Source of the DNA: a virus
Taxonomy: Duplodnaviria; Caudoviricetes
Length of the DNA: 47,416 nt
IMG/VR virus record: IMGVR_UViG_3300027533_000037
Coordinates: 1-47,416 of that record
Direction: 5' to 3' (one strand)
How positions within the stretch are numbered: the stretch's first letter is position 1; each line of letters starts with the position of its first letter. The position numbers were made by a program, and so were the translations under genes. Of this stretch, positions 1-47,416 are shown in pieces. A model generated the notes under the pieces. The model had not been told where the DNA came from, did not search any database, and saw only the letters and a program-made list of their open reading frames with translations.

Positions 1-165
1 AGGGTGTGGCGCGGCGACCGGGTGGGATTATGAAGACAGAAGAAGAGTCGTCGTTCAGAGATCAGGCATCAATCGGACTCGCCCAGCTATGAAAGTTGGT
101 TGGAGCGCGACTTTTCTCCTTATGGTTACCCTGCCAGAATACATCTCGCCGCAAGTATTAAATGA
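1..165. repeat. Terminal direct repeat / circular assembly overlap (copy 1)
   Basis: Matches 47252-47416 except at positions 127, 130 and 131. Confidence 0.95.
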
Positions 166-262
166 GGTTATTGCCACCGCTGGTAGAATAGGTGGTCTCG
201 GCGACTTCCGGCCGACTTACGGAAGGTTCGCCGTTGTCTCCTATCGGGTGTGCGAGGGATAG
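2..262 (+). CDS. C-terminal part of Cas7/RAMP-like (Vipr-like) protein; continues from 46809 across the junction
   Basis: Frame 2 reads GCGAATGWDYEDRRRVVVQRSGINRTRPAMKVGWSATFLLMVTLPEYISPQVLNEVIATAGRIGGLGDFRPTYGRFAVVSYRVCEG, stop TAG 260-262. The C-terminal glycine-rich loop GGLGDFRPTYGRF is RAMP-like. Confidence 0.85.
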   Translation, partial: GCGAATGWDYEDRRRVVVQRSGINRTRPAMKVGWSATFLLMVTLPEYISPQVLNEVIATAGRIGGLGDFRPTYGRFAVVSYRVCEG

Positions 263-586
263 GTCCGGCAGGGAGCGGCTTGGGATGGCAGGGCTCGGTT
301 AGCTATGGCCGGGGGTGGCATGGTCCGGCATGGTACGGGGCAGCAATGCCCGGCATGGACGGGTGAGGTGTGGAGCGGCTGGCCGCGGCGCGGTCTGTCT
401 CGGTACGGCTCGGGGGGGCCTGGTGTGGTGCGGCAGGGTTAGGTCGGATTCGGCACGCCGTGGGGCGGCTCGGAATGGCTAGGTGTGGTCAGGCGGGCGT
501 CGGCATGGCGCGGCCTGCGGGGGTGCGGAGCGGCATGGCAGGCTCTGGGTAGGCATGGTGTGGCGCGGCTGGCCCTGGTATGGTGC
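262..586 (+). repeat. Array of 65 GGYNN-type pentamers in unbroken 5-nt register (putative guide RNA array)
   Basis: GGTCC GGCAG GGAGC GGCTT GGGAT GGCAG GGCTC GGTTA ... GGTAT GGTGC. By hand count 63/65 start with G, 54/65 with GG and 43/65 with GGY; the last two bases vary freely. Confidence 0.93.
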
Positions 587-615
587 CGGTTCAGGACGGC
601 AATGCCAGCAAGAAG

Positions 616-786
616 ATGAGCCGACCTCTTGAGTGGCCAGAAATGCCGTGGCTGACGCCTGACATTGGCTATATAGGTGAGTGGCGCGGCATCCTGTTCG
701 TGGATGAGGTGGTTGTTGGCAACCGGCGCCAGCGTCGGCGCCGGGACAAAGCTGAATCGGAGGTAGACGATGGCACGATCCCATGA
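616..786 (+). CDS. Small hypothetical protein (56 aa)
   Basis: ATG 616, MSRPLEWPEMPWLTPDIGYIGEWRGILFVDE...; weak RBS; overlaps the start of the next gene. Confidence 0.4.
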   Translation: MSRPLEWPEMPWLTPDIGYIGEWRGILFVDEVVVGNRRQRRRRDKAESEVDDGTIP

Positions 787-1357
787 CGACAGGCCTACCG
801 ACGCACCGAAGCCCGCCGACAGGTCAAATCCGCCCGGCGCCGGAGCCCCCTCGCCGGGCGCCCTGACCGCCGACGAGCAGGGCCGGCTACGGGAACTCCG
901 CGCCAAGCCCGAGGCCGAGCGCTCGCCGGACGAGAAGACGGAACTGGCCGGGCTGGAAGCCCGCAACGTGCCGCAGCCCGCCGCCGTCACGGACCGCATC
1001 CAGCGCGACCTCTCGCCTGACCGCGCCCCGGCGCCGCTGGTCGACATGCCGAAGGATGACGCCAACCGGCTGCGCGATCTCAGAGTCGCCAACGAACTGG
1101 GCCGCCTTTCGGATGGCGAGCGGGCCGAGATGGGCACCCTGTCGATGGCTGAATCGGAGGCCGCCGGCCACGTCATGTCGCCCGACTCGCCAGAGACCGA
1201 GGATGACGGCTCCTGGGTCATCGACGAACTCCTCGGCATGATCGAGGCGATGGTCGACCTGACCCCGGCCTATCGCAATATCGGCCTCCGGGTGCGGACG
1301 ATGCGCGCCCGCCTGGAGGAGGCGCGCCATCCGGTGCCGGTACCCGATAAGGGCTGA
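770..1357 (+). CDS. Hypothetical protein (195 aa)
   Basis: GGAGG RBS; high-GC3 codon usage; directly upstream of portal. Confidence 0.75.
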   Translation: MARSHDDRPTDAPKPADRSNPPGAGAPSPGALTADEQGRLRELRAKPEAERSPDEKTELAGLEARNVPQPAAVTDRIQRDLSPDRAPAPLVDMPKDDANRLRDLRVANELGRLSDGERAEMGTLSMAESEAAGHVMSPDSPETEDDGSWVIDELLGMIEAMVDLTPAYRNIGLRVRTMRARLEEARHPVPVPDKG

Positions 1358-1382
1358 TGCTGCGCACTAGCTGATAGCGTCG

Positions 1383-3605
1383 ATGTCTGACCTGCCCGCG
1401 ATCGCGCTTCCGCCGGAACGCGAGACCGTCGATCGCGACCAGGATTTGCTGGGGCGGCAGCCGCGCGGCGGCGCCTCCCCGAAGTCGGGCATCCGCGGCC
1501 ATCTCGACGATCTGTTCGATGACATCAAACGCGGCTTCGACGACCAGGAAGACCGCTCCGACGACATCCAGGATTATTGGGACTGCTATAACTGCGAGGC
1601 GAACCAACACCGTTATTACAACGGTATCGCCAACATCTATTTCCCGATCATCCACGACGCCATCGAGGCGATCGTCACGAGGTATGTTAACCAATTGTTC
1701 CCGCAGGGCGGCCGCTATGTGCAGGCGATCAGCGCCGACGGCGACACCGAATCCGCGCTCGTCGCGATCCTCGACCACTATATCCGCCAGGGTAGCGTCA
1801 AGACCCAGGTCGCCGAACCCCTGGTCAGGAACGGCCAGGTCGAGGGGCAATACAGCCTCTACGTGGACTGGGCCGAGGTCGAGCGGCAGATTGTTTCACG
1901 TGAAACACACGGCCCCATTGACCCAGAAACCGGCCAGGAAATGCCGGGCGAGGAAATCGAGGACATCACCGAGGAGACCGTCATCGAGGGCTACCCGGTC
2001 CTTGAGGTGTTGCACGACCCCGATGTTCTGATATTGCCGCCGACGGCCGACACGGTGCAGGAGGCGCTGTCCTGCGGCGGCTCCGTCACGATCGTCCGCC
2101 GCTGGTCCAAGGACAAGATCCGGGCGATGGCGCGGGCCGGCAACATCCGCGAGGACGAGGCGGATAAGCTCGTCGCCGAGATGGGCCGGGTCGGCGAGGA
2201 GGAGCGCAACACCGAGCGCCACATCCTGGAACAGGTCGGCATCCGCGACGAGGGGCGGATGGCGCAGGTCTGGGAAGTCTGGGCGATGCTGCCGCTGGGC
2301 AAATCCGGGCGCTACGCCGAGGATGGCCGCAAACGCCTCTGCCGCATCTTCTTCGGCCCGAAGCGCTGCCAATTGGGCGCCAAGCGCAACCCCTACTGGA
2401 ACGACCGCTGCCCGCTGATTTCGCGCCCGGTCAAGAAGATGGCCGGCGCCGCCAAGGGGCCGAGCCCGATCAAGTACGTGGAATCGTTGCAATATGAAGC
2501 AAACGATGCGGTTAACGAAGGTGCCGACGCGGCGACACTCAGTGCGGCGCCCATCGTTGCCCGTGACCCCGAGAAGGTGGACGGTCCGCTTGTTTACAAC
2601 GTCGGGGCCGTCTGGGATGCGCCTCCCGGTTCGGTTGAGCTTCTCACATTTCCCGACCTTACCCCTCGCGCGGCAACTCGCGTCCAAATGGCCCTACAGG
2701 CGATATTCCAGAACCTGAATGTCAACCCGTCGATGCTGCCGTCTTCCTCCTCGCGCACGACGCAGCCGACCCAGGCGCAGATCGCCCAGGAGCAGGCGGT
2801 CGACCTGCTGACGACGGCGATGGGTGTCTCGACCCTGGAGGACGTGTTGACCGAGGCGGTCGCCTGGATCGTCGACCTCGACTACCAGTTCCGCGACCGC
2901 AATATCCTGATCCGGATGTTCGGCGAGGAGGGCCGTAAGGCCGAGATGCAGTCGGTCAGCCCCCTCCAGAACCGCAACGGCCTGACCTTTGTCTGGCGCG
3001 GCGGCGAGCAGGTACGGCAGAACGCGATGATGGCGCAGCAGGGCACGGCGCTCCTCAATGTGCTGCAGAATCCCGCATTGGAGCAGCGCCTCAAGGCCGA
3101 GGGCATCCAGTTGCGCCTCTCCAAGCTGGTCAGCCAGATGGTCGCCAACGCCTTTGGCCCGGAACTGGGCGAAGCCATCCTGTTCGACCAGCGCAACAGC
3201 CTCTCCTTTCCGCAGGACCGCGAGAACGAGATGCTGGTGGCCGGGTTCGAGGTGCCGGTGCACCCGCTCGACAATGACGAGGAGCACATCCCGGAGGTCA
3301 TGCGGGCGATCCAGGAAACGGGTGACCCGCACGGCACATTGCGGGTCCACCTCCAGGCCCACCTCGCCCAGCGCGCCGCCAAGGTGCAGGCCCAGATGAT
3401 GCAGCAGATGGCGATGCAGCAGCAGGGCCAACCGCCGCGCCCCGGCCTGCCAGGACCCGCCGGCCCAGGCCGCCCGCCCGGCGCACAACCTCCGGCCCCC
3501 GGCTCGCAGCCGGCCGGCCCGCAGCAGATGCGGGGGCCTCCAGGTATGGTGCATCCCGATATGATGGCTAGGGCCGGGGGAATCTCGATGCCCAGGAAGA
3601 TGTGA
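1383..3605 (+). CDS. Portal protein
   Basis: 740 aa between terminase and scaffold/capsid. Typical podoviral portal features (N-terminal YFPIIHDAIEA, RCPLISRP, Q/P-rich C-terminal tail, DNDEEHI motif). Confidence 0.85.
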   Translation: MSDLPAIALPPERETVDRDQDLLGRQPRGGASPKSGIRGHLDDLFDDIKRGFDDQEDRSDDIQDYWDCYNCEANQHRYYNGIANIYFPIIHDAIEAIVTRYVNQLFPQGGRYVQAISADGDTESALVAILDHYIRQGSVKTQVAEPLVRNGQVEGQYSLYVDWAEVERQIVSRETHGPIDPETGQEMPGEEIEDITEETVIEGYPVLEVLHDPDVLILPPTADTVQEALSCGGSVTIVRRWSKDKIRAMARAGNIREDEADKLVAEMGRVGEEERNTERHILEQVGIRDEGRMAQVWEVWAMLPLGKSGRYAEDGRKRLCRIFFGPKRCQLGAKRNPYWNDRCPLISRPVKKMAGAAKGPSPIKYVESLQYEANDAVNEGADAATLSAAPIVARDPEKVDGPLVYNVGAVWDAPPGSVELLTFPDLTPRAATRVQMALQAIFQNLNVNPSMLPSSSSRTTQPTQAQIAQEQAVDLLTTAMGVSTLEDVLTEAVAWIVDLDYQFRDRNILIRMFGEEGRKAEMQSVSPLQNRNGLTFVWRGGEQVRQNAMMAQQGTALLNVLQNPALEQRLKAEGIQLRLSKLVSQMVANAFGPELGEAILFDQRNSLSFPQDRENEMLVAGFEVPVHPLDNDEEHIPEVMRAIQETGDPHGTLRVHLQAHLAQRAAKVQAQMMQQMAMQQQGQPPRPGLPGPAGPGRPPGAQPPAPGSQPAGPQQMRGPPGMVHPDMMARAGGISMPRKM

Positions 3606-4243
3606 TGTTGGAGTGGCGACCGATCCCCGGCTATGAGGGGTTATATGAGGTCTCGGCGGAGGGGGATGTCCGCTCTCTGCCGCGCCTGATCCCGTGCGCC
3701 AGCGGCGAATCCCGACGTTTCGCGGGACGGGGGCTCACGCCAGACCCCAACAAGTGGGGGTATTTACGTGTGACGCTACACCGAAGTGGGCGCCAAAAGC
3801 GATGCGGCGTGCACGAACTGGTGGCGCTGGCCTTTATTGGCCCAAAGCCAGTTGGCGCGTGGGTGCTCCATCGAGACGACGACAAGCGCAAAAATATCCC
3901 CGGTAATCTCTACTATGGAACCCGGGCCGAAAATGCCAAGGATGCGATAGCGAATGGCCGCCAGGTTCGCGGCAGCCGCGTATCGAACAGCAAACTTACC
4001 GAGGCCGATATTCCGTCGATCTTGGCGATGCGATCCCGCGGGGAAACCTACAAAGGGATCGGCATCGCTTTCGGCGTGGCGACATCAACCATATTCCAGA
4101 TTTGCGTGGGGAAATGGTGGAAGGAGGCTGCGCTGGCCATACACCCCGACCAACTATCGAGAGCTGGGGGCATCGGATTCCCGCGCAAGATGCGGCTTGA
4201 CAAAACCACATCTAGCGGTCTTACCCTGATCGTGCGCGCGTAA
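3602..4243 (+). CDS. NUMOD4-HNH homing endonuclease
   Basis: EWRPIPGYEGLYEVSAEGDVRS (NUMOD4), VHELVALAFIGPKP..VLHRDDDKRKNIPGNLYYGTRAENAKD (HNH), C-terminal HTH. Confidence 0.9.
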   Translation: MMLEWRPIPGYEGLYEVSAEGDVRSLPRLIPCASGESRRFAGRGLTPDPNKWGYLRVTLHRSGRQKRCGVHELVALAFIGPKPVGAWVLHRDDDKRKNIPGNLYYGTRAENAKDAIANGRQVRGSRVSNSKLTEADIPSILAMRSRGETYKGIGIAFGVATSTIFQICVGKWWKEAALAIHPDQLSRAGGIGFPRKMRLDKTTSSGLTLIVRA

Positions 4244-4303
4244 GGCGCGGGAACCTGGGCGGTATCGCCGGCTCGGCGTGTAGCCAGGGGACGGGAGAAT
4301 CGA

Positions 4304-5110
4304 ATGTCGGACGATCCGAAACTTCCCCTGGTAGACGGGGGCGAGGAGCTTGACCTTGGCGAAATCGAAGAAGTCGAAGGGCAAGATGCCGGGCTTTATG
4401 GCGATGAAGCCGTCGAAGAAGGGGATGCCCCCGATGAAGGGCCCGATGGCGAAGAAGGCGCCGAAGAAGATGTAGACCCGAGCCCCAGGCGCCGGCCGGG
4501 CCGCTCCGAGCGGTTGCGCGAAAAGAACGCGCAGCTTGAGCGGGAACTGGCGGAGGCGCGGGGGTTCAGGCAGGCGGCGGAGCAGCTTCAGCGGTTCCAG
4601 CCCCAGCAGCAGCAGGTTAACGCCGAGGCGGAGCGGGTAGCAAGGTGGGAGAACGAAAATCTCCCGATGATGTCGGCGCAGGAGATCAGCGCCTACTACT
4701 ACAACAAGGGTATCCAGCAGACGCAGCAGCAGATGCTGATGCAGCAGCTGCAAACCGAGGACCGGATTGACAAGCGCGACTTCGACCAGCAGGCCCGAAC
4801 CAGCCGCGTCCACTCCCAGTACCGGGAAGAGGTCGAGCGCGAGCTTAATGCCGAGCGGCAGCGGGGAAACCTGCGCGCCTCGCGCGACGATATCCTGCAT
4901 CGCCTCGTCGGCCGTGACGCGGTTCAGCGTGCCGCGCGGGCAGCTCCTGCGCAGCGCCGCAGTGCGCAGCGCCGTGTTGAGGGCCAGCAGACGCGCCCGA
5001 CCAATGGGCGAGGGGACGGAGCCAGCGGCGGTCGCCGCCCGGCCCCCGGATCACCCGAGCACGACGAGATGCTCGTCCAGCAGTATTTCCAGGGTGGCGG
5101 ACGGTTGTAG
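4304..5110 (+). CDS. Putative scaffolding protein
   Basis: Acidic N-terminus, coiled-coil Q/E/R-rich body, immediately upstream of the capsid gene, GGGAG RBS. Confidence 0.7.
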   Translation: MSDDPKLPLVDGGEELDLGEIEEVEGQDAGLYGDEAVEEGDAPDEGPDGEEGAEEDVDPSPRRRPGRSERLREKNAQLERELAEARGFRQAAEQLQRFQPQQQQVNAEAERVARWENENLPMMSAQEISAYYYNKGIQQTQQQMLMQQLQTEDRIDKRDFDQQARTSRVHSQYREEVERELNAERQRGNLRASRDDILHRLVGRDAVQRAARAAPAQRRSAQRRVEGQQTRPTNGRGDGASGGRRPAPGSPEHDEMLVQQYFQGGGRL

Positions 5111-5156
5111 GGGGACGGTCCAGACCCTCCCCCTCGGACAGGGAGGGTTTTAAGCG

Positions 5157-6509
5157 ATGGCGGCCACGGTCAATACCTCAGCAAATTTCGCTGGCGCGAT
5201 CACCCGCACCATCGACAGGAAGGCGTTGCAGGTCGCGCAGCGCTACCTCGTCCTTTATCAATTCGCCGACAAGAAGACGCTGGATCACGGCCACGGCGTC
5301 ACCTGGACGGCGAACCGCTGGAACCGCCTGCCATTGCCGACCGCCCCCGTCTCCGAGGGCGTGCCGCCGGCGCCGAACCAGCTGACCTTCAGCCAGGTAA
5401 CCGGCATCGCCTTGCAGTGGGCCGGCCGCATCGTCTTCACCGATGTCGCGATGGTGACGGTGCAGCAGGACCTGCTCTCGATCGCCTCCGACCGCCTCGG
5501 TATGCAACTTGCCGAGACGAAGGAGCGCAACGGCTGGAACGCGCTCAACGCCGTCAGCCAGGTCAACTACGTCGCGGCGGCCGGCTCTCGGGCCGCGCTG
5601 GTGGCGGGCAACAACCTCGACCCGACGACGCTGACTCGCACCTACACGAACCTGAAGGCGATCGGCGCGCCGCTGTGGAATGGTCCCTCCGGCGAGACCA
5701 TCAACCGCGACACCGACTACAACATGCGCCAGGGCGAGATGCAGCCCGGCCGCTCGGGCCACCTGATCGCGGTAACCAGCCCCTTTGTCTTACAAGACGT
5801 GAAAAGCAACCCGCTGGTGGTGCAGACCTACCAGCACACCGACGCCGGCCAGAAGCACCTCTATACGAACGAGAGCGGTGCCTGGGGCGGCATGGTGATC
5901 GTCGAATCGAACATGCTGCCGTCGTGGACCGGCGTCGCCGCCGTACAGGGCGCGAACGCGGTGGGCTCGCTCACCACCGCCACTTACACGGTCCAGGTGA
6001 CCGGTTGGGACAACCAGAATTTCTACGAATCTCGCATCTACCAGCTGTCGAACAACATCAGCGTGACGACCGGCGGCATCGCCGTGACCACGCCGTCCAC
6101 CGCCGGCTTCACCTACGCGATCTATGTCGGGGTGGGCGCCGCGGCGGCTCCGACGAACCTGGGCCTGACGACCAGCGGCCCCTCGAGCGGCCCCTACTCG
6201 GGACAGGCGATCCAGTTGCCGCCGTCCACCGCCGTCACGATCACCGGCGTCGGGCTCTACCAGATACCGCCGGCGGCTCCGGCCACCGGGGTCACGGTCT
6301 ACCCGACATATGTCTTCGGCAAGGATGCTTTCGCCTGCCTGAAGCTGATGAACGTGGAGTGGAACCGGCTATATAACGCTGATAAGTCGGACCCCCACAA
6401 CCAGCTGCGCGTGATCGGGTACAAGTTTATGGAGGGGTGGATTATACTCAATCAATTGTTCCTCGCAAGAATTGAAAGCACCGCGTCAAGCACTGGTACT
6501 TTCGGCTGA
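5157..6509 (+). CDS. Major capsid protein (N4-gp56-like, with a beta-rich insertion domain)
   Basis: 450 aa; LYQFADKKTL..G..V.WT, PVSEGVPP, and C-terminal YPTYVFGKDAF...DKSDPHNQLRVIGYK, as in N4-gp56-family capsids. Confidence 0.85.
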   Translation: MAATVNTSANFAGAITRTIDRKALQVAQRYLVLYQFADKKTLDHGHGVTWTANRWNRLPLPTAPVSEGVPPAPNQLTFSQVTGIALQWAGRIVFTDVAMVTVQQDLLSIASDRLGMQLAETKERNGWNALNAVSQVNYVAAAGSRAALVAGNNLDPTTLTRTYTNLKAIGAPLWNGPSGETINRDTDYNMRQGEMQPGRSGHLIAVTSPFVLQDVKSNPLVVQTYQHTDAGQKHLYTNESGAWGGMVIVESNMLPSWTGVAAVQGANAVGSLTTATYTVQVTGWDNQNFYESRIYQLSNNISVTTGGIAVTTPSTAGFTYAIYVGVGAAAAPTNLGLTTSGPSSGPYSGQAIQLPPSTAVTITGVGLYQIPPAAPATGVTVYPTYVFGKDAFACLKLMNVEWNRLYNADKSDPHNQLRVIGYKFMEGWIILNQLFLARIESTASSTGTFG

Positions 6510-7124
6510 GGTTAAATACTTAACCGCAGCCAGGAGAGCATCTTTAGAATGCTTCAGGTAGCCGATACCACGGTTGCAGTTGCTGCACAGGAGCCCACGA
6601 ACCGCTCCTGTGTCGTGACAGTGATCGACGGCGAAGCGCCTTGTGCGCCGCCGGGTTCGGCTGCCTGGATCGTCCGTTCCACAGATGCCGCATTTCCCGT
6701 CCTGGGCGGCGAGTATCCTGTCGTAGGCTCCCGGCTCAAGCCCGTAGGTTTTCTTGAGTTCGTAGTCTGCGTACCGGAGTGGGTCGGCGTGGTATCGTCG
6801 CAGGGCCGCTGCTGCCAAGTGCTCCCGGTTCTCGCGCGAATATTTGGCGTTCCTCTCGGCAACGCAGGCGCGGCAGGTGCGGTCGAGGCCATCGTGAAAT
6901 CCCCTATTGCGAGGAAAGTCGGCTGGCGGCTTGGCGTTCTTGCACCTCCAGCAGCGCTTCATGCCATCTGGCGCATCTTCCTTCTTTGGCCTCATCTTGT
7001 AACGGGCCTGCCGGGCCGCGTAGCATGGCTTGCAGGTCGGGCTGTAGCCGCCAGCGTTGCGCGGGCTGGCGAAGTACTCGGCAAGAGGCTTGGTCTCGCC
7101 GCAGTCGCGGCATACCTTGTCCAT
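6486..7124 (-). CDS. Endonuclease VII-family homing endonuclease
   Basis: Start MDKVCRDCGE with GGGGAG RBS; two CxxC zinc modules; QDGKCGICG..FAVDHCHDTGAVRGLLCSNCNRGIG. Antisense, overlapping the capsid stop. Confidence 0.9.
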   Translation of the reverse strand: MDKVCRDCGETKPLAEYFASPRNAGGYSPTCKPCYAARQARYKMRPKKEDAPDGMKRCWRCKNAKPPADFPRNRGFHDGLDRTCRACVAERNAKYSRENREHLAAAALRRYHADPLRYADYELKKTYGLEPGAYDRILAAQDGKCGICGTDDPGSRTRRRTRRFAVDHCHDTGAVRGLLCSNCNRGIGYLKHSKDALLAAVKYLTSAESTSA

Positions 7125-7190
7125 GATTTCTCCCCTGTCTGCGGTGTAGAAACTGTAGCATAGGCGGCAAAGCGGGGAAAGGATAAACTT

Positions 7191-7511
7191 ATGGCGATGA
7201 AGTTGCGCTTGAGCGGCCGGTTTCGCGTCGAGGCGGTGGGCGCCGGCACCGGGCCTTCGGGCCTGGGCGGCCTCAACGCCGACGATCCGGCCTACGGGCA
7301 GAACGAGTATCCGGGGGCCGCGCCGATGGCGCAGACCATCTACTTCCAGGATGCCGAATTGATCCCCGGCACCGACGGGGCGGTGACCCTGGCGAACATC
7401 AAGACGGCGGCCGACGCGATGGCGACGACGCTGGCGGGTTCGTCCGGGACGCCGCTGATCGACGCCGCGACCCTGGCGCAGATCAATGCATGGTTCCAAG
7501 GTGGGAGCTGA
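7191..7511 (+). CDS. Hypothetical virion-module protein (106 aa)
   Basis: Coding-like codon usage, RBS, head-module position. Confidence 0.7.
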   Translation: MAMKLRLSGRFRVEAVGAGTGPSGLGGLNADDPAYGQNEYPGAAPMAQTIYFQDAELIPGTDGAVTLANIKTAADAMATTLAGSSGTPLIDAATLAQINAWFQGGS

Positions 7512-7514
7512 GGT

Positions 7515-7547
7515 ATAATGCCCCTCCTGTTTCGGAGGGGGCATTAT
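7515..7547 (+). promoter_or_regulatory. Hairpin sequestering the RBS and start codon of the HNH gene
   Basis: ATAATGCCCCTCC (7515-7527) pairs with GGAGGGGGCATTAT (7534-7547) with one bulge; TATAAT at 7514-7519. Confidence 0.65.
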
Positions 7548-8142
7548 GGAGTGGAGACTAGTGGTGGGGTATGAGGCGTTCTACGAAGTGAGCGATCAGG
7601 GCGATGTGAGGTCCTTGCCTCGTCGCGTTGGAGCCAAGGATGGTGGGACGCGCGTTCGGAAGCCTCATGTGTTGAGGCCGATCGTCTGGAAAAACCAGCA
7701 CTGGAGGGTGAGGCTCACTGACGCCTCGGGGGTCGCGAAGGAGAGAAAAGTTCACCACCTTGTGGCTGCGGCGTTTTTGGGGCCACGTCCGGCCGGTATG
7801 GGTGCGCTACACAAGGACGATGACAAGTCGCGGAATTGTCTGGCCAACCTTTACTACGGGACGCCGGCCCAAAATACGCGGGACAAGATGGCGAACGGCA
7901 AGCACAGATACGGCATCTCTCTTGGAGAGAAGCACGGGCAAAGCCGCCTAACCGAGAAGGATATTCCTGAAATTCTAAGGATGCGCGAGGGTGGAATGAC
8001 ATTCAGAGCGTTGGCCGCGGCTTTCGATATGTCGGAAATGGCGATACAGAGTGTCGTGCGCGGACGCAGTTGGGGGTGGCTCTCGGGGGTCAAGTTCGAG
8101 CCCAGGCGCGGTCGCTATGTGACGGTTAAGAGGAGCGCCTGA
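7546..8142 (+). CDS. NUMOD4-HNH homing endonuclease
   Basis: MEWRLVVGYEAFYEVSDQGDVRS; VHHLVAAAFLGPRP..ALHKDDDKSRNCLANLYYGTPAQNTRD; paralog of 3602-4243. Confidence 0.9.
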   Translation: MEWRLVVGYEAFYEVSDQGDVRSLPRRVGAKDGGTRVRKPHVLRPIVWKNQHWRVRLTDASGVAKERKVHHLVAAAFLGPRPAGMGALHKDDDKSRNCLANLYYGTPAQNTRDKMANGKHRYGISLGEKHGQSRLTEKDIPEILRMREGGMTFRALAAAFDMSEMAIQSVVRGRSWGWLSGVKFEPRRGRYVTVKRSA

Positions 8143-8447
8143 TGGCGACAGTGACCGTTGGCACGTCAACGACTACGGTCCTGACCGGGATCGTGTGGCC
8201 GGCCTCTACCGCAGACATCGCGACGATGAACAACCTGCTGCTGGATGACCTGACGACCGGGCACCCGGCGGCTCACATCAGCGGTATCGGCGGCATTGAG
8301 AACGTCGGCATCCTCTACGTCCCGAACCGAGGGCAGCTGACGATCGAGGCGGGCGACGTGGTGGCGATCGACCCCGACACCGGCGGCGTTGTGCTGATTA
8401 CCGCCCTGGCAATCGCCGGGACGGATTGGCTGGTCGCGGGAGCATAA
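8142..8447 (+). CDS. Hypothetical virion protein (101 aa, possible head decoration)
   Basis: Beta-rich T/G/V composition, AGGAG RBS, head module. Confidence 0.65.
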   Translation: MATVTVGTSTTTVLTGIVWPASTADIATMNNLLLDDLTTGHPAAHISGIGGIENVGILYVPNRGQLTIEAGDVVAIDPDTGGVVLITALAIAGTDWLVAGA

Positions 8448-8491
8448 AACCGCGCCGGGCGGTTCCCGGCATCCCGTAGAGGAAGCAAACC

Positions 8492-8806
8492 ATGTCGAGA
8501 AACGAACAATCCGTAGAGGCCAAAATCCAGGCCAAGAACCTGAATGCGCCGCGCCTCAACCCGGCGCATATCGACGCACAGATCGTCGCCGAGCATTTCC
8601 ATGTGTTCGACGGCACACCGCTGACCGTCTGCGCTCTGACCTTGAAGAACGGCTTCATGGTGGTGGGCAAGAGTGCGCCGGCCTCGCCAGAGAACTTCGA
8701 TGCCGAACTCGGCAAGAAGATCGCGCGGGACGATGCGCGCAACCAGATTTGGGCGCTTGAGGGCTACCGGCTCCGCGCCCATCTCGCCGGCATGGCGGGG
8801 TTCTGA
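8492..8806 (+). CDS. N4 gp49 / Sf6 gp66 family protein
   Basis: LTVCALTLKNGFMVVGKSAPASPENFDAELGKKIARDDARNQIWALEGYRL is the family signature. Confidence 0.85.
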   Translation: MSRNEQSVEAKIQAKNLNAPRLNPAHIDAQIVAEHFHVFDGTPLTVCALTLKNGFMVVGKSAPASPENFDAELGKKIARDDARNQIWALEGYRLRAHLAGMAGF

Positions 8807-9561
8807 TGGCGAAGAGGGAATGGACGCCAGAGGAACGGGCGGCGCACGCCGTGAAGATGCGCGCCATCCAGGCCGAGCGTAGGGCGAAGTGGGCCACGCC
8901 GCAGGCTGATGTTGCGCCGGAACCGGAACCGCCGGGGGCCGATGACGGGACATATCCCGAGGAGCCCGCGCCGGTCATGCCGCCGGTCGAGAGCGGGGCG
9001 GAGTACGGCCTCACGGCCCCGGTGCCGGTCGAGCCCGCGCCGGCCAATGCCGCGCCGGCGGCCGAGGCGACCGCCTTCGACATCTACATGGCCTCGCTCT
9101 CCGAGGAGACGCGCGAGCTGTTGTCGGTCGAGGAATTGCGCGGCGCTTTCGACGCGGCGGTGAAGCAGGCCGATGACGAGAGGCGCAAGGAATTGCGGAA
9201 GGCGGCGGCCGCCAAGGCCCTGCACCACGCCAAGGCGGCGGCCGGGCTACTGCCGAAGGAGAAGGTCGAGCAATTGGCATGGCAGGAGCGGATGAACCAG
9301 AAGGTCCGCTTCCGGGTCATGCTGCCGTTCCTCGCCGGGATCAACGACAGCCGCATCGGTGACGAGGGGCTGCGGATCGACGGCAAACTCTACCAGCACG
9401 GGGTCGAAGCGGAGATGACGATGGGCGAGTACCTGTCGGTCCGCGAGATGATCTGGCGGATGGGGCAGCACGAACTCGACTTCAAGGGCGAGGGCCGGCT
9501 CAGCAGCCTGCGCCGGATGCTGGAGTCGCGCGGGTTTGACGAGCATGGAGTGCGTCAGTGA
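8806..9561 (+). CDS. Hypothetical protein (251 aa)
   Basis: Translationally coupled (TGATG); P/E-rich N-terminus, helical C-terminus. Confidence 0.75.
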   Translation: MAKREWTPEERAAHAVKMRAIQAERRAKWATPQADVAPEPEPPGADDGTYPEEPAPVMPPVESGAEYGLTAPVPVEPAPANAAPAAEATAFDIYMASLSEETRELLSVEELRGAFDAAVKQADDERRKELRKAAAAKALHHAKAAAGLLPKEKVEQLAWQERMNQKVRFRVMLPFLAGINDSRIGDEGLRIDGKLYQHGVEAEMTMGEYLSVREMIWRMGQHELDFKGEGRLSSLRRMLESRGFDEHGVRQ

Positions 9562-10022
9562 GTGAGATGCGGGTCACCTACCAGATCCAGATTGCCGAGG
9601 GGCAGACGCTTGCCTACGAGATTGGGGCGGACACCAACGATGGCCCCGAGGAATTGCGGAAGGTGCTCGATCTGGTCGGCGATGCGGCGGAGCGCCGGAA
9701 GGCGATGCACGACCTGCCGTTCCACAAGGCGCGTCTCCTGTCGAACCGGGAACGAATCGGCAATCTGCGCAAATCGCGGGCGCAGGCGGAGTCTGACGCG
9801 AATGCTCACATCGCGGTCCTCGGGCAAAACAGGCACAAAAAGGTGCCCATGCCCCAGACGGACGTTAACGCCATCGCGCAGTGGGACAAGCAGATCGCCG
9901 ATGCCGAGGCGCTGATCAAGGCCGACGAATTGCGCATCCCGTACATGGAAGCAATCATCGCCGGCCGGGAGCCGCCCGAGCTGTTCCCCGAGACGCGCGA
10001 GTTCCTCGCCGCGGCAGAATAG
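9558..10022 (+). CDS. Hypothetical protein (154 aa, coiled coil)
   Basis: GTGA overlap with the previous stop; coding-like. Confidence 0.75.
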   Translation: MSEMRVTYQIQIAEGQTLAYEIGADTNDGPEELRKVLDLVGDAAERRKAMHDLPFHKARLLSNRERIGNLRKSRAQAESDANAHIAVLGQNRHKKVPMPQTDVNAIAQWDKQIADAEALIKADELRIPYMEAIIAGREPPELFPETREFLAAAE

Positions 10023-10024
10023 TT

Positions 10025-11023
10025 GTGTTAACCGCCTTCCAGATAATCGAGGAGGCGGTCTATCGCGCCAAGGTGCCGGGCTACACGTCGACCTTCGGCA
10101 TCCGCAATCTGAACTCGGTCCTCTCCGACATCTGCCAGGACTATGATTTTGCGCTGGCGCGGGGCCTCTTCAGTTTCAATTTCGACCCGGCGCTGACATC
10201 GACGTTCGGCTGCGGCCCCATCAAGCTGCCGCTGGATTACTTGCGCACGTCAGGCTCGTCCGGCGCGACGGGCGCCAGTGGCTCGGTCTGGTACAAATAT
10301 CCGGCCCCGGAATTGGCTCAGGGCTATCAGCCGATTTACATGACTCCGATCGACATTGCCGAGTTCGATGGCGTCTCGCAATTCGCCGGAGCCCAATCAG
10401 TCCCGTCGATATGGGCGACCGATATGGGCGGCCCCTTGACCGATCGGATCATCCTCTCGGCTGTCGGCGACATCACCGGCACCAGCGGCACGGTGTCGAA
10501 CATCATCAATGCGGACGGCTCTACCGTGAGCCTGGCGGGCCTGACGGTCGGCCTGTCGGCGGCGGGCGAGGGGATCGAACCCGGGTCGGTCATCACCACG
10601 ATCGACACCACGACGAACCAGATCACGCTGGACCTCGACACGTCCCGCGCCCGCGACGGCGCCAGTGTCTTCTTCGGTATCGCCCCGGTCGCCTATGTCT
10701 GGCCGCCGCCCCTGAGTAACTATCCGGTATCGGTGCGTTACCAGCGGCAGATGCCTCCGATCGTCAATCCACAGACGGTGCCGTGGTTCCCCCACGAGGG
10801 GTATCTGATTACCGAACTCGCCTCGCGCCTGTGCGGGATCAGCGACGACCAGAGGGCATTGCAACTTGGCGGCGTGGCTTCCGGGCTTATGCGGAAGTAC
10901 GCCCAAAAAGCCGACGACAAAACGAACCGCGCGCAACAAATCCAAATGGATCCCCGCAACTTCGCCTCGGCCCCGGGCGGGGCATATCGGCGGGCCAAAA
11001 ACACCAAGCACGCCGGCTGGTGA
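10025..11023 (+). CDS. Head-tail adaptor / tail tubular protein A-like
   Basis: GTG start MLTAFQIIEEAVYRAK..LNSVLSDICQDYDF..LPLDYLR..YVWPPP..WFPHEGYLITELASRL; precedes the nozzle-like gene. Confidence 0.65.
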   Translation: MLTAFQIIEEAVYRAKVPGYTSTFGIRNLNSVLSDICQDYDFALARGLFSFNFDPALTSTFGCGPIKLPLDYLRTSGSSGATGASGSVWYKYPAPELAQGYQPIYMTPIDIAEFDGVSQFAGAQSVPSIWATDMGGPLTDRIILSAVGDITGTSGTVSNIINADGSTVSLAGLTVGLSAAGEGIEPGSVITTIDTTTNQITLDLDTSRARDGASVFFGIAPVAYVWPPPLSNYPVSVRYQRQMPPIVNPQTVPWFPHEGYLITELASRLCGISDDQRALQLGGVASGLMRKYAQKADDKTNRAQQIQMDPRNFASAPGGAYRRAKNTKHAGW

Positions 11024-11126
11024 GCCGTGGTTGCCGTCACGGTCACGACGCATGCGACACCGGAAGAATTGGCTCTTGTCCTAGCCTACGCGAGACGGGA
11101 GTGGCCGCTCGCTGAGAGGATCGCCG

Positions 11127-13736
11127 GTGGCAACCTCCCTTAGAAACGGAGTTCCCCTTAGCTTCGTAGCCAGAACCCTCAGCGACGCTACCGACGCGAC
11201 CAACGCCGGCCGCGGCGCGATGCGGGCGCTGGCGAACCTGGTGCCCGACCCGACGACGCGAGGCAACTGGGTCTGCCGCCCGGGGCAGGTCGACACGATA
11301 GAGTTCTCCAGCCTCAACGCCGCGACCTTCGTCACCGCCATGCTGCCGGTCGGGAATATCGTCTACGGCATGGTGTCCAGCGGTCTCTTTGCCGGCAAGG
11401 ACCAGCCATTCGCCTACGATCTGGATGCCGGCGCCTTCCTGGCCGTCGCGGGCATCGAGGACGCGAATCTCCCGGTATCGCCCCCCGCTACGGGGCACTG
11501 GACGCCGCCGATCATGGCGCAGGTCGGCAGCCGCATCCTGGTGACGCACACCGGGTTCCCCGGCTCGACGACGGGGGAGCCGTCCGATTACGGGATCAAG
11601 TTCGGCTGGTTCGACATCAGCGACTTCGAGGCCACGATCACCGGCAACACCATCGAGCAGTTCGCGGTGATCGGCGATACGGTCATCACCGACAATCCGC
11701 TCTTTATCTATGGCGTGCCGCCGGGGGCGCTGCCGTCCGAGGCGAATATCGGGTTCACCATCACCGGCACGGGCATCCCGGCGTCGACAACAATCGTCGA
11801 CGTGATGGATGCGGCGGTGGCCGGCGAGGGCGACACCACCGCCGCCTCGGCGGTCATCGTCAATGTGCCGTCGACCTCAGCCATGTATGTCGGGATGGTC
11901 GTTGAGGGAGCCGGCATTCCGCCGGGATCGCAAATCCTGCTGGTGGGTCCGGGCACGCAGATCACCCTCGACCAGAACGCCACCGCCACGGCCACCGGGG
12001 TGGCGTTCTCGGTTATCGGGAAACAGATCCAGATATCCAACCCGGCCACGTCTTCTGCCAACGGCACCGCGTTTACCTTTTTTTCCGACACGACGATCAC
12101 CGGCAACCCGAGCATCTTCGGGTTGCAGCCGGGGCTCGCGATCAGCGGCACCGGCGTTGCGGCGGGCACGACAATCGTCTCGTTTGCCACAGTGACGGCG
12201 GAGATCGTCGCCAGCATCACGGCGAACAGCAACAGCGCCTTCGCCACTGTCAGCGCCAGCGGGTTGTCGGACGGCATGGATGTGGCCGGGGCGGGCATCG
12301 CGCCTGGGACGACGCTGCTCTCCGCCGGGGGCAATTTGATCGTCCTGTCTCTGCCGGCGCTGTCGACCGGGACGACGACGCTGTTTTTCAGCGGCACGCA
12401 GATCGAGGTCAGCCCGGCGCTCACCGGCACACACGCCGGCGTCGAGTTGGCGATTGTGGGGGGCACTCCCGAGGCCCCGCTGTGGGGGGCGGGCGACACC
12501 GCGATCAGCCCGCTGCCGAGCGTCCCCGTGGGCGTGGCGCAGATGAACGGGCGGGCCTGGTTTGCGGCGCTTGAGAATGGGATTCCCTGGTCGGATAGCC
12601 TCTTGCCGTGCGTGCGGACCAGTGCAACCCAGGCGCTGACCGTCAATAACGCGCGGAACGTCACCGCCATCGCCCCCTTGATGCTGGCGGCTCCGATCGT
12701 CGGCGGCATCGTGCAGGCGCTGGTCGCCTTCCAGGGCGGCTCGAACATGCAGCAGATCACCGGCGACCCGGCCACCGGCAATCTGAAAATGGACCTGCTG
12801 CCGGTGGCGACCGGCACGCTGGCGCCGAACACGATCACCCCCTCGACGTTGGGGACGTTCTTCGTGTCGCCCGAGGGGCTCCGGGTCATCGACTTTAAGG
12901 CCGGGGTTTCGGATCCGATCGGCCAGGACGGCGAGGGGGTGATCTCCCCCTTCCTCTCCGTGGTCGCGCCGCCGATCCCCTTTTCCACATTGGCGCAAGC
13001 CTCGCGCATGGCTGCGGCGGCTGGCGGCCGCACCCTGCGGATCGACGCGCCGGACGCCGACGGTACGGTCTTTTCCTACTGGTACGACCTGACCCGACGC
13101 ATCTGGACCGGCCCGCATACCGGCGGCGCCAGCCTGGTCGAGGTCTGGAACGACACGTTTCTGGTCTCATCGTCGACGCGCCTCGTGGTGCAGCGGGCCG
13201 ACGACATCCCGCGCGTCTACTCGGTCTACGAGGAAAACGGCCAGCAGCTGCTCTACGAGTGGGAGACCTCGCTCTTGCCGGACAGCGGCGAGATGAGCGA
13301 GAACACGATCATCGAATCGGCGATCATGGTGGCGCTGCAACCGCTCGAGCAGACCCAGATCGACTTCCTCGACGAGATACGCGGGCCGCTCGACGGGGTG
13401 ACCCTGCGCGGCCTCGATGTGCCGGAAGCGCTTTGGGGGCGGGCGATCTTCGGCGTCACCCTGACCGGGCCGGACCCCGGCACGATCCGGCAGCGACAGA
13501 TCCCGTGGACCCTGCCGCTCGTCTTCAAGCAGGGCCGCGTCAATATCCGGGGTCTCTCGTCGGCGACGGTCACGCTGGGCAATTTCTACATGCGCTATCA
13601 GGTGCTGGGCTACCTGCTCCAGGTGCCGCAAATCCCGGTAGCTCCCGCCGATGGGGATTTCTTCCTGCTGGCGAACGATGGGGTTACCATCCTGCGCTCA
13701 AACGGCAACGTGAACATGCGGCCGGACCCGATCTGA
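11127..13736 (+). CDS. Tail tubular protein B / nozzle-like protein
   Basis: 869 aa, beta-propeller-like composition (GTFFVSPEGLRVID, YWYDLTRRIWTGPH); position after the adaptor. Confidence 0.7.
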   Translation: MATSLRNGVPLSFVARTLSDATDATNAGRGAMRALANLVPDPTTRGNWVCRPGQVDTIEFSSLNAATFVTAMLPVGNIVYGMVSSGLFAGKDQPFAYDLDAGAFLAVAGIEDANLPVSPPATGHWTPPIMAQVGSRILVTHTGFPGSTTGEPSDYGIKFGWFDISDFEATITGNTIEQFAVIGDTVITDNPLFIYGVPPGALPSEANIGFTITGTGIPASTTIVDVMDAAVAGEGDTTAASAVIVNVPSTSAMYVGMVVEGAGIPPGSQILLVGPGTQITLDQNATATATGVAFSVIGKQIQISNPATSSANGTAFTFFSDTTITGNPSIFGLQPGLAISGTGVAAGTTIVSFATVTAEIVASITANSNSAFATVSASGLSDGMDVAGAGIAPGTTLLSAGGNLIVLSLPALSTGTTTLFFSGTQIEVSPALTGTHAGVELAIVGGTPEAPLWGAGDTAISPLPSVPVGVAQMNGRAWFAALENGIPWSDSLLPCVRTSATQALTVNNARNVTAIAPLMLAAPIVGGIVQALVAFQGGSNMQQITGDPATGNLKMDLLPVATGTLAPNTITPSTLGTFFVSPEGLRVIDFKAGVSDPIGQDGEGVISPFLSVVAPPIPFSTLAQASRMAAAAGGRTLRIDAPDADGTVFSYWYDLTRRIWTGPHTGGASLVEVWNDTFLVSSSTRLVVQRADDIPRVYSVYEENGQQLLYEWETSLLPDSGEMSENTIIESAIMVALQPLEQTQIDFLDEIRGPLDGVTLRGLDVPEALWGRAIFGVTLTGPDPGTIRQRQIPWTLPLVFKQGRVNIRGLSSATVTLGNFYMRYQVLGYLLQVPQIPVAPADGDFFLLANDGVTILRSNGNVNMRPDPI

Positions 13737-14191
13737 TGGCGATAGGCGAAACCTTCGGCTTTTTTCTGGTTCAGGATCCGAACACCACGGCGCTGCCGCT
13801 GCCGATAGTGGCGAGCGACCGATTGGCGATCGTGCGCGGCCCGGCGACGACCGAGCAGACTTACTACGTCTCGCCCGCCGACATCGCGACAACGGAGACC
13901 TTCCCGATCCTGGTGGTGACGCCGGCCAGCGGCGACACGGTGGCGCTGCCGGACGGGACGCGGTCTCTCTACATCAACACGGGTGCCCTGGCGAATTTGA
14001 CGATTCTCCTGCCGCCGGTGGTCGGCGGCACCTATACGGTCGAGATTTGCCCTGCCGCGCCGATAGCGGCTCTGAACATTCAGGACTCCGCGGCGGTTCC
14101 GGTGCCGGGCGCTCCGACATCCGGGTTCGGCCCCGGTGCCGCGATCGTCATGCGGTTCATTGATGCTATCGGATTCCGGTATTGGAAATGA
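13736..14191 (+). CDS. Hypothetical tail protein (151 aa)
   Basis: ATG overlaps the previous TGA; beta-rich. Confidence 0.7.
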   Translation: MAIGETFGFFLVQDPNTTALPLPIVASDRLAIVRGPATTEQTYYVSPADIATTETFPILVVTPASGDTVALPDGTRSLYINTGALANLTILLPPVVGGTYTVEICPAAPIAALNIQDSAAVPVPGAPTSGFGPGAAIVMRFIDAIGFRYWK

Positions 14192-15525
14192 ACTTTAAAT
14201 TCTTGATATTATTGGCTTTATCTGCGATTGCGTGGCCGGCGGCGGCGCAGGCGGCCTGCCCGCCGATCCCCTTTATCTTCGCCCAGGGCGCGCCGTTCAA
14301 TGCGACCCAGGTCAACGCGAACTTCACCAGCCTGCGCGACTGCTACAGCACCTCGCTCAGCCCGGGGACGCCGCCGACCGTGGTCAATCATCCGGTGGTC
14401 TGGACGGATACGCTCGGCACCGGCATTGGCGATCCCGGCACGACATGGACCTACGGCGGCTCGATCGTGCTCAACCCGGTGCCGGGCTCCCTCAACCAGG
14501 GCCTCAAGACCTCGCAGACCGTCGCCGGCACCGTCGTGGCCGACACCTGGTACAACCAGTTCCTGATCGCCAGCGACAACGTGAGCGGGGCGCAGACCAA
14601 CCTGTTCGGCGGCGGCGTCTATCACATCTGCTGCGGCGCGGCCGCGCAGGGGTATCGCTTTGCGCTCGGCGGCCGGCTAGATGTAACCGGCGCCTGGAGT
14701 TCATCTGACCCGGAGGCGGTCTTTGTGGGGGTGATCGGCAATGCCCGGGCAACGGTTAGCGCATCCAGCGTCGGGGCGCTGATCGCCGGCGGCAACTTCA
14801 ACGTCGATGTCAGCAACAACGCCCAGAATTGGGCGACGGTCATCGGGGCGGAGACCGATGTCATCGTTCGGGCCGGGACCGAGGCACCGCAGATGAAGAC
14901 GAACCAATCCCACGTCCTGGGGGCGCTCGATGCGGTAAACGCCTTCGGGTTCTCGGCGTGGCACCATTACGTAAATGCCGGCACGACGAACGGCATGACG
15001 AATCTATGGCTGCTGGACACCACCCTTGGCGGCGGGGAGATCGTCGAGCCGGTCGGCACGATTCTCAATGTCCGGGGCGCGATGACGGTGGCGGAGGTGT
15101 TCAACCTCAACTCGCTGACCGTGACGGGCAATGTCCTGACCGGCCCCGGCGGCAGCAGCGTCATCAGCGGTGCCGGCGCGGGCCACTTCAGCAGCACCCT
15201 TAGCGGCAACGGCAATATCGGGGCTGTCTACCCCGCCTCGGCCGCGACCGGCTGGGCGCTTGGCAGCAACTTCTCGGCAGCCAACGCCGAGGTCAACCTG
15301 TGGAACACGTCCAACGCCGGCCTCGGCTTCCACTTCAAGCAGAAGACCGGGGCGAGCGCCGCGTCCGACGTGTTCTGGATCAACAACACGACCGGCGGCA
15401 ACAAGACGACCAACCTGAAGCTGATGCGGAAAGACGGCGCCGGGGTCATCACCTTCGCCGATGTCACGGTCGATGCCAACGACAGCTGCGGCGCCGGCTT
15501 CTCCTGCCTGCGGGTGATAAATTGA
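14188..15525 (+). CDS. Tail-fibre-like protein with N-terminal signal peptide
   Basis: MNFKFLILLALSAIAWPAAAQA-AC..; NATQVNANFTSL resembles a fibre attachment motif; G/T/N-rich body. Confidence 0.7.
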   Translation: MNFKFLILLALSAIAWPAAAQAACPPIPFIFAQGAPFNATQVNANFTSLRDCYSTSLSPGTPPTVVNHPVVWTDTLGTGIGDPGTTWTYGGSIVLNPVPGSLNQGLKTSQTVAGTVVADTWYNQFLIASDNVSGAQTNLFGGGVYHICCGAAAQGYRFALGGRLDVTGAWSSSDPEAVFVGVIGNARATVSASSVGALIAGGNFNVDVSNNAQNWATVIGAETDVIVRAGTEAPQMKTNQSHVLGALDAVNAFGFSAWHHYVNAGTTNGMTNLWLLDTTLGGGEIVEPVGTILNVRGAMTVAEVFNLNSLTVTGNVLTGPGGSSVISGAGAGHFSSTLSGNGNIGAVYPASAATGWALGSNFSAANAEVNLWNTSNAGLGFHFKQKTGASAASDVFWINNTTGGNKTTNLKLMRKDGAGVITFADVTVDANDSCGAGFSCLRVIN

Positions 15526-15809
15526 GAGCGCTCCTGATACTGGCGCTGCTGCTGCCCTTCGCGGCCCGCGCCCAGACCGCCGACGAGAGGGCGACGCACG
15601 AGGCTTGCGACGAACAGCGCAAGGTGGAGACGACGCCCAGGGGCGCGAAGCGTTACATGCCCGGCTATAAGCCCGGCTGGGAGAAGTGCGAGGCGTTCGA
15701 GGCGGCCTACCAGCGGAAGCTGCGGGACGCGGCGAATGCGGCCAACGCCGGAGCGGTAGCCAAGAAGGCGGCGCGGGATTCAGAGGCCCAGGAGGAATTG
15801 AACAAGTGA
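15522..15809 (+). CDS. Small exported protein
   Basis: TTG start MRALLILALLLPFAARA-Q..; one Cys pair. Confidence 0.65.
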   Translation: MRALLILALLLPFAARAQTADERATHEACDEQRKVETTPRGAKRYMPGYKPGWEKCEAFEAAYQRKLRDAANAANAGAVAKKAARDSEAQEELNK

Positions 15810-16018
15810 GGTGGTTCACGCTGGCGCTTCTGCTGCTGCCACTGGCGGCGCAGGCGCAGCAGCCTGACCCGCGCATCGCCGGGCCGATGATCCAGGCGCT
15901 CCAGGCGCAGGTGGCGCTGCAGCAGGCGATGATGAAGGCGCAGGCCGAGGATGCCGAGGCGCAGAAGAAGACGCTATGGGATTGGTTGCTGTCGGCGCAG
16001 GCCGAGGCGAAAAAATAG
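15806..16018 (+). CDS. Small exported coiled-coil protein (possible fibre chaperone)
   Basis: GTG start MRWFTLALLLLPLAAQA-QQ..; GGAGG RBS. Confidence 0.7.
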   Translation: MRWFTLALLLLPLAAQAQQPDPRIAGPMIQALQAQVALQQAMMKAQAEDAEAQKKTLWDWLLSAQAEAKK

Positions 16019-16033
16019 CGGGCCGAAGCCCGC
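16010..16033. terminator. Stem-loop, possible terminator
   Basis: GCGGGC-CGAA-GCCCGC (16018-16033) preceded by an A-run (U-tract on the minus strand). Confidence 0.45.
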
Positions 16034-16141
16034 CGAGTTCCCCTTAGTCGTGTCCGCTTCCCTGACGGGGTTGCTGACGCGCCATCGTTAGCACGTCCGC
16101 GCGGATTGGTGTATAGGGCGCATCATCTTTAGGAGGGGAAT

Positions 16142-16426
16142 ATGCGCGCACCGCTTCGTTACGCCGCCATCCTGGCCGTCGGCATCTTCCTCGGCACCGC
16201 CGCGGTGCAGCTTCACTCGGCCGGCATCCCCGGCCCGGTGGACCAGAGCCAGGTCATCCCGCAGGTCAACCAGTACCTGGCGAACCTGATTACCCGCTCC
16301 GGCACGACCAGCGAATTGCAGTTCTCCGGCTCTCAGTCATGGGCGCGCAACTCCAATGTCGCCACCACGATGACCTCGCTCCGTGGAGGCTGCCCTCATG
16401 ACCGCCAAAACAGAGTTGCAGCGTAA
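16142..16426 (+). CDS. Hypothetical exported/membrane protein (94 aa)
   Basis: AGGAGG RBS; hydrophobic N-terminus MRAPLRYAAILAVGIFLGTAAVQLHSA. Confidence 0.65.
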   Translation: MRAPLRYAAILAVGIFLGTAAVQLHSAGIPGPVDQSQVIPQVNQYLANLITRSGTTSELQFSGSQSWARNSNVATTMTSLRGGCPHDRQNRVAA

Positions 16427-16556
16427 ATTTCTTGGAGCCGACCTCGCCCGCAAGCGCGCCGGCAAGAAGACGAAGACCGGCATGTCCGAGGCGCAGCTCA
16501 GGGACTTCGCCAAAAAGGTGCCGATTCAGCGCAAGGGGAGCGCCCGAAAGAAGTGA
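16398..16556 (+). CDS. Small basic protein, DUF3008-like (52 aa; not in ORF track)
   Basis: GGAGG RBS; MTAKTELQRKFLGADLARKRAGKKTKTGMSEAQLRDFAKK... Confidence 0.7.
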   Translation: MTAKTELQRKFLGADLARKRAGKKTKTGMSEAQLRDFAKKVPIQRKGSARKK

Positions 16557-17089
16557 AGCTCGCTACCACCTTGCTGCTGGCTTGCCTCGCGTCCCCGGCT
16601 ATGGCGCAGCACCTGCCTGACGTCACCGAGCCGATCGTGCCGCCCTTAAATGACGAGATCAACCGGGTGCGCCGGGCGATCAACGAGGCGTCGGGGCGTA
16701 TCGGGCAGAACAGCGCCGAATTGACTGCGCTCACCGGCGGCTGGTCGGCCGCGCCCGCCACGCTGTCCTGCAATGCGGGGACGCTCACCTCGGCCACCGG
16801 CAACGTGCTCTCCAAGGTCATCGGCAAGACGGTGTTCCTGTCGGTGCAGATCCAGATCGCCACCAATGGCACCTGTGCCACCGCGATCAACGTGGCGCTG
16901 CCGGCGGAACTGGTTCCCGTGGCGCACAACGCTTTTGTGCTGCCGGGGACGCTGGTGGGCGGCTCGATGGCGCGCGGCTTGGTGCAGCTGACACCGAGCC
17001 CGCGCATCAACATCAGGTCGTTCAATAACGGCTATCCGGGCGGCTCCGGGGCCAATATCGTCATCAGCGGCGTCTATCAGACGCAATAG
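16553..17089 (+). CDS. Signal-peptide protein with fibre-tip-like C-terminal domain
   Basis: MKLATTLLLACLASPAMA-Q..; short coiled coil, then W...KVIGKTVFLSVQI...VALP..SGVY domain. Confidence 0.75.
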   Translation: MKLATTLLLACLASPAMAQHLPDVTEPIVPPLNDEINRVRRAINEASGRIGQNSAELTALTGGWSAAPATLSCNAGTLTSATGNVLSKVIGKTVFLSVQIQIATNGTCATAINVALPAELVPVAHNAFVLPGTLVGGSMARGLVQLTPSPRINIRSFNNGYPGGSGANIVISGVYQTQ

Positions 17090-17107
17090 CCTCGAGGAGG
17101 CGGTGAG

Positions 17108-17563
17108 ATGTTCGATGGAGTGGGCGATCTGATGCAGTCGTTCGAGCGGGCTGATCGCCGGACGGTCTGGGCGCAGCGGGCTATCGTCGCCGGCATAGCG
17201 GCGGCGCTGTTGTGTGCCGGGGCCGTCGCGGCCTTAGCGCAGCAATCGCAGCCCAGCAACTGCTCGGGCACCGCGACCTCGACCGCCGCGGCGATTGTCT
17301 TCCCGGCCGCCGGCAACACCGGGCCGAGCTTTGCGTCGCAGTTCCTGACGATCGCCAACCCCAGCGCCTCGGCGACCCTGTGGGTCTGCGCCAGCAAGGG
17401 TTGCACGGCGACGGCCAACGCCGCCGCCTCGATCGCGCTCTCGCCGGTCGGCTCGGCCGGGCAGAACGGCATCAGCTTCTGGAAGGGCGCGTTCCCGCCG
17501 CCGCTGACGGTCAGCATCCTGTCGAGCGCCGCCTCTTCGCCCTTTACCTGCCTCTACGAATGA
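17108..17563 (+). CDS. Exported beta-sandwich protein (151 aa)
   Basis: GAGGAGG RBS; AIVAGIAAALLCAGAVAALA-QQ signal-like segment; several Cys. Confidence 0.7.
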   Translation: MFDGVGDLMQSFERADRRTVWAQRAIVAGIAAALLCAGAVAALAQQSQPSNCSGTATSTAAAIVFPAAGNTGPSFASQFLTIANPSASATLWVCASKGCTATANAAASIALSPVGSAGQNGISFWKGAFPPPLTVSILSSAASSPFTCLYE

Positions 17564-18438
17564 TCCGCTGGGCAGCCCTTATTGCGGCGTTGCTGGCGGC
17601 CTCGCCTGTTGAGGCTCAGTGCCTCGGGTTTCAGTGCCCGCCGGGTGTGCTCGGAGGCGGTACGTCCGGTATGCCGCTGCCGCTGGACAGTTTCACGACA
17701 CCGAGTGGCGCCTATTCCTTCCGCAAGCTGAAAAGCACTTATAGCGGCCCGGCGATCCGTATACGGCGGGCGAGCGACAACCTGGAAACCGACATTAACT
17801 TCCTCGGGTTTGTGCCGGGTTTGGGTGCGCCGTGGGATGAAGCGGCGGCCAACGCGCACTGCGCTGCGACTACCTGCTTCATCCGCACCTGGTACGATCA
17901 GAGCGGCCTCGGACGGCACCTCAATCAGACGACAGCAGCCAACCAGCCGGCGTTGATTTTCAACTGCCAGGGTACGCTGCCGTGCGCACGATTGATTGCG
18001 CCGCAGGCGATTACCGGAGCGAGTGTGACGCCGGCGACGGGATTGGTCTCGATCAGCGTGGTGGCCAACCGGCGCACTGGCACGGCGAACTGTCTTTTCA
18101 TCGAGCAGAACGGTTTTGCCAACCGGATCACTGGCCAGAATACCGTGGCGAACTCATGGATATTGGCGGGCTCGACGGCGGCGTCTGTGGTGTTGGCGGA
18201 CACTGCGTGGCACGCGGTGCAGGGGGTGATCAACGGCGCCTCCAGCGCGATAAATGCGGATGGGGTGGATGCGACGGTCAGTGTCACAGGGACGGTAACG
18301 GCGGGCCAGCCGACCATCAGTGCGGTGGGGGCCAGCACCTGCGACGTGGCGGAGGCGGCGGTTTGGGACAATTACGGGCTGACGCTGGCTGAGCGGGCGG
18401 TGCTGAGCAGCAATCAGCGCGGGTTCTGGGGGTTTTGA
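17560..18438 (+). CDS. Signal-peptide protein with concanavalin/LamG-like (arabinofuranosidase-B catalytic-like) domain
   Basis: MIRWAALIAALLAASPVEA-Q..; GAYSFRKLKSTYSGPAIRIRRASDNLETDI and WYDQSG..HLNQTTAANQP motifs. Confidence 0.7.
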   Translation: MIRWAALIAALLAASPVEAQCLGFQCPPGVLGGGTSGMPLPLDSFTTPSGAYSFRKLKSTYSGPAIRIRRASDNLETDINFLGFVPGLGAPWDEAAANAHCAATTCFIRTWYDQSGLGRHLNQTTAANQPALIFNCQGTLPCARLIAPQAITGASVTPATGLVSISVVANRRTGTANCLFIEQNGFANRITGQNTVANSWILAGSTAASVVLADTAWHAVQGVINGASSAINADGVDATVSVTGTVTAGQPTISAVGASTCDVAEAAVWDNYGLTLAERAVLSSNQRGFWGF

Positions 18439-20000
18439 TGCGGAAAGCGATCCTGGCCGCCGCGCTTCTGATCCCTGCCCTGGCCCATGCCGATATGTAC
18501 CAGGACGGCAGCAACGCGGCGGTGAAGTCGCTGGGCAACATCAGCACGGCATCCGGCGGCGGCATCTATCCAGCCAAGGGCTACGGCTCCTGTACCTGGG
18601 AAGCGAGCAATGACGTCGGCGCCTGCATCAACGCCGCCGTAGCGGATACCACCGCTAAGGGTGGCGGCACGGTCATCGTGCCGGCCGGCACTTATGGGCT
18701 GACCCAGACGGTAAACCTGGCCGACAAGGTGCGCGTCGAGGGTGCCGGCGCGGCCAATTTTGGGCAGTGCGGCACGACCCTGAAGTGGCTTGGCGCGGCG
18801 GCTGGCACGATGGTCGCCGCCGGCAGTGATGCGGCCCAGGTGATGGCTGGGACCGGCTTTTCCGGCGCCTGTCTGGACGGCAACGGTTTGGCTGGCACCG
18901 GGATCAAGTGGCGCAGTGTCAATTACGGCATTTTTTCCCGGCTATACATTTACGGAGTGACAGCGAACGGCTGGGACATCGACATATCGGCGGCGGTCTC
19001 GGCTAAGGGCAATATGTTTAATGTCGTCGAGGACGCTTATACGGATCTGTTGGGCGCGCCGTCGTTGAACGCCAACGGCATGCTGATCGGGCCGGGCACC
19101 ACGGTGAACACAAACCGCAATATCTTTCGCAATTTCACCGTCACCTATCAGAATGGGAAAGGGATCATTTGCGGCAATGCCGACAGCAATGTCTGGGATC
19201 CGGCGCATATCGAGAGCGTCAGCGCGACGCCGGGGCCGAGCGTTGACATGCTTGGTAGCGCAGTGGATGTATTTCGGCCTTGCCGGAGCAATCGGTTTGC
19301 CGGGGAGTTCGGCACCGCCAATATTGCCGCCAGCCATCCGGTGGCGCGTGCTGGCACCTACCCCAGCCGCAACAATTGGTTATTTCAGAACCACGAGAGC
19401 GGGGCGCCGCCGCCGCTGATAGAGGCTGGCGCCACCTTGGCCTGGAGCAACAATCAGGGGCTGATGGATGTTGCCAGGATCGGATTGGGCGGCAACCCGG
19501 TAGGCGGCACCGGCACGATGAGCCTTTATGGTTCGACTAGCGGCACGATAACCGTGCAGCCCCCGGCGGTAGCCGGAACCAACACGCTGACCTTGCCGGC
19601 AGCCACCGGAACGCTTCTAACTGAGACAGCCTCTGCCTGGCAGCCTTATACGCCGGCAGTGTCTTGCGGTGTTGGCGCGGCGACACTGGGCACGATTGTC
19701 GGGCAGTACAAACAATATGGCAAGACGGTGCTGATGCAGGTCCAGGTGCCGATCACAACGGCTGGAACCTGTGATGGGCAGTTGGCGATAGACTTGCCGG
19801 TTTTCCCCGCCGCGGCAGTTGGCGAGTATTCGCTGCACGGACGGGTTGGCGTTGGGGCGTTCAGCGGCGCGGCGGTGTTTGGCATCATCAATGCGGTCAT
19901 CGGCAACACAAATCGGGTGCTGGTTTACAAATATGATGGCACGACCGTGGCGGCGAGTGGAGTTGCGGTAAATGTCGGCGGGACATATCAGGTGCCATGA
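18438..20000 (+). CDS. Beta-helix tailspike-like protein with signal peptide
   Basis: MRKAILAAALLIPALAHA-D..; pectate-lyase-3-like start CINAAV..GGGTVIVPAGTY..VRVEGAG; fibre-tip C-terminal domain. Confidence 0.75.
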   Translation: MRKAILAAALLIPALAHADMYQDGSNAAVKSLGNISTASGGGIYPAKGYGSCTWEASNDVGACINAAVADTTAKGGGTVIVPAGTYGLTQTVNLADKVRVEGAGAANFGQCGTTLKWLGAAAGTMVAAGSDAAQVMAGTGFSGACLDGNGLAGTGIKWRSVNYGIFSRLYIYGVTANGWDIDISAAVSAKGNMFNVVEDAYTDLLGAPSLNANGMLIGPGTTVNTNRNIFRNFTVTYQNGKGIICGNADSNVWDPAHIESVSATPGPSVDMLGSAVDVFRPCRSNRFAGEFGTANIAASHPVARAGTYPSRNNWLFQNHESGAPPPLIEAGATLAWSNNQGLMDVARIGLGGNPVGGTGTMSLYGSTSGTITVQPPAVAGTNTLTLPAATGTLLTETASAWQPYTPAVSCGVGAATLGTIVGQYKQYGKTVLMQVQVPITTAGTCDGQLAIDLPVFPAAAVGEYSLHGRVGVGAFSGAAVFGIINAVIGNTNRVLVYKYDGTTVAASGVAVNVGGTYQVP

Positions 20001-21916
20001 TGCGCCGCCTCATCCTCGCCGCGATAGCTGTGCTGCTGGCGTCCCCCGTGTGGGCGCAGCAGGTGCCGAACCCGATGTCGAAGGACGGGGCGAATGCGCA
20101 GTTGCCGGAGGCGTTGGGCAATCTGGGGCTTCGCACGCCGGCCGTCTGCGACGGCAAGTCCGGCGAGAACGGCACGACGACGAGCGGTAGTGCGGCGTTC
20201 ACCAGCGCGACGGCAAACTTCGCGGCATCTGATGTCGGCAAGCCGATCAGCATCAACGGCGCTGGGCCGACGCAGTATTTCGGCAACGCGACGATAGCGG
20301 CCGGCGGCTCGGGCTATGCCAGGGGCGACACGATAGTCCTGGCTGGCGGCACAGGCACCCCGTCCACCCTCGTGGTGCGGGCTGTGACGGGTGGCGCGAT
20401 TACCGCGGTGGCAGGGCTGGCCGGCAGTCTCGGCAGCTATACGGCTCCGCCGGCCAGCCCTGTAGCGCAGGCATCGACATCCGGCACCGGCACCGGTGCC
20501 ACCTTCACGGCATCGTGGCTTAGGGACAATCTGGTGACGACGGTGAGCGCGGTTGGCGGCCCGACAACAGCAACCCTGACGGCGACGGCGTCGGCCAATA
20601 CCACGGGCGCGATGTGGGGCAGTGGCACCGACTACGCGGTCCAGATCAACGCGGCGATTGCCACAGGCGACAAGGTGAGCCTGCCGAAGGGTAAGTGCGG
20701 CATCGCCTCTTCGCTGGTGGTGGGGAGCTTGCAAAGCATCGAGGGCAACGGCACGGGCGGCTACGGCGCGGCGCCGACCGAAGTGCTCTGGCTAGGTCCG
20801 GTCGGCGGCACGATGCTGGATATGAACGGCACGACATTGCCGGTCAACGGTACGCGGGTTGGACCGTTCAATCTGCTGGGTTTGGGGGCGGCAAGTTACG
20901 GTGGCCGGTTTCGAGCGGTGGCGCACAGCACGGTCAACCTCCAGACCAGGGCGGTGAAGGACTTCGCCTTCAGCTTTGAGGAGAGCAGTGTCGCGCCGGG
21001 TTCTTGGGACACGTTCTTTAACGACTTTAAGGTGGTGGCGGTGAATCTGCACGTCAGTGCCCGTAACGCGGTGGGGCTGCACTTCCCGAAGGCGGTGTTG
21101 TCGAACGGGGCGCACGATGCCAACGGCAACAACTTCTACAACACGGCGGTGTATCATCAGGACGGCAACGGGATCGACCTGCAAGAAGGCTATATGAACA
21201 ACTTTTACCTGACCCAGATTTTCCGGGGCACGGGTAACGGTTGGGGTATCCGGTTTGGCGGCAACCTGACCGGCTCGACGATGCGGTCGCACGGCAACAA
21301 TTTCTACGATTTGATCACCCAGGGCGATGTGCTGTCGGAGGGCGGCAACTGGCCGGCGATGGGGAATGTGATCGACCCGTGGGACAGTCAGGCTTTCGGC
21401 AGCGTGGCGATTGTCGAGACAGGCAGCACGCTGTACTGCACAACTAACGGGGTATGGAGCGACAAGCGCCGCAGCAGCGAGTTCTGCACGCGATCGGCCT
21501 TTGGGCAGTTGAACGCGGGCAACCCGACGCCGACGACGGATGCGGTGGATTACCGGATATTGGCGGTGAACAGTTTCACCCCGACCCGCAGCGGCAATAT
21601 GACGATGATGGCGACGGGGACGCTGGCGAACCCGACGGTGGGTTCGGGGGCATTGCTCACTGGGTATTACGGCACCGGCACAGCGCCCGCCAACGGCGAC
21701 CTGGCGACATCGGCGGGCACGGTGCGGTTTCGTTGCGGCGGGTTCCCTGGGGTAGTCAACCCGGCCGGGGCCACGATGACGGTGCCGTTCACCCTGGATT
21801 GCACGGTGCCGGGGTTTAACCAGGGGCCGTGGTGGTTTGCGCTCGCGGGGCGGGTGCTGACCAGCGGCAGCGTGGTGACGCAGAACGTATACCTGTCGCA
21901 CCGCGAGGCGCCGTGA
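19997..21916 (+). CDS. Beta-helix tailspike-like protein with signal peptide
   Basis: MMRRLILAAIAVLLASPVWA-QQ..; GTDYAVQINAAIATGDKVSLPKGKCGI..SIEGNG beta-helix start; Asn ladders. Confidence 0.75.
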   Translation: MMRRLILAAIAVLLASPVWAQQVPNPMSKDGANAQLPEALGNLGLRTPAVCDGKSGENGTTTSGSAAFTSATANFAASDVGKPISINGAGPTQYFGNATIAAGGSGYARGDTIVLAGGTGTPSTLVVRAVTGGAITAVAGLAGSLGSYTAPPASPVAQASTSGTGTGATFTASWLRDNLVTTVSAVGGPTTATLTATASANTTGAMWGSGTDYAVQINAAIATGDKVSLPKGKCGIASSLVVGSLQSIEGNGTGGYGAAPTEVLWLGPVGGTMLDMNGTTLPVNGTRVGPFNLLGLGAASYGGRFRAVAHSTVNLQTRAVKDFAFSFEESSVAPGSWDTFFNDFKVVAVNLHVSARNAVGLHFPKAVLSNGAHDANGNNFYNTAVYHQDGNGIDLQEGYMNNFYLTQIFRGTGNGWGIRFGGNLTGSTMRSHGNNFYDLITQGDVLSEGGNWPAMGNVIDPWDSQAFGSVAIVETGSTLYCTTNGVWSDKRRSSEFCTRSAFGQLNAGNPTPTTDAVDYRILAVNSFTPTRSGNMTMMATGTLANPTVGSGALLTGYYGTGTAPANGDLATSAGTVRFRCGGFPGVVNPAGATMTVPFTLDCTVPGFNQGPWWFALAGRVLTSGSVVTQNVYLSHREAP

Positions 21917-22024
21917 TGCGCCGCAACGCGATCAACTACCACTGCACCGCGCGGGCCGGCGGGTGAGGTGGCGCCAAGCCAGGAGACCCGGCTGGTGGTC
22001 CGGCGCTGACGGCGGCGGCGTGAT

Positions 22025-22264
22025 GTGGAGCCGATAGCGCTGGCGATTTGCGCGATGGCTCTGCTGCACCGGATCGATGGCGGTGCGGTGGCGGTGGCGC
22101 CGGGCCAGGTCACCTCGCTGCACGGCAAGGCGCCGGCCAACGCGAGCAACAAAGCAGTGGCGGCCGGGGCGCGCTGCGTGATCTGGCTGACAGATGGCAA
22201 GCTGCTCTCGGTGATCGAGTCGTGCGAGCAGGTGCGTCGGTTGTTGGAAGAGGCGAAGTGCTGA
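22025..22264 (+). CDS. Hypothetical protein (79 aa)
   Basis: Coding-like; CVIWLTDGKLLSVIESCEQVRRLL. Confidence 0.55.
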   Translation: MEPIALAICAMALLHRIDGGAVAVAPGQVTSLHGKAPANASNKAVAAGARCVIWLTDGKLLSVIESCEQVRRLLEEAKC

Positions 22265-22279
22265 GCCAGGGAGGCGGCC

Positions 22280-22438
22280 GTGATCCTCACAATTTTATTT
22301 ACTGTCACGTTATTTATTTGGTTCCTCACTTTACTGCCTTTCCCACCGCTACAACCATACGCGGCAGGTAGTCAGTTTCTTGCCTTTATTGCCGTGTTGT
22401 TGTTGGGCCTGTTCCTGTTCGTCCCCGGACTGCGTTGA
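22280..22438 (+). CDS. Small two-TM membrane protein, holin candidate (52 aa; not in ORF track)
   Basis: GGAGG RBS then GTG; MILTILFTVTLFIWFLTLLPFPPLQPYAAGSQFLAFIAVLLLGLFLFVPGLR; locally AT-rich. Confidence 0.65.
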   Translation: MILTILFTVTLFIWFLTLLPFPPLQPYAAGSQFLAFIAVLLLGLFLFVPGLR

Positions 22439-22448
22439 GAGATCGAAC

Positions 22449-22655
22449 ATGCGAGGCGACATGACTGAGCGGGAGGAACGTATCCGCGCCCTGGCGCACC
22501 GGATGTGGGAAGAGGCCGGGCGACCGGAGGGCCAGGACGAGTATTTCTGGCAGAAGGCCGAGGCCGAGATCGACGCGGCCGATGTGATCCGTGGGGTGCC
22601 GCGGCGCTGGGGTGAATGGCAATGGCCTGGATGGACGATGCTGTCGGCCGGCTGA
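22449..22655 (+). CDS. DUF2934-domain protein
   Basis: EERIRALAHRMWEEAGRPEGQDEYFWQKAEAEI signature. Confidence 0.8.
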   Translation: MRGDMTEREERIRALAHRMWEEAGRPEGQDEYFWQKAEAEIDAADVIRGVPRRWGEWQWPGWTMLSAG

Positions 22656-23160
22656 TGATGCAGATGCAGCTGCGGTCGCTGATGGGCGGCAACCAACGGT
22701 GAAGATCGCCTGCGCTTGGTCGCCCCTGGCCGAGGTGCTGGCTGAGCCGAACCTGCCCGACCTGATCCGCTCCTACTGGGAGGAATTGAGCCCGCACCCC
22801 GCGCTCGTCTGCGATCCCGACTGGCCGCTGATGCTGACGATGGAGGCCGAGGGGCGGTTCAAGGTGTGGACCTGCCGGGTCGACGGCACCCTGGCGGGGT
22901 TCATCGCGTTCCACTTCATGACGCACATCGCCTATAGGAGCACGGTCCTGGCGATCGACGCCGGGCACTACCTGGGAAGCGCGTGGCGCAACCGGGGCCG
23001 GATCGGTTACAATATGTGGCGCAGCGTCAAGCCGGCGCTGAAGGCGGAGGGAGCGGTCCTCGCCATGCTGCACGACAATGCCGCGCGTCCGCTGATGCCG
23101 TTCTTCCTGTCGCTGGGTGCCGAGCCGTTCTCGACGATCTACTGGTGGGATTTGGAGTAG
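22591..23160 (+). CDS. GNAT-fold acetyltransferase-like protein (start uncertain)
   Basis: WTCRVDGTLAGFI..YLGSAWRNRGRIGYNM..FFLSLG; such genes often precede ejection proteins. Confidence 0.65.
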   Translation: MGCRGAGVNGNGLDGRCCRPADDADAAAVADGRQPTVKIACAWSPLAEVLAEPNLPDLIRSYWEELSPHPALVCDPDWPLMLTMEAEGRFKVWTCRVDGTLAGFIAFHFMTHIAYRSTVLAIDAGHYLGSAWRNRGRIGYNMWRSVKPALKAEGAVLAMLHDNAARPLMPFFLSLGAEPFSTIYWWDLE

Positions 23161-23164
23161 CCGA

Positions 23165-24646
23165 ATGCAGAGCATGGGCGCAGGCGGCTCGGGCAGCAGC
23201 GGAGGCAGCCCGTCGGTATTTTTGCCGCCAAATCAGGGTGCGGCGGCCGAGACGTGGGGAAACCTGCTGGGGCCTCTCGCCGGGGTCGCGGGGAATGCCG
23301 GGGCCGGCACGCCGGGCGCATGGGCCTACCCGCAATCGCAGTCGCTCTACCCGACCGGCTACAACCAGGTCTCGCAGTTCCTGACCGGCTCGCCCTACGG
23401 CCCGACCCTCTACGACCAGAACATGGGCACCGCCGTCGGCTCGGCGACGAACGCCTATAACAATTTCCTGCCGACCTACGGCGCGGTGACCGGGGCGATC
23501 CCCGGCTTCGTCGGAGGCGCGACCGCCGGCATGCCGTACCTGCCGCAGACGCTGGAAAACGCTTTCTCGCCGTACTACGGGACGATGGTGCAGGCGGCGG
23601 CCGACAACCCGCTCTATCCGCAGGCGATGACCGGCGCGTCTCAGGCGGCGGCCTACGGCGGGCAGGGCGCGCAGGACATGATGACGCAAGCCCGGGCGCT
23701 GATGATGTCTGGCTTCGACCCGCAGGCCGGCCTCTACAACCGGGGCCAGCAGCAGCTCCTCGACAAGTCGAATGCGGTCAACGCGATGTCGGGTCTATCC
23801 GGTCCCTACGCCGCCGGGGTCACCAGCAACGCGCTCGGCAATTACGAAATCAACTGGCAGAACCAGCAGCTGGGGCGCCAGGCGCAGGCGGCGCAGGCGT
23901 CATCGCCCCTCTTTACTGGCGCGACCAACCTCGCCTACGGCTCGGCGCAGATGCCGAACCAGGTCTACATGAAACAAATCTCCGACGTGCTCGCCGCGCT
24001 CGAGGCGCAGAACCGGGCCGGGCAGAGCGGCGTCTCGAGCTACGGCGGCATGATCGACGCCATCGGCCGGGGTCTTCAGGGCGGCCTAGGCCTCGGCACG
24101 ACCGGGGCGCAGGGCCTGACCTCGATCGGCGGCGCGCCCTACTCGACCGGCGCCACCATCGCCAACAATTCGCTCAGCGGCCTCGGCAACCTGAACAGCA
24201 TGCTGACCAGTTCGACCGCGATGGGAAATCAGCAGTACACGCTGCCGATTGAAGTGATGAACCAGCTCGCCAAGTACATGGGCCTCGGGCAAACGGCCTC
24301 CGGCATCAACAACCAACTCGGTCAGAGCGCATTCAACCAGCAGGCGTCCGGCATCGGCGGCCTTCTCAGTGGGGCGAACATGCTGTTCAACCCGACTAGC
24401 GGCTGGTTCCCCGGTGCGATTGGCGGCCTGATGGGCCTGTTCGGTTCCGACCGGCGGCTGAAGCGCGACATCGAGCGGATCGGGCGGTTGCGCAACGGCC
24501 TGCCGGTGTACCGCTTCCGCTATCACTGGAGCGGGCGCTCGACGATCGGGCTGATGGCCGATGAGGTGGAGCGCGTCCATCCGCGCGCCGTGGCCGCGGG
24601 GCCGGGCGGCTTCAAGATGGTCAATTACGCCCTGGCGGTGGGGTAA
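23165..24646 (+). CDS. Internal virion/ejection protein with C-terminal S74-like autocleaving chaperone domain
   Basis: G/A/Q/N-rich helical body; SDRRLKRDIERIG..NGLPVYRFRY..IGLMADEVERVHPRAV..VNY. Confidence 0.75.
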   Translation: MQSMGAGGSGSSGGSPSVFLPPNQGAAAETWGNLLGPLAGVAGNAGAGTPGAWAYPQSQSLYPTGYNQVSQFLTGSPYGPTLYDQNMGTAVGSATNAYNNFLPTYGAVTGAIPGFVGGATAGMPYLPQTLENAFSPYYGTMVQAAADNPLYPQAMTGASQAAAYGGQGAQDMMTQARALMMSGFDPQAGLYNRGQQQLLDKSNAVNAMSGLSGPYAAGVTSNALGNYEINWQNQQLGRQAQAAQASSPLFTGATNLAYGSAQMPNQVYMKQISDVLAALEAQNRAGQSGVSSYGGMIDAIGRGLQGGLGLGTTGAQGLTSIGGAPYSTGATIANNSLSGLGNLNSMLTSSTAMGNQQYTLPIEVMNQLAKYMGLGQTASGINNQLGQSAFNQQASGIGGLLSGANMLFNPTSGWFPGAIGGLMGLFGSDRRLKRDIERIGRLRNGLPVYRFRYHWSGRSTIGLMADEVERVHPRAVAAGPGGFKMVNYALAVG

Positions 24647-24818
24647 GGAGATGGCCCTCGGGACATGGCGTCAGTTCGCCCCGCCTTGCGGCTTCACCCG
24701 CCCATGTCTCGACGGGACTGTCGGTCCCGTTAGTCTTCCCGTGGCCCCCGACAGAGGCCCTGGACGGTCGTATCCCCGAGGGTATTGGGGGCAATACACG
24801 AGCGAGGTGAGGTAGGCA

Positions 24819-25220
24819 ATGCCGGAATGGCTCATGGCCTTCCTGCGGATGGCGCAGCAGCAGCAACCGCAGGGGGGCGCGTTCGATCCGATGTACGGAT
24901 TGCCCGATTCGATGGGGGCGACTCCGGCTGGGGCGGGTGGCCAGGGCGACCCGGTGCTTGGTCTGTTCAATCAGCAGATGCCGGGGTGGAACCGTTTCCA
25001 CATGAACCGCTACCCGGAGATGTTCCGCGGCACCAACCGGGCGTTTCAGGGGCCGATGACGGGCGATCCGGTGCTCGCGCCTCCGCGCCTGCCGCCGGTA
25101 ACCATGCCAAGCATCCTCGGCGTGGACCCGGGAACGGGGGCCGGCATCCCGCCTGGCGGCTGGATGGCGCGGCCGCCGCTGCCGTCCCTTGAGGAAATCC
25201 TTTACGGGCGGAGAACCTGA
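24819..25220 (+). CDS. Hypothetical protein (133 aa)
   Basis: GAGG RBS; coupled to the next gene; P/G/M-rich. Confidence 0.6.
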   Translation: MPEWLMAFLRMAQQQQPQGGAFDPMYGLPDSMGATPAGAGGQGDPVLGLFNQQMPGWNRFHMNRYPEMFRGTNRAFQGPMTGDPVLAPPRLPPVTMPSILGVDPGTGAGIPPGGWMARPPLPSLEEILYGRRT

Positions 25221-27553
25221 TGTTCAATCTCGCGGCCCTCGGCGCCGGCATCGGGCAGTTCGCGCAGCAGCAGCAACAGGAGCGCGAGAACCAGGTCCGC
25301 ACCCTGATGCTGCAAATGCAGCTGCGAAAATTCCAGCAGGAACAGGAACAGCTGGGCCGCGAGCAGCAAGCGGCGAGCGGGCTGTGGGCTGCCGGGCTGG
25401 GCGGCGGCCTCGATCTAGGACAACCAGCGCCGATTCGGGGACTGCCCCAGACCGCTCCCGCGCCACAGGGCGGCCGGCCCAGTGCGGCGTCTGCCCCGGG
25501 CATGGGCGGCGGCATGCGGGCCGGCGGGGCGCTGACCGCAAAGTTCGATCCCAACGATCCGGTCGAGTTCATTCCGCCATTCGAGAGCGGCAACCGAAAC
25601 ATCATGCAGGGGGTTGTTGGCCCCAACGGCGGGTACAACCCATCGGTGGGGAGCGTCACCGGGCCTTCTTCTGCTGGCGGCTATTGGCAGATCACCGACC
25701 CAACGTGGGCCGATTTTGCCCCCAAAGCCGGCGTCGACTTGGCCAAATACCCAACCGCAATCTCGGCTCCTCGCCCGGTACAGAAGGCCGTTGCTAACGC
25801 CATCTACCGTGAAACCGGATTTAGCCGGTGGGCACCTTACAACAAGCGTTTGGCGGCGGCGCTACAGGGTCTTGATCTTGGCTCGACCTCGGCGGGCGCC
25901 GACCTTGCTGCCGGCTCCGGGCAATTCGAGGTGCCCCAGGACATGGCGGCGGGACTTGGTGGACCGAGGCCAACTGGTCCGCCGGATACGCTTATGGCGA
26001 GCCCGGGTCAGGTCGCGGCCCAGCCGCAACTGGCATCGGTCGGCTCCGGCCCGCTCGTTACCGATCCCTACGATCCCAAATTCGGCTTTAGACGCGACGC
26101 CGGCCAAGCCGCCGCGCCCCCGGCCGCGTCCCAGACGGGGGGTACGCAGGCCGCGCAGGCCGACCCGATGCAGGTCGTTGACCAGCAGGCGACGGCCGGC
26201 GTCCAGAGCGCGGCCAAGGGAATTGACTCCTCTGTGATGGGCCGCCTCAGCACACAGGAGATGATGCGGCGGATCGACAAGGCGATGCCGAACGCCGATC
26301 CCCTGACAAAATTTCGCGCGCTGGAGAAGGCGCAGAAGATGCTGGCGCCGGATCAGCAGGTGCAATTCCAGATGTGGAAGATGCAGCATCAGGAGGAATT
26401 GCGGGCTGCCCTCGCAAAATTCCAGCAAGATCAGATCAACCTGCGCACGGAGGATAGAGCCAAGCAGCAGGAGAAGATGTACGAGCAGCGGCTACAGGAT
26501 GCGCCCGGCACGATCATGCAAACCGATAGGGGGCCGGTGCGCATCCGTCCCGGCAGCAATGTGGGCGAGCCGATTGACCTTGGAGGCGCCAAGGTCATAA
26601 GTGCGGGCGCCATCAGTAAGCCAGACTTGCTTGAGATCAAGAAAGAGGATGGCACGACCGAGCGCGTGGAGGCCCAGCAGATCCGAGAAACGGGGCAGTG
26701 GGTCACGGCCGACGAGCGCCGGACTCCGATCGACGTGTCTCAGGGCTACACGGTCCTCCCCAAAGGGGGCAGTGGCGGCAGGCAGGGCGAGCAGCAGGCG
26801 GCGCGCATCACCTCCGCCGCCAACCTGCTGAGCTTCGAGCTTGGCAATATGATGGGGCTGCCGGCGATGTCGACAGCCAGCATATTCCAGGGGGTTGAGT
26901 CGACGCCCGGCAGGCACCTGGGAGAATCGTTGAAGCGGACCTTTGCCGCCAAGTTGACGCCAGAAACCGCGACTGATCTGGCAACCTCCTACCAGGGCAT
27001 CTCCCGCGCCGTAGCCGCTCTGGAATCGGGCGGCGCGGCTACCGGCCTCGTCGGGTTGACCAAGGCGTCAGAGGTCTACATGCCGCAGCCGACCGATACA
27101 GTGGGCAACGTCTGGCGCAAATTCGCGACACTGCGGGGCGTGCTGGAGCGCTCCCTTCAGGCCGCCGCCTCAGCCAAGGATGTCACCCCAGAGCGGAAGA
27201 AGCTCTACGAGCAGATCAAAGCCGAGGTCGCGGCCAATATACCGTGGACCGTCGAGGAGGTGACCAAGCTGACGAGCGGCAACGTGCAGACCTACAAGCA
27301 GCTGTTCGAGAAGACACAGCACAGGATCGAGCAGAAGGCCGAGGGGAAGGCTGCTGGTGCCGCCGCTGCGCCGGCCGCCGCGGGACCGCCGCCGGAAGCG
27401 ATACAGATGTTGCGCCAGGACGCCTCACCGGCGCGTCGCCAACAGTTCGACAGCGTGTTTGGCCCGGGGGCCGCCGATCGCGTGCTTGGATCTCCAGCCG
27501 TTCCGCCCGCGGCGGGGCTGGAGTTCACCGCGCCGATCCCGCCCCCGCAATAG
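25220..27553 (+). CDS. Internal virion/ejection protein with lytic transglycosylase (Rpf-like) domain
   Basis: FESGNRNI..SSAGGYWQITDPTW..YPTAISAPRPVQKAVANAIY..GFSRWAPY. Confidence 0.75.
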   Translation: MFNLAALGAGIGQFAQQQQQERENQVRTLMLQMQLRKFQQEQEQLGREQQAASGLWAAGLGGGLDLGQPAPIRGLPQTAPAPQGGRPSAASAPGMGGGMRAGGALTAKFDPNDPVEFIPPFESGNRNIMQGVVGPNGGYNPSVGSVTGPSSAGGYWQITDPTWADFAPKAGVDLAKYPTAISAPRPVQKAVANAIYRETGFSRWAPYNKRLAAALQGLDLGSTSAGADLAAGSGQFEVPQDMAAGLGGPRPTGPPDTLMASPGQVAAQPQLASVGSGPLVTDPYDPKFGFRRDAGQAAAPPAASQTGGTQAAQADPMQVVDQQATAGVQSAAKGIDSSVMGRLSTQEMMRRIDKAMPNADPLTKFRALEKAQKMLAPDQQVQFQMWKMQHQEELRAALAKFQQDQINLRTEDRAKQQEKMYEQRLQDAPGTIMQTDRGPVRIRPGSNVGEPIDLGGAKVISAGAISKPDLLEIKKEDGTTERVEAQQIRETGQWVTADERRTPIDVSQGYTVLPKGGSGGRQGEQQAARITSAANLLSFELGNMMGLPAMSTASIFQGVESTPGRHLGESLKRTFAAKLTPETATDLATSYQGISRAVAALESGGAATGLVGLTKASEVYMPQPTDTVGNVWRKFATLRGVLERSLQAAASAKDVTPERKKLYEQIKAEVAANIPWTVEEVTKLTSGNVQTYKQLFEKTQHRIEQKAEGKAAGAAAAPAAAGPPPEAIQMLRQDASPARRQQFDSVFGPGAADRVLGSPAVPPAAGLEFTAPIPPPQ

Positions 27554-27556
27554 CCG

Positions 27557-29218
27557 ATGTCGGACAACCCCTTTACGCAGTTCGCGACGGCCGCCAAACC
27601 AGCATCGGCCGGCGGCGACAATCCGTTCGCGCAGTACGCCGCCGCTCCCGAGGAGCCGGGGTTCCTGCAGCGTCTATGGGATGGCCTGCGTGGGAATGAC
27701 GTGTCCCGCGCCGGGCGCCTGGGCATGGGCTTGGGTGACCCGCTATACGGCATGGCCCAGCTGGGCGCGCACGGAAATTTCGGGCTACCGCTGACAGCGG
27801 TCGGGCCGCCGGGCCGGGTCGCGCGGATGCAGGAAACGATGGGCGGCGCCGCGCGTGCTGCCGATGATGTCGTGCAGCAGCGGGAAGCCCGCTACAAGGC
27901 TGGCGAGCAGGCGGAGGGGCTGTCGGGCGGACTGGGAACGGAGTGGGCGCGCCTCCTGGGCAACGTAGTCTCTCCGGTGAACATTGCTATTGGCGGGGCC
28001 GCCGGAGCGGCGGCGCGCGGCCTGCCTTTGGCCGGGCGCGTCGCCTCCCATGCGGCGGGCGGCGCCGCGTCCGGCCTGACCAGCCCAGAGACGGGAGAGG
28101 GGGCATTCGAGCCTGGGGCGCTGGCTGCTCGCGGCGCGCTGGGGGCGGCCGGGGGCGCCGTTGGCGGTGCGGCCGGCGAGGCGGTCGGATCGCTGTTGAG
28201 CCGAGCCATTGCCGGCAATGCGCCGCGGCTGGCCGATCAGGCGCTCACAGAGATTTACCGAAGCACCGTCAAGCCGACCCGGGTGGGGCGGGGCACCGCG
28301 CCGCGCCTCGCCGCTCAGGACCAGCAGATTATTGATGCCGTCGATACGATCGTCGCGAATCAGCCGGCCCTTCAGTTGACGATGCCGAATGGCGTCGTGG
28401 CACAGGGCGGCCTACCGCGCACATTGCGGCAGTTCTCCGAGGCGCTGGATCAAACTAAGGCGGCGGCCTACCAGCAATACGACGGCATGATGAGACAGGC
28501 CGGAACGCAGGGGGCGCAGGTCGATCTGGCGCCGGTCGTCACGCGGCTTAACGCGATCGCCAGAAATCCGGATGTCGTCGACCTGCATCCCGACCTCGGT
28601 GGCTACGCTACTGACCTCGCTCAGCGCATGCTGGCACGCCGCTTCTATACTCTAAGCGAGGCGCAGGCGGTGATCCAGAGCATCAACAAGACCCTGGACG
28701 GATTTTACCAGAACCCAACGCATGAAACGGTAACGCGCCACGCCATCCTGGCTCCGGTCGCCGACGAGTTACGAAGGGGTCTAGACGCCGCTGTAACGAG
28801 TTCTCCGGTCGGCCCGGGGTATCAGCAGATGCGTAATCTGCATGGGGCGCTTGCCAGCGTCGAAAGAGATGTGACGGTAGCGGCGAACCGAGAGGCGAAT
28901 AAGATCAGCGGCGGCGTGATCGGCGGCCTTATGAATATAGCCTCGGGAGCGGAGGTCTTGCGGGGCATCTTTCATGTCGACCCAACTACGATTGCGACCG
29001 GGGTCGGATTGAAGGCGGTGCGAGCATGGTACAAAAAGGCCAATGATCCAAACGCGGCCATCACTCGGCTGTTCGCCGGGCGGGCCGGACCCCAAGGCCG
29101 TGGAGCGGTTCTGGGACCGCCGATACAGGGGGCCGCGACCGGCGCCGGCGTCATCGCGGGGGGAGAGGGCGGCGGGGAAATCGAGCGCCAGATCAGGCCC
29201 AGCGTGGCTGGCCCCTAG
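27557..29218 (+). CDS. Internal virion/ejection protein (553 aa)
   Basis: N-terminal DNPFxQF repeats, G/A-rich segments; last gene of the late operon. Confidence 0.7.
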   Translation: MSDNPFTQFATAAKPASAGGDNPFAQYAAAPEEPGFLQRLWDGLRGNDVSRAGRLGMGLGDPLYGMAQLGAHGNFGLPLTAVGPPGRVARMQETMGGAARAADDVVQQREARYKAGEQAEGLSGGLGTEWARLLGNVVSPVNIAIGGAAGAAARGLPLAGRVASHAAGGAASGLTSPETGEGAFEPGALAARGALGAAGGAVGGAAGEAVGSLLSRAIAGNAPRLADQALTEIYRSTVKPTRVGRGTAPRLAAQDQQIIDAVDTIVANQPALQLTMPNGVVAQGGLPRTLRQFSEALDQTKAAAYQQYDGMMRQAGTQGAQVDLAPVVTRLNAIARNPDVVDLHPDLGGYATDLAQRMLARRFYTLSEAQAVIQSINKTLDGFYQNPTHETVTRHAILAPVADELRRGLDAAVTSSPVGPGYQQMRNLHGALASVERDVTVAANREANKISGGVIGGLMNIASGAEVLRGIFHVDPTTIATGVGLKAVRAWYKKANDPNAAITRLFAGRAGPQGRGAVLGPPIQGAATGAGVIAGGEGGGEIERQIRPSVAGP

Positions 29219-29337
29219 CGGATCAGGATCGAGGCCGCCAACAGGCCGAACCCGGCAAGAAACACGACCCCAACTAGGCAGAGCCAGTTGGTAATCTTCT
29301 CCAGGTCGTTGGCAAAATCACGGAAATCGTCGTTCAT
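29215..29337 (-). CDS. Small single-TM protein (40 aa)
   Basis: RBS GAGG; MNDDFRDFANDLEKITNWLCLVGVVFLAGFGLLAASILIR. Confidence 0.5.
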   Translation of the reverse strand: MNDDFRDFANDLEKITNWLCLVGVVFLAGFGLLAASILIR

Positions 29338-29339
29338 CC

Positions 29340-29492
29340 TCACCTTCCTCGGGGCCAGATGATGCTGAGCAGGAGTGCTATTTCGACGGCGGCGCATCCA
29401 AGAGCGATGTATCGCTGCCATGCCTTTTGAAGGATCGCCGCTCCCACCAGTGCGAGGCACAGCATCGCAGCGCACGGTATTGCCGCGCTCAC
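29340..29492 (-). CDS. Small two-TM protein (50 aa; not in ORF track)
   Basis: GTG coupled to the upstream stop; MSAAIPCAAMLCLALVGAAILQKAWQRYIALGCAAVEIALLLSIIWPRGR. Confidence 0.5.
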   Translation of the reverse strand: MSAAIPCAAMLCLALVGAAILQKAWQRYIALGCAAVEIALLLSIIWPRGR

Positions 29493-29788
29493 CGCCCCGG
29501 CTCCTCGCGGCGGGCTGCGGTGATGTGCTTCTCGATAGACTCTGCAACTTGTTCCCTAGCGCCTACTGAAGTGAACAGCGACGCATGTTGATTAGCTATC
29601 GAGAGTGCGCGTAATCGTGGCGTGAGGCTGTCCTCCCGCACGCCGGCCGCGCGGAAGCGGTCGAGGAGTTGATCGAACTCGCTCTCGCTGATAAAGCGCC
29701 CCCAGCACACCCGTTTAATTTCCGCTCGTAGTGCGGCCTCCTCGCTCGGCTCGGCCGTGGCGCGCTCCGGGGAGGGGGTGTCAGACAT
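29489..29788 (-). CDS. Hypothetical protein (99 aa)
   Basis: GGGAG RBS; ATG overlaps the upstream gene end. Confidence 0.55.
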   Translation of the reverse strand: MSDTPSPERATAEPSEEAALRAEIKRVCWGRFISESEFDQLLDRFRAAGVREDSLTPRLRALSIANQHASLFTSVGAREQVAESIEKHITAARREEPGR

Positions 29789-30194
29789 CGGTACAACTCC
29801 CACGAAAGCGAATGCCGGACCAATCAAGCTTCTCCTTGCCTCCGTCGCTGGCGGTGGGAGGGCGTGGCTTCGGCATGTAGTGGGTGAATGCGCCCGCTCG
29901 GTAGCCGGGGCCGTCAGCAGTTTGCCATTGGAAGTCGTCCTTGGTGTCGTCCCAGAACGCGACGACCATGAAGTCGCTCTCGGTCGTGCCGAGCAACCAT
30001 TCCTCATCCGAATTTCGAGCAGCATCGTCTATCGACCGCCACCCGCCCGCCTCAAGCTCGCGCTGAGCCGCCTGTAGGGCTCGCCAGTGGGCTTCGTCTT
30101 TCGGGCTCGGCCAGTACCCTTCTGCCCGCCCGCGATCCTCAGCTTCCCGACGTACCGCCGCTGCCATATCCTCTCGCGTCACTTCACCCGTCAT
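29781..30194 (-). CDS. DUF551-like hypothetical protein
   Basis: GWRSIDDA..WLLG..VAFW..FTHYMPKPRPP pattern. Confidence 0.6.
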   Translation of the reverse strand: MTGEVTREDMAAAVRREAEDRGRAEGYWPSPKDEAHWRALQAAQRELEAGGWRSIDDAARNSDEEWLLGTTESDFMVVAFWDDTKDDFQWQTADGPGYRAGAFTHYMPKPRPPTASDGGKEKLDWSGIRFRGSCTDV

Positions 30195-30682
30195 GGCTCA
30201 GCCTTCCTCTTGAAATCTATCGCCAGCCAGATCGCCGCGCTGTCGCCCATGTTGATCGCGCTGCGGGGGGCGAGGCGGTTGACCAGCACCAGGAGGCCGG
30301 TCGTCGGCATCATGATCTCGGGGCCGCAGAACCACGTCACCGCCGGGCTCGTCCGCAGCATCAGGATCGCGTGCTCGTCCTCGCCGCCCTGGCGCCAAGC
30401 CATGCAGGCCCCGGCCGGCAGCAGCTCCAGGTCGATGCGGCCGAGGTCTATGCCGCCCATCTGGTCGCCAAGGCGCCTCACCCGCTGGATCGCATTGTTC
30501 AGCTCGGCCCACTTGCCGGCGGCGGCGTAGGGTGGGATCGTGAATTTGCCGTCATCACGCGGGCGGCGCACCGGGCAGACCAGCGTGCCGCCGCCATCGT
30601 CCTTGAACAGCCCAATCCTCTGACGTAAAGACCCAATTAAATCGAATGGGTCTAAATGGGCGGCTGCCAGGAACGATGCCAC
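30191..30682 (-). CDS. Aspartyl/asparaginyl beta-hydroxylase-like cupin, metal ligands apparently absent
   Basis: LGRIDLELLPAG..LRTSPAVTWFCGPE..G.LVLVN....SAINMGDSAAIWLAID follows the family spacing. Confidence 0.5.
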   Translation of the reverse strand: MASFLAAAHLDPFDLIGSLRQRIGLFKDDGGGTLVCPVRRPRDDGKFTIPPYAAAGKWAELNNAIQRVRRLGDQMGGIDLGRIDLELLPAGACMAWRQGGEDEHAILMLRTSPAVTWFCGPEIMMPTTGLLVLVNRLAPRSAINMGDSAAIWLAIDFKRKAEP

Positions 30683-30964
30683 CTACGCGGCCCCCGGCGT
30701 CTCTGGCGGCCGCAGGTTGTCGCTGACCAGCGAGACGACGGCCGGCTGCTTCCCCTCGATCATCCGTAAGGAGCGCCGCAGCCAGTCCTCGCCGATCTCC
30801 ATGACCACGACCGCCGCGACCTCGCCATCGGGCATCGTCCGGCCGGCCACGACGCCGGAGATCGCCGCCGCCGCCTCGGCGCTTGGGGCGACCAGCAGGT
30901 TCGTGAACGGGCGGTTGCCCTCAAGGACGATCGACACACAGTAGCACCTGAGTTCGCCGCTCAC
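30683..30964 (-). CDS. Hypothetical protein (93 aa)
   Basis: GTGA-coupled to the ERF gene stop. Confidence 0.6.
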   Translation of the reverse strand: MSGELRCYCVSIVLEGNRPFTNLLVAPSAEAAAAISGVVAGRTMPDGEVAAVVVMEIGEDWLRRSLRMIEGKQPAVVSLVSDNLRPPETPGAA

Positions 30965-31710
30965 CGCTCGCCCCCAAACGGAGCCAGCGAGCCGACGAGG
31001 TGCTCGCGGCGCTTGGCGGCCCGGGTTTGAAGCAGGGTCATGCGTTCCGCATGCTGCGGCGGCGGCCCGAGTTCGCTGCTCAGCCGGTCGAGGGTCTCGA
31101 ACGCCTGCCACTCGCCAAGGCGCGTCAGCATCTCCTTGTCCTCCTCGATGTCGATGTCGCGGGCGATCTCCTTCCACCGCTTCTGCACCTCGGCGGCAGC
31201 GTCCGAGAGCGCTGGTGCGGCCTGTTGGCGCTGCGGGGCACGGGTGGCACCGTTGCCGCGCGAGGCACCGCTGGCGGGAGCGCCCTCGCCCTGCGCCGTC
31301 TCGTCGGCGTCCTTCTCGCCGGTCGGCACCTTGAAGACCTGCCGCAGGAACTGCTTCTCGACGTAGCTCTGCGCCGCGCCATAGGTCTGCGGCCCATTGA
31401 TCGGCATAGCCAGCGTGCGCGACATCGGCAGCGTCGACATCACGCCTGACTCGTGCAGGAACGTCAGCTCGTAGCTGGCGAACAGCCAGGGTGTTTTCTT
31501 CTCGCCCTCCGAGACGCGGACCTCACTTTCCGCTTCGTTGATGAGAAGCGCGAGGCCGGCATCGGCCATCAGTGGGCCGATGATCTCGTAGAACTTGTCG
31601 ACGCTGACATAGTTGTATCGCGCGTGCTCGTTGCGCTCGTCGACGCCGAGGCGGCGGATCTGCTTCTTGACCGCGACGATAGCGGCGGCGATCTCAGGGG
31701 GCATTGTCAT
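30961..31710 (-). CDS. erf: ERF-family ssDNA-annealing protein
   Basis: N.HARYNYVSVD..IGPLMADAGL..TFLHESG..QTYGAAQSYVEKQFLRQVFKVPTGEKDAD. Confidence 0.8.
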   Translation of the reverse strand: MTMPPEIAAAIVAVKKQIRRLGVDERNEHARYNYVSVDKFYEIIGPLMADAGLALLINEAESEVRVSEGEKKTPWLFASYELTFLHESGVMSTLPMSRTLAMPINGPQTYGAAQSYVEKQFLRQVFKVPTGEKDADETAQGEGAPASGASRGNGATRAPQRQQAAPALSDAAAEVQKRWKEIARDIDIEEDKEMLTRLGEWQAFETLDRLSSELGPPPQHAERMTLLQTRAAKRREHLVGSLAPFGGER

Positions 31711-31711
31711 T

Positions 31712-31924
31712 TTACTTTACCTTGCGTGAGGGTTGGTTCCGCAACCACTTTGATACATACGATCCAGGGGAGTCTGTAGTAAGCAAGTCCTGGTATGCGG
31801 CCTCGCCGGCAGAGGGGTAGGAATAGAGTGACCCATTCCGAAATTCGACCAAAAGTTCTCCAGTGTCTTCATCCCATCCCACTGCGCGCACATTGCTACT
31901 TCGGACTTCTCTCATTTCTGCCAT
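31712..31924 (-). CDS. KTSC-domain protein
   Basis: VRSSNVRAVGWDEDTGELLVEFRNGSLYSY..YQDLLTTDSPGSY. Confidence 0.9.
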   Translation of the reverse strand: MAEMREVRSSNVRAVGWDEDTGELLVEFRNGSLYSYPSAGEAAYQDLLTTDSPGSYVSKWLRNQPSRKVK

Positions 31925-32088
31925 TTTATATTTTACTCCTTCTTATTGCCGCGCGCCGCCGAATGCAGGCGCGACATTCGCGATTCCCGTTGGCCCGCCC
32001 TCGAAGTCCGGGCTGTCCATCCCCGGCATGGCTTTGATAAGGCTCCGCCAAGCGCCCTCGATGCTGTTGAAGTCAGGGCCGTCAGCCA

Positions 32089-32283
32089 TCAGACTTCCCC
32101 TTCCGCGATGTCTTTCTGGTACTGGATCAGCCGCTCGGTTAGCGCCGCGAAGCGCTTGACGCAAAAGTGGCAGCAGCGCTCGTCGGCCCGGGTGCGCAAC
32201 CCCATCCGATCGCCAGCGGCCTGGACCGCAATTTCCAGGGCAAGCCGCAGCGTCTCGATCTCTTCGTCGTCGAGGTTCAGCAT
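32089..32283 (-). CDS. Hypothetical protein (64 aa)
   Basis: GGAG RBS; MLNLDDEEIETLRLALE... Confidence 0.55.
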   Translation of the reverse strand: MLNLDDEEIETLRLALEIAVQAAGDRMGLRTRADERCCHFCVKRFAALTERLIQYQKDIAEGEV

Positions 32284-33191
32284 TCCGGTTTCTCCATTGA
32301 GATTGAGACACCCCTGCCGTCGCGCTTCAGGCGAACCAGCCCCAGTTGACAAAGCCCGACATCCTCTGGCACCAGGGCGGTCATCTCCCTGCGCACGATC
32401 GCGTGCTTCACCGCCGCGCCGTGCGTCTCGGCGAAATCGCGGGCCAGCCGCTGAAATTCCCCGGCCCAGTTCGGCCGCTCGGCCTCCGGCGTCACGTCCA
32501 GCAGGATCTCGCGGCGTTTCGGCTGCGGCTTTGGCGGGGCGACCGGAGCTGCCTCGTCCTGCGGCTCTTCGTCGGCCTCGACGTGCCGCCAGAATGCGCG
32601 TTCCTTGGCGATCAGCGCCGCCTGGTACAGCACGTCAACCTCTTGGTAGATAATCTCGTGCTTGCGGTTTCCGATCAGGCATGACAGCGCCCACCAGTCG
32701 CAGCCCATGACGGTCGCCTGATGTGTGCCGGCGGCGGTATAACGCAAAACCTCCTGTTCATAGGCTTGCCCCAAATGCTTGGCGTCGATGACGCAGCGAT
32801 GTCCCTGGGGAGTTGTTGTCATGCCGTCCAAATTGCATGCCATCCAGGGATAAGCCTCGCTGATCTGAAGCTCATCCTCGTACATATTTGCGTAGAACCC
32901 GGTCGCCACCGAGTCTGGGCCGTGCAGCGCGCTCCATATCTCGCGCATCAGCGGGTTGCCGCTGTAGTAGTTGATTTCTCGGCCCGTAGTTCTCTCGGCC
33001 CACGCCAAATTAAAAGGTTCCGTCATGCTGCCAAGCTGTACCGGCAGCACGCCAGACAGATTATCCCCCTCAGCAAGACCCTTCTTCTCGCGCCACACCG
33101 AGCGCCACTCGCCGGCCATTATTTTGGCCGCGTCGCCTGCTTGGACGTACCTGCGTCGCGCGGCGATCTGCTCCTTGCTTAGGCCGAGCAT
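32277..33191 (-). CDS. YqaJ / lambda-exonuclease-like recombination nuclease
   Basis: RRRYVQAGDAAKIM..VWREKKG..VQLGSMTEP..YPWMACNLDG..VIDAK; adjacent to ERF. Confidence 0.8.
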   Translation of the reverse strand: MLGLSKEQIAARRRYVQAGDAAKIMAGEWRSVWREKKGLAEGDNLSGVLPVQLGSMTEPFNLAWAERTTGREINYYSGNPLMREIWSALHGPDSVATGFYANMYEDELQISEAYPWMACNLDGMTTTPQGHRCVIDAKHLGQAYEQEVLRYTAAGTHQATVMGCDWWALSCLIGNRKHEIIYQEVDVLYQAALIAKERAFWRHVEADEEPQDEAAPVAPPKPQPKRREILLDVTPEAERPNWAGEFQRLARDFAETHGAAVKHAIVRREMTALVPEDVGLCQLGLVRLKRDGRGVSISMEKPEC

Positions 33192-33658
33192 CGCGCGAGC
33201 CTCCGCTTTTCGGAGATTTGGGCGTTCCTTTTTGTCCACTTTGCCTTTTGGCACTGGTAGCAGACTCGGTGCCCGTTAGCATCGATCCGAGAGCCGGCGT
33301 AGGGGTGTCCGTTTGGGCAAGAATCCTTGGCCAGCATCCTGGCGCGCAGAAGCTTCCCAGCGTCGCTGCGCCTGACATTATCGGCGTGCGTCACCGGCTC
33401 CAGGTGATCCGGGTTGACGCAACAGCGCATCCGACACAGGTGGTCAATCTCCAGACCATCGCCTATCGGCCCCCGAAAGAACAACCAAGCGGCGCGGTGG
33501 ACATAGATTTCGGTCCCGCCCCACTGGATACGGCCATAACCCTTCGGCGTGAGGTGCCCTAGCCAAATCCAGCAGCCGCTGTTCGGCTCGGGTTCGCACC
33601 CAGCCTCAAATCGCGGGAGAAACTCTTGCTGTCGCCCAGTTAGTCGGGGCTCGCTCAT
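33179..33658 (-). CDS. HNH endonuclease (HNH_3 type)
   Basis: GCWIWLG..GYGRI..VHRAAW..IDHLCRMRCCVNPDHLEPVTHADNVRR plus C-terminal CPNGH zinc motif. Confidence 0.9.
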   Translation of the reverse strand: MSEPRLTGRQQEFLPRFEAGCEPEPNSGCWIWLGHLTPKGYGRIQWGGTEIYVHRAAWLFFRGPIGDGLEIDHLCRMRCCVNPDHLEPVTHADNVRRSDAGKLLRARMLAKDSCPNGHPYAGSRIDANGHRVCYQCQKAKWTKRNAQISEKRRLARCSA

Positions 33659-33828
33659 TTCGGCACCTCGGCGCCCGCGCAAATCCGCGCGATCTCGGCC
33701 TTGGCCTCGGCGACCGCCGCGCGCACCCGCACCGGGTCGTCCGCCAAGACCTCGATGGCGACCAGCATTGCCTCCGCGTAGCCCAGCGCCTTGGCGTGGC
33801 GCATCGCGACTTCTTCAAGCTGTGACAT
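33655..33828 (-). CDS. Hypothetical protein (57 aa)
   Basis: GGGAG RBS; first gene of the leftward operon. Confidence 0.6.
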   Translation of the reverse strand: MSQLEEVAMRHAKALGYAEAMLVAIEVLADDPVRVRAAVAEAKAEIARICAGAEVPK

Positions 33829-33837
33829 TTTCGGCTG

Positions 33838-33893
33838 CTCCCGTGGTTGACGCCGGACACTCGCAAAAAGAGATTGTGCCGTCAAGCGGAAAA
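33838..33893 (-). promoter_or_regulatory. Leftward promoter/leader with conserved motifs
   Basis: Minus-strand TTTTCCGCTTGAC and CGTCAACCACGGGAG, both repeated at 39316-39370. Confidence 0.6.
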
Positions 33894-33911
33894 TGCTACA
33901 CGGTCCACGCA

Positions 33912-34190
33912 ATGAACAAAACGACATTCGCGATCTGGCTGGAGGGCCGGGGGGACAATCCCTCGGCGTTCGCCGTGCGCCACGGCATTTCCAAGGCGGC
34001 GGCCTATGCGCTGGCCGGCGTCCGCTCGCACCGCTCGCCGGAGTTCTTTCGAACCTCGACGCTCGAGCGGATCGAGGCCGAGACCGGGATCGCCGCGCAG
34101 GTGCTTTACGGCGACTGGTGCAAGGTCGAGCCCCGGCCGGCTCGTAAATACACTCGCAGGGGAGGGGGCGGTGTCGCTATCCAAGGATGA
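33912..34190 (+). CDS. Cro-like HTH regulator
   Basis: Small basic protein SAFAVRHGISKAAAYAL..TLERIEAETG, divergent from the recombination operon. Confidence 0.6.
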   Translation: MNKTTFAIWLEGRGDNPSAFAVRHGISKAAAYALAGVRSHRSPEFFRTSTLERIEAETGIAAQVLYGDWCKVEPRPARKYTRRGGGGVAIQG

Positions 34191-34506
34191 GCGGAATCTC
34201 GGCTACAAGCAGGTGCCGCTGCCGACCCCGCGCGTGACGACGGTTCTTCGCCGGGTCGCCGCCGGCTACATCAGCGTTACGCTGACCGAAGGGGGGCCGG
34301 AGTACCGCTACGACGATGGCTCCCTGGTGCACGGCGAGAAGGGCAAGCCTCTCGGGGAGCGTGCGTTTCGCACGATGGTGCGCGAGGGGTGGCTCCTGCC
34401 GGTCGAGGGCGGCTCGTTTCTGGAGGACGGGCCGCCGCAGCAGTACCGGGCTCGCCGTCCGGCCGATGGCCCGCTGCCGCGCGTGCGGGGCGGTCCGCGT
34501 GGTTGA
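34171..34506 (+). CDS. Hypothetical protein (111 aa)
   Basis: GGAGG RBS then GTG. Confidence 0.6.
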   Translation: MSLSKDERNLGYKQVPLPTPRVTTVLRRVAAGYISVTLTEGGPEYRYDDGSLVHGEKGKPLGERAFRTMVREGWLLPVEGGSFLEDGPPQQYRARRPADGPLPRVRGGPRG

Positions 34507-34855
34507 GCCGGATTTCCGGGTCGTGCTGCCGGTGGCCCCGCCGAGCACGAACAATCTCTACGTGCCGCGCCGCGACGGCAAGGGCCGCGCCAAGACCTCG
34601 GAATACACGGCATGGCAGCGCGAGGCGCAGATGCTCATCATGGCGTCCGGCTGCCCGCGCGAGGGCTGGAAGCACGTCCGGGTCGAGGTGCTGGCGCCGC
34701 TCGATTATCGTCGGGACATCGATAACCTGAAGCCGGTTCTGGACGTGCTGAAGACGATGAACGTCATCAAGGATGACCGCTGGGTCGACGAATACGAAGT
34801 GCGCCGGGTGCCGGCGACCGAGCCGCTGCAGGTGTCTGTTTGGCGGCTCGAATAG
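34499..34855 (+). CDS. rusA: RusA-like Holliday junction resolvase
   Basis: LPVAPPSTNNLY..RRDIDNLKPVLDVL..VIKDDRWV catalytic Asp pattern. Confidence 0.85.
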   Translation: MVEPDFRVVLPVAPPSTNNLYVPRRDGKGRAKTSEYTAWQREAQMLIMASGCPREGWKHVRVEVLAPLDYRRDIDNLKPVLDVLKTMNVIKDDRWVDEYEVRRVPATEPLQVSVWRLE

Positions 34856-35022
34856 CTCCGCTGGCAAGTCGGCTGGACGAGGCGGCGCTGCTGCGGCTGC
34901 GGCGCGTGCTGTGGACGCGGACAGCCAACCAGATTCGGGAGACCGCGCGCCGGGCAGGCGAGCCCTATCCGACGTGGCTGGACAAGTACCGGGACTTCGA
35001 GATTGACCCGGATCGAGGATAG
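34840..35022 (+). CDS. Hypothetical protein (60 aa)
   Basis: Coding-like, in operon. Confidence 0.45.
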   Translation: MAARIAPLASRLDEAALLRLRRVLWTRTANQIRETARRAGEPYPTWLDKYRDFEIDPDRG

Positions 35023-35113
35023 GCGTCAGACTGTGCTCCGACGCGATTGAGGGGCCGGGTATGGAGCCCGACCCCTCCGAAATCGCCGATCTTGACGTGT
35101 CAGGAGCACGCCA

Positions 35114-35359
35114 ATGGCGGCAGCGCCGCTGCATTTAGCACCAGACCCCAGCGTTATCAAGCCGCCGGCTGATCCCCTCGTCGTGCTCTCGGCCGGGGAA
35201 CGCGAGGCGTTGCGCCTGGCGCACCGCAAGCGCGCAATCCCGCTGAAGGTCATGGCGCGCCGGCTCGGGGTCTGCCCGCACATGCTGGCGCGCTACCGCT
35301 GCGGCGAGCGCAAGCCGCGCCGCTCCCTCCTGGACCGCTGGTGGAAAGAACTGTCATGA
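35114..35359 (+). CDS. Small HTH protein
   Basis: AGGAG RBS; LKVMARRLGVCPHMLARYRCGERKP. Confidence 0.65.
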   Translation: MAAAPLHLAPDPSVIKPPADPLVVLSAGEREALRLAHRKRAIPLKVMARRLGVCPHMLARYRCGERKPRRSLLDRWWKELS

Positions 35360-36141
35360 GCCTTAAATTGCTCAGCTGGGCATTCGAGCAGGATCTCCCC
35401 TGCGCCGAAAAGATCGTGCTGCTGGCCCTGGCCGACATGGCCGACATGGACGGCAAGTGCTGGCCCTCGCAAACCCATCTAGCCAAGCGGTGCGGCATCG
35501 TCCGCGAGACGGTCAACCGGCAGATAAAAAAGCTGGTCAGCGCCGGAATGCTCCGGGTCGAACACAGGGCCGACAGGGATGGGCAACACTCAAATGTATA
35601 TTTTGTGCAGTGTGACGCAGGATCACATGTGACCCAAGATCACGTGACCAAAGATCACTCGGCACCTGACGGACGATCACTCGGGCACGTGACGGACGAT
35701 CACACAGAACCTTCACTTAGAACCTTCAAGGAATCTCCCCCTGTAGTCCCCCGCCGGGGGACGACGCTTACGGACTTCGAAAAATGGTGGGAAGGCTATC
35801 CGGCGAAGATCGGGAAGGGGGCGGCCGAGAGGGCTTGGGCAAGGGCCTGTAAGCAAGCCAGTGCCGGCGACATGATTGCGGGAGTTTCCCGCTATATCGC
35901 CAACAAGCCCGAAGACCGGGACTGGTGCCATCCGGCAACATGGCTCAATCAGAAGCGCTGGCTCGATGATTTTGGCGACAGCGAGCAGCGGCGCATCAAG
36001 CCGACCTCACCACCACCAAGACTGGAGAACGGCAATGCCGCCATCGGACGTGACAATGATCGGGTTTCCCAGCAAGGCGCATTACAGCGGCATTCGCAAA
36101 AGCCTGCGGAACCGGAGTTATTCCGGTCTGACCGATACTGA
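35356..36141 (+). CDS. Replication initiator (lambda-O-like, N-terminal wHTH)
   Basis: EKIVLLALADMAD.DGKCWPSQTHLAKRCGI.RETV; FEKWWEGYPAKIGK..HPATWLNQKRWLD; internal iterons. Confidence 0.85.
   Translation: MSLKLLSWAFEQDLPCAEKIVLLALADMADMDGKCWPSQTHLAKRCGIVRETVNRQIKKLVSAGMLRVEHRADRDGQHSNVYFVQCDAGSHVTQDHVTKDHSAPDGRSLGHVTDDHTEPSLRTFKESPPVVPRRGTTLTDFEKWWEGYPAKIGKGAAERAWARACKQASAGDMIAGVSRYIANKPEDRDWCHPATWLNQKRWLDDFGDSEQRRIKPTSPPPRLENGNAAIGRDNDRVSQQGALQRHSQKPAEPELFRSDRY
35612..35703. repeat. Five iterons GTGAC-N4-GATCAC (putative replication origin)
   Basis: Copies at 35612, 35629, 35644, 35666 (CTGAC) and 35689, inside the initiator gene. Confidence 0.8.
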
Positions 36142-36286
36142 GCGCTGGCAATACCACGCATACGATTATGCCTGGCGGCGAACCTTTCTGGGCAATGCCG
36201 ACGAAGCCGCATCGCCCATTGATCCCGACAGATCGTGGTACGATGAGGCCTCCGCGGCGGCTGCTCAACGGTTCTTCAAGCGCTGA
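36035..36286 (+). CDS. Hypothetical protein (83 aa)
   Basis: GGAG RBS; overlaps the initiator 3' end. Confidence 0.5.
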   Translation: MPPSDVTMIGFPSKAHYSGIRKSLRNRSYSGLTDTERWQYHAYDYAWRRTFLGNADEAASPIDPDRSWYDEASAAAAQRFFKR

Positions 36287-36293
36287 GAACCGG

Positions 36294-36509
36294 CTATTCC
36301 GACTGACTGCCCATTGCCTCGATGATGTTGAGCGCAGCCGCGATCTTCTCGGCGATGGCCTTCGAGGGAATGTGGGCCGCCACCGCCTGCCCGGTGCCGC
36401 AGGTGACGGTGTGCGGCGGCCCCAATTCGCCGCCCGGTCCCTTGGTCAATCCGACGACGTAAGGTCCAGGCGGCAGGTCGCTGCGGCTGTCGAGTTCCCC
36501 GGTGGGCAT
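36294..36509 (-). CDS. Hypothetical protein (71 aa)
   Basis: TGATG coupling; PGPY...AEKIAAALN. Confidence 0.55.
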   Translation of the reverse strand: MPTGELDSRSDLPPGPYVVGLTKGPGGELGPPHTVTCGTGQAVAAHIPSKAIAEKIAAALNIIEAMGSQSE

Positions 36510-36850
36510 CAGGCGGCCTCGATCTTTGCTAGGACTTTCCGGGCGTGGTTCGCGGCGTATACCGCCCCGATGTTCGTCGGGTCGGTTTCGTACCAGCCGA
36601 CAAGAGCGGACAGAGCGAGGCGGAGGTCAGGCGCAGCTGCTATTAGTCGGGCATTTGCGGCAAACTCTTCGTCCCGCTCGTCGCAGCCATTCGCCATGAA
36701 GCAAATCCGGTTCTCGCCGGCCTCGTCGGTGGCGATGTGCCGGTTCCACTCCATGCCGTCGCGCGGGTCTTCGCTGACGAACCACGGTCCCGGAGTCCAG
36801 GGCTCGGGGCGATGCGGCTTTACGGCTGCGGTGGGGGATGCTTCGGTCAT
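36509..36850 (-). CDS. Hypothetical phage protein (TPGPW...ANARLIAAAP family)
   Basis: WTPGPW and ANARLIAAAPDL motifs, common in phage early genes. Confidence 0.7.
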   Translation of the reverse strand: MTEASPTAAVKPHRPEPWTPGPWFVSEDPRDGMEWNRHIATDEAGENRICFMANGCDERDEEFAANARLIAAAPDLRLALSALVGWYETDPTNIGAVYAANHARKVLAKIEAA

Positions 36851-37134
36851 GGCGTTGCCTCGATATGCTTGACCGAAGCACGCACCAGCCGCTCGACAGC
36901 ATCTCGCATGCCGGGGCCGTTCGTGGCGATGACGCATCCAACATCGTCGGGCTCGTCATCGACGACAGCGCATGCCGTCAGGCTGACTTGACCATCGGGC
37001 AGCACCTCGGCCTCATACCAGCCGCCGCCCTCGATGAACTTATGGGCGAGCGCCTCGACGTAGGCCGGCATGTCGATCGACACCGGCCGCTTCCGACCAT
37101 GCGGCCTGACGTATTGTGTGAACTGGATCGCCAT
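36847..37134 (-). CDS. Hypothetical protein (95 aa)
   Basis: GGAGG RBS; MAIQFTQYVRPHGRKR... Confidence 0.65.
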   Translation of the reverse strand: MAIQFTQYVRPHGRKRPVSIDMPAYVEALAHKFIEGGGWYEAEVLPDGQVSLTACAVVDDEPDDVGCVIATNGPGMRDAVERLVRASVKHIEATP

Positions 37135-37135
37135 C

Positions 37136-37303
37136 TCACCCTCCCGCCGCGTCGATCATCTTCAGCCGCCGGGTGACGGCCGCAGCCTCGCGCTCGTCGA
37201 CCCGCTGGCAGATCAAGTCGCACCCACCCTTGCACGGGATGGGGCTGCCATCGGCGCCGCAGCGGCACCGCAGGTTAAGTTGTTGCGCCCTCTGTTTGTT
37301 CAT
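37136..37303 (-). CDS. Small Cys-rich protein (55 aa; not in ORF track)
   Basis: GGAGG RBS; MNKQRAQQLNLRCRCGADGSPIPCKGGCDLICQR... Confidence 0.5.
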   Translation of the reverse strand: MNKQRAQQLNLRCRCGADGSPIPCKGGCDLICQRVDEREAAAVTRRLKMIDAAGG

Positions 37304-37748
37304 CGCTTGCCTTTCCTCCAGTCCTCAGGGTCGATTGGCGAAACAAAATCGGTGACGATGGGCCGCAATCAATTCCTTCGCCGACCATAAAGTACCCGGT
37401 CGGCCACTCTCCGCTGTAGAAACAGGGATGAATGCCTGTGCTGCCAGGTTCGATTACATCGAACGGCGTGCCATCCTTCGGGCAATAGCACGCCTCTCGC
37501 CAGCCTAGTTCGCGTAGTCGGCCGTAGGCATCAAACATCGCCAAGATCGCCGTGCGCTCGTCAGGCAGCCGTACCGCCCGCTCCGCTCGATGAGCTTCTA
37601 TCGACGCCCACAAAGTGTCCGCTTCATCTTTGTGGATTGGCTCGTGCGAGTAGTGACCTTCGGCGTCTCGGAATGTCTTGTGCCCGACGATTGGGTTATC
37701 GTCGCCATCGCGATCTTTCCGAGGCTTTGAGCCGTACATTGGGTTCAT
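37275..37748 (-). CDS. Hypothetical protein (157 aa)
   Basis: GAGG RBS; RLRELGWREACYCPKDGTPFDVIEPGSTGIHPC. Confidence 0.7.
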   Translation of the reverse strand: MNPMYGSKPRKDRDGDDNPIVGHKTFRDAEGHYSHEPIHKDEADTLWASIEAHRAERAVRLPDERTAILAMFDAYGRLRELGWREACYCPKDGTPFDVIEPGSTGIHPCFYSGEWPTGYFMVGEGIDCGPSSPILFRQSTLRTGGKASDEQTEGATT

Positions 37749-37860
37749 AGCGTCAATCCTCGTGGTCGTGGTAGGCGGTCATGTGAGTATCGCCCACAAA
37801 ATGAAAGGCCAGAGCACTGCATTGACCATCGCCAGCGCCAGCCCGATCGCGTCGCACGCG

Positions 37861-38253
37861 AGGCCGGCCAGGGCGGCGGACAGGCGCCCGCTCATACAAC
37901 GCTACAGATCAGGTCGAACACCTCGCGCACCGCCTGTTCCCAGGCCCTAGCCCAGTCCTGCGGGTCGCGGGCGCGGGCGAGGTCGGTGCAGGTCACGGTG
38001 TCGCGGCCAATGAGGCGTAGGAGCCCTGCCGTGGCCGCCAGGCCGCAAGAAACCCCGCCGCATACCTGAGCCCCCTCGGGTGCGTCTATGCCCCACAGGC
38101 GCACGCGCACGCCGCCTACGTCGATTGTATCGCCGTCGATCACCGTGGCCTCGCCCCGGATCGTGTTCCGCGACAATGCATCGGGCACGGCGAGCGCGGC
38201 GCATGCCCCGGCCAGCACCAGGCCGGCCAGGGCGGCGGATAGGCGCCCGCTCA
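37861..38253. repeat. 34-bp direct repeat flanking the nuclease-like gene
   Basis: AGGCCGGCCAGGGCGGCGGA(C/T)AGGCGCCCGCTCA at 37861-37894 and 38220-38253. Confidence 0.85.
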
Positions 38254-38254
38254 C
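37892..38254 (-). pseudogene. Truncated thermonuclease (SNase-like) with signal peptide
   Basis: VIDGDTIDV..VRLWGIDAPE present; the DRYGR segment and C-terminal half are missing. Confidence 0.6.
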
Positions 38255-38757
38255 GGGCGCAGCGCCTCCCCGACGAGCGCGTGCGGCACGCAGATGTACC
38301 TGTATTTCGGATCATGCGTGTTGCCGGTGAGGCGCATCAGGAGCGGCACGTCCGCGACCGCCCAGAACATCCCTTGCGGGCCATCGACTAACTCGACAAG
38401 CGTTCCGGCCGGGATCGTAATCCGTTGCGCCAGTGTGCCGTGCACGTTCTCAAACACCGGCGTCTCGCAATCCTGAATCGTACGGTTCATGTCGTCGCTC
38501 CCCCTGTCAGGTGTTCGGTTTCCAGTGCCGCGGCCTCGCAAGCCCGGTCCATCAATGCCCGCACCGCGATATCCTCGGGCGCCCAGTCGCCGGCGAGTCT
38601 CGTCGGCCGTCTCGGCGAGGTCCGGCAAGCCGGCCTGGCGCAATCGCGTCGCGGCTAATTGGACGGCCCAGGACGCTTCCGTTGCGTTGAGTTCCAGCGA
38701 GCGGCCCAGGATACCCCAGGCCGCCGCCGCGTGCTGCCAGCGTGCTCGAGCGGTCAT
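38251..38757 (-). CDS. Hypothetical protein (possible internal start at 38490)
   Basis: Coupled at both ends; internal GGGGAG RBS before MNRTIQD. Confidence 0.5.
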   Translation of the reverse strand: MTARARWQHAAAAWGILGRSLELNATEASWAVQLAATRLRQAGLPDLAETADETRRRLGARGYRGAGIDGPGLRGRGTGNRTPDRGSDDMNRTIQDCETPVFENVHGTLAQRITIPAGTLVELVDGPQGMFWAVADVPLLMRLTGNTHDPKYRYICVPHALVGEALRP

Positions 38758-39053
38758 GCCGCCCTCGCGATCGGCCGGCGGGTCATGCCGGCCTGCATAC
38801 CAGCCATGTAGGCGCGGATCAGGTCGGCCGTGATCGCCGCGCCATAGCGGCCGGTGATGTCGCGCTCCCCGCCGCTACCGCCGGCGATCTGCGCCAGGCG
38901 GTAGCCGCCATAGGCGCAATCGAGGACATAGACGCCCTCGACCGAGCGGTTCGAGCCGTCGGCGTTCCGCGCCCATGCCTCGCGCGGCATGCCGGCGAGA
39001 TCGTTGAGCTGGTCGACCAGAATGCGCAGTGTCTTGACTGTCGTGCGATTCAT
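38754..39053 (-). CDS. Hypothetical protein (99 aa)
   Basis: RBS AGGGGA; YVLDCAYGGYRLAQI. Confidence 0.7.
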   Translation of the reverse strand: MNRTTVKTLRILVDQLNDLAGMPREAWARNADGSNRSVEGVYVLDCAYGGYRLAQIAGGSGGERDITGRYGAAITADLIRAYMAGMQAGMTRRPIARAA

Positions 39054-39122
39054 GATGTTATCCCCTGTTTGTGCGAAGGCCGCACCGCTCTGCCCCGCCG
39101 TAACGGGGCAGGCCGGTATGGT

Positions 39123-39308
39123 CTAGGCGGTCTCGCGATCGATAACCTGTTGCCAGCGTGCAATCGCCTCACGGGCCTGCTGGCCGTAATACCCGACGCG
39201 GTTCTCAACCGGGCCTTTCATGCTTTCGCGCAAGCGGTAGATCGCGCGCTCGGCTTCCCGGATGCGCTCGGCGGCATTGCGCGGTGCGCGGTATTGCTTG
39301 CGTTTCAT
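39123..39308 (-). CDS. Hypothetical protein (61 aa)
   Basis: GGAG RBS downstream of the promoter. Confidence 0.6.
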   Translation of the reverse strand: MKRKQYRAPRNAAERIREAERAIYRLRESMKGPVENRVGYYGQQAREAIARWQQVIDRETA

Positions 39309-39315
39309 GGCGTAT

Positions 39316-39425
39316 CTCCGTGGTTGACGACCCTAAGATAGCACCGATTATTTTCCGGTCAAGCGGAAAAGATGTTGACGTGAGATTTTGTCGAGCGGTA
39401 GGATCGTCGCTGTCAACCACAGGAG
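39316..39425. promoter_or_regulatory. Divergent sigma70-like promoters with palindromic operator
   Basis: Minus: TTGACC-N16-TATCTT. Plus: TTGACG (39375)-N18-TAGGAT. Palindrome TTTTCCG-N6-CGGAAAA at 39351-39370. Confidence 0.65.
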
Positions 39426-39431
39426 CGAACG

Positions 39432-39632
39432 ATGGCGACGACGACCAAGCCGAAATTGACCCGCGATCAGAAGATGGCGCTTGCAGCTTATGAGTATGCG
39501 CTGCGACAGGAGGATCGCTACCTAGGGAGCGTGTTTGTCACGCCAATGGGTCAGCGTGCGATCGAGGCAAAGACCAAGGCCGCCTATGAGCGCTGTCGCT
39601 CGCTCGGCATGACGCACGAGCACGGGCTATGA
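39432..39632 (+). CDS. Hypothetical protein (66 aa)
   Basis: AGGAG RBS after the promoter. Confidence 0.65.
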   Translation: MATTTKPKLTRDQKMALAAYEYALRQEDRYLGSVFVTPMGQRAIEAKTKAAYERCRSLGMTHEHGL

Positions 39633-39811
39633 CCCCGGCGAGATACGATTACGCCGGCCCGTTCAAGTCGGCGGAGCGTGCCGATGATGTGCTGGCGGAT
39701 ATGTTCAATCGTGATGAGGTGTGCGAAGGCGAATGGCCTGAGATCGTGAGCCGCAAGCCGCGCATCGGCGGCCGCTACGTCAAGCGCTGGTATATCACTC
39801 TGCCGATGTAG
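39629..39811 (+). CDS. Hypothetical protein (60 aa)
   Basis: ATGA coupling. Confidence 0.6.
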   Translation: MTPARYDYAGPFKSAERADDVLADMFNRDEVCEGEWPEIVSRKPRIGGRYVKRWYITLPM

Positions 39812-39817
39812 GTCGGC

Positions 39818-40555
39818 CTAGCCTTTATCGTCCGGCGGCGCCAGGCCCTTAGGGGCCTGAGCGTCGACCGTATCCTTGCCCGGCTGCGATGCTTTCAGAG
39901 CGTCCAGCAGCGCCACCAGCGTATTGCCTTGTTGCGCCTTAAAGGCCCCCTCCGCGACGCGCACAGCGAGCTTTGTCAGGTCGCGCGCTGCTTCGTTGCC
40001 AGCGCGAAGCAGCTTCACATCGATCAGCGCGGTAGGCAGCCCGATCGACTGTCCCTTGTCATCGACAGCTATCCCCGCTCCCGGCCCAGCGGCCATTGCC
40101 GCGTCAAGCTCGCGCTGAACCAAGAGCACCGTATCGCGCTGCAACCTGAGGCCAGCCAGTGACCCGCTATCGAGCACGACAGCGTGCTCATTGCTCGGCA
40201 CTAACGCCGGCGCCTCGTCGCGCGGCAGCTCAGCAAGCCTGATCAGCTTGTCTGCAGCTTCGAGAGCATCGGACATGCGGCGCTTGACCGTCGATGGTTT
40301 CGGAGTGCGCCCACCGTACCACGGCAGATGCAACGCGCGGAATTGCTGTTGCCTTGCATGCAACGCTCGTGATGCGGCTTGCGTCGCGTCGCGCGGATCG
40401 CCGGACCACCGGAACCCGCCAGTGCAGCGACCACCGTGCAGGTGGCATCGGCGCTTGCCGAGCAGCGCCGGTCTCGAGCACGGCAGACCGGAGCGCTTGC
40501 CTCGCGCGCCGCACAACTTCGACAGGCCTTGGTGGTTTCGCACGCTGTTCAGCAT
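39818..40555 (-). CDS. HGGxSTG-domain protein (terminase small subunit candidate)
   Basis: CGARGKRSGLPCSRPA..RCHLHGGRCTG followed by a helical region. Confidence 0.65.
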   Translation of the reverse strand: MLNSVRNHQGLSKLCGARGKRSGLPCSRPALLGKRRCHLHGGRCTGGFRWSGDPRDATQAASRALHARQQQFRALHLPWYGGRTPKPSTVKRRMSDALEAADKLIRLAELPRDEAPALVPSNEHAVVLDSGSLAGLRLQRDTVLLVQRELDAAMAAGPGAGIAVDDKGQSIGLPTALIDVKLLRAGNEAARDLTKLAVRVAEGAFKAQQGNTLVALLDALKASQPGKDTVDAQAPKGLAPPDDKG

Positions 40556-41146
40556 CCTGAACGATTGTGGCAGCGCCTCGTATCACACTGATATCGTTCA
40601 CCTATTCCGATCGGATCGAGCGGTCGATACGGTACGGGAATCGTCCCTCGACCGGTCCGGGAACGGGGAAAATTGAGCTCGTGAGAACAAACCGGAAGCA
40701 ATTTAGGGAAATCGTTCCGCATCCGTTCACCTCGATACGCCGGAACCGTTTTTGGCAAATCTGGTCATCGAAGCTGTCTCCAGCGAGTGCCTCTACCGGC
40801 ATCGCTTCCACCGATTGCGGCCATCGCTGTCGCATCGTTGTAGAGGCCACAGCGACAGCGGGCAAGTCCGGTCATCGAAAGCATCTTCCCTTGCTGACGC
40901 AAGGGTAAATGCTGCCTGTTTGCTTCATACGCCCGCTAAATAGGGACGCGCGCGCGCGAGGACGCGTCCTGGCTCGGCCGGGTTTCCCGTGACGCTGCCA
41001 CGAGGGTTTACCGGCTATCCGATCGCCTATTCTATCGAGGCTCCTGCCCCGACGCTGCGGTCTGATCGGCCTCAACTCGCTGGGATTCCGTGCGTCACCC
41101 ACTTCCTCGCGCGGTCGAGCCTGCTCTGCTGCGGCAAACGGAGCCG

Positions 41147-41488
41147 CTATGCTGTAGGAGCGATCCTCCTGACAGCCGCCATCGCGGCCTCCTGAAATCG
41201 GGCGCCGGCCTCCCGGTCTGGAAACTCGACGAGATTCTTCCAGGTCTTCACCCCCTCGCGGGTCGTGAAGCTGGTAGAGGGCAAGCCTATCCACTCGCCC
41301 TTGTTGGTGCGGAACCATTTGCAGTCGTGGAGAACCACCCCCCACTCGGGGATGTGCAGCTCGAAGAAGCCTACCAGAGCACCTTTATTGATGCGCTTCA
41401 GCTCGCGCGCGAACATCCGTCCGTCGGACGGCAGCGGCGTCACGTTGCTGGGGGCTTGCCTTGGCTGGAATGGTGGTCTATCTGTCAC
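41147..41488 (-). CDS. SpoVG-like / SSB-like nucleic-acid-binding protein
   Basis: GALVGFFEL..VVLHDC..WIGLPS..WKNLVEF..FQEAAMAA pattern. Confidence 0.6.
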   Translation of the reverse strand: MTDRPPFQPRQAPSNVTPLPSDGRMFARELKRINKGALVGFFELHIPEWGVVLHDCKWFRTNKGEWIGLPSTSFTTREGVKTWKNLVEFPDREAGARFQEAAMAAVRRIAPTA

Positions 41489-41607
41489 TGGCTCTCCGCG
41501 ATGGCGCTTCAACGCCGTTTGAGCGGGATCAGCTTAGCCCCGGTTCCGCGACCGGGTCAAGCGCGGAAAAGCCCCGGCAATAGCTTCGGGGCTTTTCTGT
41601 TTCCGGC

Positions 41608-41952
41608 TCACGATGACAACTCCGCCGAGACCGCCGCGAGAATCCCCATCGCTTTGTCGCACGGCCAGATCGCAACGCATGTTTTCGCCGCCAGAAGCTC
41701 GCTGTCGCAAACATGAACGACCAGATGGGAGGGGTGCGTCGCGGCCTCGGTTATGACGGTATTTCTGGCTGCCTCGACCAGATCCGGGTCGGCAGCGCAG
41801 ACGTGGGCCAGATAAATGCCATCCTCGTCATCCGCGCCACACAAGATAAAGCCGTAAGGCTGCTTGCGTCCCTCGATATGGGCGACCGGCGAGATCACCA
41901 CCGATTCTGGCGCGGCGCAACGCAGGAGGACGCTATCGAGGATGTCGCTCAC
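41608..41952 (-). CDS. Hypothetical protein (114 aa)
   Basis: GTGA coupling with the upstream gene. Confidence 0.5.
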   Translation of the reverse strand: MSDILDSVLLRCAAPESVVISPVAHIEGRKQPYGFILCGADDEDGIYLAHVCAADPDLVEAARNTVITEAATHPSHLVVHVCDSELLAAKTCVAIWPCDKAMGILAAVSAELSS

Positions 41953-42161
41953 CGCCCCGGCCTCGCCGTCACCACTGGCACGATCGCGTACCCCTCTTCC
42001 TCCAGCACCAGAACGACGTAAGCGGCCCGCTCGCGCAGCTTGGGAGCGAAGTTGGTTTGAGCATACTCCCATCTGGCGCCGTCGGTCTCGTGCATCCACA
42101 TCGCTTCTGCGATCACCTCGGCCAGGTCTTGCTTTTGTCGTGGGGAGGTTGTATCTGTCAT
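41949..42161 (-). CDS. Hypothetical protein (70 aa)
   Basis: MTDTTSPRQKQDLAEVIAEAMW... Confidence 0.55.
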   Translation of the reverse strand: MTDTTSPRQKQDLAEVIAEAMWMHETDGARWEYAQTNFAPKLRERAAYVVLVLEEEGYAIVPVVTARPGR

Positions 42162-42222
42162 CGGTCTCTTCTGTGGTTGGCGGAGACGATAGCGCCTGAT
42201 CCCCCAAAAGGTCAAGAGCGCA

Positions 42223-42257
42223 GAAAGGCCCGCTCAGTCCCCTGTGGCGGGCCTTTC
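42223..42257. terminator. 11-bp stem-loop in a divergent intergenic region
   Basis: GAAAGGCCCGC ... GCGGGCCTTTC. Confidence 0.5.
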
Positions 42258-42315
42258 CATTTGCAAAACCCCCGGAGTTTGCGGCAATCTCTCCGTAGTT
42301 ACAAAAGGAGAGCAC

Positions 42316-42564
42316 GTGAGCAGCCACCGTATCGAGATAACTTTCGCTGGAGACGCGCCGGACAGCGAACTTGAGCGCGCAAAAATCCTTGGTTCCGAGA
42401 AAGTCAGCGAAGCCATCAAGGAATTGCAGGCAATCCTGACCAGTCTTGGCCTGGATGTCATCGCCACCGCGCACAGCGTGCGGAAGATGCCGAAGCACCA
42501 GCGCCCAGGCAGGCAGAAACCACCCGCAATGGCGGAGCCGGCCACCGGGATCGCCGCCGAATAG
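42316..42564 (+). CDS. Hypothetical protein (82 aa)
   Basis: AAGGAG RBS then GTG. Confidence 0.65.
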   Translation: MSSHRIEITFAGDAPDSELERAKILGSEKVSEAIKELQAILTSLGLDVIATAHSVRKMPKHQRPGRQKPPAMAEPATGIAAE

Positions 42565-42578
42565 GCGCAGGAGAAGAA

Positions 42579-42797
42579 ATGAGAGATCGTCGCTTTGTAT
42601 TGCTGCGCGACGTGGTGATCCCGGCCGGCACCGTGCTGGAGCGGGCCGCCAATGAGCGCGGCGGGACCTCGGCCGTCGAGTGCGTCGTGGCACTTGGGTC
42701 GGACAGCCACGGATATTTCGTGATCGCCGCCATCGACGGCGATGCGGCGAAGGACGCCCTGGGATGGGTCGAGGAATGCAACCCAGCAGCCGCCTGA
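42579..42797 (+). CDS. Hypothetical protein (72 aa)
   Basis: AGGAG RBS. Confidence 0.6.
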   Translation: MRDRRFVLLRDVVIPAGTVLERAANERGGTSAVECVVALGSDSHGYFVIAAIDGDAAKDALGWVEECNPAAA

Positions 42798-43021
42798 TCG
42801 AGGCCGAGCGCCGGGGCGAGCCGCGCCCCGGGCCAGACCGGCTGGCGGATGTGACCCTCACGGTGCGCGAGTGGTCCGTCGTGCTGGGCTCGCTCTCGGC
42901 AACGGCGCAGCACATGGTGCGGGCGAAGGCGGCCGGGCGACTGCTCGAGCAGATCGGCGACCAGGGCATCGTCGACGTTACCAACGTGCTGGGGGCCATC
43001 CGGCGTCAGGCGCGGCTGTGA
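42776..43021 (+). CDS. Hypothetical protein (81 aa)
   Basis: GAGG RBS; stop overlaps the MTase start. Confidence 0.5.
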   Translation: MQPSSRLIEAERRGEPRPGPDRLADVTLTVREWSVVLGSLSATAQHMVRAKAAGRLLEQIGDQGIVDVTNVLGAIRRQARL

Positions 43022-44490
43022 AGGGCGGCACGCTGTTCTCCGGCATCGGCGCGCCGGAATGCGCGATGCCGCGGGTCGACTGGCGCTGGTGCGCCGAGAC
43101 CGACCAGTTCGCCTCCGCCGTCATGGCGGCGCGGCATCCCGAGATCCCGAACCTGGGGGACGTGAATGAAATCGCCGCCGATGCAGTTGAGCCTGTTGAC
43201 CTCATCGTCTTCGGATCGCCCTGCCAGTCGTTCAGCGTCGCCGGCAAGCGCCTCGGCCCGGATGACCCGCGCGGCAACATGGCCCTCGTCGGCCTTCGCG
43301 TGGTTGGCCGCATCCGGCCCCGTTGGGTGGTTTGGGAGAATGTCCCCGGCGTCCTGTCGTCTGACGGAGGACGGGATTTTGGCGCCTTCCTCGGGCTCCT
43401 GGGGGAACTCGGGTATGGGTTCGCCTACCGGGTTCTTGACGCTCAGCACTTCGGAGTTCCACAGCGGCGCCGCCGCGTCTTCGTTGTCGGATATCTTGGA
43501 GACTGGCGACCTGCCGCGGCGGTACTTTTTGAGCCAGAAAGCCTGCGCGGGGATTCTGCGCCGCGCCGAGAAGCGGGGCAAGGAGTTGCCCGGCCAATTG
43601 CAAGCTGCGCTCCGGGCGGCAGCGGCTACCGATTTGACGCCGACACCGCCGACAACCTGATCGCCCGTTGCGTCGCAACGGGCACCAACGGCCAGCGCTA
43701 CGATTACGAGACCGAGACGATGGTGCTGGCGCATTCACTCCGCGCCGATGGCTTCGACGCCAGCAAGGACGTGACCGGGCGCGGCACGCCGCTGACACTC
43801 GCGATCCGGGGGCGCGGCGACAGCCATGATCTGGAATGGCGGGATGACGGGGTCGCAAACGCCGTGCTGACGCCCAACGGCGGGCGCGGCGGCATCGGTG
43901 TCGGGGCTATCGCGGCTTACGGCATCCGCCGCGATGCGGGACGAGACGGCGTGGCGAAGACGCCTTCGGACGACGGCTATGGCCGCGTCTCCCTGCGCGA
44001 CCCCGGCTTCAACGTCTACGAGGAGACGGCCCCGACGCTCGACAGCGCGCCGCACGCCGTTGCGTTCCACGAGAACCAGCGAGCCGAGACGACGCTCAGC
44101 GACACGGCTGGCGCTCTGAAGGTCGGTGGCGGCAAGCCGGGGCAGGGCTATCCCGCCGTGTTTGAGAGCCGCTTCGCGCGCAACGGTCGCGGCGCCCCCG
44201 ACGAGATCGTACCGCCACTCAAGGCGCAGTCGGGGCAGAGCGGGAAGGGCGATGCTGCGCCGCTGCTGCAATCGGCAATGTCCGTCCGCCGCCTCACTCC
44301 ACGCGAGTGCGAGCGCCTGCAAGGACTGCCGGACGACTACACGCTGATCCCCTATCGCGGGAAGCCAGCCGCTGACGGGCCGAGATACCGGGCGATCGGA
44401 AACTCGATGGCCGTACCCGTGATCGGCTGGATCGGCGAGCGGATCGCGGCCGTCGACGAAATCACGGCGTTCCGCGAGGCGGCGGAGTGA
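43018..44490 (+). CDS. DNA (cytosine-5) methyltransferase
   Basis: Motif I LFSGIG, IV GSPCQSFS, VI WENVPG, VIII QRRRRVF, IX RRLTPRECERLQG, X AIGNS. Confidence 0.95.
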   Translation: MKGGTLFSGIGAPECAMPRVDWRWCAETDQFASAVMAARHPEIPNLGDVNEIAADAVEPVDLIVFGSPCQSFSVAGKRLGPDDPRGNMALVGLRVVGRIRPRWVVWENVPGVLSSDGGRDFGAFLGLLGELGYGFAYRVLDAQHFGVPQRRRRVFVVGYLGDWRPAAAVLFEPESLRGDSAPRREAGQGVARPIASCAPGGSGYRFDADTADNLIARCVATGTNGQRYDYETETMVLAHSLRADGFDASKDVTGRGTPLTLAIRGRGDSHDLEWRDDGVANAVLTPNGGRGGIGVGAIAAYGIRRDAGRDGVAKTPSDDGYGRVSLRDPGFNVYEETAPTLDSAPHAVAFHENQRAETTLSDTAGALKVGGGKPGQGYPAVFESRFARNGRGAPDEIVPPLKAQSGQSGKGDAAPLLQSAMSVRRLTPRECERLQGLPDDYTLIPYRGKPAADGPRYRAIGNSMAVPVIGWIGERIAAVDEITAFREAAE

Positions 44491-46583
44491 GCGCGGCCCC
44501 CGACCTCGGCGCGGTCAAGGCCGAAATCCTCCAGATCATCTCCGCCGACAAGTGGAAGAGTCACCAGATTCTCTTCCGCCACCGCCACCAGTACAGCGGC
44601 GTCCCCACCGTGCCGGCCGAGTTCCACGAGGCGCTGGTTTCCGACTTTTGGAGTAGCGACCCCTATTCGATCATCCTCGCCTTCCGCGGCAGCGCCAAAT
44701 CGACGCTGGGCGAGGAGGACATCGTGCTGGCGGCGTGCCTGATGGCCTGGCGCAACATCGTCGTGATCTCCTCGAACGAGACCCGCGCGGCCGAGCGGCT
44801 GGCGGCGGTCGCCTACGAACTGACCACCAACCCCTTTATCGTCGACCTGTTCGGCGATTTGAAGGGCGACGCCTGGACCCAAACCAAGATCGTCACGACT
44901 ACGGGCGTCTGCGTGCAGGCGATCGGCCGCGACCAGGACATCCGGGGCATCAAGCACCTCGACCACCGGCCCGATTTCATCTTCGTCGATGACGTGGAGA
45001 GCCCGGAATCGGTGCAGACCCCGGACCAGCGCCGGAAGACGCTGAGATGGTTCCTCTCCGAATTGCTGCCGGCCTGCGCCCCGGAGCGCCGGGTCCGCAT
45101 CCGCGCGACGCCGATGGACGCCGAATCCCTGCCGATCAAGTTGCAGAACGAGTGGGGCTGGCCGACCAAGACGTTCCCGGTCGAGTACCTGGACGAGGAC
45201 GGTAAGCGCAAGGCGTCATGGCCCGAGGTGTGGCCATTGCCGAAGATCGACCGCGAGCGCCAGGGCTACGAGCGGGTCGGGGAATTGGCGGTCTGGGAGC
45301 GCGAGATGCTGTGCCGCGCCTTTTCCGAGAGCGACCGGATTTTCACCCGCGAGATGATAAAGGTGGCGCCCCGGGAGAAGACCTGGCAGGCCTGCTACGC
45401 GATGATCGACCCGGCCCGCTCCACGGGGCCGCAATCCGCCACCACCGGCTGGGCCGTGTGGTCCTGGATCAACAACCGCCTCGTGGTGTGGGCCGCCGAT
45501 GCGAGCTTCCTTCTCCCCGACGAAATCGTTGCCCTTGCCTTCGACATCCACGAACGGTTCGATCCGGTGTGGGTTGGCGTGGAGCTTGACGGCCTTGAAC
45601 AATTTCTATTGCAGCCGATGCGGCACGAAATGGCTCGAAGGGGGACTTATCTGCCCCTTAGAGGCGTCCGCGCTCCCCGCGGAAAGCTCGACTTCATCCG
45701 AGGGCTCCAGCCGTTCTTCTCGGCCCGCGAGGTCGAGTTCGCGCAAGCCCTACCAGTTCTCGCCGAACAGCTTCTCAACTTCCCGACGGGCAAGATAGAC
45801 GCGCCGAACGCGCTGGCCTACGCGCTGACAATGCGGCCGGGGCTGCCGGTCTACGACGGCTTCGGCGCCGAGCACATCGTCCCCGACCTCGCGCACGATC
45901 CGACCCGGCCCTTGTTCCTCATTGCCAACGCTACCGGCGCGATGACCGCGGCGGCGCTGGTGCAGCATTTCGACGGCCGGCTCCTCTTGTTGGCCGACTG
46001 GGTGCGCGAGGGCAATCCGGGCGAATTGGCGGGGCCTATATATAATGAGGCGGTGCTGTCGGCCGACGCGCCGCGCGACGCGCTGTTGCGCTCCCGGCCG
46101 CGCTCGTGGGACGCGATGCTGAAGGCGCCGGTGCCCGACCGCCTGACGAGCCGCAACCAGCCGCCCATCTGGATCGTGCCGCCGCACCACGAGGACAAGT
46201 ACACCAATGTCGGGCTGCTTCAGTCGATCCGGGCTATTCCGGCTGATCTGCGCCTCGGTGGCGCGGAGGCGGCCGGACAGGTTCATCTGCAAGATATGCT
46301 GGGCCGGATCTCCCGAGGCATGCCCGCTGTCGCGGCTTCCCCCCGAGCCCGATGGCTATGTCGTGCGTGCGCGGGAGGTTATTCTCGGGCCCTGGTGCGA
46401 GGCCGGCTCCAGGACGAACCGGAGCAGGGGCCGTACTCTCTCCTGATGGCGGCGGTCGAGAGCTTCCTGGGCCTCCAGCGCAAATCGTTTGCCTCGGACG
46501 CCGAAAGCGAGGATACGGATCAACCGTGGGGCGAGGATCGGTTCGGAAATAGATTCCGAACAGCAATGCCAGCTAGACGGTAA
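44487..46583 (+). CDS. terL: Terminase large subunit
   Basis: Walker A AFRGSAKST, Walker B FIFVDDVE, ATP coupling motif, nuclease MIDPA...KIDAPNALAYAL. Confidence 0.9.
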   Translation: MSAAPDLGAVKAEILQIISADKWKSHQILFRHRHQYSGVPTVPAEFHEALVSDFWSSDPYSIILAFRGSAKSTLGEEDIVLAACLMAWRNIVVISSNETRAAERLAAVAYELTTNPFIVDLFGDLKGDAWTQTKIVTTTGVCVQAIGRDQDIRGIKHLDHRPDFIFVDDVESPESVQTPDQRRKTLRWFLSELLPACAPERRVRIRATPMDAESLPIKLQNEWGWPTKTFPVEYLDEDGKRKASWPEVWPLPKIDRERQGYERVGELAVWEREMLCRAFSESDRIFTREMIKVAPREKTWQACYAMIDPARSTGPQSATTGWAVWSWINNRLVVWAADASFLLPDEIVALAFDIHERFDPVWVGVELDGLEQFLLQPMRHEMARRGTYLPLRGVRAPRGKLDFIRGLQPFFSAREVEFAQALPVLAEQLLNFPTGKIDAPNALAYALTMRPGLPVYDGFGAEHIVPDLAHDPTRPLFLIANATGAMTAAALVQHFDGRLLLLADWVREGNPGELAGPIYNEAVLSADAPRDALLRSRPRSWDAMLKAPVPDRLTSRNQPPIWIVPPHHEDKYTNVGLLQSIRAIPADLRLGGAEAAGQVHLQDMLGRISRGMPAVAASPRARWLCRACAGGYSRALVRGRLQDEPEQGPYSLLMAAVESFLGLQRKSFASDAESEDTDQPWGEDRFGNRFRTAMPARR

Positions 46584-46602
46584 TGACCGGGTGCGCTATT
46601 AT
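46574..46602 (+). promoter_or_regulatory. Sigma70-like promoter for the pentamer/Cas7-like module
   Basis: TAGACG (46574-46579)-N17-TATTAT (46597-46602); predicted start falls at the first pentamers. Confidence 0.55.
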
Positions 46603-46611
46603 GATGGCTGG

Positions 46612-46686
46612 GCCATGGCGCGCTGTGGTTTGGCTAGGGCGGCTTTGGTCCGCTTAGGCCTGGATCGGTTCGGCTAGGTAAGGTTT
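46612..46686 (+). repeat. Upstream tract of 15 GGYNN-type pentamers
   Basis: GCCAT GGCGC GCTGT GGTTT GGCTA GGGCG GCTTT GGTCC GCTTA GGCCT GGATC GGTTC GGCTA GGTAA GGTTT. Confidence 0.85.
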
Positions 46687-46799
46687 TCGCGGCCATCACC
46701 GCGAGAGAGCGCAACAACCAATCTTGAGCTTCCCGCTCCGGTTGTTGCTTTACGCAACCCCTGTGCATAGCGCTCCGGGCGTGATGGGACCGGAGCGGG
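46687..46799 (+). ncRNA. Structured RNA element (three hairpins, possible kissing loop)
   Basis: Stems 46687-92/46699-704, 46711-19/46740-48 and 46771-78/46790-97; CCATCAC (46693-99) complements GTGATGG (46781-87). Confidence 0.55.
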
Positions 46800-46808
46800 G
46801 AGACTGTT

Positions 46809-47416
46809 ATGGCGAGAAGTAAGGCTACTGCAGAAGTCGTCAGAATTGGCGGCGATGTTCCAACTAATGGATCTGACGAGGCTATTGCCTTTTTGGAACC
46901 GTTCACGGCTGAGGTCAGAATTGAGGGTTCGGCCGATATCCTGTTCCACCGCTGGAACCCGGAGGCGGTGGACGAAAAGGCGAAAGCGGCCAAGGGGAGC
47001 GCTGCAAAAAAGAGCGATAATATCGAAAGCTATGTTTATCGGAACGACGCGGGAGAGATTTGTTTGCCTGGAGAATATCTGCGCGGGGCTATAGTCGGGG
47101 CGGCGAAATTTCGCCAAGATCCGCGCTCTCCAAGAAAATCTGCGATGGACCTGTTCAAGGCTGGGGTGGTGTCATTGACCCCTTTGGCTCCGATGTATTC
47201 TGCGGCAAGCCGGGGCTCGGCAAGCGGCGGCAAGGCAAGCCACGGTGAGGCAGGGTGTGGCGCGGCGACCGGGTGGGATTATGAAGACAGAAGAAGAGTC
47301 GTCGTTCAGAGATCAGGCATCAATCGGACTCGCCCAGCTATGAAAGTTGGTTGGAGCGCGACTTTTCTCCTTATGGTCACGTTGCCAGAATACATCTCGC
47401 CGCAAGTATTAAATGA
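46809..47416 (+). CDS. N-terminal part of Cas7/RAMP-like (Vipr-like) protein, 234 aa in total across the junction
   Basis: GGGGAG RBS, ATG 46809, open to the window end: MARSKATAEVV..AEVRIEGSADILFHRW..ICLPGEYLRGAIVGAAKF..WDYEDRRRVVVQRSGINRTRP.. Lower GC than flanking genes. Confidence 0.85.
   Translation, partial: MARSKATAEVVRIGGDVPTNGSDEAIAFLEPFTAEVRIEGSADILFHRWNPEAVDEKAKAAKGSAAKKSDNIESYVYRNDAGEICLPGEYLRGAIVGAAKFRQDPRSPRKSAMDLFKAGVVSLTPLAPMYSAASRGSASGGKASHGEAGCGAATGWDYEDRRRVVVQRSGINRTRPAMKVGWSATFLLMVTLPEYISPQVLN
47204..47268 (+). repeat. 13 GGYNN-type pentamers inside the Cas7-like reading frame
   Basis: GGCAA GCCGG GGCTC GGCAA GCGGC GGCAA GGCAA GCCAC GGTGA GGCAG GGTGT GGCGC GGCGA (10/13 GGY). 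Confidence 0.8.
47252..47416. repeat. Terminal direct repeat / circular assembly overlap (copy 2)
   Basis: Matches 1-165 with 3 mismatches. Confidence 0.95.

Follow-up and report, generated by a model that had tools for sequence, protein, structure and literature searches.

Organization of the locus

The analysed stretch of DNA, referred to below as the window, is a phage contig of 47,416 nucleotides with a GC content of 65%. The ends of the contig overlap by 165 nt (162/165 identical), both copies translate alike, and the three synonymous differences between them (window 127–131 vs 47378–47382) suggest mixed strains in the assembly. Joining the ends, as proposed in an earlier note on this DNA, gives an ORF of 234 aa (46809–47416 plus 1–262); another contig (L008/L093) carries this ORF without a break, so joining the ends produced no artefact. 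This ORF, the vipr gene, and tracts of pentamers (a GGY triplet and an NN pair) are the only content of a cassette flanked by two copies of the terL end. The following features were annotated:

44487–46583, plus strand: terminase large subunit gene (terL), PHROG 38, E=1.8e-50, with its 3' end bordering the cassette on the left
46533–46565, plus strand: terL codons EDRFGNRFRTA, the own copy of the site targeted by the upstream guide, with mismatches (16/22)
46574–46602, plus strand: predicted sigma70-like promoter (1 site found vs 0.4 expected by chance)
46617–46686, plus strand: upstream vrRNA tract, 14 units (11 GG), 19/20 on L096, 0/300 shuffles
46687–46802, plus strand: predicted tail hairpin plus structured leader; the leader overlaps the vipr ribosome-binding site, and in 5 aligned sequences the region persists although the guide differs
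46809–47416, plus strand: vipr gene, first 202 codons, continuing across the terminal repeat (joined ORF; profile match to Vipr)
46992–47018, plus strand: own mismatched version of the intragenic target, KGSAAKKSD (13/18 vs 18/18 in three rival genes)
47204–47268, plus strand: in-frame intragenic tract, 13 units, 10 GG, all 10 GGY, encoding a 22-residue loop and spelling rival vipr codons KGSKAKKTD
47252–47416, plus strand: terminal repeat, second copy (assembly overlap), 162/165 identical to 1–165
1–262, plus strand: 3' part of vipr with thumb and G-loop (joined ORF; profile alignment); 1–165 is the terminal repeat
262–336, plus strand: array block A, 15 units, wholly or partly replaced in sibling phages
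337–351, plus strand: in-register hairpin with a four-base loop (fold z=-2.45)
352–586, plus strand: array block B, 47 units; strain differences are mostly whole-unit deletions and third-base changes
587–619, plus strand: second copy of the terL 3' end, reading RFRTAMPARR-stop, the right border of the cassette (alignment)
770–1357, plus strand: 195-aa small gene between the array and the putative portal gene; its counterpart lies directly or closely after terL in cassette-free relatives
1383–3605: putative portal gene, labelled from position and size only

Of the earlier placement of the module between terL and portal, the terL side stands on the PHROG match, whereas the portal gene, with no Pfam or PHROG match, is named from position and size, and the 195-aa gene intervenes. 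The reported absence of cas genes and CRISPR repeats was upheld: no Cas family was found by Pfam in 29 window ORFs or by PADLOC with 4 Vipr sequences, and no CRISPR-like family is present among the 20 largest of the 52 direct-repeat families in the window. The cassette contains no nuclease gene; two NUMOD4-HNH endonuclease genes (window 3602–4243 and 7546–8142, Pfam) lie outside it, in the head-gene region, with no sign tying them to it. A gene for C-5 cytosine DNA methylase is located directly upstream of terL (window 42742–44490, Pfam), and a 34-nt direct repeat, 97% identical, is present in two copies 359 nt apart (window 37861–37894 and 38220–38253).

The Vipr protein and its homologs

The profile of the family, built from 141 sequences, matches PDB entry 36pp, 'SUSP1 Vipr protein', chain 36pp_D, over residues 5–190 with E=6.5e-16; in another profile search the same chain was matched at E=2e-9. 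No other PDB chain scored below E=0.28 with the 141-sequence profile. On this sequence-profile homology, on which the assignment of the fold also rests, the protein is identified as Vipr and the system as VIPR, in agreement with the earlier description of a stand-alone Cas7/RAMP-like gene of a VIPR-like system. No Pfam or PADLOC family was found for the protein, and its matches in the ESM Atlas are unnamed viral clusters only.

In the accessible part of the structural source, the GGY-binding residues named for SUSP1 Vipr include H17, E71, R138, W178, D177 and R179 (bioRxiv 10.64898/2026.04.26.720927). Compared with SUSP1 Vipr (36pp), as far as that source describes it, counterparts of H17, E71, K82, R138, D177 and R179 are kept in the window protein, W178 is replaced by F and C173 by G, K33 and R39 align to alanine, and 22 residues are inserted just before the thumb. 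Where the C173-equivalent residue is glycine, units have a higher share of purines at position 3 (0.17 vs 0.11–0.13, p=0.04), but this association was dropped, 6 of the 10 rows being near-copies.

Homologs numbered 5987 among 6428 candidates, and 306 cluster representatives were obtained. The earlier note had proposed looking for 5-nt GG periodicity in their flanks, and 68 of the 69 distinct homologous genes do have tracts, either internal or no more than 1.2 kb away, with a tract of at least 30 units at 41 of the 69 loci. No recurring neighbour gene family was found in more than 5 of 74 loci; hence no vap is evident and insertion sites vary. Acquisition genes were likewise not evident there. 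In a gapped pattern scan of viral contigs, three of ten matches (L085, L089, L091) were false and were left out. In the search for expression no RNA dataset containing the sequence was listed; two runs contained small shares, on contigs only, and are probably DNA, and the outcome speaks neither for nor against expression.

The genome of phage DSL-LC04 (L199, OR003939.1) encodes, at positions 2501–3118, a Vipr of 52% identity that is listed as a helix-turn-helix regulator and has tracts upstream. Only the last vipr codons were found in L186, at about 5060–5130 (G002), and no tracts were seen in the stretch inspected; this remnant, located behind a gene like that upstream of the vipr of L005, is likely a deleted cassette.

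Pentamer code and the downstream array

The downstream array comprises 65 in-phase pentamers (262–586), and the vipr stop codon (260–262) passes into it. Position 1 is G in 63 units, 54 units begin with GG and 43 with GGY. The 65 in-phase units after the stop thus stand as first described, whereas the triplet, described as fixed and GGY-like and followed by a free NN pair, is variable at its third base, a purine in 13/65. The best lag-5 GG score of a 100-nt segment is 15, against a maximum of 13 in 200 triplet shuffles of the window. The two further tracts, upstream of and inside the gene, were located as listed above. The earlier note had also proposed that gapped targets, such as a competing phage, are spelled by the NN pairs. 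Skipping one base gave matches in competing phages, and skipping 0 or 2 bases did not: two guides reach 19/20 with the one-base skip and at most 17/20 with the others, and no shuffle of 300 reaches this score.

Differences between strains in the array consist of block swaps, whole-unit deletions and substitutions. In block B, 10 of the 18 substitutions are at position 3 and 6 at the two NN positions; this predominance of third-base changes fits NN carrying information. The alignment of the hairpin between the blocks resembles the terL end, and it may be a degenerate third copy of it. No repeated tails were seen in the array. A VIPR variant has hammerhead ribozymes between its guides; for 10 loci, L008 with its intact copy among them, Rfam gave no match at the gathering score. 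Downstream of vipr in L010, a 61-unit tract, all GG-initial, is followed by another (39/39); very long arrays lacking tails are frequent in this clade.

The array holds most of the guide sequence at the locus, and no target for it was found in the searches run, which counts against the explanation preferred below. In 2.0 Mb of related loci no array window rose above background (best 17/20). A match of 21/24 in 0.87 Mb of sibling DNA falls in a low-complexity stretch of a protein with no homolog among the loci compared and is attributed to chance. Units 43–52 resemble what we take to be the nucleotidyltransferase motif of anti-phage cyclases; of 51 genome matches, 49 lie in long ORFs, mostly of Firmicutes, that contain a motif resembling that of nucleotidyltransferases, and 2 contain an in-frame stop, and since none clearly extended past the seed this reading was rejected. 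The resemblance of units 55–62 to a presumed excisionase-type helix-turn-helix was also rejected, none of the 8 viral matches being extended.

The tract inside the vipr gene

Read with the one-base skip, the first nine NN pairs of the intragenic tract correspond to bases 1 and 2 of each codon for KGSKAKKTD, which is the most frequent variant of a Vipr motif (50/116 homologs). Against 78 vipr rows, this guide scores 18/18 in 3 and 17/18 in 18; its own gene, with KGSAAKKSD at this site and a silent serine codon swap, scores 13/18, and 8 rows fall below it. The best 10-unit score in 2.5 Mb is 19/20, reached by 0/300 shuffles; the other skips give 15 (skip 0) and 17 (skip 2). Exact matches to the first 19 bases read were found at 6 sites of the whole viral collection, 4 of them in vipr genes (including L012 and L068) and 2 unrelated.

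Some properties of the tract count against the explanation preferred below. No structured tail is detectable after it (z=0.09), and its four 3' units match poorly (1, 1, 1 and 0 in the best targets). Since SUSP1 complexes engage DNA from the 3' end, according to the accessible part of the source (bioRxiv 10.64898/2026.04.26.720927), the lack of a tail and the weak 3' units make the intragenic guide doubtful. In four sibling records a variant of unit 3 lowers the best match to 18/20, with 15/20 for the own gene, which also speaks against that explanation. A shortened version of the tract, of 7 units, is present in L005.

Between two conserved anchors, 107 of the 128 homologs have 15 residues and 19 have 25–56; the window protein has 37, its extra 22 residues being encoded by the 13-unit tract just before the thumb. 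The vipr genes of L038, L039, L069, L073 and L080 contain a 21-residue non-pentamer version of the same loop, so the site tolerates inserts. The insert-bearing rows (22/112) correspond to 11 label changes on a quick tree, of which strongly supported branches force at least 2, and a single clade of inserts was rejected (p-AU 1e-8) for 46 rows, namely, 18 insert-bearing, 18 chosen near-neighbours and 10 random. Such a distribution may reflect repeated gain, lateral spread or repeated loss.

Other inserts at this loop also point to vipr genes. In L117/L120, an unrelated insert spells the vipr segment DYLDxRRV, at 18/20 vs 16/20 for the own gene. Scores below 18/20 were obtained for the insert of L112, which points to sequence on both sides of the insertion point (22/34), and for that of L113, which points to another vipr segment and scores its own gene equal to others at 16/20. 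Decoding from the peptide only, which missed the known positive and was tied once by control DNA, passed 7 of 18 inserts (Fisher 8e-4) and weakly suggests that inserts spell vipr.

Across 176 tracts, 22 of the 2898 ten-unit windows matched another vipr gene at 18/20 or better; among control windows at this threshold the counts were 0/1029 (shuffled), 1/1029 (skip 0) and 0/1029 (skip 2). Eleven tracts account for the 22 anti-vipr windows; 7 of these tracts are intragenic, and 5 of the 7 belong to the lineage of the window. In addition, a downstream guide of sibling L003 matches other vipr genes at 20/20 in their G-loop region, and the vipr gene of the window at 18/20.

The tract might instead be mainly a self-regulator, Vipr binding the GGY run of its own mRNA and blocking translation, or the partial self-match dampening its own gene, with the match to rivals a leftover. 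Partial-match self-repression is known from CRISPR mini-arrays, all vipr-targeting tracts keep a self-match of 14–18/20, the L113 insert fits its own gene and others equally, and the leader is predicted to fold over the ribosome-binding site. However, in 11 of the 11 tracts that score at least 18/20 the own gene is 2–5 lower, the own gene of the window departs from the commonest motif at the positions read, the silent serine swap included, and binding to mRNA alone needs no NN pairs that spell vipr; self-regulation as the main role is accordingly judged unlikely. A fossil, that is, a once-active anti-vipr guide decaying in a tolerant loop and kept only in frame while the intergenic guides are active, would account for the poor 3' units, the missing tail, the 7-unit version in L005 and the lack of signal from 11/18 peptide-decoded inserts, but it is quite improbable, given that units 1–9 still match perfectly, 10/13 units are still GGY, and the vipr segments spelled at this loop vary from insert to insert, which is not expected of a single accident.

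The upstream guide and the terL insertion site

In antisense, the terL 3' end is spelled by units 1–11 of the upstream tract, and the base that is skipped coincides with the wobble position. The cassette is absent after terL in ten relatives, which represent empty sites. The guide scores 21/22 in two of them (L096 and L106), 18–20/22 in five more and 14/22 in three distant ones, against 16/22 for the own allele, which departs from the relatives by codon swaps and conservative substitutions; the position of the three distant relatives below the own allele counts against the preferred explanation. The exact 11-unit pattern has 0 matches in the viral collection, so the best known target stays 21/22. 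Siblings L003 and L004 contain different upstream guides, which also match the terL 3' region; scores of 17/20 on the window allele, from the guide of L003, and of 19/20 on L096 were obtained.

The second copy of the terL end, downstream of the array, looks closer to the bases of the relatives. Insertion would thus have brought a recoded terL end and displaced the original end downstream. The -35 box of the predicted promoter lies within the last terL codons, that is, in the recoded end, and both predicted boxes are kept in L094 with a different spacer.

The predicted structured 3' tail after the 14-unit upstream guide is kept in the 5 aligned sequences. Two-sided changes were found at 9 of the 32 predicted leader pairs (4 sequences), and the leader has no Rfam match. 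Its part 46728–46802 is predicted to pair over the vipr ribosome-binding site, with a core motif in 11 of the 84 loci checked, and is possibly a translational switch.

First guides and adjacent genes across loci

The first guide of a locus was compared with its own 300-nt upstream flank, a test prompted by the window locus, the guide of which is one of the positives. A match at p<0.05 was found in 9 of 41 distinct loci (Fisher 6e-8), vs 2 and 3 loci with skips 0 and 2; a significant match is absent for 32 of the 41 first guides, which counts against the preferred explanation. In seven inspected loci the matches are in the codon register of the upstream gene, and in five of these they lie in its 3' part. 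When every tract was compared with the two flanks of its own locus, almost no signal was obtained (58/349 vs 88/698 at 14/20 or more), so the positive result is limited to the narrower first-guide test. In L069 (3588–4733), the first guide scores 15/20 on the 3' part of the gene preceding the cassette, presumably integrase-like, judging by its motif label.

Two loci were tested prospectively. For L042, the cassette-free L201 scores 19/20 vs 16/20 for the own allele, with only 480 nt downstream visible; for L032, with the portal gene, L216 and L223 score 19/20 vs 17/20 for the own allele, which the other 19 of 21 portal homologs do not beat. These comparisons of alleles suggest that first guides often aim at the cassette-free allele of the adjacent gene, as held in both tests. 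Copying of guides from nearby DNA by an acquisition process, with the neighbour matches marking origin and the own allele drifting away from self-silencing in the absence of any drive, is in keeping with the tendency of guides to match neighbours (terL end, vipr, vipr 3' end) and with the absence of acquisition genes, but the cassette-free alleles outscore the own allele in the window and in both prospective tests and the duplicated terL end points to replacement of a gene end on insertion, which leaves little room for copying as the whole account, although local acquisition and drive can both hold.

Relation to known systems

The VIPR class is published (bioRxiv 10.64898/2026.04.26.720920), so the window system is not a new system. 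According to the VIPR papers, one Vipr subunit sits on each pentamer, polymerising on the guide, and the filament binds double-stranded DNA and represses transcription; stand-alone vipr genes and variable array layouts are allowed (bioRxiv 10.64898/2026.04.26.720920). Described Vipr proteins have an RRM core, a thumb and a G-loop, a vrRNA of 9–16 units carries a conserved structured 3' tail, and an accessory vap gene is typical, though not universal. Because vap genes are listed there for types II–VII, the window system would fit type I by elimination. With the described systems it shares a phage-encoded small RAMP protein, GGY/NN pentamers with the one-base-skip code, targets that lie in competing phages and include other VIPR systems, and a gene preceded by a guide and followed by an array. 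Unlike them, it has no evident vap gene, 65 uninterrupted units instead of 9–16 per vrRNA, no repeated array tails, one guide located within the reading frame of vipr and another directed at the gene of its own insertion.

Guides against rival vipr, mostly wobble-aligned, as well as a lower self-match of vrRNA-targeting guides, are reported in the available portion of the text on SUSP1-family solo vrRNAs (bioRxiv 10.64898/2026.10.15.759431). As described there, those vrRNAs are intergenic in phages that have lost vipr, whereas the window guide is inside an intact vipr; the terms intragenic, embedded and homing are absent from that text. Likewise, no intragenic or insertion-site guides are described in the accessible VIPR literature text, including 10.64898/2026.10.21.760802, although figures, data files S1–S4 and supplementary tables may show such loci. 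VIPR, anti-vipr guides and self-avoidance are therefore already in print. Relative to the published text, a guide inside the vipr reading frame and a guide against the own insertion gene, both recognised from sequence comparison, were not found. The targets (rival vipr and the terL allele of the insertion site) and the family-wide recurrence of the intragenic tract go beyond the first observation of this locus.

With T-even free-standing homing endonucleases and marker exclusion, as outlined in the part of the source available (PMC2988022), the cassette shares its intergenic position, recognition of the neighbouring-gene allele of relatives with the own allele spared (here by sequence only), and a promoter, predicted here, in the 3' end of the upstream gene. 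Those enzymes are DNA-cutting proteins triggering gene conversion, whereas the cassette is RNA-programmed and nuclease-free, and its biased inheritance is inferred. With the Cas7/RAMP backbone of class 1 CRISPR it shares, per the VIPR papers, a RAMP-family subunit polymerising on the guide; unlike class 1 CRISPR, no other cas genes or CRISPR repeats were found and the pairing code is gapped.

Proposed function and significance

The locus is interpreted as a stand-alone VIPR cassette whose guides match alleles of rivals and mismatch its own, and which is likely a nuclease-free, homing-like element silencing close competitors; a probability of about 0.6 is assigned to this reading. A single transcript would run from the promoter at the terL end through the first guide and vipr into the array, Vipr would coat every GGY tract, including the one in its own reading frame, and nucleases would trim the rest. 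During co-infection, the first guide would block terL and the downstream head genes of a cassette-free relative, and the intragenic guide would shut off rival vipr genes. The recoded targets each lie within about 200 nt of their guide, so escape by recombination would tend to carry the guide along, comparable to marker exclusion with free-standing homing endonucleases except that nothing is cut: rival recombinants would escape only by acquiring a recoded site tightly linked to the guide, and guide and cassette would spread together, likely at the expense of close competitors.

A broader reading is offered tentatively and is held to be somewhat less probable than its opposite. The VIPR clade to which the window belongs may represent an RNA-programmed, nuclease-free gene drive between phages, in which guides are acquired against the gene hosting or adjoining them, travel with the recoded target and spread by silencing alleles without the guide. 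The vipr mRNA would also be a guide precursor, and one DNA stretch would serve as both a protein loop and an anti-VIPR guide, coupling the level of Vipr to guide production.

The VIPR text (bioRxiv 10.64898/2026.04.26.720920) gives no account of locus mobility or of guide gain without Cas1/Cas2. The locus provides pairs of filled and empty sites, a duplicated gene end, a strain series with swapped guides and an adjacent-gene rule, which together make mobility and the origin of guides directly testable. If true, a guide within the reading frame of the effector, recurrent at one loop, would represent a novel form of dual coding, and the Vipr gene and its guide as one sequence would be relevant to very compact programmable repressors.

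Follow-up and report, generated by a model that had tools for sequence, protein, structure and literature searches.

VIPR is an RNA-guided gene silencer of phages that was described in 2026 (10.64898/2026.04.26.720920). The published vrRNA guides comprise 9-16 units and are tailed, staggered or separated by ribozymes, and vap genes are typical but not universal, being listed for types II-VII only (10.64898/2026.04.26.720920). The available text of the preprints establishes the code with its 1-nt skip, a filament with one Vipr per repeat, and silencing (10.64898/2026.04.26.720920, 10.64898/2026.04.26.720927), describes a Y pocket in the SUSP1 Vipr structure that excludes purines (10.64898/2026.04.26.720927), and presents staggered, tail-less vrRNA arrays in the legend of fig. 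S18 (10.64898/2026.04.26.720920). According to the part available from another report, SUSP1 requires Vap1 in infection, solo vrRNAs can be decoys, SUSP1-family phages that lost vipr carry solo vrRNAs targeting vipr, and guides that target vrRNAs match self less well than non-self (10.64898/2026.10.15.759431); a further preprint, likewise available in part, is related (10.64898/2026.10.21.760802). In these texts, as far as available, we found no account of how vrRNAs get reprogrammed.

The locus described here lies in a 47,416-nt stretch of viral DNA (the window), which represents a complete phage contig of 47 kb carrying genes for terminase, the major head protein, replication and recombination. 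It shares with the VIPR systems a phage-borne homolog of SUSP1 Vipr of about 200 aa with a RAMP fold and flanking GGY/NN arrays, a code with a 1-nt skip in which the skip falls on the codon wobble and the targets lie in other phages, and, for the upstream guide only, a predicted structured tail as in the type II form. Unlike the published guides, its main array runs over 65 units in one register and without tails; unlike the published systems, it has no vap gene that we could find, an in-frame guide inside vipr, and a cassette placed in the terminase tail together with a recoded replacement. We conclude, with a probability of about 0.88, that the tract at 262-586 is a phage VIPR guide array, likely composed of several guides of 10-12 units that would silence genes of competing elements. 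The VIPR system itself is known; what appears new here, against the texts available, are the nested anti-vipr guide and the cassette in its own target.

Other features of the contig include three HNH endonuclease genes (3602-4243, 7546-8142 and 33179-33658), two of them with NUMOD4 and none inside the cassette, and a C5 cytosine methyltransferase gene (42742-44490) directly before the terminase. Tandem repeats of 15 and 23 nt at 35611-35703, inside the replication initiator gene (35341-36141), are possibly origin iterons.

The vipr gene, like the array, the guides, the promoter match and the terminase tails given below, is on the plus strand. It continues across a 165-nt repeat at the contig ends (47252-47416 equals 1-165), with the 5' part at 46809-47416 and the 3' part, which holds the thumb and G-loop (D216-F217-R218), at 1-262; the stop codon is at 260-262 and the protein has 234 aa in all. 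The same 1043 bases across the junction are contiguous, without a difference, in the related locus L008. The copies of the end repeat differ at 127, 130 and 131, all synonymous in vipr, and since L001, L002, L003 and L008 carry the head version, the contig tail is probably derived from a different allele present in the sample. We found 5987 homologs of the protein. Foldseek searches with its predicted model (pLDDT 84.8) returned type VII Cas7 and Csm3 as the best PDB matches (E from 2.8e-6, identity 8-16%), hhalign of its profile against SUSP1 Vipr gave an E of 7.4e-11 and a probability of 97%, and both proteins belong to PHROG 4652; Pfam and PADLOC gave no family. The RNA- and DNA-contact residues of SUSP1 Vipr, H17, K82, R138, D177, W178 and R179, stand against the aligned K100, R175, D216, F217 and R218, with H47 as the counterpart of H17 by an ungapped alignment by eye alone, and equivalents of K33 and R39 were not made out in the alignment; residue numbers of the SUSP1 reference protein agree with the structure preprint in 12 of 13 checked. 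We identify the 234-aa protein as Vipr, a stand-alone RAMP homolog with predicted RRM core, thumb and G-loop; the gene, and the fact that its system is published, had gone unnoticed in the preliminary description. Class 1 CRISPR RAMPs (Cas7/Csm3) resemble it in predicted fold, thumb and G-loop, but neither a cas operon nor a repeat-spacer array was seen in a gene scan of 25 ORFs, in PADLOC or in Rfam. A homolog with 52% identity in phage DSL-LC04 (OR003939.1, 22438-23046) is annotated as a helix-turn-helix regulator, and two sister phages retain just a 31-codon G-loop remnant of vipr (G002:C1:24948-25031 and G005:C1:4468-4551). One RNA-labelled run covers part of vipr only and is probably DNA.

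The 65-unit GGY/NN array (262-586) takes as its first G the final base of the vipr stop codon, and this start within the vipr stop leads us to regard it as a vrRNA-type array. The preliminary description had proposed 65 pentamers in exact register, and this was confirmed by splitting the tract into units, by entropy (0.23, 0.72, 1.69, 1.96 and 1.86 bits at pentamer positions 1-5, the last two near the maximum), by autocorrelation (0.47-0.52 at lags that are multiples of 5, 0.23-0.37 at other lags) and by a shuffle test, in which the best-phase GGY count of 1000 base shuffles had a mean of 9.55 and a maximum of 17, against 43 of the 65 units observed. The highest-scoring 65-unit window outside 1-1000 of the contig had 14 GGY. 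Units start with GG in 54 of 65 cases; the 11 exceptions (9, 17, 18, 25, 28, 38, 40, 48, 52, 57 and 63) had been listed exactly, as had the start of the NN string. Three folds spanning the array showed no structure beyond shuffles (z -0.03, -0.85 and +0.84), in agreement with the claimed absence of spacer hairpins; the guides are not separated by hairpin tails, nor was a structured tail seen at the 3' end (z -1.11). Tandem Repeats Finder did not report the array, and an Rfam search gave no meaningful match. A GGTTT unit ends several arrays of the clade (L004, L007, L009; window 46682-46690), in some cases followed by a hairpin, and the main array is not ended by one. The blocks at 367-386 and 557-576, taken earlier as a hint of growth by duplication, are indeed identical at 17/20 positions, but a pair at least this similar occurred in 157 of 300 unit-shuffled arrays, which places the likeness at chance level.

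A slippage microsatellite or a protein-coding repeat would account for single-unit deletions, which occur, and for the minus-strand open frames that overlap the 3' part of the array. We consider the probability of this explanation practically negligible: stop codons are present in all six frames, the tract tolerates indels of 5, 11 and 50 nt that would disrupt a reading frame, the units are not homogenised, and arrays are tightly linked to vipr genes. The proposal that the tract stores information in a guide-like array was upheld by the adjacent vipr gene, the conserved NN, the stops in all six frames, and the blocks gained and lost among strains.

These blocks became evident in a comparison of alleles from five near-identical strains and contigs from 8 public runs, one of which may be the source of the window. 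A 60-nt block, units 44-55 (477-536), with a 5-nt microhomology at its joint, is absent from three strains and three runs, and a similar block is found in the array of L005, a less closely related phage with 82% identity in Vipr. A 50-nt block, units 54-63 (527-576), is missing from one strain (L002) and from contigs of two runs (X5 and X6). An insertion of 11 nt after unit 21 (L002, L003 and two runs) puts the units that follow one base out of register, and further alleles carry a deletion of 5 nt, a loss of 1 nt in unit 65, or replaced 5' blocks; array alleles coexist within runs X5 and X6. The earlier statement that the 325 bp hold no indel is therefore correct for the window allele and fails for sister alleles (-5, -50, -60, +11, -1). 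Indels that are not multiples of 5, which had been named as a sign against guides, do technically occur as +11 and -1, but the guide reading survives them, since register shifts of a single base agree with the staggered vrRNA arrays already published. The +11 alleles also share with these arrays the arrangement of tail-less guides in a row. In the window allele, unlike staggered arrays, no shift occurs over 65 units, and boundaries are thus not marked by register.

Substitutions across units 15-65 were concentrated at the third pentamer position, where 12 of 43 sites are variable; the figure is 3 of 84 for NN and 0 of 86 for the G sites (position 3 against NN, Fisher p 1.4e-4, a guide only, since the strains are related and the test overstates their independence); for pyrimidine sites alone the values are 9/34 at position 3 and 2/46 at NN (p 0.007). 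This count omits 45 positions near ambiguous gaps, by which 6 of 21 substitutions were dropped. NN letters that had been described as varying freely are thus the more constant ones between strains, and of the two kinds of change anticipated among relatives, gain and loss of whole blocks of 10-12 units was found, with little NN turnover. The NN content is conserved, as would be expected if it is read. The non-GG units had been suggested as processing or guide boundaries, but only one of eight breakpoints adjoins such a unit, with 2.35 expected at random, and this count, together with the presence of non-GG units inside fully matching guides, indicates that they are not punctuation.

An uncut, very long guide with a single 195-bp target or a single filament had been left as one option, and the unbroken register without internal tails or hairpins is compatible with it. 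This seems very improbable to us, given that blocks are exchanged independently of each other, with a predicted target for one exchanged block, that the tract loses its register at the insertion of the +11 allele, that published guides have 9-16 units (10.64898/2026.04.26.720920), and that no long match was found in the sequences searched. The other option, a multiplexed guide, fits the coming and going of 10-12-unit blocks, and the block alleles are consistent with a likely multiplexed array of guides of about this size.

Similar arrays are common in the family. From 160 related loci, 139 with distinct vipr genes were retained, and 136 of these have a pentamer array of at least 9 units near vipr. 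By a permissive caller, runs of at least 50 units are present in 23 of 139 loci and of at least 65 units in 5, the window phage included, so that the length of 65 units is not unique. In L025 (1565-4488), in-register runs of 83, 115, 98 and 52 units surround a single vipr gene, and pentamer runs lie on the minus or both strands near vipr in L010 (3119-3625), L077 (3024-4184) and L014 (2715-2830). Two loci (L038 4373-5179 and L073 4116-4652) show, by a motif finder, a second ORF with Vipr-like motifs about 1.1 kb past the vipr match, which could be another RAMP gene or a spurious call. In runs X5, X6 and X10, the 3' half of vipr (L008 3579-3660, window about 136-217) also occurs as a different allele, with more than 20 mostly third-position changes, which co-segregates with a replaced 5' array block, and run X6 shows a +1/-1 pair at L008 3503-3507.

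Predicted targets were found for guides outside the main array. A 16-unit upstream guide (46607-46686) is preceded directly by a sigma70-like promoter match (46574-46602; one found, 0.6 expected by chance), the -35 of which lies inside the recoded terminase tail. L004 retains this promoter match, though its 17-nt spacer differs. A predicted hairpin tail lies past the guide (46682-46760, z -3.5). Units 1-13 are antisense to the terminase 3' end of sister phages, with 25/26 matches in L180 and L190 (identical there, and possibly one phage), 24/26 in L184 and 23/26 in L186-L188; the 14 relatives scored ranged from 16 to 25 of 26. The phage's own terminase matches at 20/26, with both Arg codons taken from the other codon family. 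Windows of 9 units reached 18/18, against at most 15/18 in ten shuffles. For this guide, as for the nested guide and the main-array allele of L003 discussed below, the 1-nt skip yields natural targets and other skips do not. The upstream guide of L003 scores 19/22 against the terminase of the window and 15/22 against that of L003; since the window's guide fits the L003 terminase only at 21/26, against 20/26 for its own, we reject reciprocal targeting and retain the one-way case. The upstream guide of L004 matched no terminase end (12-14/26), and isolated phages match the window terminase at under 30%.

The position of the guide gains meaning from the anatomy of the terminase large subunit gene (44487-46583). 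Its last 10 codons and stop (46551-46583) are a working, recoded version, and a displaced second copy of these codons and stop (587-619) begins directly after array unit 65, at the right end of the cassette; the two encode the same peptide with 24/33 nt identical. Six cassette-less sister contigs match the displaced tail at 24-28/33 and the working tail at 19-25/33, and in L180, L186, L188 and L190 the terminase runs straight into a homolog of ORF 770. Because the displaced tail is nearer to the cassette-less sisters than the working one, we infer from these alignments that a cassette of 1.29 kb inserted into the terminase tail, inside the stretch that its own first guide reads, and restored the gene with the recoded tail. 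Between the two tails vipr is the only gene, with neither a vap nor a nuclease gene, and no vap gene was found beyond them: the next ORFs (56 aa and 195 aa), which lie outside the duplicated tail, had no PHROG or Pfam match. The 56-aa ORF (616-786) occurs, among the fetched loci, only in cassette-bearing strains and has length variants. One sister, G001 (99% complete), has no vipr match; the other sister contigs are fragments.

A further guide is apparently nested in the vipr gene itself, as a 13-unit pentamer array in the vipr frame (47204-47268, about residues 132-154), in a loop modelled with low confidence (pLDDT under 50 for residues 141-148). Units 1-9 spell, in codon frame, an N-terminal conserved segment of rival vipr genes, with 18/18 matches in 11 of the 139 vipr genes and 17/18 in 25; skips of 0 and 2 reach 13/18 and 50 shuffles at most 16. 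The allele of most sister strains differs by one base (17/18). The phage's own copy of the site (46992-47018) matches at 13/18, owing to a Ser written as AGC and two amino-acid changes. Different arrays occupy the same loop in L107, with 18/18 in 7 of 139 vipr genes and 15/18 in its own, and in L124, with 17/18 in 2 of 139 and 14/18 in its own, each aimed at a different conserved stretch of vipr (no shuffle above 15). The shortened 7-unit array of L005 gave nothing above shuffles. At least 12 extra residues in this loop are present in 18 of 120 listed homologs; decoding by protein only (15 of 18 scored) held too little information, with only P0015 beating all 15 shuffles. The nested guide folds with z +1.02 and shows no structured tail. 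In the text of the VIPR preprints available to us, we found no mention of an in-frame guide inside vipr.

Since the nested guide lies within the vipr mRNA, its dose would follow vipr expression, and together with an own site still matching at 13/18 this could point to feedback control of the phage's own vipr instead of an attack on rivals. We regard this as improbable: for each of the three nested guides that could be decoded, the carrier's vipr is a poorer match than other vipr genes (13 against 18, 15 against 18 and 14 against 17, of 18), and in two of the three the own site differs by encoding the same amino acid with a codon of the other family. The preferred reading, aimed at rivals, recalls the vipr-targeting solo vrRNAs of the SUSP1 family, as far as these are described in the available text, in that wobble-aligned guides are directed at rival vipr genes; there the guides stand alone, whereas the window's guide lies inside a complete vipr frame, and, unlike the solo guides, the loop holds other anti-vipr guides in other lineages.

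The 65 units themselves proved harder to decode. In a sister allele, that of L003, the main array has a 5' block that spells the G-loop of 6 of 139 vipr genes at 22/22, with 20/22 in the window's vipr, 17/22 in that of L003, and at most 15 for other skips. A gapped search with sliding windows, as had been suggested, found nothing above shuffles for the window's array: the best match in its own genome was 16/20, against 16-18 in 20 shuffles, with no self-target, and there was none above shuffles in 707 kb of vipr flanks or in 207 kb around sister terminases. In five related genomes the best match was 19/22 (shuffles up to 18), also with none at the protein level; a 19/22 match of units 30-41 to the ejection-protein gene of sister G002, barely above shuffles, was set aside. 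The mismatch-tolerant search covered less than 2 Mb, and elsewhere exact patterns only were scanned (four IMG/VR scans and one of GTDB), with chance-like matches except for one HTH_17 gene. This lead came from an excisionase/AlpA reading of units 11-3 in antisense, picked by eye; its 5 exact IMG/VR matches represent one HTH_17 gene of one element in two variants, with 22/24 over units 3-14, and we rate it as weak, as the same pattern has 3 matches in 185,579 GTDB genomes, none in such a gene and none extending upstream. Units 41-33 had 2 chance-like matches in contigs of 38% GC, and units 22-30 had 8 in one unrelated phage family, without extension; both were discarded. The L001 5' block and the L005 arrays gave no target in our searches. 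No convincing target was thus found for the window's 65 units in the sequences searched, and the 5' block of a sister allele does have a predicted one.

One further lead concerns host defence. Units 43-52 resemble the active-site codons of CBASS cyclases, a family that was picked post hoc. In a set of 19 PF18144 loci, the highest-scoring position fell at the active-site motif in 6, with a top value of 17/20 (L233), which was equalled by 1 of 200 shuffles in a test that does not control for the choice among families. The best possible match in 92 of 93 motif-bearing cyclase homologs was mostly 16-17/20, with a maximum of 18/20. An exact viral scan gave 4 matches and a search of 401 genomes with up to 2 mismatches gave 3, against 1 for the control; none of either was a cyclase. 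These values are suggestive of a weak candidate guide (block 477-536) against CBASS cyclase genes.

The shortage of targets raises the question whether the tract is a VIPR array whose inner units are mostly spent guides, or a decoy or sponge for Vipr subunits, own or rival. Several findings favour this: our searches gave no target for any window of the 65 units, GGY is absent from 22 of them, coexisting strains have lost whole blocks, and solo vrRNA decoys have been published, according to the available text (10.64898/2026.10.15.759431). It is opposed by the stronger conservation of NN than of position 3, by the presence of block 44-55 in a phage with a Vipr of just 82% identity, and by the limited reach of the target search, mismatch-tolerant over less than 2 Mb and exact elsewhere. 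We consider this reading unlikely on balance, though it deserves to be kept in mind.

Under the favoured reading of an active guide array, Vipr would polymerise on the guide RNA with one subunit per pentamer, and the NN pairs would read double-stranded DNA, skipping each third base, so that genes of competitors are silenced. One or a few transcripts would start from the promoter match at 46574-46602, and the 65 units would be divided among some five to seven guides, each 10-12 units long. Purine or otherwise non-GGY units (22/65) run against the expectation from the Y pocket of SUSP1, as given in the available text. Repression of the terminase and vipr genes of rivals in co-infection would then favour the allele that bears the cassette. 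Since two neighbouring guides spell the genes of rivals and not the phage's own rewritten copies, the cassette is likely a self-protected weapon against sibling phages.

Homing-endonuclease-type selfish cassettes sit in their own target site. The present cassette resembles them as an element in a conserved essential gene that it would target in cassette-less relatives, with the occupied allele predicted to be resistant, but it differs in having no nuclease and in that recognition would be by RNA, with silencing as the outcome, and is not a member of that class. As no nuclease is present, spread would come from the exclusion of sensitive alleles and not from cut-and-repair. We tentatively propose that the cassette is a nuclease-free, RNA-guided selfish element in which at least the nested guide is active, a proposal we hold at somewhat less than even odds. 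Its first guide would silence the terminase tail of cassette-less siblings, the in-frame guide in the mRNA would turn any Vipr, own or rival's, on rival vipr genes, and the 65-unit array would store guide modules that recombine. We give even odds to the drive-like behaviour and the nested guide, and the part in which units 43-52 are aimed at cyclase genes of the host is rather doubtful.

These observations bear on how VIPR guides evolve. Near-identical strains show guides changing by gain, loss or replacement of blocks of 10-12 units, sometimes at short microhomologies, with the NN held constant. If the in-frame vipr guide is true, one RNA is both message and guide, and the weapon is tied to the resistant allele. 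Lying within the sequence that it targets, the cassette may have a means of spreading that needs no nuclease, and the long tail-less arrays would be a natural model for multiplexed VIPR guides. An anti-CBASS guide, if true, would make VIPR an RNA-guided tool of anti-defence.

Follow-up and report, generated by a model that had tools for sequence, protein, structure and literature searches.

The stretch of DNA analysed here (the window, 47,416 nucleotides) is a circular phage contig, its first 165 bases (1-165) repeating the last 165 (47252-47416) with three differences. At the 3′ end of terL, the terminase large-subunit gene, it carries a cassette made up, in order, of a promoter site, a leader guide tract, a tail of ~120 nt, a gene that we identify as vipr, and a 68-unit array (Table 1); past the array come a small gene, which in cassette-less relatives adjoins terL directly or past a short spacer, and then the remaining head region. 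The whole cassette is spanned by one contig of run X1, and the window also encodes a major head protein, a replication initiator, and ERF and YqaJ-like genes. A 150-nt spacer alone separates the leftover terL end behind the array from the gene common to cassette-less phages, and the cassette has no vap gene. This short spacer (620-770) contains a possible small ORF, and a comparable one follows the terL stop in the cassette-less alleles L085 and L120.

Table 1. Features of the cassette and its flanks, ordered along the circular contig
Feature	Position	Strand	Basis or remark
terL, terminase large subunit, 698 aa	44487..46583	+	ORF; PHROG 38, E 1.8e-50
Own, poorly matched target copy	46533..46570	+	8/13 (8/17); best self-match in the window
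Sigma-70-like promoter site, TAGACG-N17-TATTAT	46574..46602	+	Sequence; kept in L006
Leader vrRNA repeat tract, 16 fixed triplets and 17 NN	46605..46686	+	Repeat scoring, decoding
Hairpin, predicted 3′ handle, start of tail	46685..46706	+	Folding
Long branched tail stem	46729..46802	+	Folding; covariation
vipr, 5′ part	46809..47416	+	ORF; runs off the window end, resumes at the window start via the terminal repeat
13-unit GGY/NN tract, in frame within vipr	47204..47266	+	Repeat scoring, decoding
vipr, 3′ part with G-loop	1..262	+	Terminal repeat
GGY/NN array, 68 units	247..584	+	Repeat scoring
Leftover copy of last 10 terL codons and stop (RFRTAMPARR)	587..619	+	Directly 3′ of the array
Small gene 3′ of the insertion	770..1357	+	Marks the far side of the insertion

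In an identical locus (L010) vipr is intact and encodes 234 aa. Homologues number 6,696 among 7,781 candidates, and a profile of 72 of them matches the Vipr of SUSP1 (36pp_D, E 4.1e-8), with no other match under E 0.4; the 202 aa of the 5′ part, taken alone, match nothing in PDB or Pfam. A structural model of Vipr (pLDDT 83) matches chains of Csm and type VII CRISPR complexes (80 matches at E<=0.001), the predicted fold being Cas7-like. Of a class 1 CRISPR-Cas system there is no repeat-spacer array in the window and no cas family among the 31 proteins scanned. VIPR is a CRISPR relative described in 2026 (bioRxiv 10.64898/2026.04.26.720920): according to the available portions of that preprint, its guides consist of 9-16 GGY/NN units and a 3′ tail, and its Vipr filaments bind dsDNA, skipping one base for each dinucleotide, and repress transcription from either strand. 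By every defining feature examined the locus is a member of VIPR, having a stand-alone RAMP-fold gene with a G-loop, a pentamer vrRNA, a structured tail, a 1-nt skip and self-matches below 80%. It is a vap-less member; vap is typical of VIPR types II-VII and is not part of the required definition given in those portions (10.64898/2026.04.26.720920).

A first-pass annotation of this DNA had proposed a single guide RNA here, laid out as promoter, guide and 3′ handle, and our analysis supports that layout, the leader tract being the vrRNA of the VIPR system. The promoter hexamers are present as claimed (TAGACG at 46574-46579 and TATTAT at 46597-46602, spaced by 17 nt), with the −35 element overlapping the last terL codons, which also contain the altered copy of the guide's target. 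Because the site matches 9 of 12 consensus bases and one such site was found in 46300-47416 against 0.4 +/- 0.7 in shuffles, it is weak on its own. Relatives, compared by eye, lend it support: L006 retains TAGACG-N17-TACTAT although 5 of the 17 spacer bases have diverged, L009 has TTGACT-N16-TATGAT ahead of its leader guide, and no promoter-like site was seen before the leader guide of L005; no terminator-like site was found in 46300-47416. The tract itself comprises 16 in-phase triplets between 46607 and 46684 (nine GGY, five GCY and two GGR); its score is 21.5, where 30 order-3 Markov windows reach 13.3 at most. All 15 dinucleotides first read from it are correct, but the count of 15 units fell short by two further in-phase units (TG and GG) on their 5′ side; a transcript starting near 46609, as predicted, would have the GG unit inside the RNA and the TG unit outside. 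In X23, the sole genuine RNA run, no contigs cover the cassette, an absence that is uninformative there, and run X24 contributes one 182-nt identical piece within vipr that is probably DNA.

The hairpin annotated directly 3′ of the tract is indeed there, as just the first part of the ~120-nt tail, whose profile matches 11 of 80 vipr loci. The 3′ arm of the branched stem contains the Shine-Dalgarno-like GGGGAG of vipr, and 10 of the 36 predicted pairs in the tail stay paired via two-sided changes across five sequences; the stem is possibly a translational switch or a processing signal. Upstream, a conserved CGCRACA might form an alternative pairing. Rfam returned no family for 46500-46900, with one chance match at E 9.6, and an inverted repeat (37264-37293 / 46704-46733) that falls at an ORF start was set aside as chance. 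Another locus, L016, has the same tail ahead of vipr (~4717-4830), with a promoter-like site directly 5′ of the tail and two upstream guide tracts on the opposite strand.

Read as its reverse complement under a 1-nt skip code, the leader guide spells the C terminus of a terminase, a reading made by decoding before the viral database was scanned. A 10-unit gapped pattern (20 fixed bases) then gave two exact matches in 2.9 million viral contigs, both of them one terL allele that is cassette-less and runs straight into the next gene. This allele matches 12 of the 17 NN, 10 of them consecutive, and the skipped base falls on the codon wobble position. None of 200 shuffled guides reaches 12 over 181,792 bases, and skips of 0, 2 or 3 give background only (4-5/17 on all 12 terL ends examined). 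A gapped search of the reverse complement with one skipped base, as the first-pass annotation had suggested, therefore did find a target above shuffled background; its guess that the target would be a promoter or unrelated foreign DNA was wrong, as the match lies in close relatives, within coding sequence at the terL 3′ end. The AT-richness of the NN, on which that guess had drawn, is real (62.5% AT, in a window of 64.9% GC), and arises because the letters are supplied by codon positions 1 and 2 of E-D-R-Y-G-N-R-Y-K-T-A-M-P.

Decoded, thirteen variable units (46610-46671) give the terL end; the best allele matches 12 of these 13, a score that drops the first and the last three units, by a trimming chosen after the matches were seen; the full 17-NN score is 12 (71%), below the 80% that the VIPR paper takes as its cut-off. 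The first unit, upstream of the predicted start, is mismatched in all alleles compared, and the last three NN, matched by no allele, resemble the ends of the sister guides described below.

We compared 13 terL allele types, eight without a cassette in the sequence available and five with one. Those without match 12, 10, 11, 10, 10, 11, 10 and 12 of the 13 units, and those with, the window phage included, match 8, 8, 8, 8 and 9; none of the 13 types is a 13/13 match. The best self-match in the window, 8/17 or 8/13 depending on the units counted, is below the 80% that VIPR sets for self-targeting. At one Arg-Tyr pair all eight cassette-less alleles have CGN-TAY, where the carrier has AGA-TTC; the change from CGN to AGA is synonymous and yet escapes the guide, whose code disregards the third base alone, and AGA provides 4 of the 62 Arg codons of the carrier terL. 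A 99%-complete cassette-less relative contains no vipr match.

The leftover terL end was found in all six of the clade loci examined (6/6). It follows the array and starts mid-target, with six target codons upstream of the junction and seven downstream, and the insertion junction therefore lies inside the guide's target. Most simply read, the arrangement would mean that the cassette inserted close to the end of terL, bringing a replacement end that also provides the −35 element. In the terL tree (12 rows, L137 left out) the five cassette-bearing alleles make up one side of a 100/100 branch for both terL segments, so that a single cassette gain suffices, and no cassette was found on a distant terL background among the 13 allele types. 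Mosaic patches within the carrier clade, where guide, tail, vipr halves and terL ends occur in different combinations, show recombination, not drive. In L110 and L006, terL codons ~201-500 are 76-78% identical to the window and both ends 89-97%; judged by these identities, the middle segment is imported. L137, the sole genome match, is a contig riddled with frameshifts, binned under Verrucomicrobiae, and was not accepted as the host.

Two sister cassettes, L005 and L006, have different leader guides that likewise match the terL 3′ region. In L005 the vipr match is 99% identical, the guide is different and on the other strand, and the terL end is strongly changed (61% identity over the last 25 codons). 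The best match of this guide over 182 kb is the terL end (10/16; 0/200 shuffles), and its scores by allele are 7 on its own, 9-11 on cassette-less alleles and 8-9 on other carriers. The L006 guide matches ~150 nt upstream of the terL stop (9/14, 8 consecutive; 1/200 shuffles), with the skip on codon position 1, not 3; it scores 9/14 in L083 and L085, 6 on its own allele and 5-6 on the other five cassette-less alleles. For all three leader guides, then, the own allele gives a lower score than the best foreign allele, and all three aim within ~200 nt of the insertion junction.

The tract inside vipr decodes to AKGSKAKKTD, the family consensus, at a place where the window's own vipr has AKGSAAKKSD, and from this decoding it is likely an anti-vipr guide. 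Its position is a poorly resolved loop in the model, with pLDDT under 50 at 137-148. Against 80 vipr loci it scores 10/14 in 10 (three with 10 consecutive), 8-9 in 39 and <=7 in 31, the carrier clade at 7 among these last, and other skips give at most 7. Among the loci listed, the tract is confined to the carrier clade; an in-frame anti-vipr guide was not found in the available portions of 10.64898/2026.10.15.759431. For the 68-unit array no window exceeded shuffles in 182 kb or in 2.26 Mb of masked loci, and two 8-unit seeds from it had one and eight exact viral matches, none extending by >2 flanking units. The first array segment of L005 (~2993-3050) matches the coding end of the vipr G-loop at 7/12 and is likely another anti-vipr guide. 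L027 has very long arrays either side of vipr (83, 115, 99 and 51 units).

Matches close to the cassette recur in other vipr loci, in counts for which loci were not dereplicated by lineage. In 80 loci, which give 552 distinct 12-unit windows, we counted 17 matches of >=7 units no farther than 300 nt from the tract, versus 2.2 for shuffled order, and beyond 1 kb there is no excess (26 versus 25.8). With the six clade loci left out (74 loci, 512 windows), there are 8 upstream within 400 nt versus 1.4 shuffled, 6 downstream versus 1.4, and 5 inside vipr versus 2.1; combined, 14 lie within 400 nt of the cassette versus 2.7, in 12 loci, and farther away no excess is seen (25 versus 22.4). Partial matches to the upstream flank, often the adjacent gene, occur in L034, L044, L053, L057, L062, L067, L081 and L082, and to the downstream flank in L020, L060, L067, L074 and L075. 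The one test of generality was negative: the L057 guide matched its own flank gene at 8/15 and two homologues at 6 and 7, and a scan with its 10-unit pattern gave 0 matches; the test is weak because the homologues are just 57-58% identical.

That the guide letters match the same spot in cassette-less relatives suggests that the Vipr-guide complex likely binds there. We consider it probable, on the pattern of matches across alleles, that leader guide and Vipr together silence cassette-less kin in an allele-specific way while the altered terL of the carrier is spared; the system is best read as arranged like a free-standing homing endonuclease, minus the nuclease. The site at 46574-46602 would give rise to a guide RNA of ~80-100 nt, which Vipr would coat, and the complex would bind the last terL codons of a relative, co-infecting or resident, at a point directly before the next gene begins, blocking transcription through the terL end into the head genes. 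Its altered terL end would let the carrier escape, self-immune at 8/13 units, and the benefit would be felt in co-infection or superinfection. Several points count against silencing: the L006 guide fits just two of seven cassette-less alleles well; SUSP1 needs vap in natural infection, according to the available portions of 10.64898/2026.10.15.759431, and this cassette is without it; co-infecting relatives might share head proteins, which would blunt the effect; and the 17-NN score stands at 71%, with no RNA support in run X23.

The same complex might instead drive a nuclease-free, RNA-guided form of homing, stalling replication or packaging of the empty allele so that recombination copies the cassette together with the altered terL end. 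A junction inside the target, a leftover terL end in 6/6 clade loci, three different leader guides within ~200 nt of that junction and the flank matches of the 74 other loci (14 versus 2.7 shuffled) would all fit, as would the ERF and YqaJ-like genes that the phage carries; free-standing homing endonucleases, moreover, are described in the portions available as cutting neighbouring genes of kin (PMC2988022), often near terminase genes (PMC10055350). However, neither a nuclease nor vap is present in the cassette, one gain explains the tree with no distant terL background bearing the cassette (13 allele types), and the published activity of Vipr is repression; we regard homing here as unlikely. 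The wider proposition that many VIPR cassettes are nuclease-free, RNA-programmed homing elements, each with guides aimed at its own vacant site and a recoded replacement gene end, and spreading among kin by binding-induced recombination, seems to us equally doubtful.

Silencing must also be weighed against a reading in which guides are templated from cassette-adjacent DNA and the carrier copy then drifts or has to change, no action on kin being selected. The flank-biased partial self-matches (12/74 loci) would be expected of it, the L057 guide leans that way (8/15 on self versus 6 and 7 on homologues, pattern 0 matches), and the allele matched best, L083, belongs to the carrier clade's sister group, where an ancestral state might be expected. 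Yet every one of the three guides scores lower on its own than on the best foreign allele, the guide has been replaced at least twice and is still on terL, and the L057 comparison is the weak one noted above; a by-product of acquisition we hold to be very improbable. Similarly slim, in our judgement, are the chances that the guide is aimed at cassette-bearing kin as an anti-VIPR device. The footprint (46533-46570) ends 3 nt before the −35 element at 46574, so that binding would shut a rival's promoter for guide and vipr; there are published guides that target the vipr and vrRNAs of kin (10.64898/2026.10.15.759431, in the portions available), the L005 guide scores 9/16 on the window allele versus 7 on its own, and the in-gene tract appears aimed at vipr. 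Against this, all five cassette-bearing alleles match worse (8-9/13) than all eight cassette-less ones (10-12).

VIPR itself is known; a guide that targets the vacant form of the cassette's own site was not found in the searched portions of the VIPR preprints. The locus resembles VIPR as presented in the available portions of its sources (10.64898/2026.04.26.720920; 10.64898/2026.04.26.720927; PDB 36pp) in its single RAMP-fold gene, GGY/NN guide and structured 3′ tail, in having one guide upstream and an array downstream, in the 1-nt skip at the wobble base, in a self-match of <80% and in being phage-borne. It differs in that the targets reported there are satellites, resident prophages, viral sequences and other VIPR loci, whereas here the target is the own-site empty allele, and in that here there is no vap, a duplicated terL end flanks the cassette and a guide tract lies in frame inside vipr. 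The anti-VIPR and solo vrRNAs of the SUSP1 family (10.64898/2026.10.15.759431, available portions) are similar in their kin-aimed guides, in self scores lower than non-self scores and in including anti-vipr guides, but aim at vipr, vrRNAs and satellites, where the leader guide here is on an essential virion gene of VIPR-less relatives. The target tables of the VIPR preprints, outside that search, may list targets of the own-site kind; homing is not mentioned in the portions searched of the VIPR literature other than the structure preprint, which lay outside that term search. The word terminase does not occur in the searched portions of 10.64898/2026.04.26.720920 or in one supplementary file, and occurs twice, in the methods, in those of the competition paper (10.64898/2026.10.15.759431). 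'Mismatch' and 'seed' are absent from the available portions of the structure preprint (10.64898/2026.04.26.720927). Literature on VIPR and homing, and on RNA-guided phage homing, yielded nothing matching such an arrangement.

Phage free-standing homing endonucleases (T4 seg, mob; PMC2988022; PMC10055350), going by the portions available, share with the cassette a position between conserved genes, in the terminase neighbourhood, a target in the adjacent essential gene of element-less kin and a promoter within the 3′ end of the preceding gene. As in a homing element, the target here lies in the element-less allele near the insertion site and the own site differs (8/13 versus 10-12); unlike those endonucleases, the cassette is RNA-programmed and encodes no nuclease (PMC2988022; PMC10055350). 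The TnpB homing nucleases of IS605 (PMC10690162, PMC10055086, likewise in part) are similar in having a guide RNA aimed at their own vacant site; TnpB, however, is a transposon nuclease that cuts by means of a contiguous guide, while Vipr reads a gapped code in binding and is not known to cut. The own-site empty allele, as an added target class, links VIPR to both homing endonucleases and TnpB, and such targeting could explain why essential phage operons harbour VIPR cassettes. Should the flank bias (12/74 other loci) hold, it bears on how vrRNA guides are acquired. The locus offers a natural guide together with its exact cognate target, a non-target allele also found in nature and, on a single gene, three independent guides, a set with which mismatch tolerance and kin discrimination are directly testable.

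Two NUMOD4-HNH genes, homing-endonuclease-like, lie in the head region outside the cassette (3602-4243 and 7546-8142), and tandem repeats with periods of 15 and 23 lie inside the replication initiator gene (35611-35703), possibly as origin iterons.

Follow-up and report, generated by a model that had tools for sequence, protein, structure and literature searches.

VIPR systems consist of the CRISPR-like, RNA-guided protein Vipr and a guide, the vrRNA, and are described from phage SUSP1 and from a Pseudomonas fulva prophage (bioRxiv 10.64898/2026.04.26.720920, 10.64898/2026.04.26.720927). In the accessible parts of these accounts, guides pair through NN dinucleotides while every third target base is skipped (10.64898/2026.04.26.720920), and Vipr reportedly silences its targets and does not act as a nuclease. 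The phage locus considered here raises the question of what a guide-type pentamer tract does inside the reading frame of vipr itself.

The window, that is the whole stretch of 47,416 nt analysed here, is a circular phage contig of ~47 kb with a terminal overlap of 165 nt. Three synonymous differences separate its two copies (47378-47382 vs. 127-131). Run X1, which probably derives from DNA, has the window-start form; the two contig pieces from this run leave the pentamer tract in vipr unbridged. The vipr gene (Table 1) sits between terminase and head genes, in the company of genes for a DNA methylase, the major head protein, RecE-like and Erf recombination proteins and three HNH endonucleases. 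No cas family was found by Pfam among the 35 ORFs scanned, and no long-period array by TRF; as in VIPR systems, the locus is minimal and phage-encoded, with no adjoining CRISPR array or cas operon, and is flanked by GGY/NN tracts on both sides of vipr. The gene that follows (770-1357) belongs to no Pfam or PHROG family, and no vap gene was identified. Relatives differ in the downstream array by whole blocks of units, and locus L004 has exchanged the upstream tract for a different one while retaining the first hairpin with changes. In L081, the downstream array shows +1 register shifts between tracts, resembling the staggered arrays that are published along with further vrRNA architectures. A search for targets of the two intergenic tracts, covering the window and fetched loci totalling 0.88 Mb, gave a best match of 8 of 11 units, which was taken as chance. 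Elsewhere in the contig, the free-standing HNH endonuclease genes (3605-4243, 7546-8142 and 33179-33658, two with NUMOD4) are a possible source of local mosaicism, and tandem repeats of 15 and 23 nt within the replication initiation gene (35611-35703) are iteron-like.

Table 1. Features of the vipr region, in window coordinates
Feature	Position	Strand	Remarks
Sigma-70-like site TAGACG-N17-TATTAT	46574..46602	+	before upstream tract; 1 found vs. 0.4 expected in shuffles
Upstream intergenic GGY/NN tract	46617..46686	+	14 units; ends GGTAA GGTTT, then two hairpins
vipr (RAMP/Cas7-like)	46809..47416	+	runs past window end, through terminal repeat, to stop at 260-262
346-nt block (CDS nt 145-490)	46953..47298	+	altered site plus guide-type tract; near-identical across alleles with divergent flanks
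Own copy of targeted site	46992..47030	+	KGSAAKKSDNIES; matches 6/13 units
TTGACC-N15-TATTCT	47175..47201	+	present; promoter role unsupported
13-unit GGY/NN vrRNA-type tract	47204..47268	+	in frame in vipr; units 1-9 decode, 10-13 match poorly
vipr 3' end	1..262	+	1-165 duplicates 47252-47416 save for 3 mismatches; overlap from circular assembly
Downstream GGY/NN array	262..586	+	65 units, one register; begins on last base of vipr stop codon

The 234-residue Vipr protein, encoded identically at locus L008, was modelled with AlphaFold2 at a mean pLDDT of 84. Foldseek matched the model best to type III Csm and type VII RAMP chains (E 5.6e-6), and the predicted RAMP fold includes the thumb and G-loop expected of a VIPR effector. 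Residues G209, G213, D216 and R218, together with R173 and R175 of the thumb, are invariant. The protein matches phrog_4652, of unknown function (E 1.4e-14). A tblastn search of 50,697 phage records returned phage DSL-LC04 as the sole match and did not reach the Vipr of SUSP1; DSL-LC04 is a cultured phage and a possible bench host, encoding a 52%-identical homologue under a helix-turn-helix annotation (OR003939.1, 22438-23046). In another homologue, P0266, the frame apparently breaks in the thumb into a translated GGY/NN-like tract, a possible disruptive guide insertion.

The first-pass annotation had described a pentamer tract lying in frame within the effector gene, and this tract is real. 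Its 65 bases form 13 in-register pentamers, ten of which start with GGY and three (units 2, 5 and 8) with GC, within the 9-16 GGY/NN units of vrRNAs. Apart from the three pentamer tracts, no other 13-unit window on either strand has more than six GGY starts, and 139 insert-less vipr cores reach at most 5/13; the binomial expectation of at least 10/13 is 1.5e-5 per window-sized sequence, and a run score above 5 was obtained in 0/40 order-3 Markov simulations, compared with 7 for the tract. The NN series reads AA GG TC AA GC AA AA AC GA AG GT GC GA. In the frame of the ORF that starts at 46809, the tract translates as AASRGSASGGKASHGEAGCGAA, between ...LAPMYS and TGWDY... At each of the non-GGY units (47209, 47224, 47239), a canonical GG would force an AGG arginine codon, and an AGC serine codon is found instead; this observation was made post hoc, and AGG accounts for 1/109 arginine codons in the terminase and methylase genes combined. 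P0002 and P0012 have an arginine at one of these places. GC-type scaffold units also make up ~8% of intergenic units. A terminal GGYTT unit, which closes 38/197 intergenic tracts (vs. 6.4% inside) and also the inserts of L112 and L169 discussed below, is missing from the window tract, and no stable hairpin follows it (z +1.17, vs. -2.88 for the upstream tract), so that the structured tail of type II is not seen. The TTGACC-N15-TATTCT sequence noticed earlier just upstream is indeed present, but is unsupported as an internal promoter: its spacer is 15 nt, a sigma-70 scan does not call it, and TTGAC occurs at the same Leu-Thr codons in 11/93 insert-less genes.

The tract had also been thought to look like an insertion, and comparison with homologues bears this out. 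Of 120 homologues examined, five could not be parsed; the loop has 6 residues in 97 of the 115 measured and 28 in the window, a net gain of 22 residues (66 nt). In the model, the insert lies between the strand at 126-130 and a hairpin starting at 158, with pLDDT below 50 at 138-149. The core of the gene shows dN/dS of 0.02-0.11 against four insert-bearing relatives (one comparison being near saturation), and Vipr is therefore under purifying selection with the insert present. Non-periodic loops of 11-15 residues occupy the same site in 11/138 distinct loop regions (loci L038, L060, L069, L073, L080, L100, L156, L159, L161, L165 and L181), and the Vipr loop is thus a general insertion-tolerant position. 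The apparent 26-residue loops of L061 and L098 were mis-anchored 6-residue loops and were dropped from the set; among representatives clustered at 50% identity, 47/150 could be anchored. No segment conserved at the protein level without 5-nt periodicity underlies the window insert, the non-periodic loops being unrelated and found in other clades.

The dinucleotides of the tract are readable. Taken as codon positions 1 and 2 with a 1-nt skip, units 1-9 spell K-G-S-K-A-K-K-T-D, the form in which a conserved Vipr motif most often occurs (KGSKAKKTD; 52 proteins). The exact nine-unit pattern has 22 matches in IMG/VR, 19 of which are vipr genes; three of the matches lie on contigs already in the fetched locus set. 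With the 13 units together, the best skip-1 match falls on the KGSKAKKTD-type motif, on the sense strand and in frame, in 79/80 related loci, the exception (L046) lacking that region. Over 67 non-clade vipr genes, the mean best match is 7.12/9, vs. 4.30 for shuffled unit order (0/1000), and skips of other lengths score 3.9-4.3. Units 1-9 match 18/18 bases at 19/134 insert-less sites; the full tract matches at best 10/13 units and 21/26 bases (81%), a value reached at 11/134 insert-less sites. The NN series thus aligns with DNA in the manner of a vrRNA, with the wobble base skipped.

The corresponding site of the window's own gene reads KGSAAKKSD and matches 13 of the first 18 bases and 16/26 overall, i.e., 62%, below the published cut-off of 80%; this score is low yet unexceptional, as 24/134 insert-less sites are equally low. 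Among proteins with a KGSK-type insert, motif positions 4 and 8 are changed in 5/5 (two lineages, not five events), vs. 19/184 overall. The use of Ser AGY at motif position 3 was considered as an escape signal and rejected, since it occurs at 52/134 sites, much like two other serines (47 and 48 of 134). The tract dinucleotides match the sense strand of insert-less vipr alleles, and the own allele less well. The earlier proposal that the DNA may be dual-coding is upheld in that the gene is intact and constrained while the same bases carry a decodable GGY/NN code, and the suggested role as a guide inside the mRNA gains strong support at the level of sequence, with rival vipr alleles as its putative target.

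The window is not an isolated case. Loops of 16-38 residues occur in 18/115 measured close homologues, scattered over the tree, and the compatibility of the peptide with a GGY scaffold exceeds all 300 same-peptide shuffles in 15/17 long inserts. Two further insert lineages, L112 and L169, are represented by DNA. The 12-unit insert of L112 spells WDYLDTRRVM with its first ten units, i.e., the sequence directly after the loop. All ten match in 5/153 genes (null 0/200 shuffles), compared with 7/10 in its own gene, which departs from the pattern by a Tyr to Phe change and by synonymous first-position changes to Leu TTG and Arg AGG; such escape codons occur in 8/44 and 13/109 insert-less genes, respectively. 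The exact L112 pattern has five matches in IMG/VR, all of them insert-less vipr genes. The insert of L169 (8 units) gives a weaker signal, with a best match of 7/8 and a self-match of 6 (1/200). For inserts available as protein, decoding relied on the dinucleotides that the residues allow and was re-weighted after a first run (6/17 at 0/60). In this form, 9/17 inserts match a vipr motif with 0/150 order shuffles and at most 1/143 decoy ORFs doing as well, and 8/17 fall short of 0/150; a positive control of the window type failed (25/150), and the test is therefore insensitive. Among six held-out inserts, P0286 (which has the L112 loop) and P0287 reached 0/150 and P0338 1/150, whereas the three others did not; 4/6 thus fall short of 0/150. 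P0112 and P0285 carry inserts but were left unparsed and stand outside the decoded set, and P0003 was omitted as its loop equals that of P0001. Some of the decoded targets are situated upstream (KGSKAKKTD, WNPEAVDEK), others immediately ahead of the loop (AMDLFKAGIV), and others across it or right behind it, those of P0070 and P0338 spanning the insertion point itself.

A topology test on 44 rows chosen by hand, with the loop taken out, rejects the grouping of 16 insert proteins in a single clade (p-AU 1e-7), which implies repeated gain, transfer or loss of inserts; the tree requires 10 changes of insert state, five of them forced by strong branches. In a quick tree of 133 rows, L066 and L051 group with L112 and L169, which is only suggestive because both were added as top targets. 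Pattern scans of viral DNA for further insert-bearing vipr genes returned the known clade, insert-less vipr and one chance match, and a scan of genomes gave 14 matches, none of them vipr.

The guide-type tract and the altered site lie within a block that may have moved as a unit. Among four distinct alleles (L008, L001, L003 and L004), the block differs at 1-5/346 nt, compared with 24-51/160 at CDS bases 531-690, and the 5' part of L004 differs at 28/73. At third positions, 0-2/88 differ in the block vs. 23-29/54 in the 3' flank, with breakpoints near CDS 132, 491 and 528-531. The block is not immutable, since L005 differs at 33/76 of its third positions. Nowhere else in 5.6 kb are three 100-nt bins in a row uniform; 8/56 bins pass the same cut, however, so that general mosaicism is a plausible alternative. 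As far as can be read from sequence comparison, the pattern fits what co-conversion or a recombination-assisted sweep would leave, and the shared block and the non-monophyly of inserts together fit homing, with background mosaicism as the alternative. The idea that the tract is a trace of how tracts spread thus finds partial support, in the recurrent inserts and in this co-conversion-like block.

The interpretation that we favor, to which we assign a probability of roughly 0.65, is that the tract arose by in-frame insertion of a VIPR guide-type sequence into a tolerant vipr loop, that it would direct Vipr onto rival vipr alleles, and that guide and resistant site would spread together as a selfish block. 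Its starting points are the in-frame GGY/NN tract, which falls in a loop modelled with low confidence while purifying selection acts on the gene, and the better match of the dinucleotides, wobble skipped, to insert-less alleles than to the own allele. The guide would be released or protected from the vipr mRNA rather than made from a promoter of its own, as presumably is the downstream array, which is fused to the vipr stop codon. On the published mechanism, a Vipr filament on the tract RNA would then bind the DNA of the rival gene and silence it in a co-infected cell. Recombinants bearing both guide and resistant site would be favored, and the outcome would be marker exclusion or a co-conversion that resembles homing; the likely recombination machinery is the RecE-like protein together with Erf. 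Recoding would shield the own allele, a role that in some lineages would fall to the insertion, and the intragenic position would prevent recombination from parting the guide from the resistant site and the effector. A point against the selfish block is that local conversion could also stem from the three genes for HNH endonucleases.

Other explanations were weighed against this one. An ordinary low-complexity loop that is periodic by chance would draw on the readiness of the site to accept unrelated, non-periodic loops; it is refuted by the GGY excess (10/13 vs. a background maximum of 5-6) and by the nine-unit decoding, and the 15/17 inserts above all shuffles leave it next to no probability. 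The first-pass suggestion of a self-binding site for feedback control is plausible in itself but very improbable as the main function: excess Vipr would coat the GGY scaffold of the transcript that encodes it, blocking translation, the dinucleotides being irrelevant. Vipr does bind GGY repeats on RNA irrespective of NN, according to the accessible text of 10.64898/2026.04.26.720927, and the tract is on the mRNA sense strand. Autoregulation predicts arbitrary dinucleotides, yet these spell vipr motifs in several lineages, and 97/115 homologues live without the tract; it may occur as a side effect. Somewhat less remote, though still unlikely, is a by-product of guide acquisition, in which tracts are written beside copied DNA, the loop tolerates them as few other coding positions do and the host site mutates to escape, leaving a scar and not a weapon. 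Most decoded inserts do spell sequence found directly before, across or after the insertion point (L112/P0286, P0066, P0070, P0095, P0099, P0110, P0113, P0287 and P0338), and the tree demands many separate gains or losses. Against this, the window target lies ~210 nt upstream and that of P0005 slightly further, a scar by itself leaves the shared block unexplained, and the portions of the published VIPR account that we consulted describe no acquisition mechanism.

The most serious competitor, which we nevertheless consider improbable, is a decayed relic, i.e., a once-active anti-vipr guide that is now a tolerated peptide losing its code, possibly under selection away from self-targeting. Its evidence lies in the 3' part of the tract, where nine good 5' units give way to four drifted units that fit rival sites poorly. 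Read back from the protein, P0012 and P0002 continue D-N-I-E or D-N-I-G where the window differs; the own gene has N-I-E, and since the relatives' D-N-I-E reading is that of the own gene, the guide of this lineage appears to have moved away from self. The 12-unit pattern of the D-N-I-E form has one exact match in IMG/VR, a vipr gene. Among close relatives, the allele met most often reads AC at unit 3, a dinucleotide that suits none of the top-scoring sites; L105 carries a change that raises the self-match, and L005 and L006 lack six units (30 nt, with frame and register kept) and give no signal (139/200). A drifted 3' end would be costly because filament assembly on the vrRNA appears, in the part of 10.64898/2026.04.26.720927 available, to start there. 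The lack of a terminal GGYTT, a tail or a promoter call, and the AGC codons at all three would-be AGG places, point the same way. Conversely, nine contiguous units are still perfect for 19/134 rival sites, divergent alleles seem to have come to share the block recently, and GC-type units are no peculiarity of this tract. The window copy of the guide may be weakened or decaying.

Comparisons with published systems are drawn from the accessible portions of the respective sources. The locus resembles VIPR in its phage-encoded small RAMP, its flanking GGY/NN tracts, its guides of 9-16 units and the 1-nt skip at the wobble position. Some published vrRNAs, including P. fulva guides, target other VIPR systems; unlike them, the window guide would be aimed at alleles of the very gene that hosts it. 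The published vrRNAs lie between genes and, in type II, carry a tail, those of SUSP1 having a structured one (10.64898/2026.04.26.720927), whereas the window tract lies inside the vipr frame, in a translated loop, with no detectable tail. The solo vrRNAs of VIPR-null phages of the SUSP1 family target vipr (bioRxiv 10.64898/2026.10.15.759431) and are similar in that their guides align in wobble register with rival vipr coding sequences; a lower self-match is also reported there for vrRNA-targeting guides. These phages have deleted vipr, and self-targeting of vipr is absent for that reason, whereas the phage of the window keeps vipr, with the guide inside and the target altered. The VIPR preprints, in the parts consulted, contain no guide inside the vipr reading frame, although bioRxiv supplements may list such cases, and those parts of the VIPR-related preprints do not mention homing; 10.64898/2026.10.21.760802 covers intergenic DNA. 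As far as these sources go, what is new here is a guide within the reading frame of its own effector, vipr-targeting guides being already known from VIPR-null phages.

The second point of comparison is with homing introns, inteins and the free-standing homing endonucleases of T4-like phages, with their intronless homing, marker exclusion and co-conversion (PMC2988022, consulted in part). Shared features are a linked resistant allele, the targeting of a conserved site and signs of flanking co-conversion, and some loop inserts span, and hence destroy, their own target. There are also differences: there is no endonuclease and apparently no splicing, the insert stays in the mature protein, and 65 nt of dual-coding RNA, read by Vipr, would supply the specificity. 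As an in-frame tract of 65 nt with no separate ORF, it neither encodes its own endonuclease nor appears to be spliced out; it may work like a homing element though not a member of that class. We infer biased inheritance of the window block. A more far-reaching reading, which we put forward only tentatively and regard as rather doubtful, would make the tract a nuclease-free RNA-guided homing element of ~65 nt, sitting in frame in a tolerated loop of the effector gene that it exploits, targeting insert-less alleles, protecting itself by recoding or target splitting, and spreading by gene conversion with guide swapping across an entire Vipr clade.

Whatever the fate of the window copy, matched natural sets, each combining a guide with a sensitive and a resistant allele, would make the mismatch tolerance of VIPR measurable, including synonymous first-position escape (at Ser, Leu and Arg) from a code that by design disregards wobble changes. 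A Vipr loop that accepts 10-30 extra residues would be useful for fusions, and surveys restricted to intergenic DNA would miss intragenic guides. If the favored reading is correct, a guide RNA and the protein that reads it are encoded by the same bases, and an RNA-guided system turned on the alleles of its own gene would constitute a minimal gene drive. The question of how vrRNAs are acquired would become testable, and on the more far-reaching reading the inserts that spell adjacent sequence would be the first visible trace of VIPR guide acquisition.
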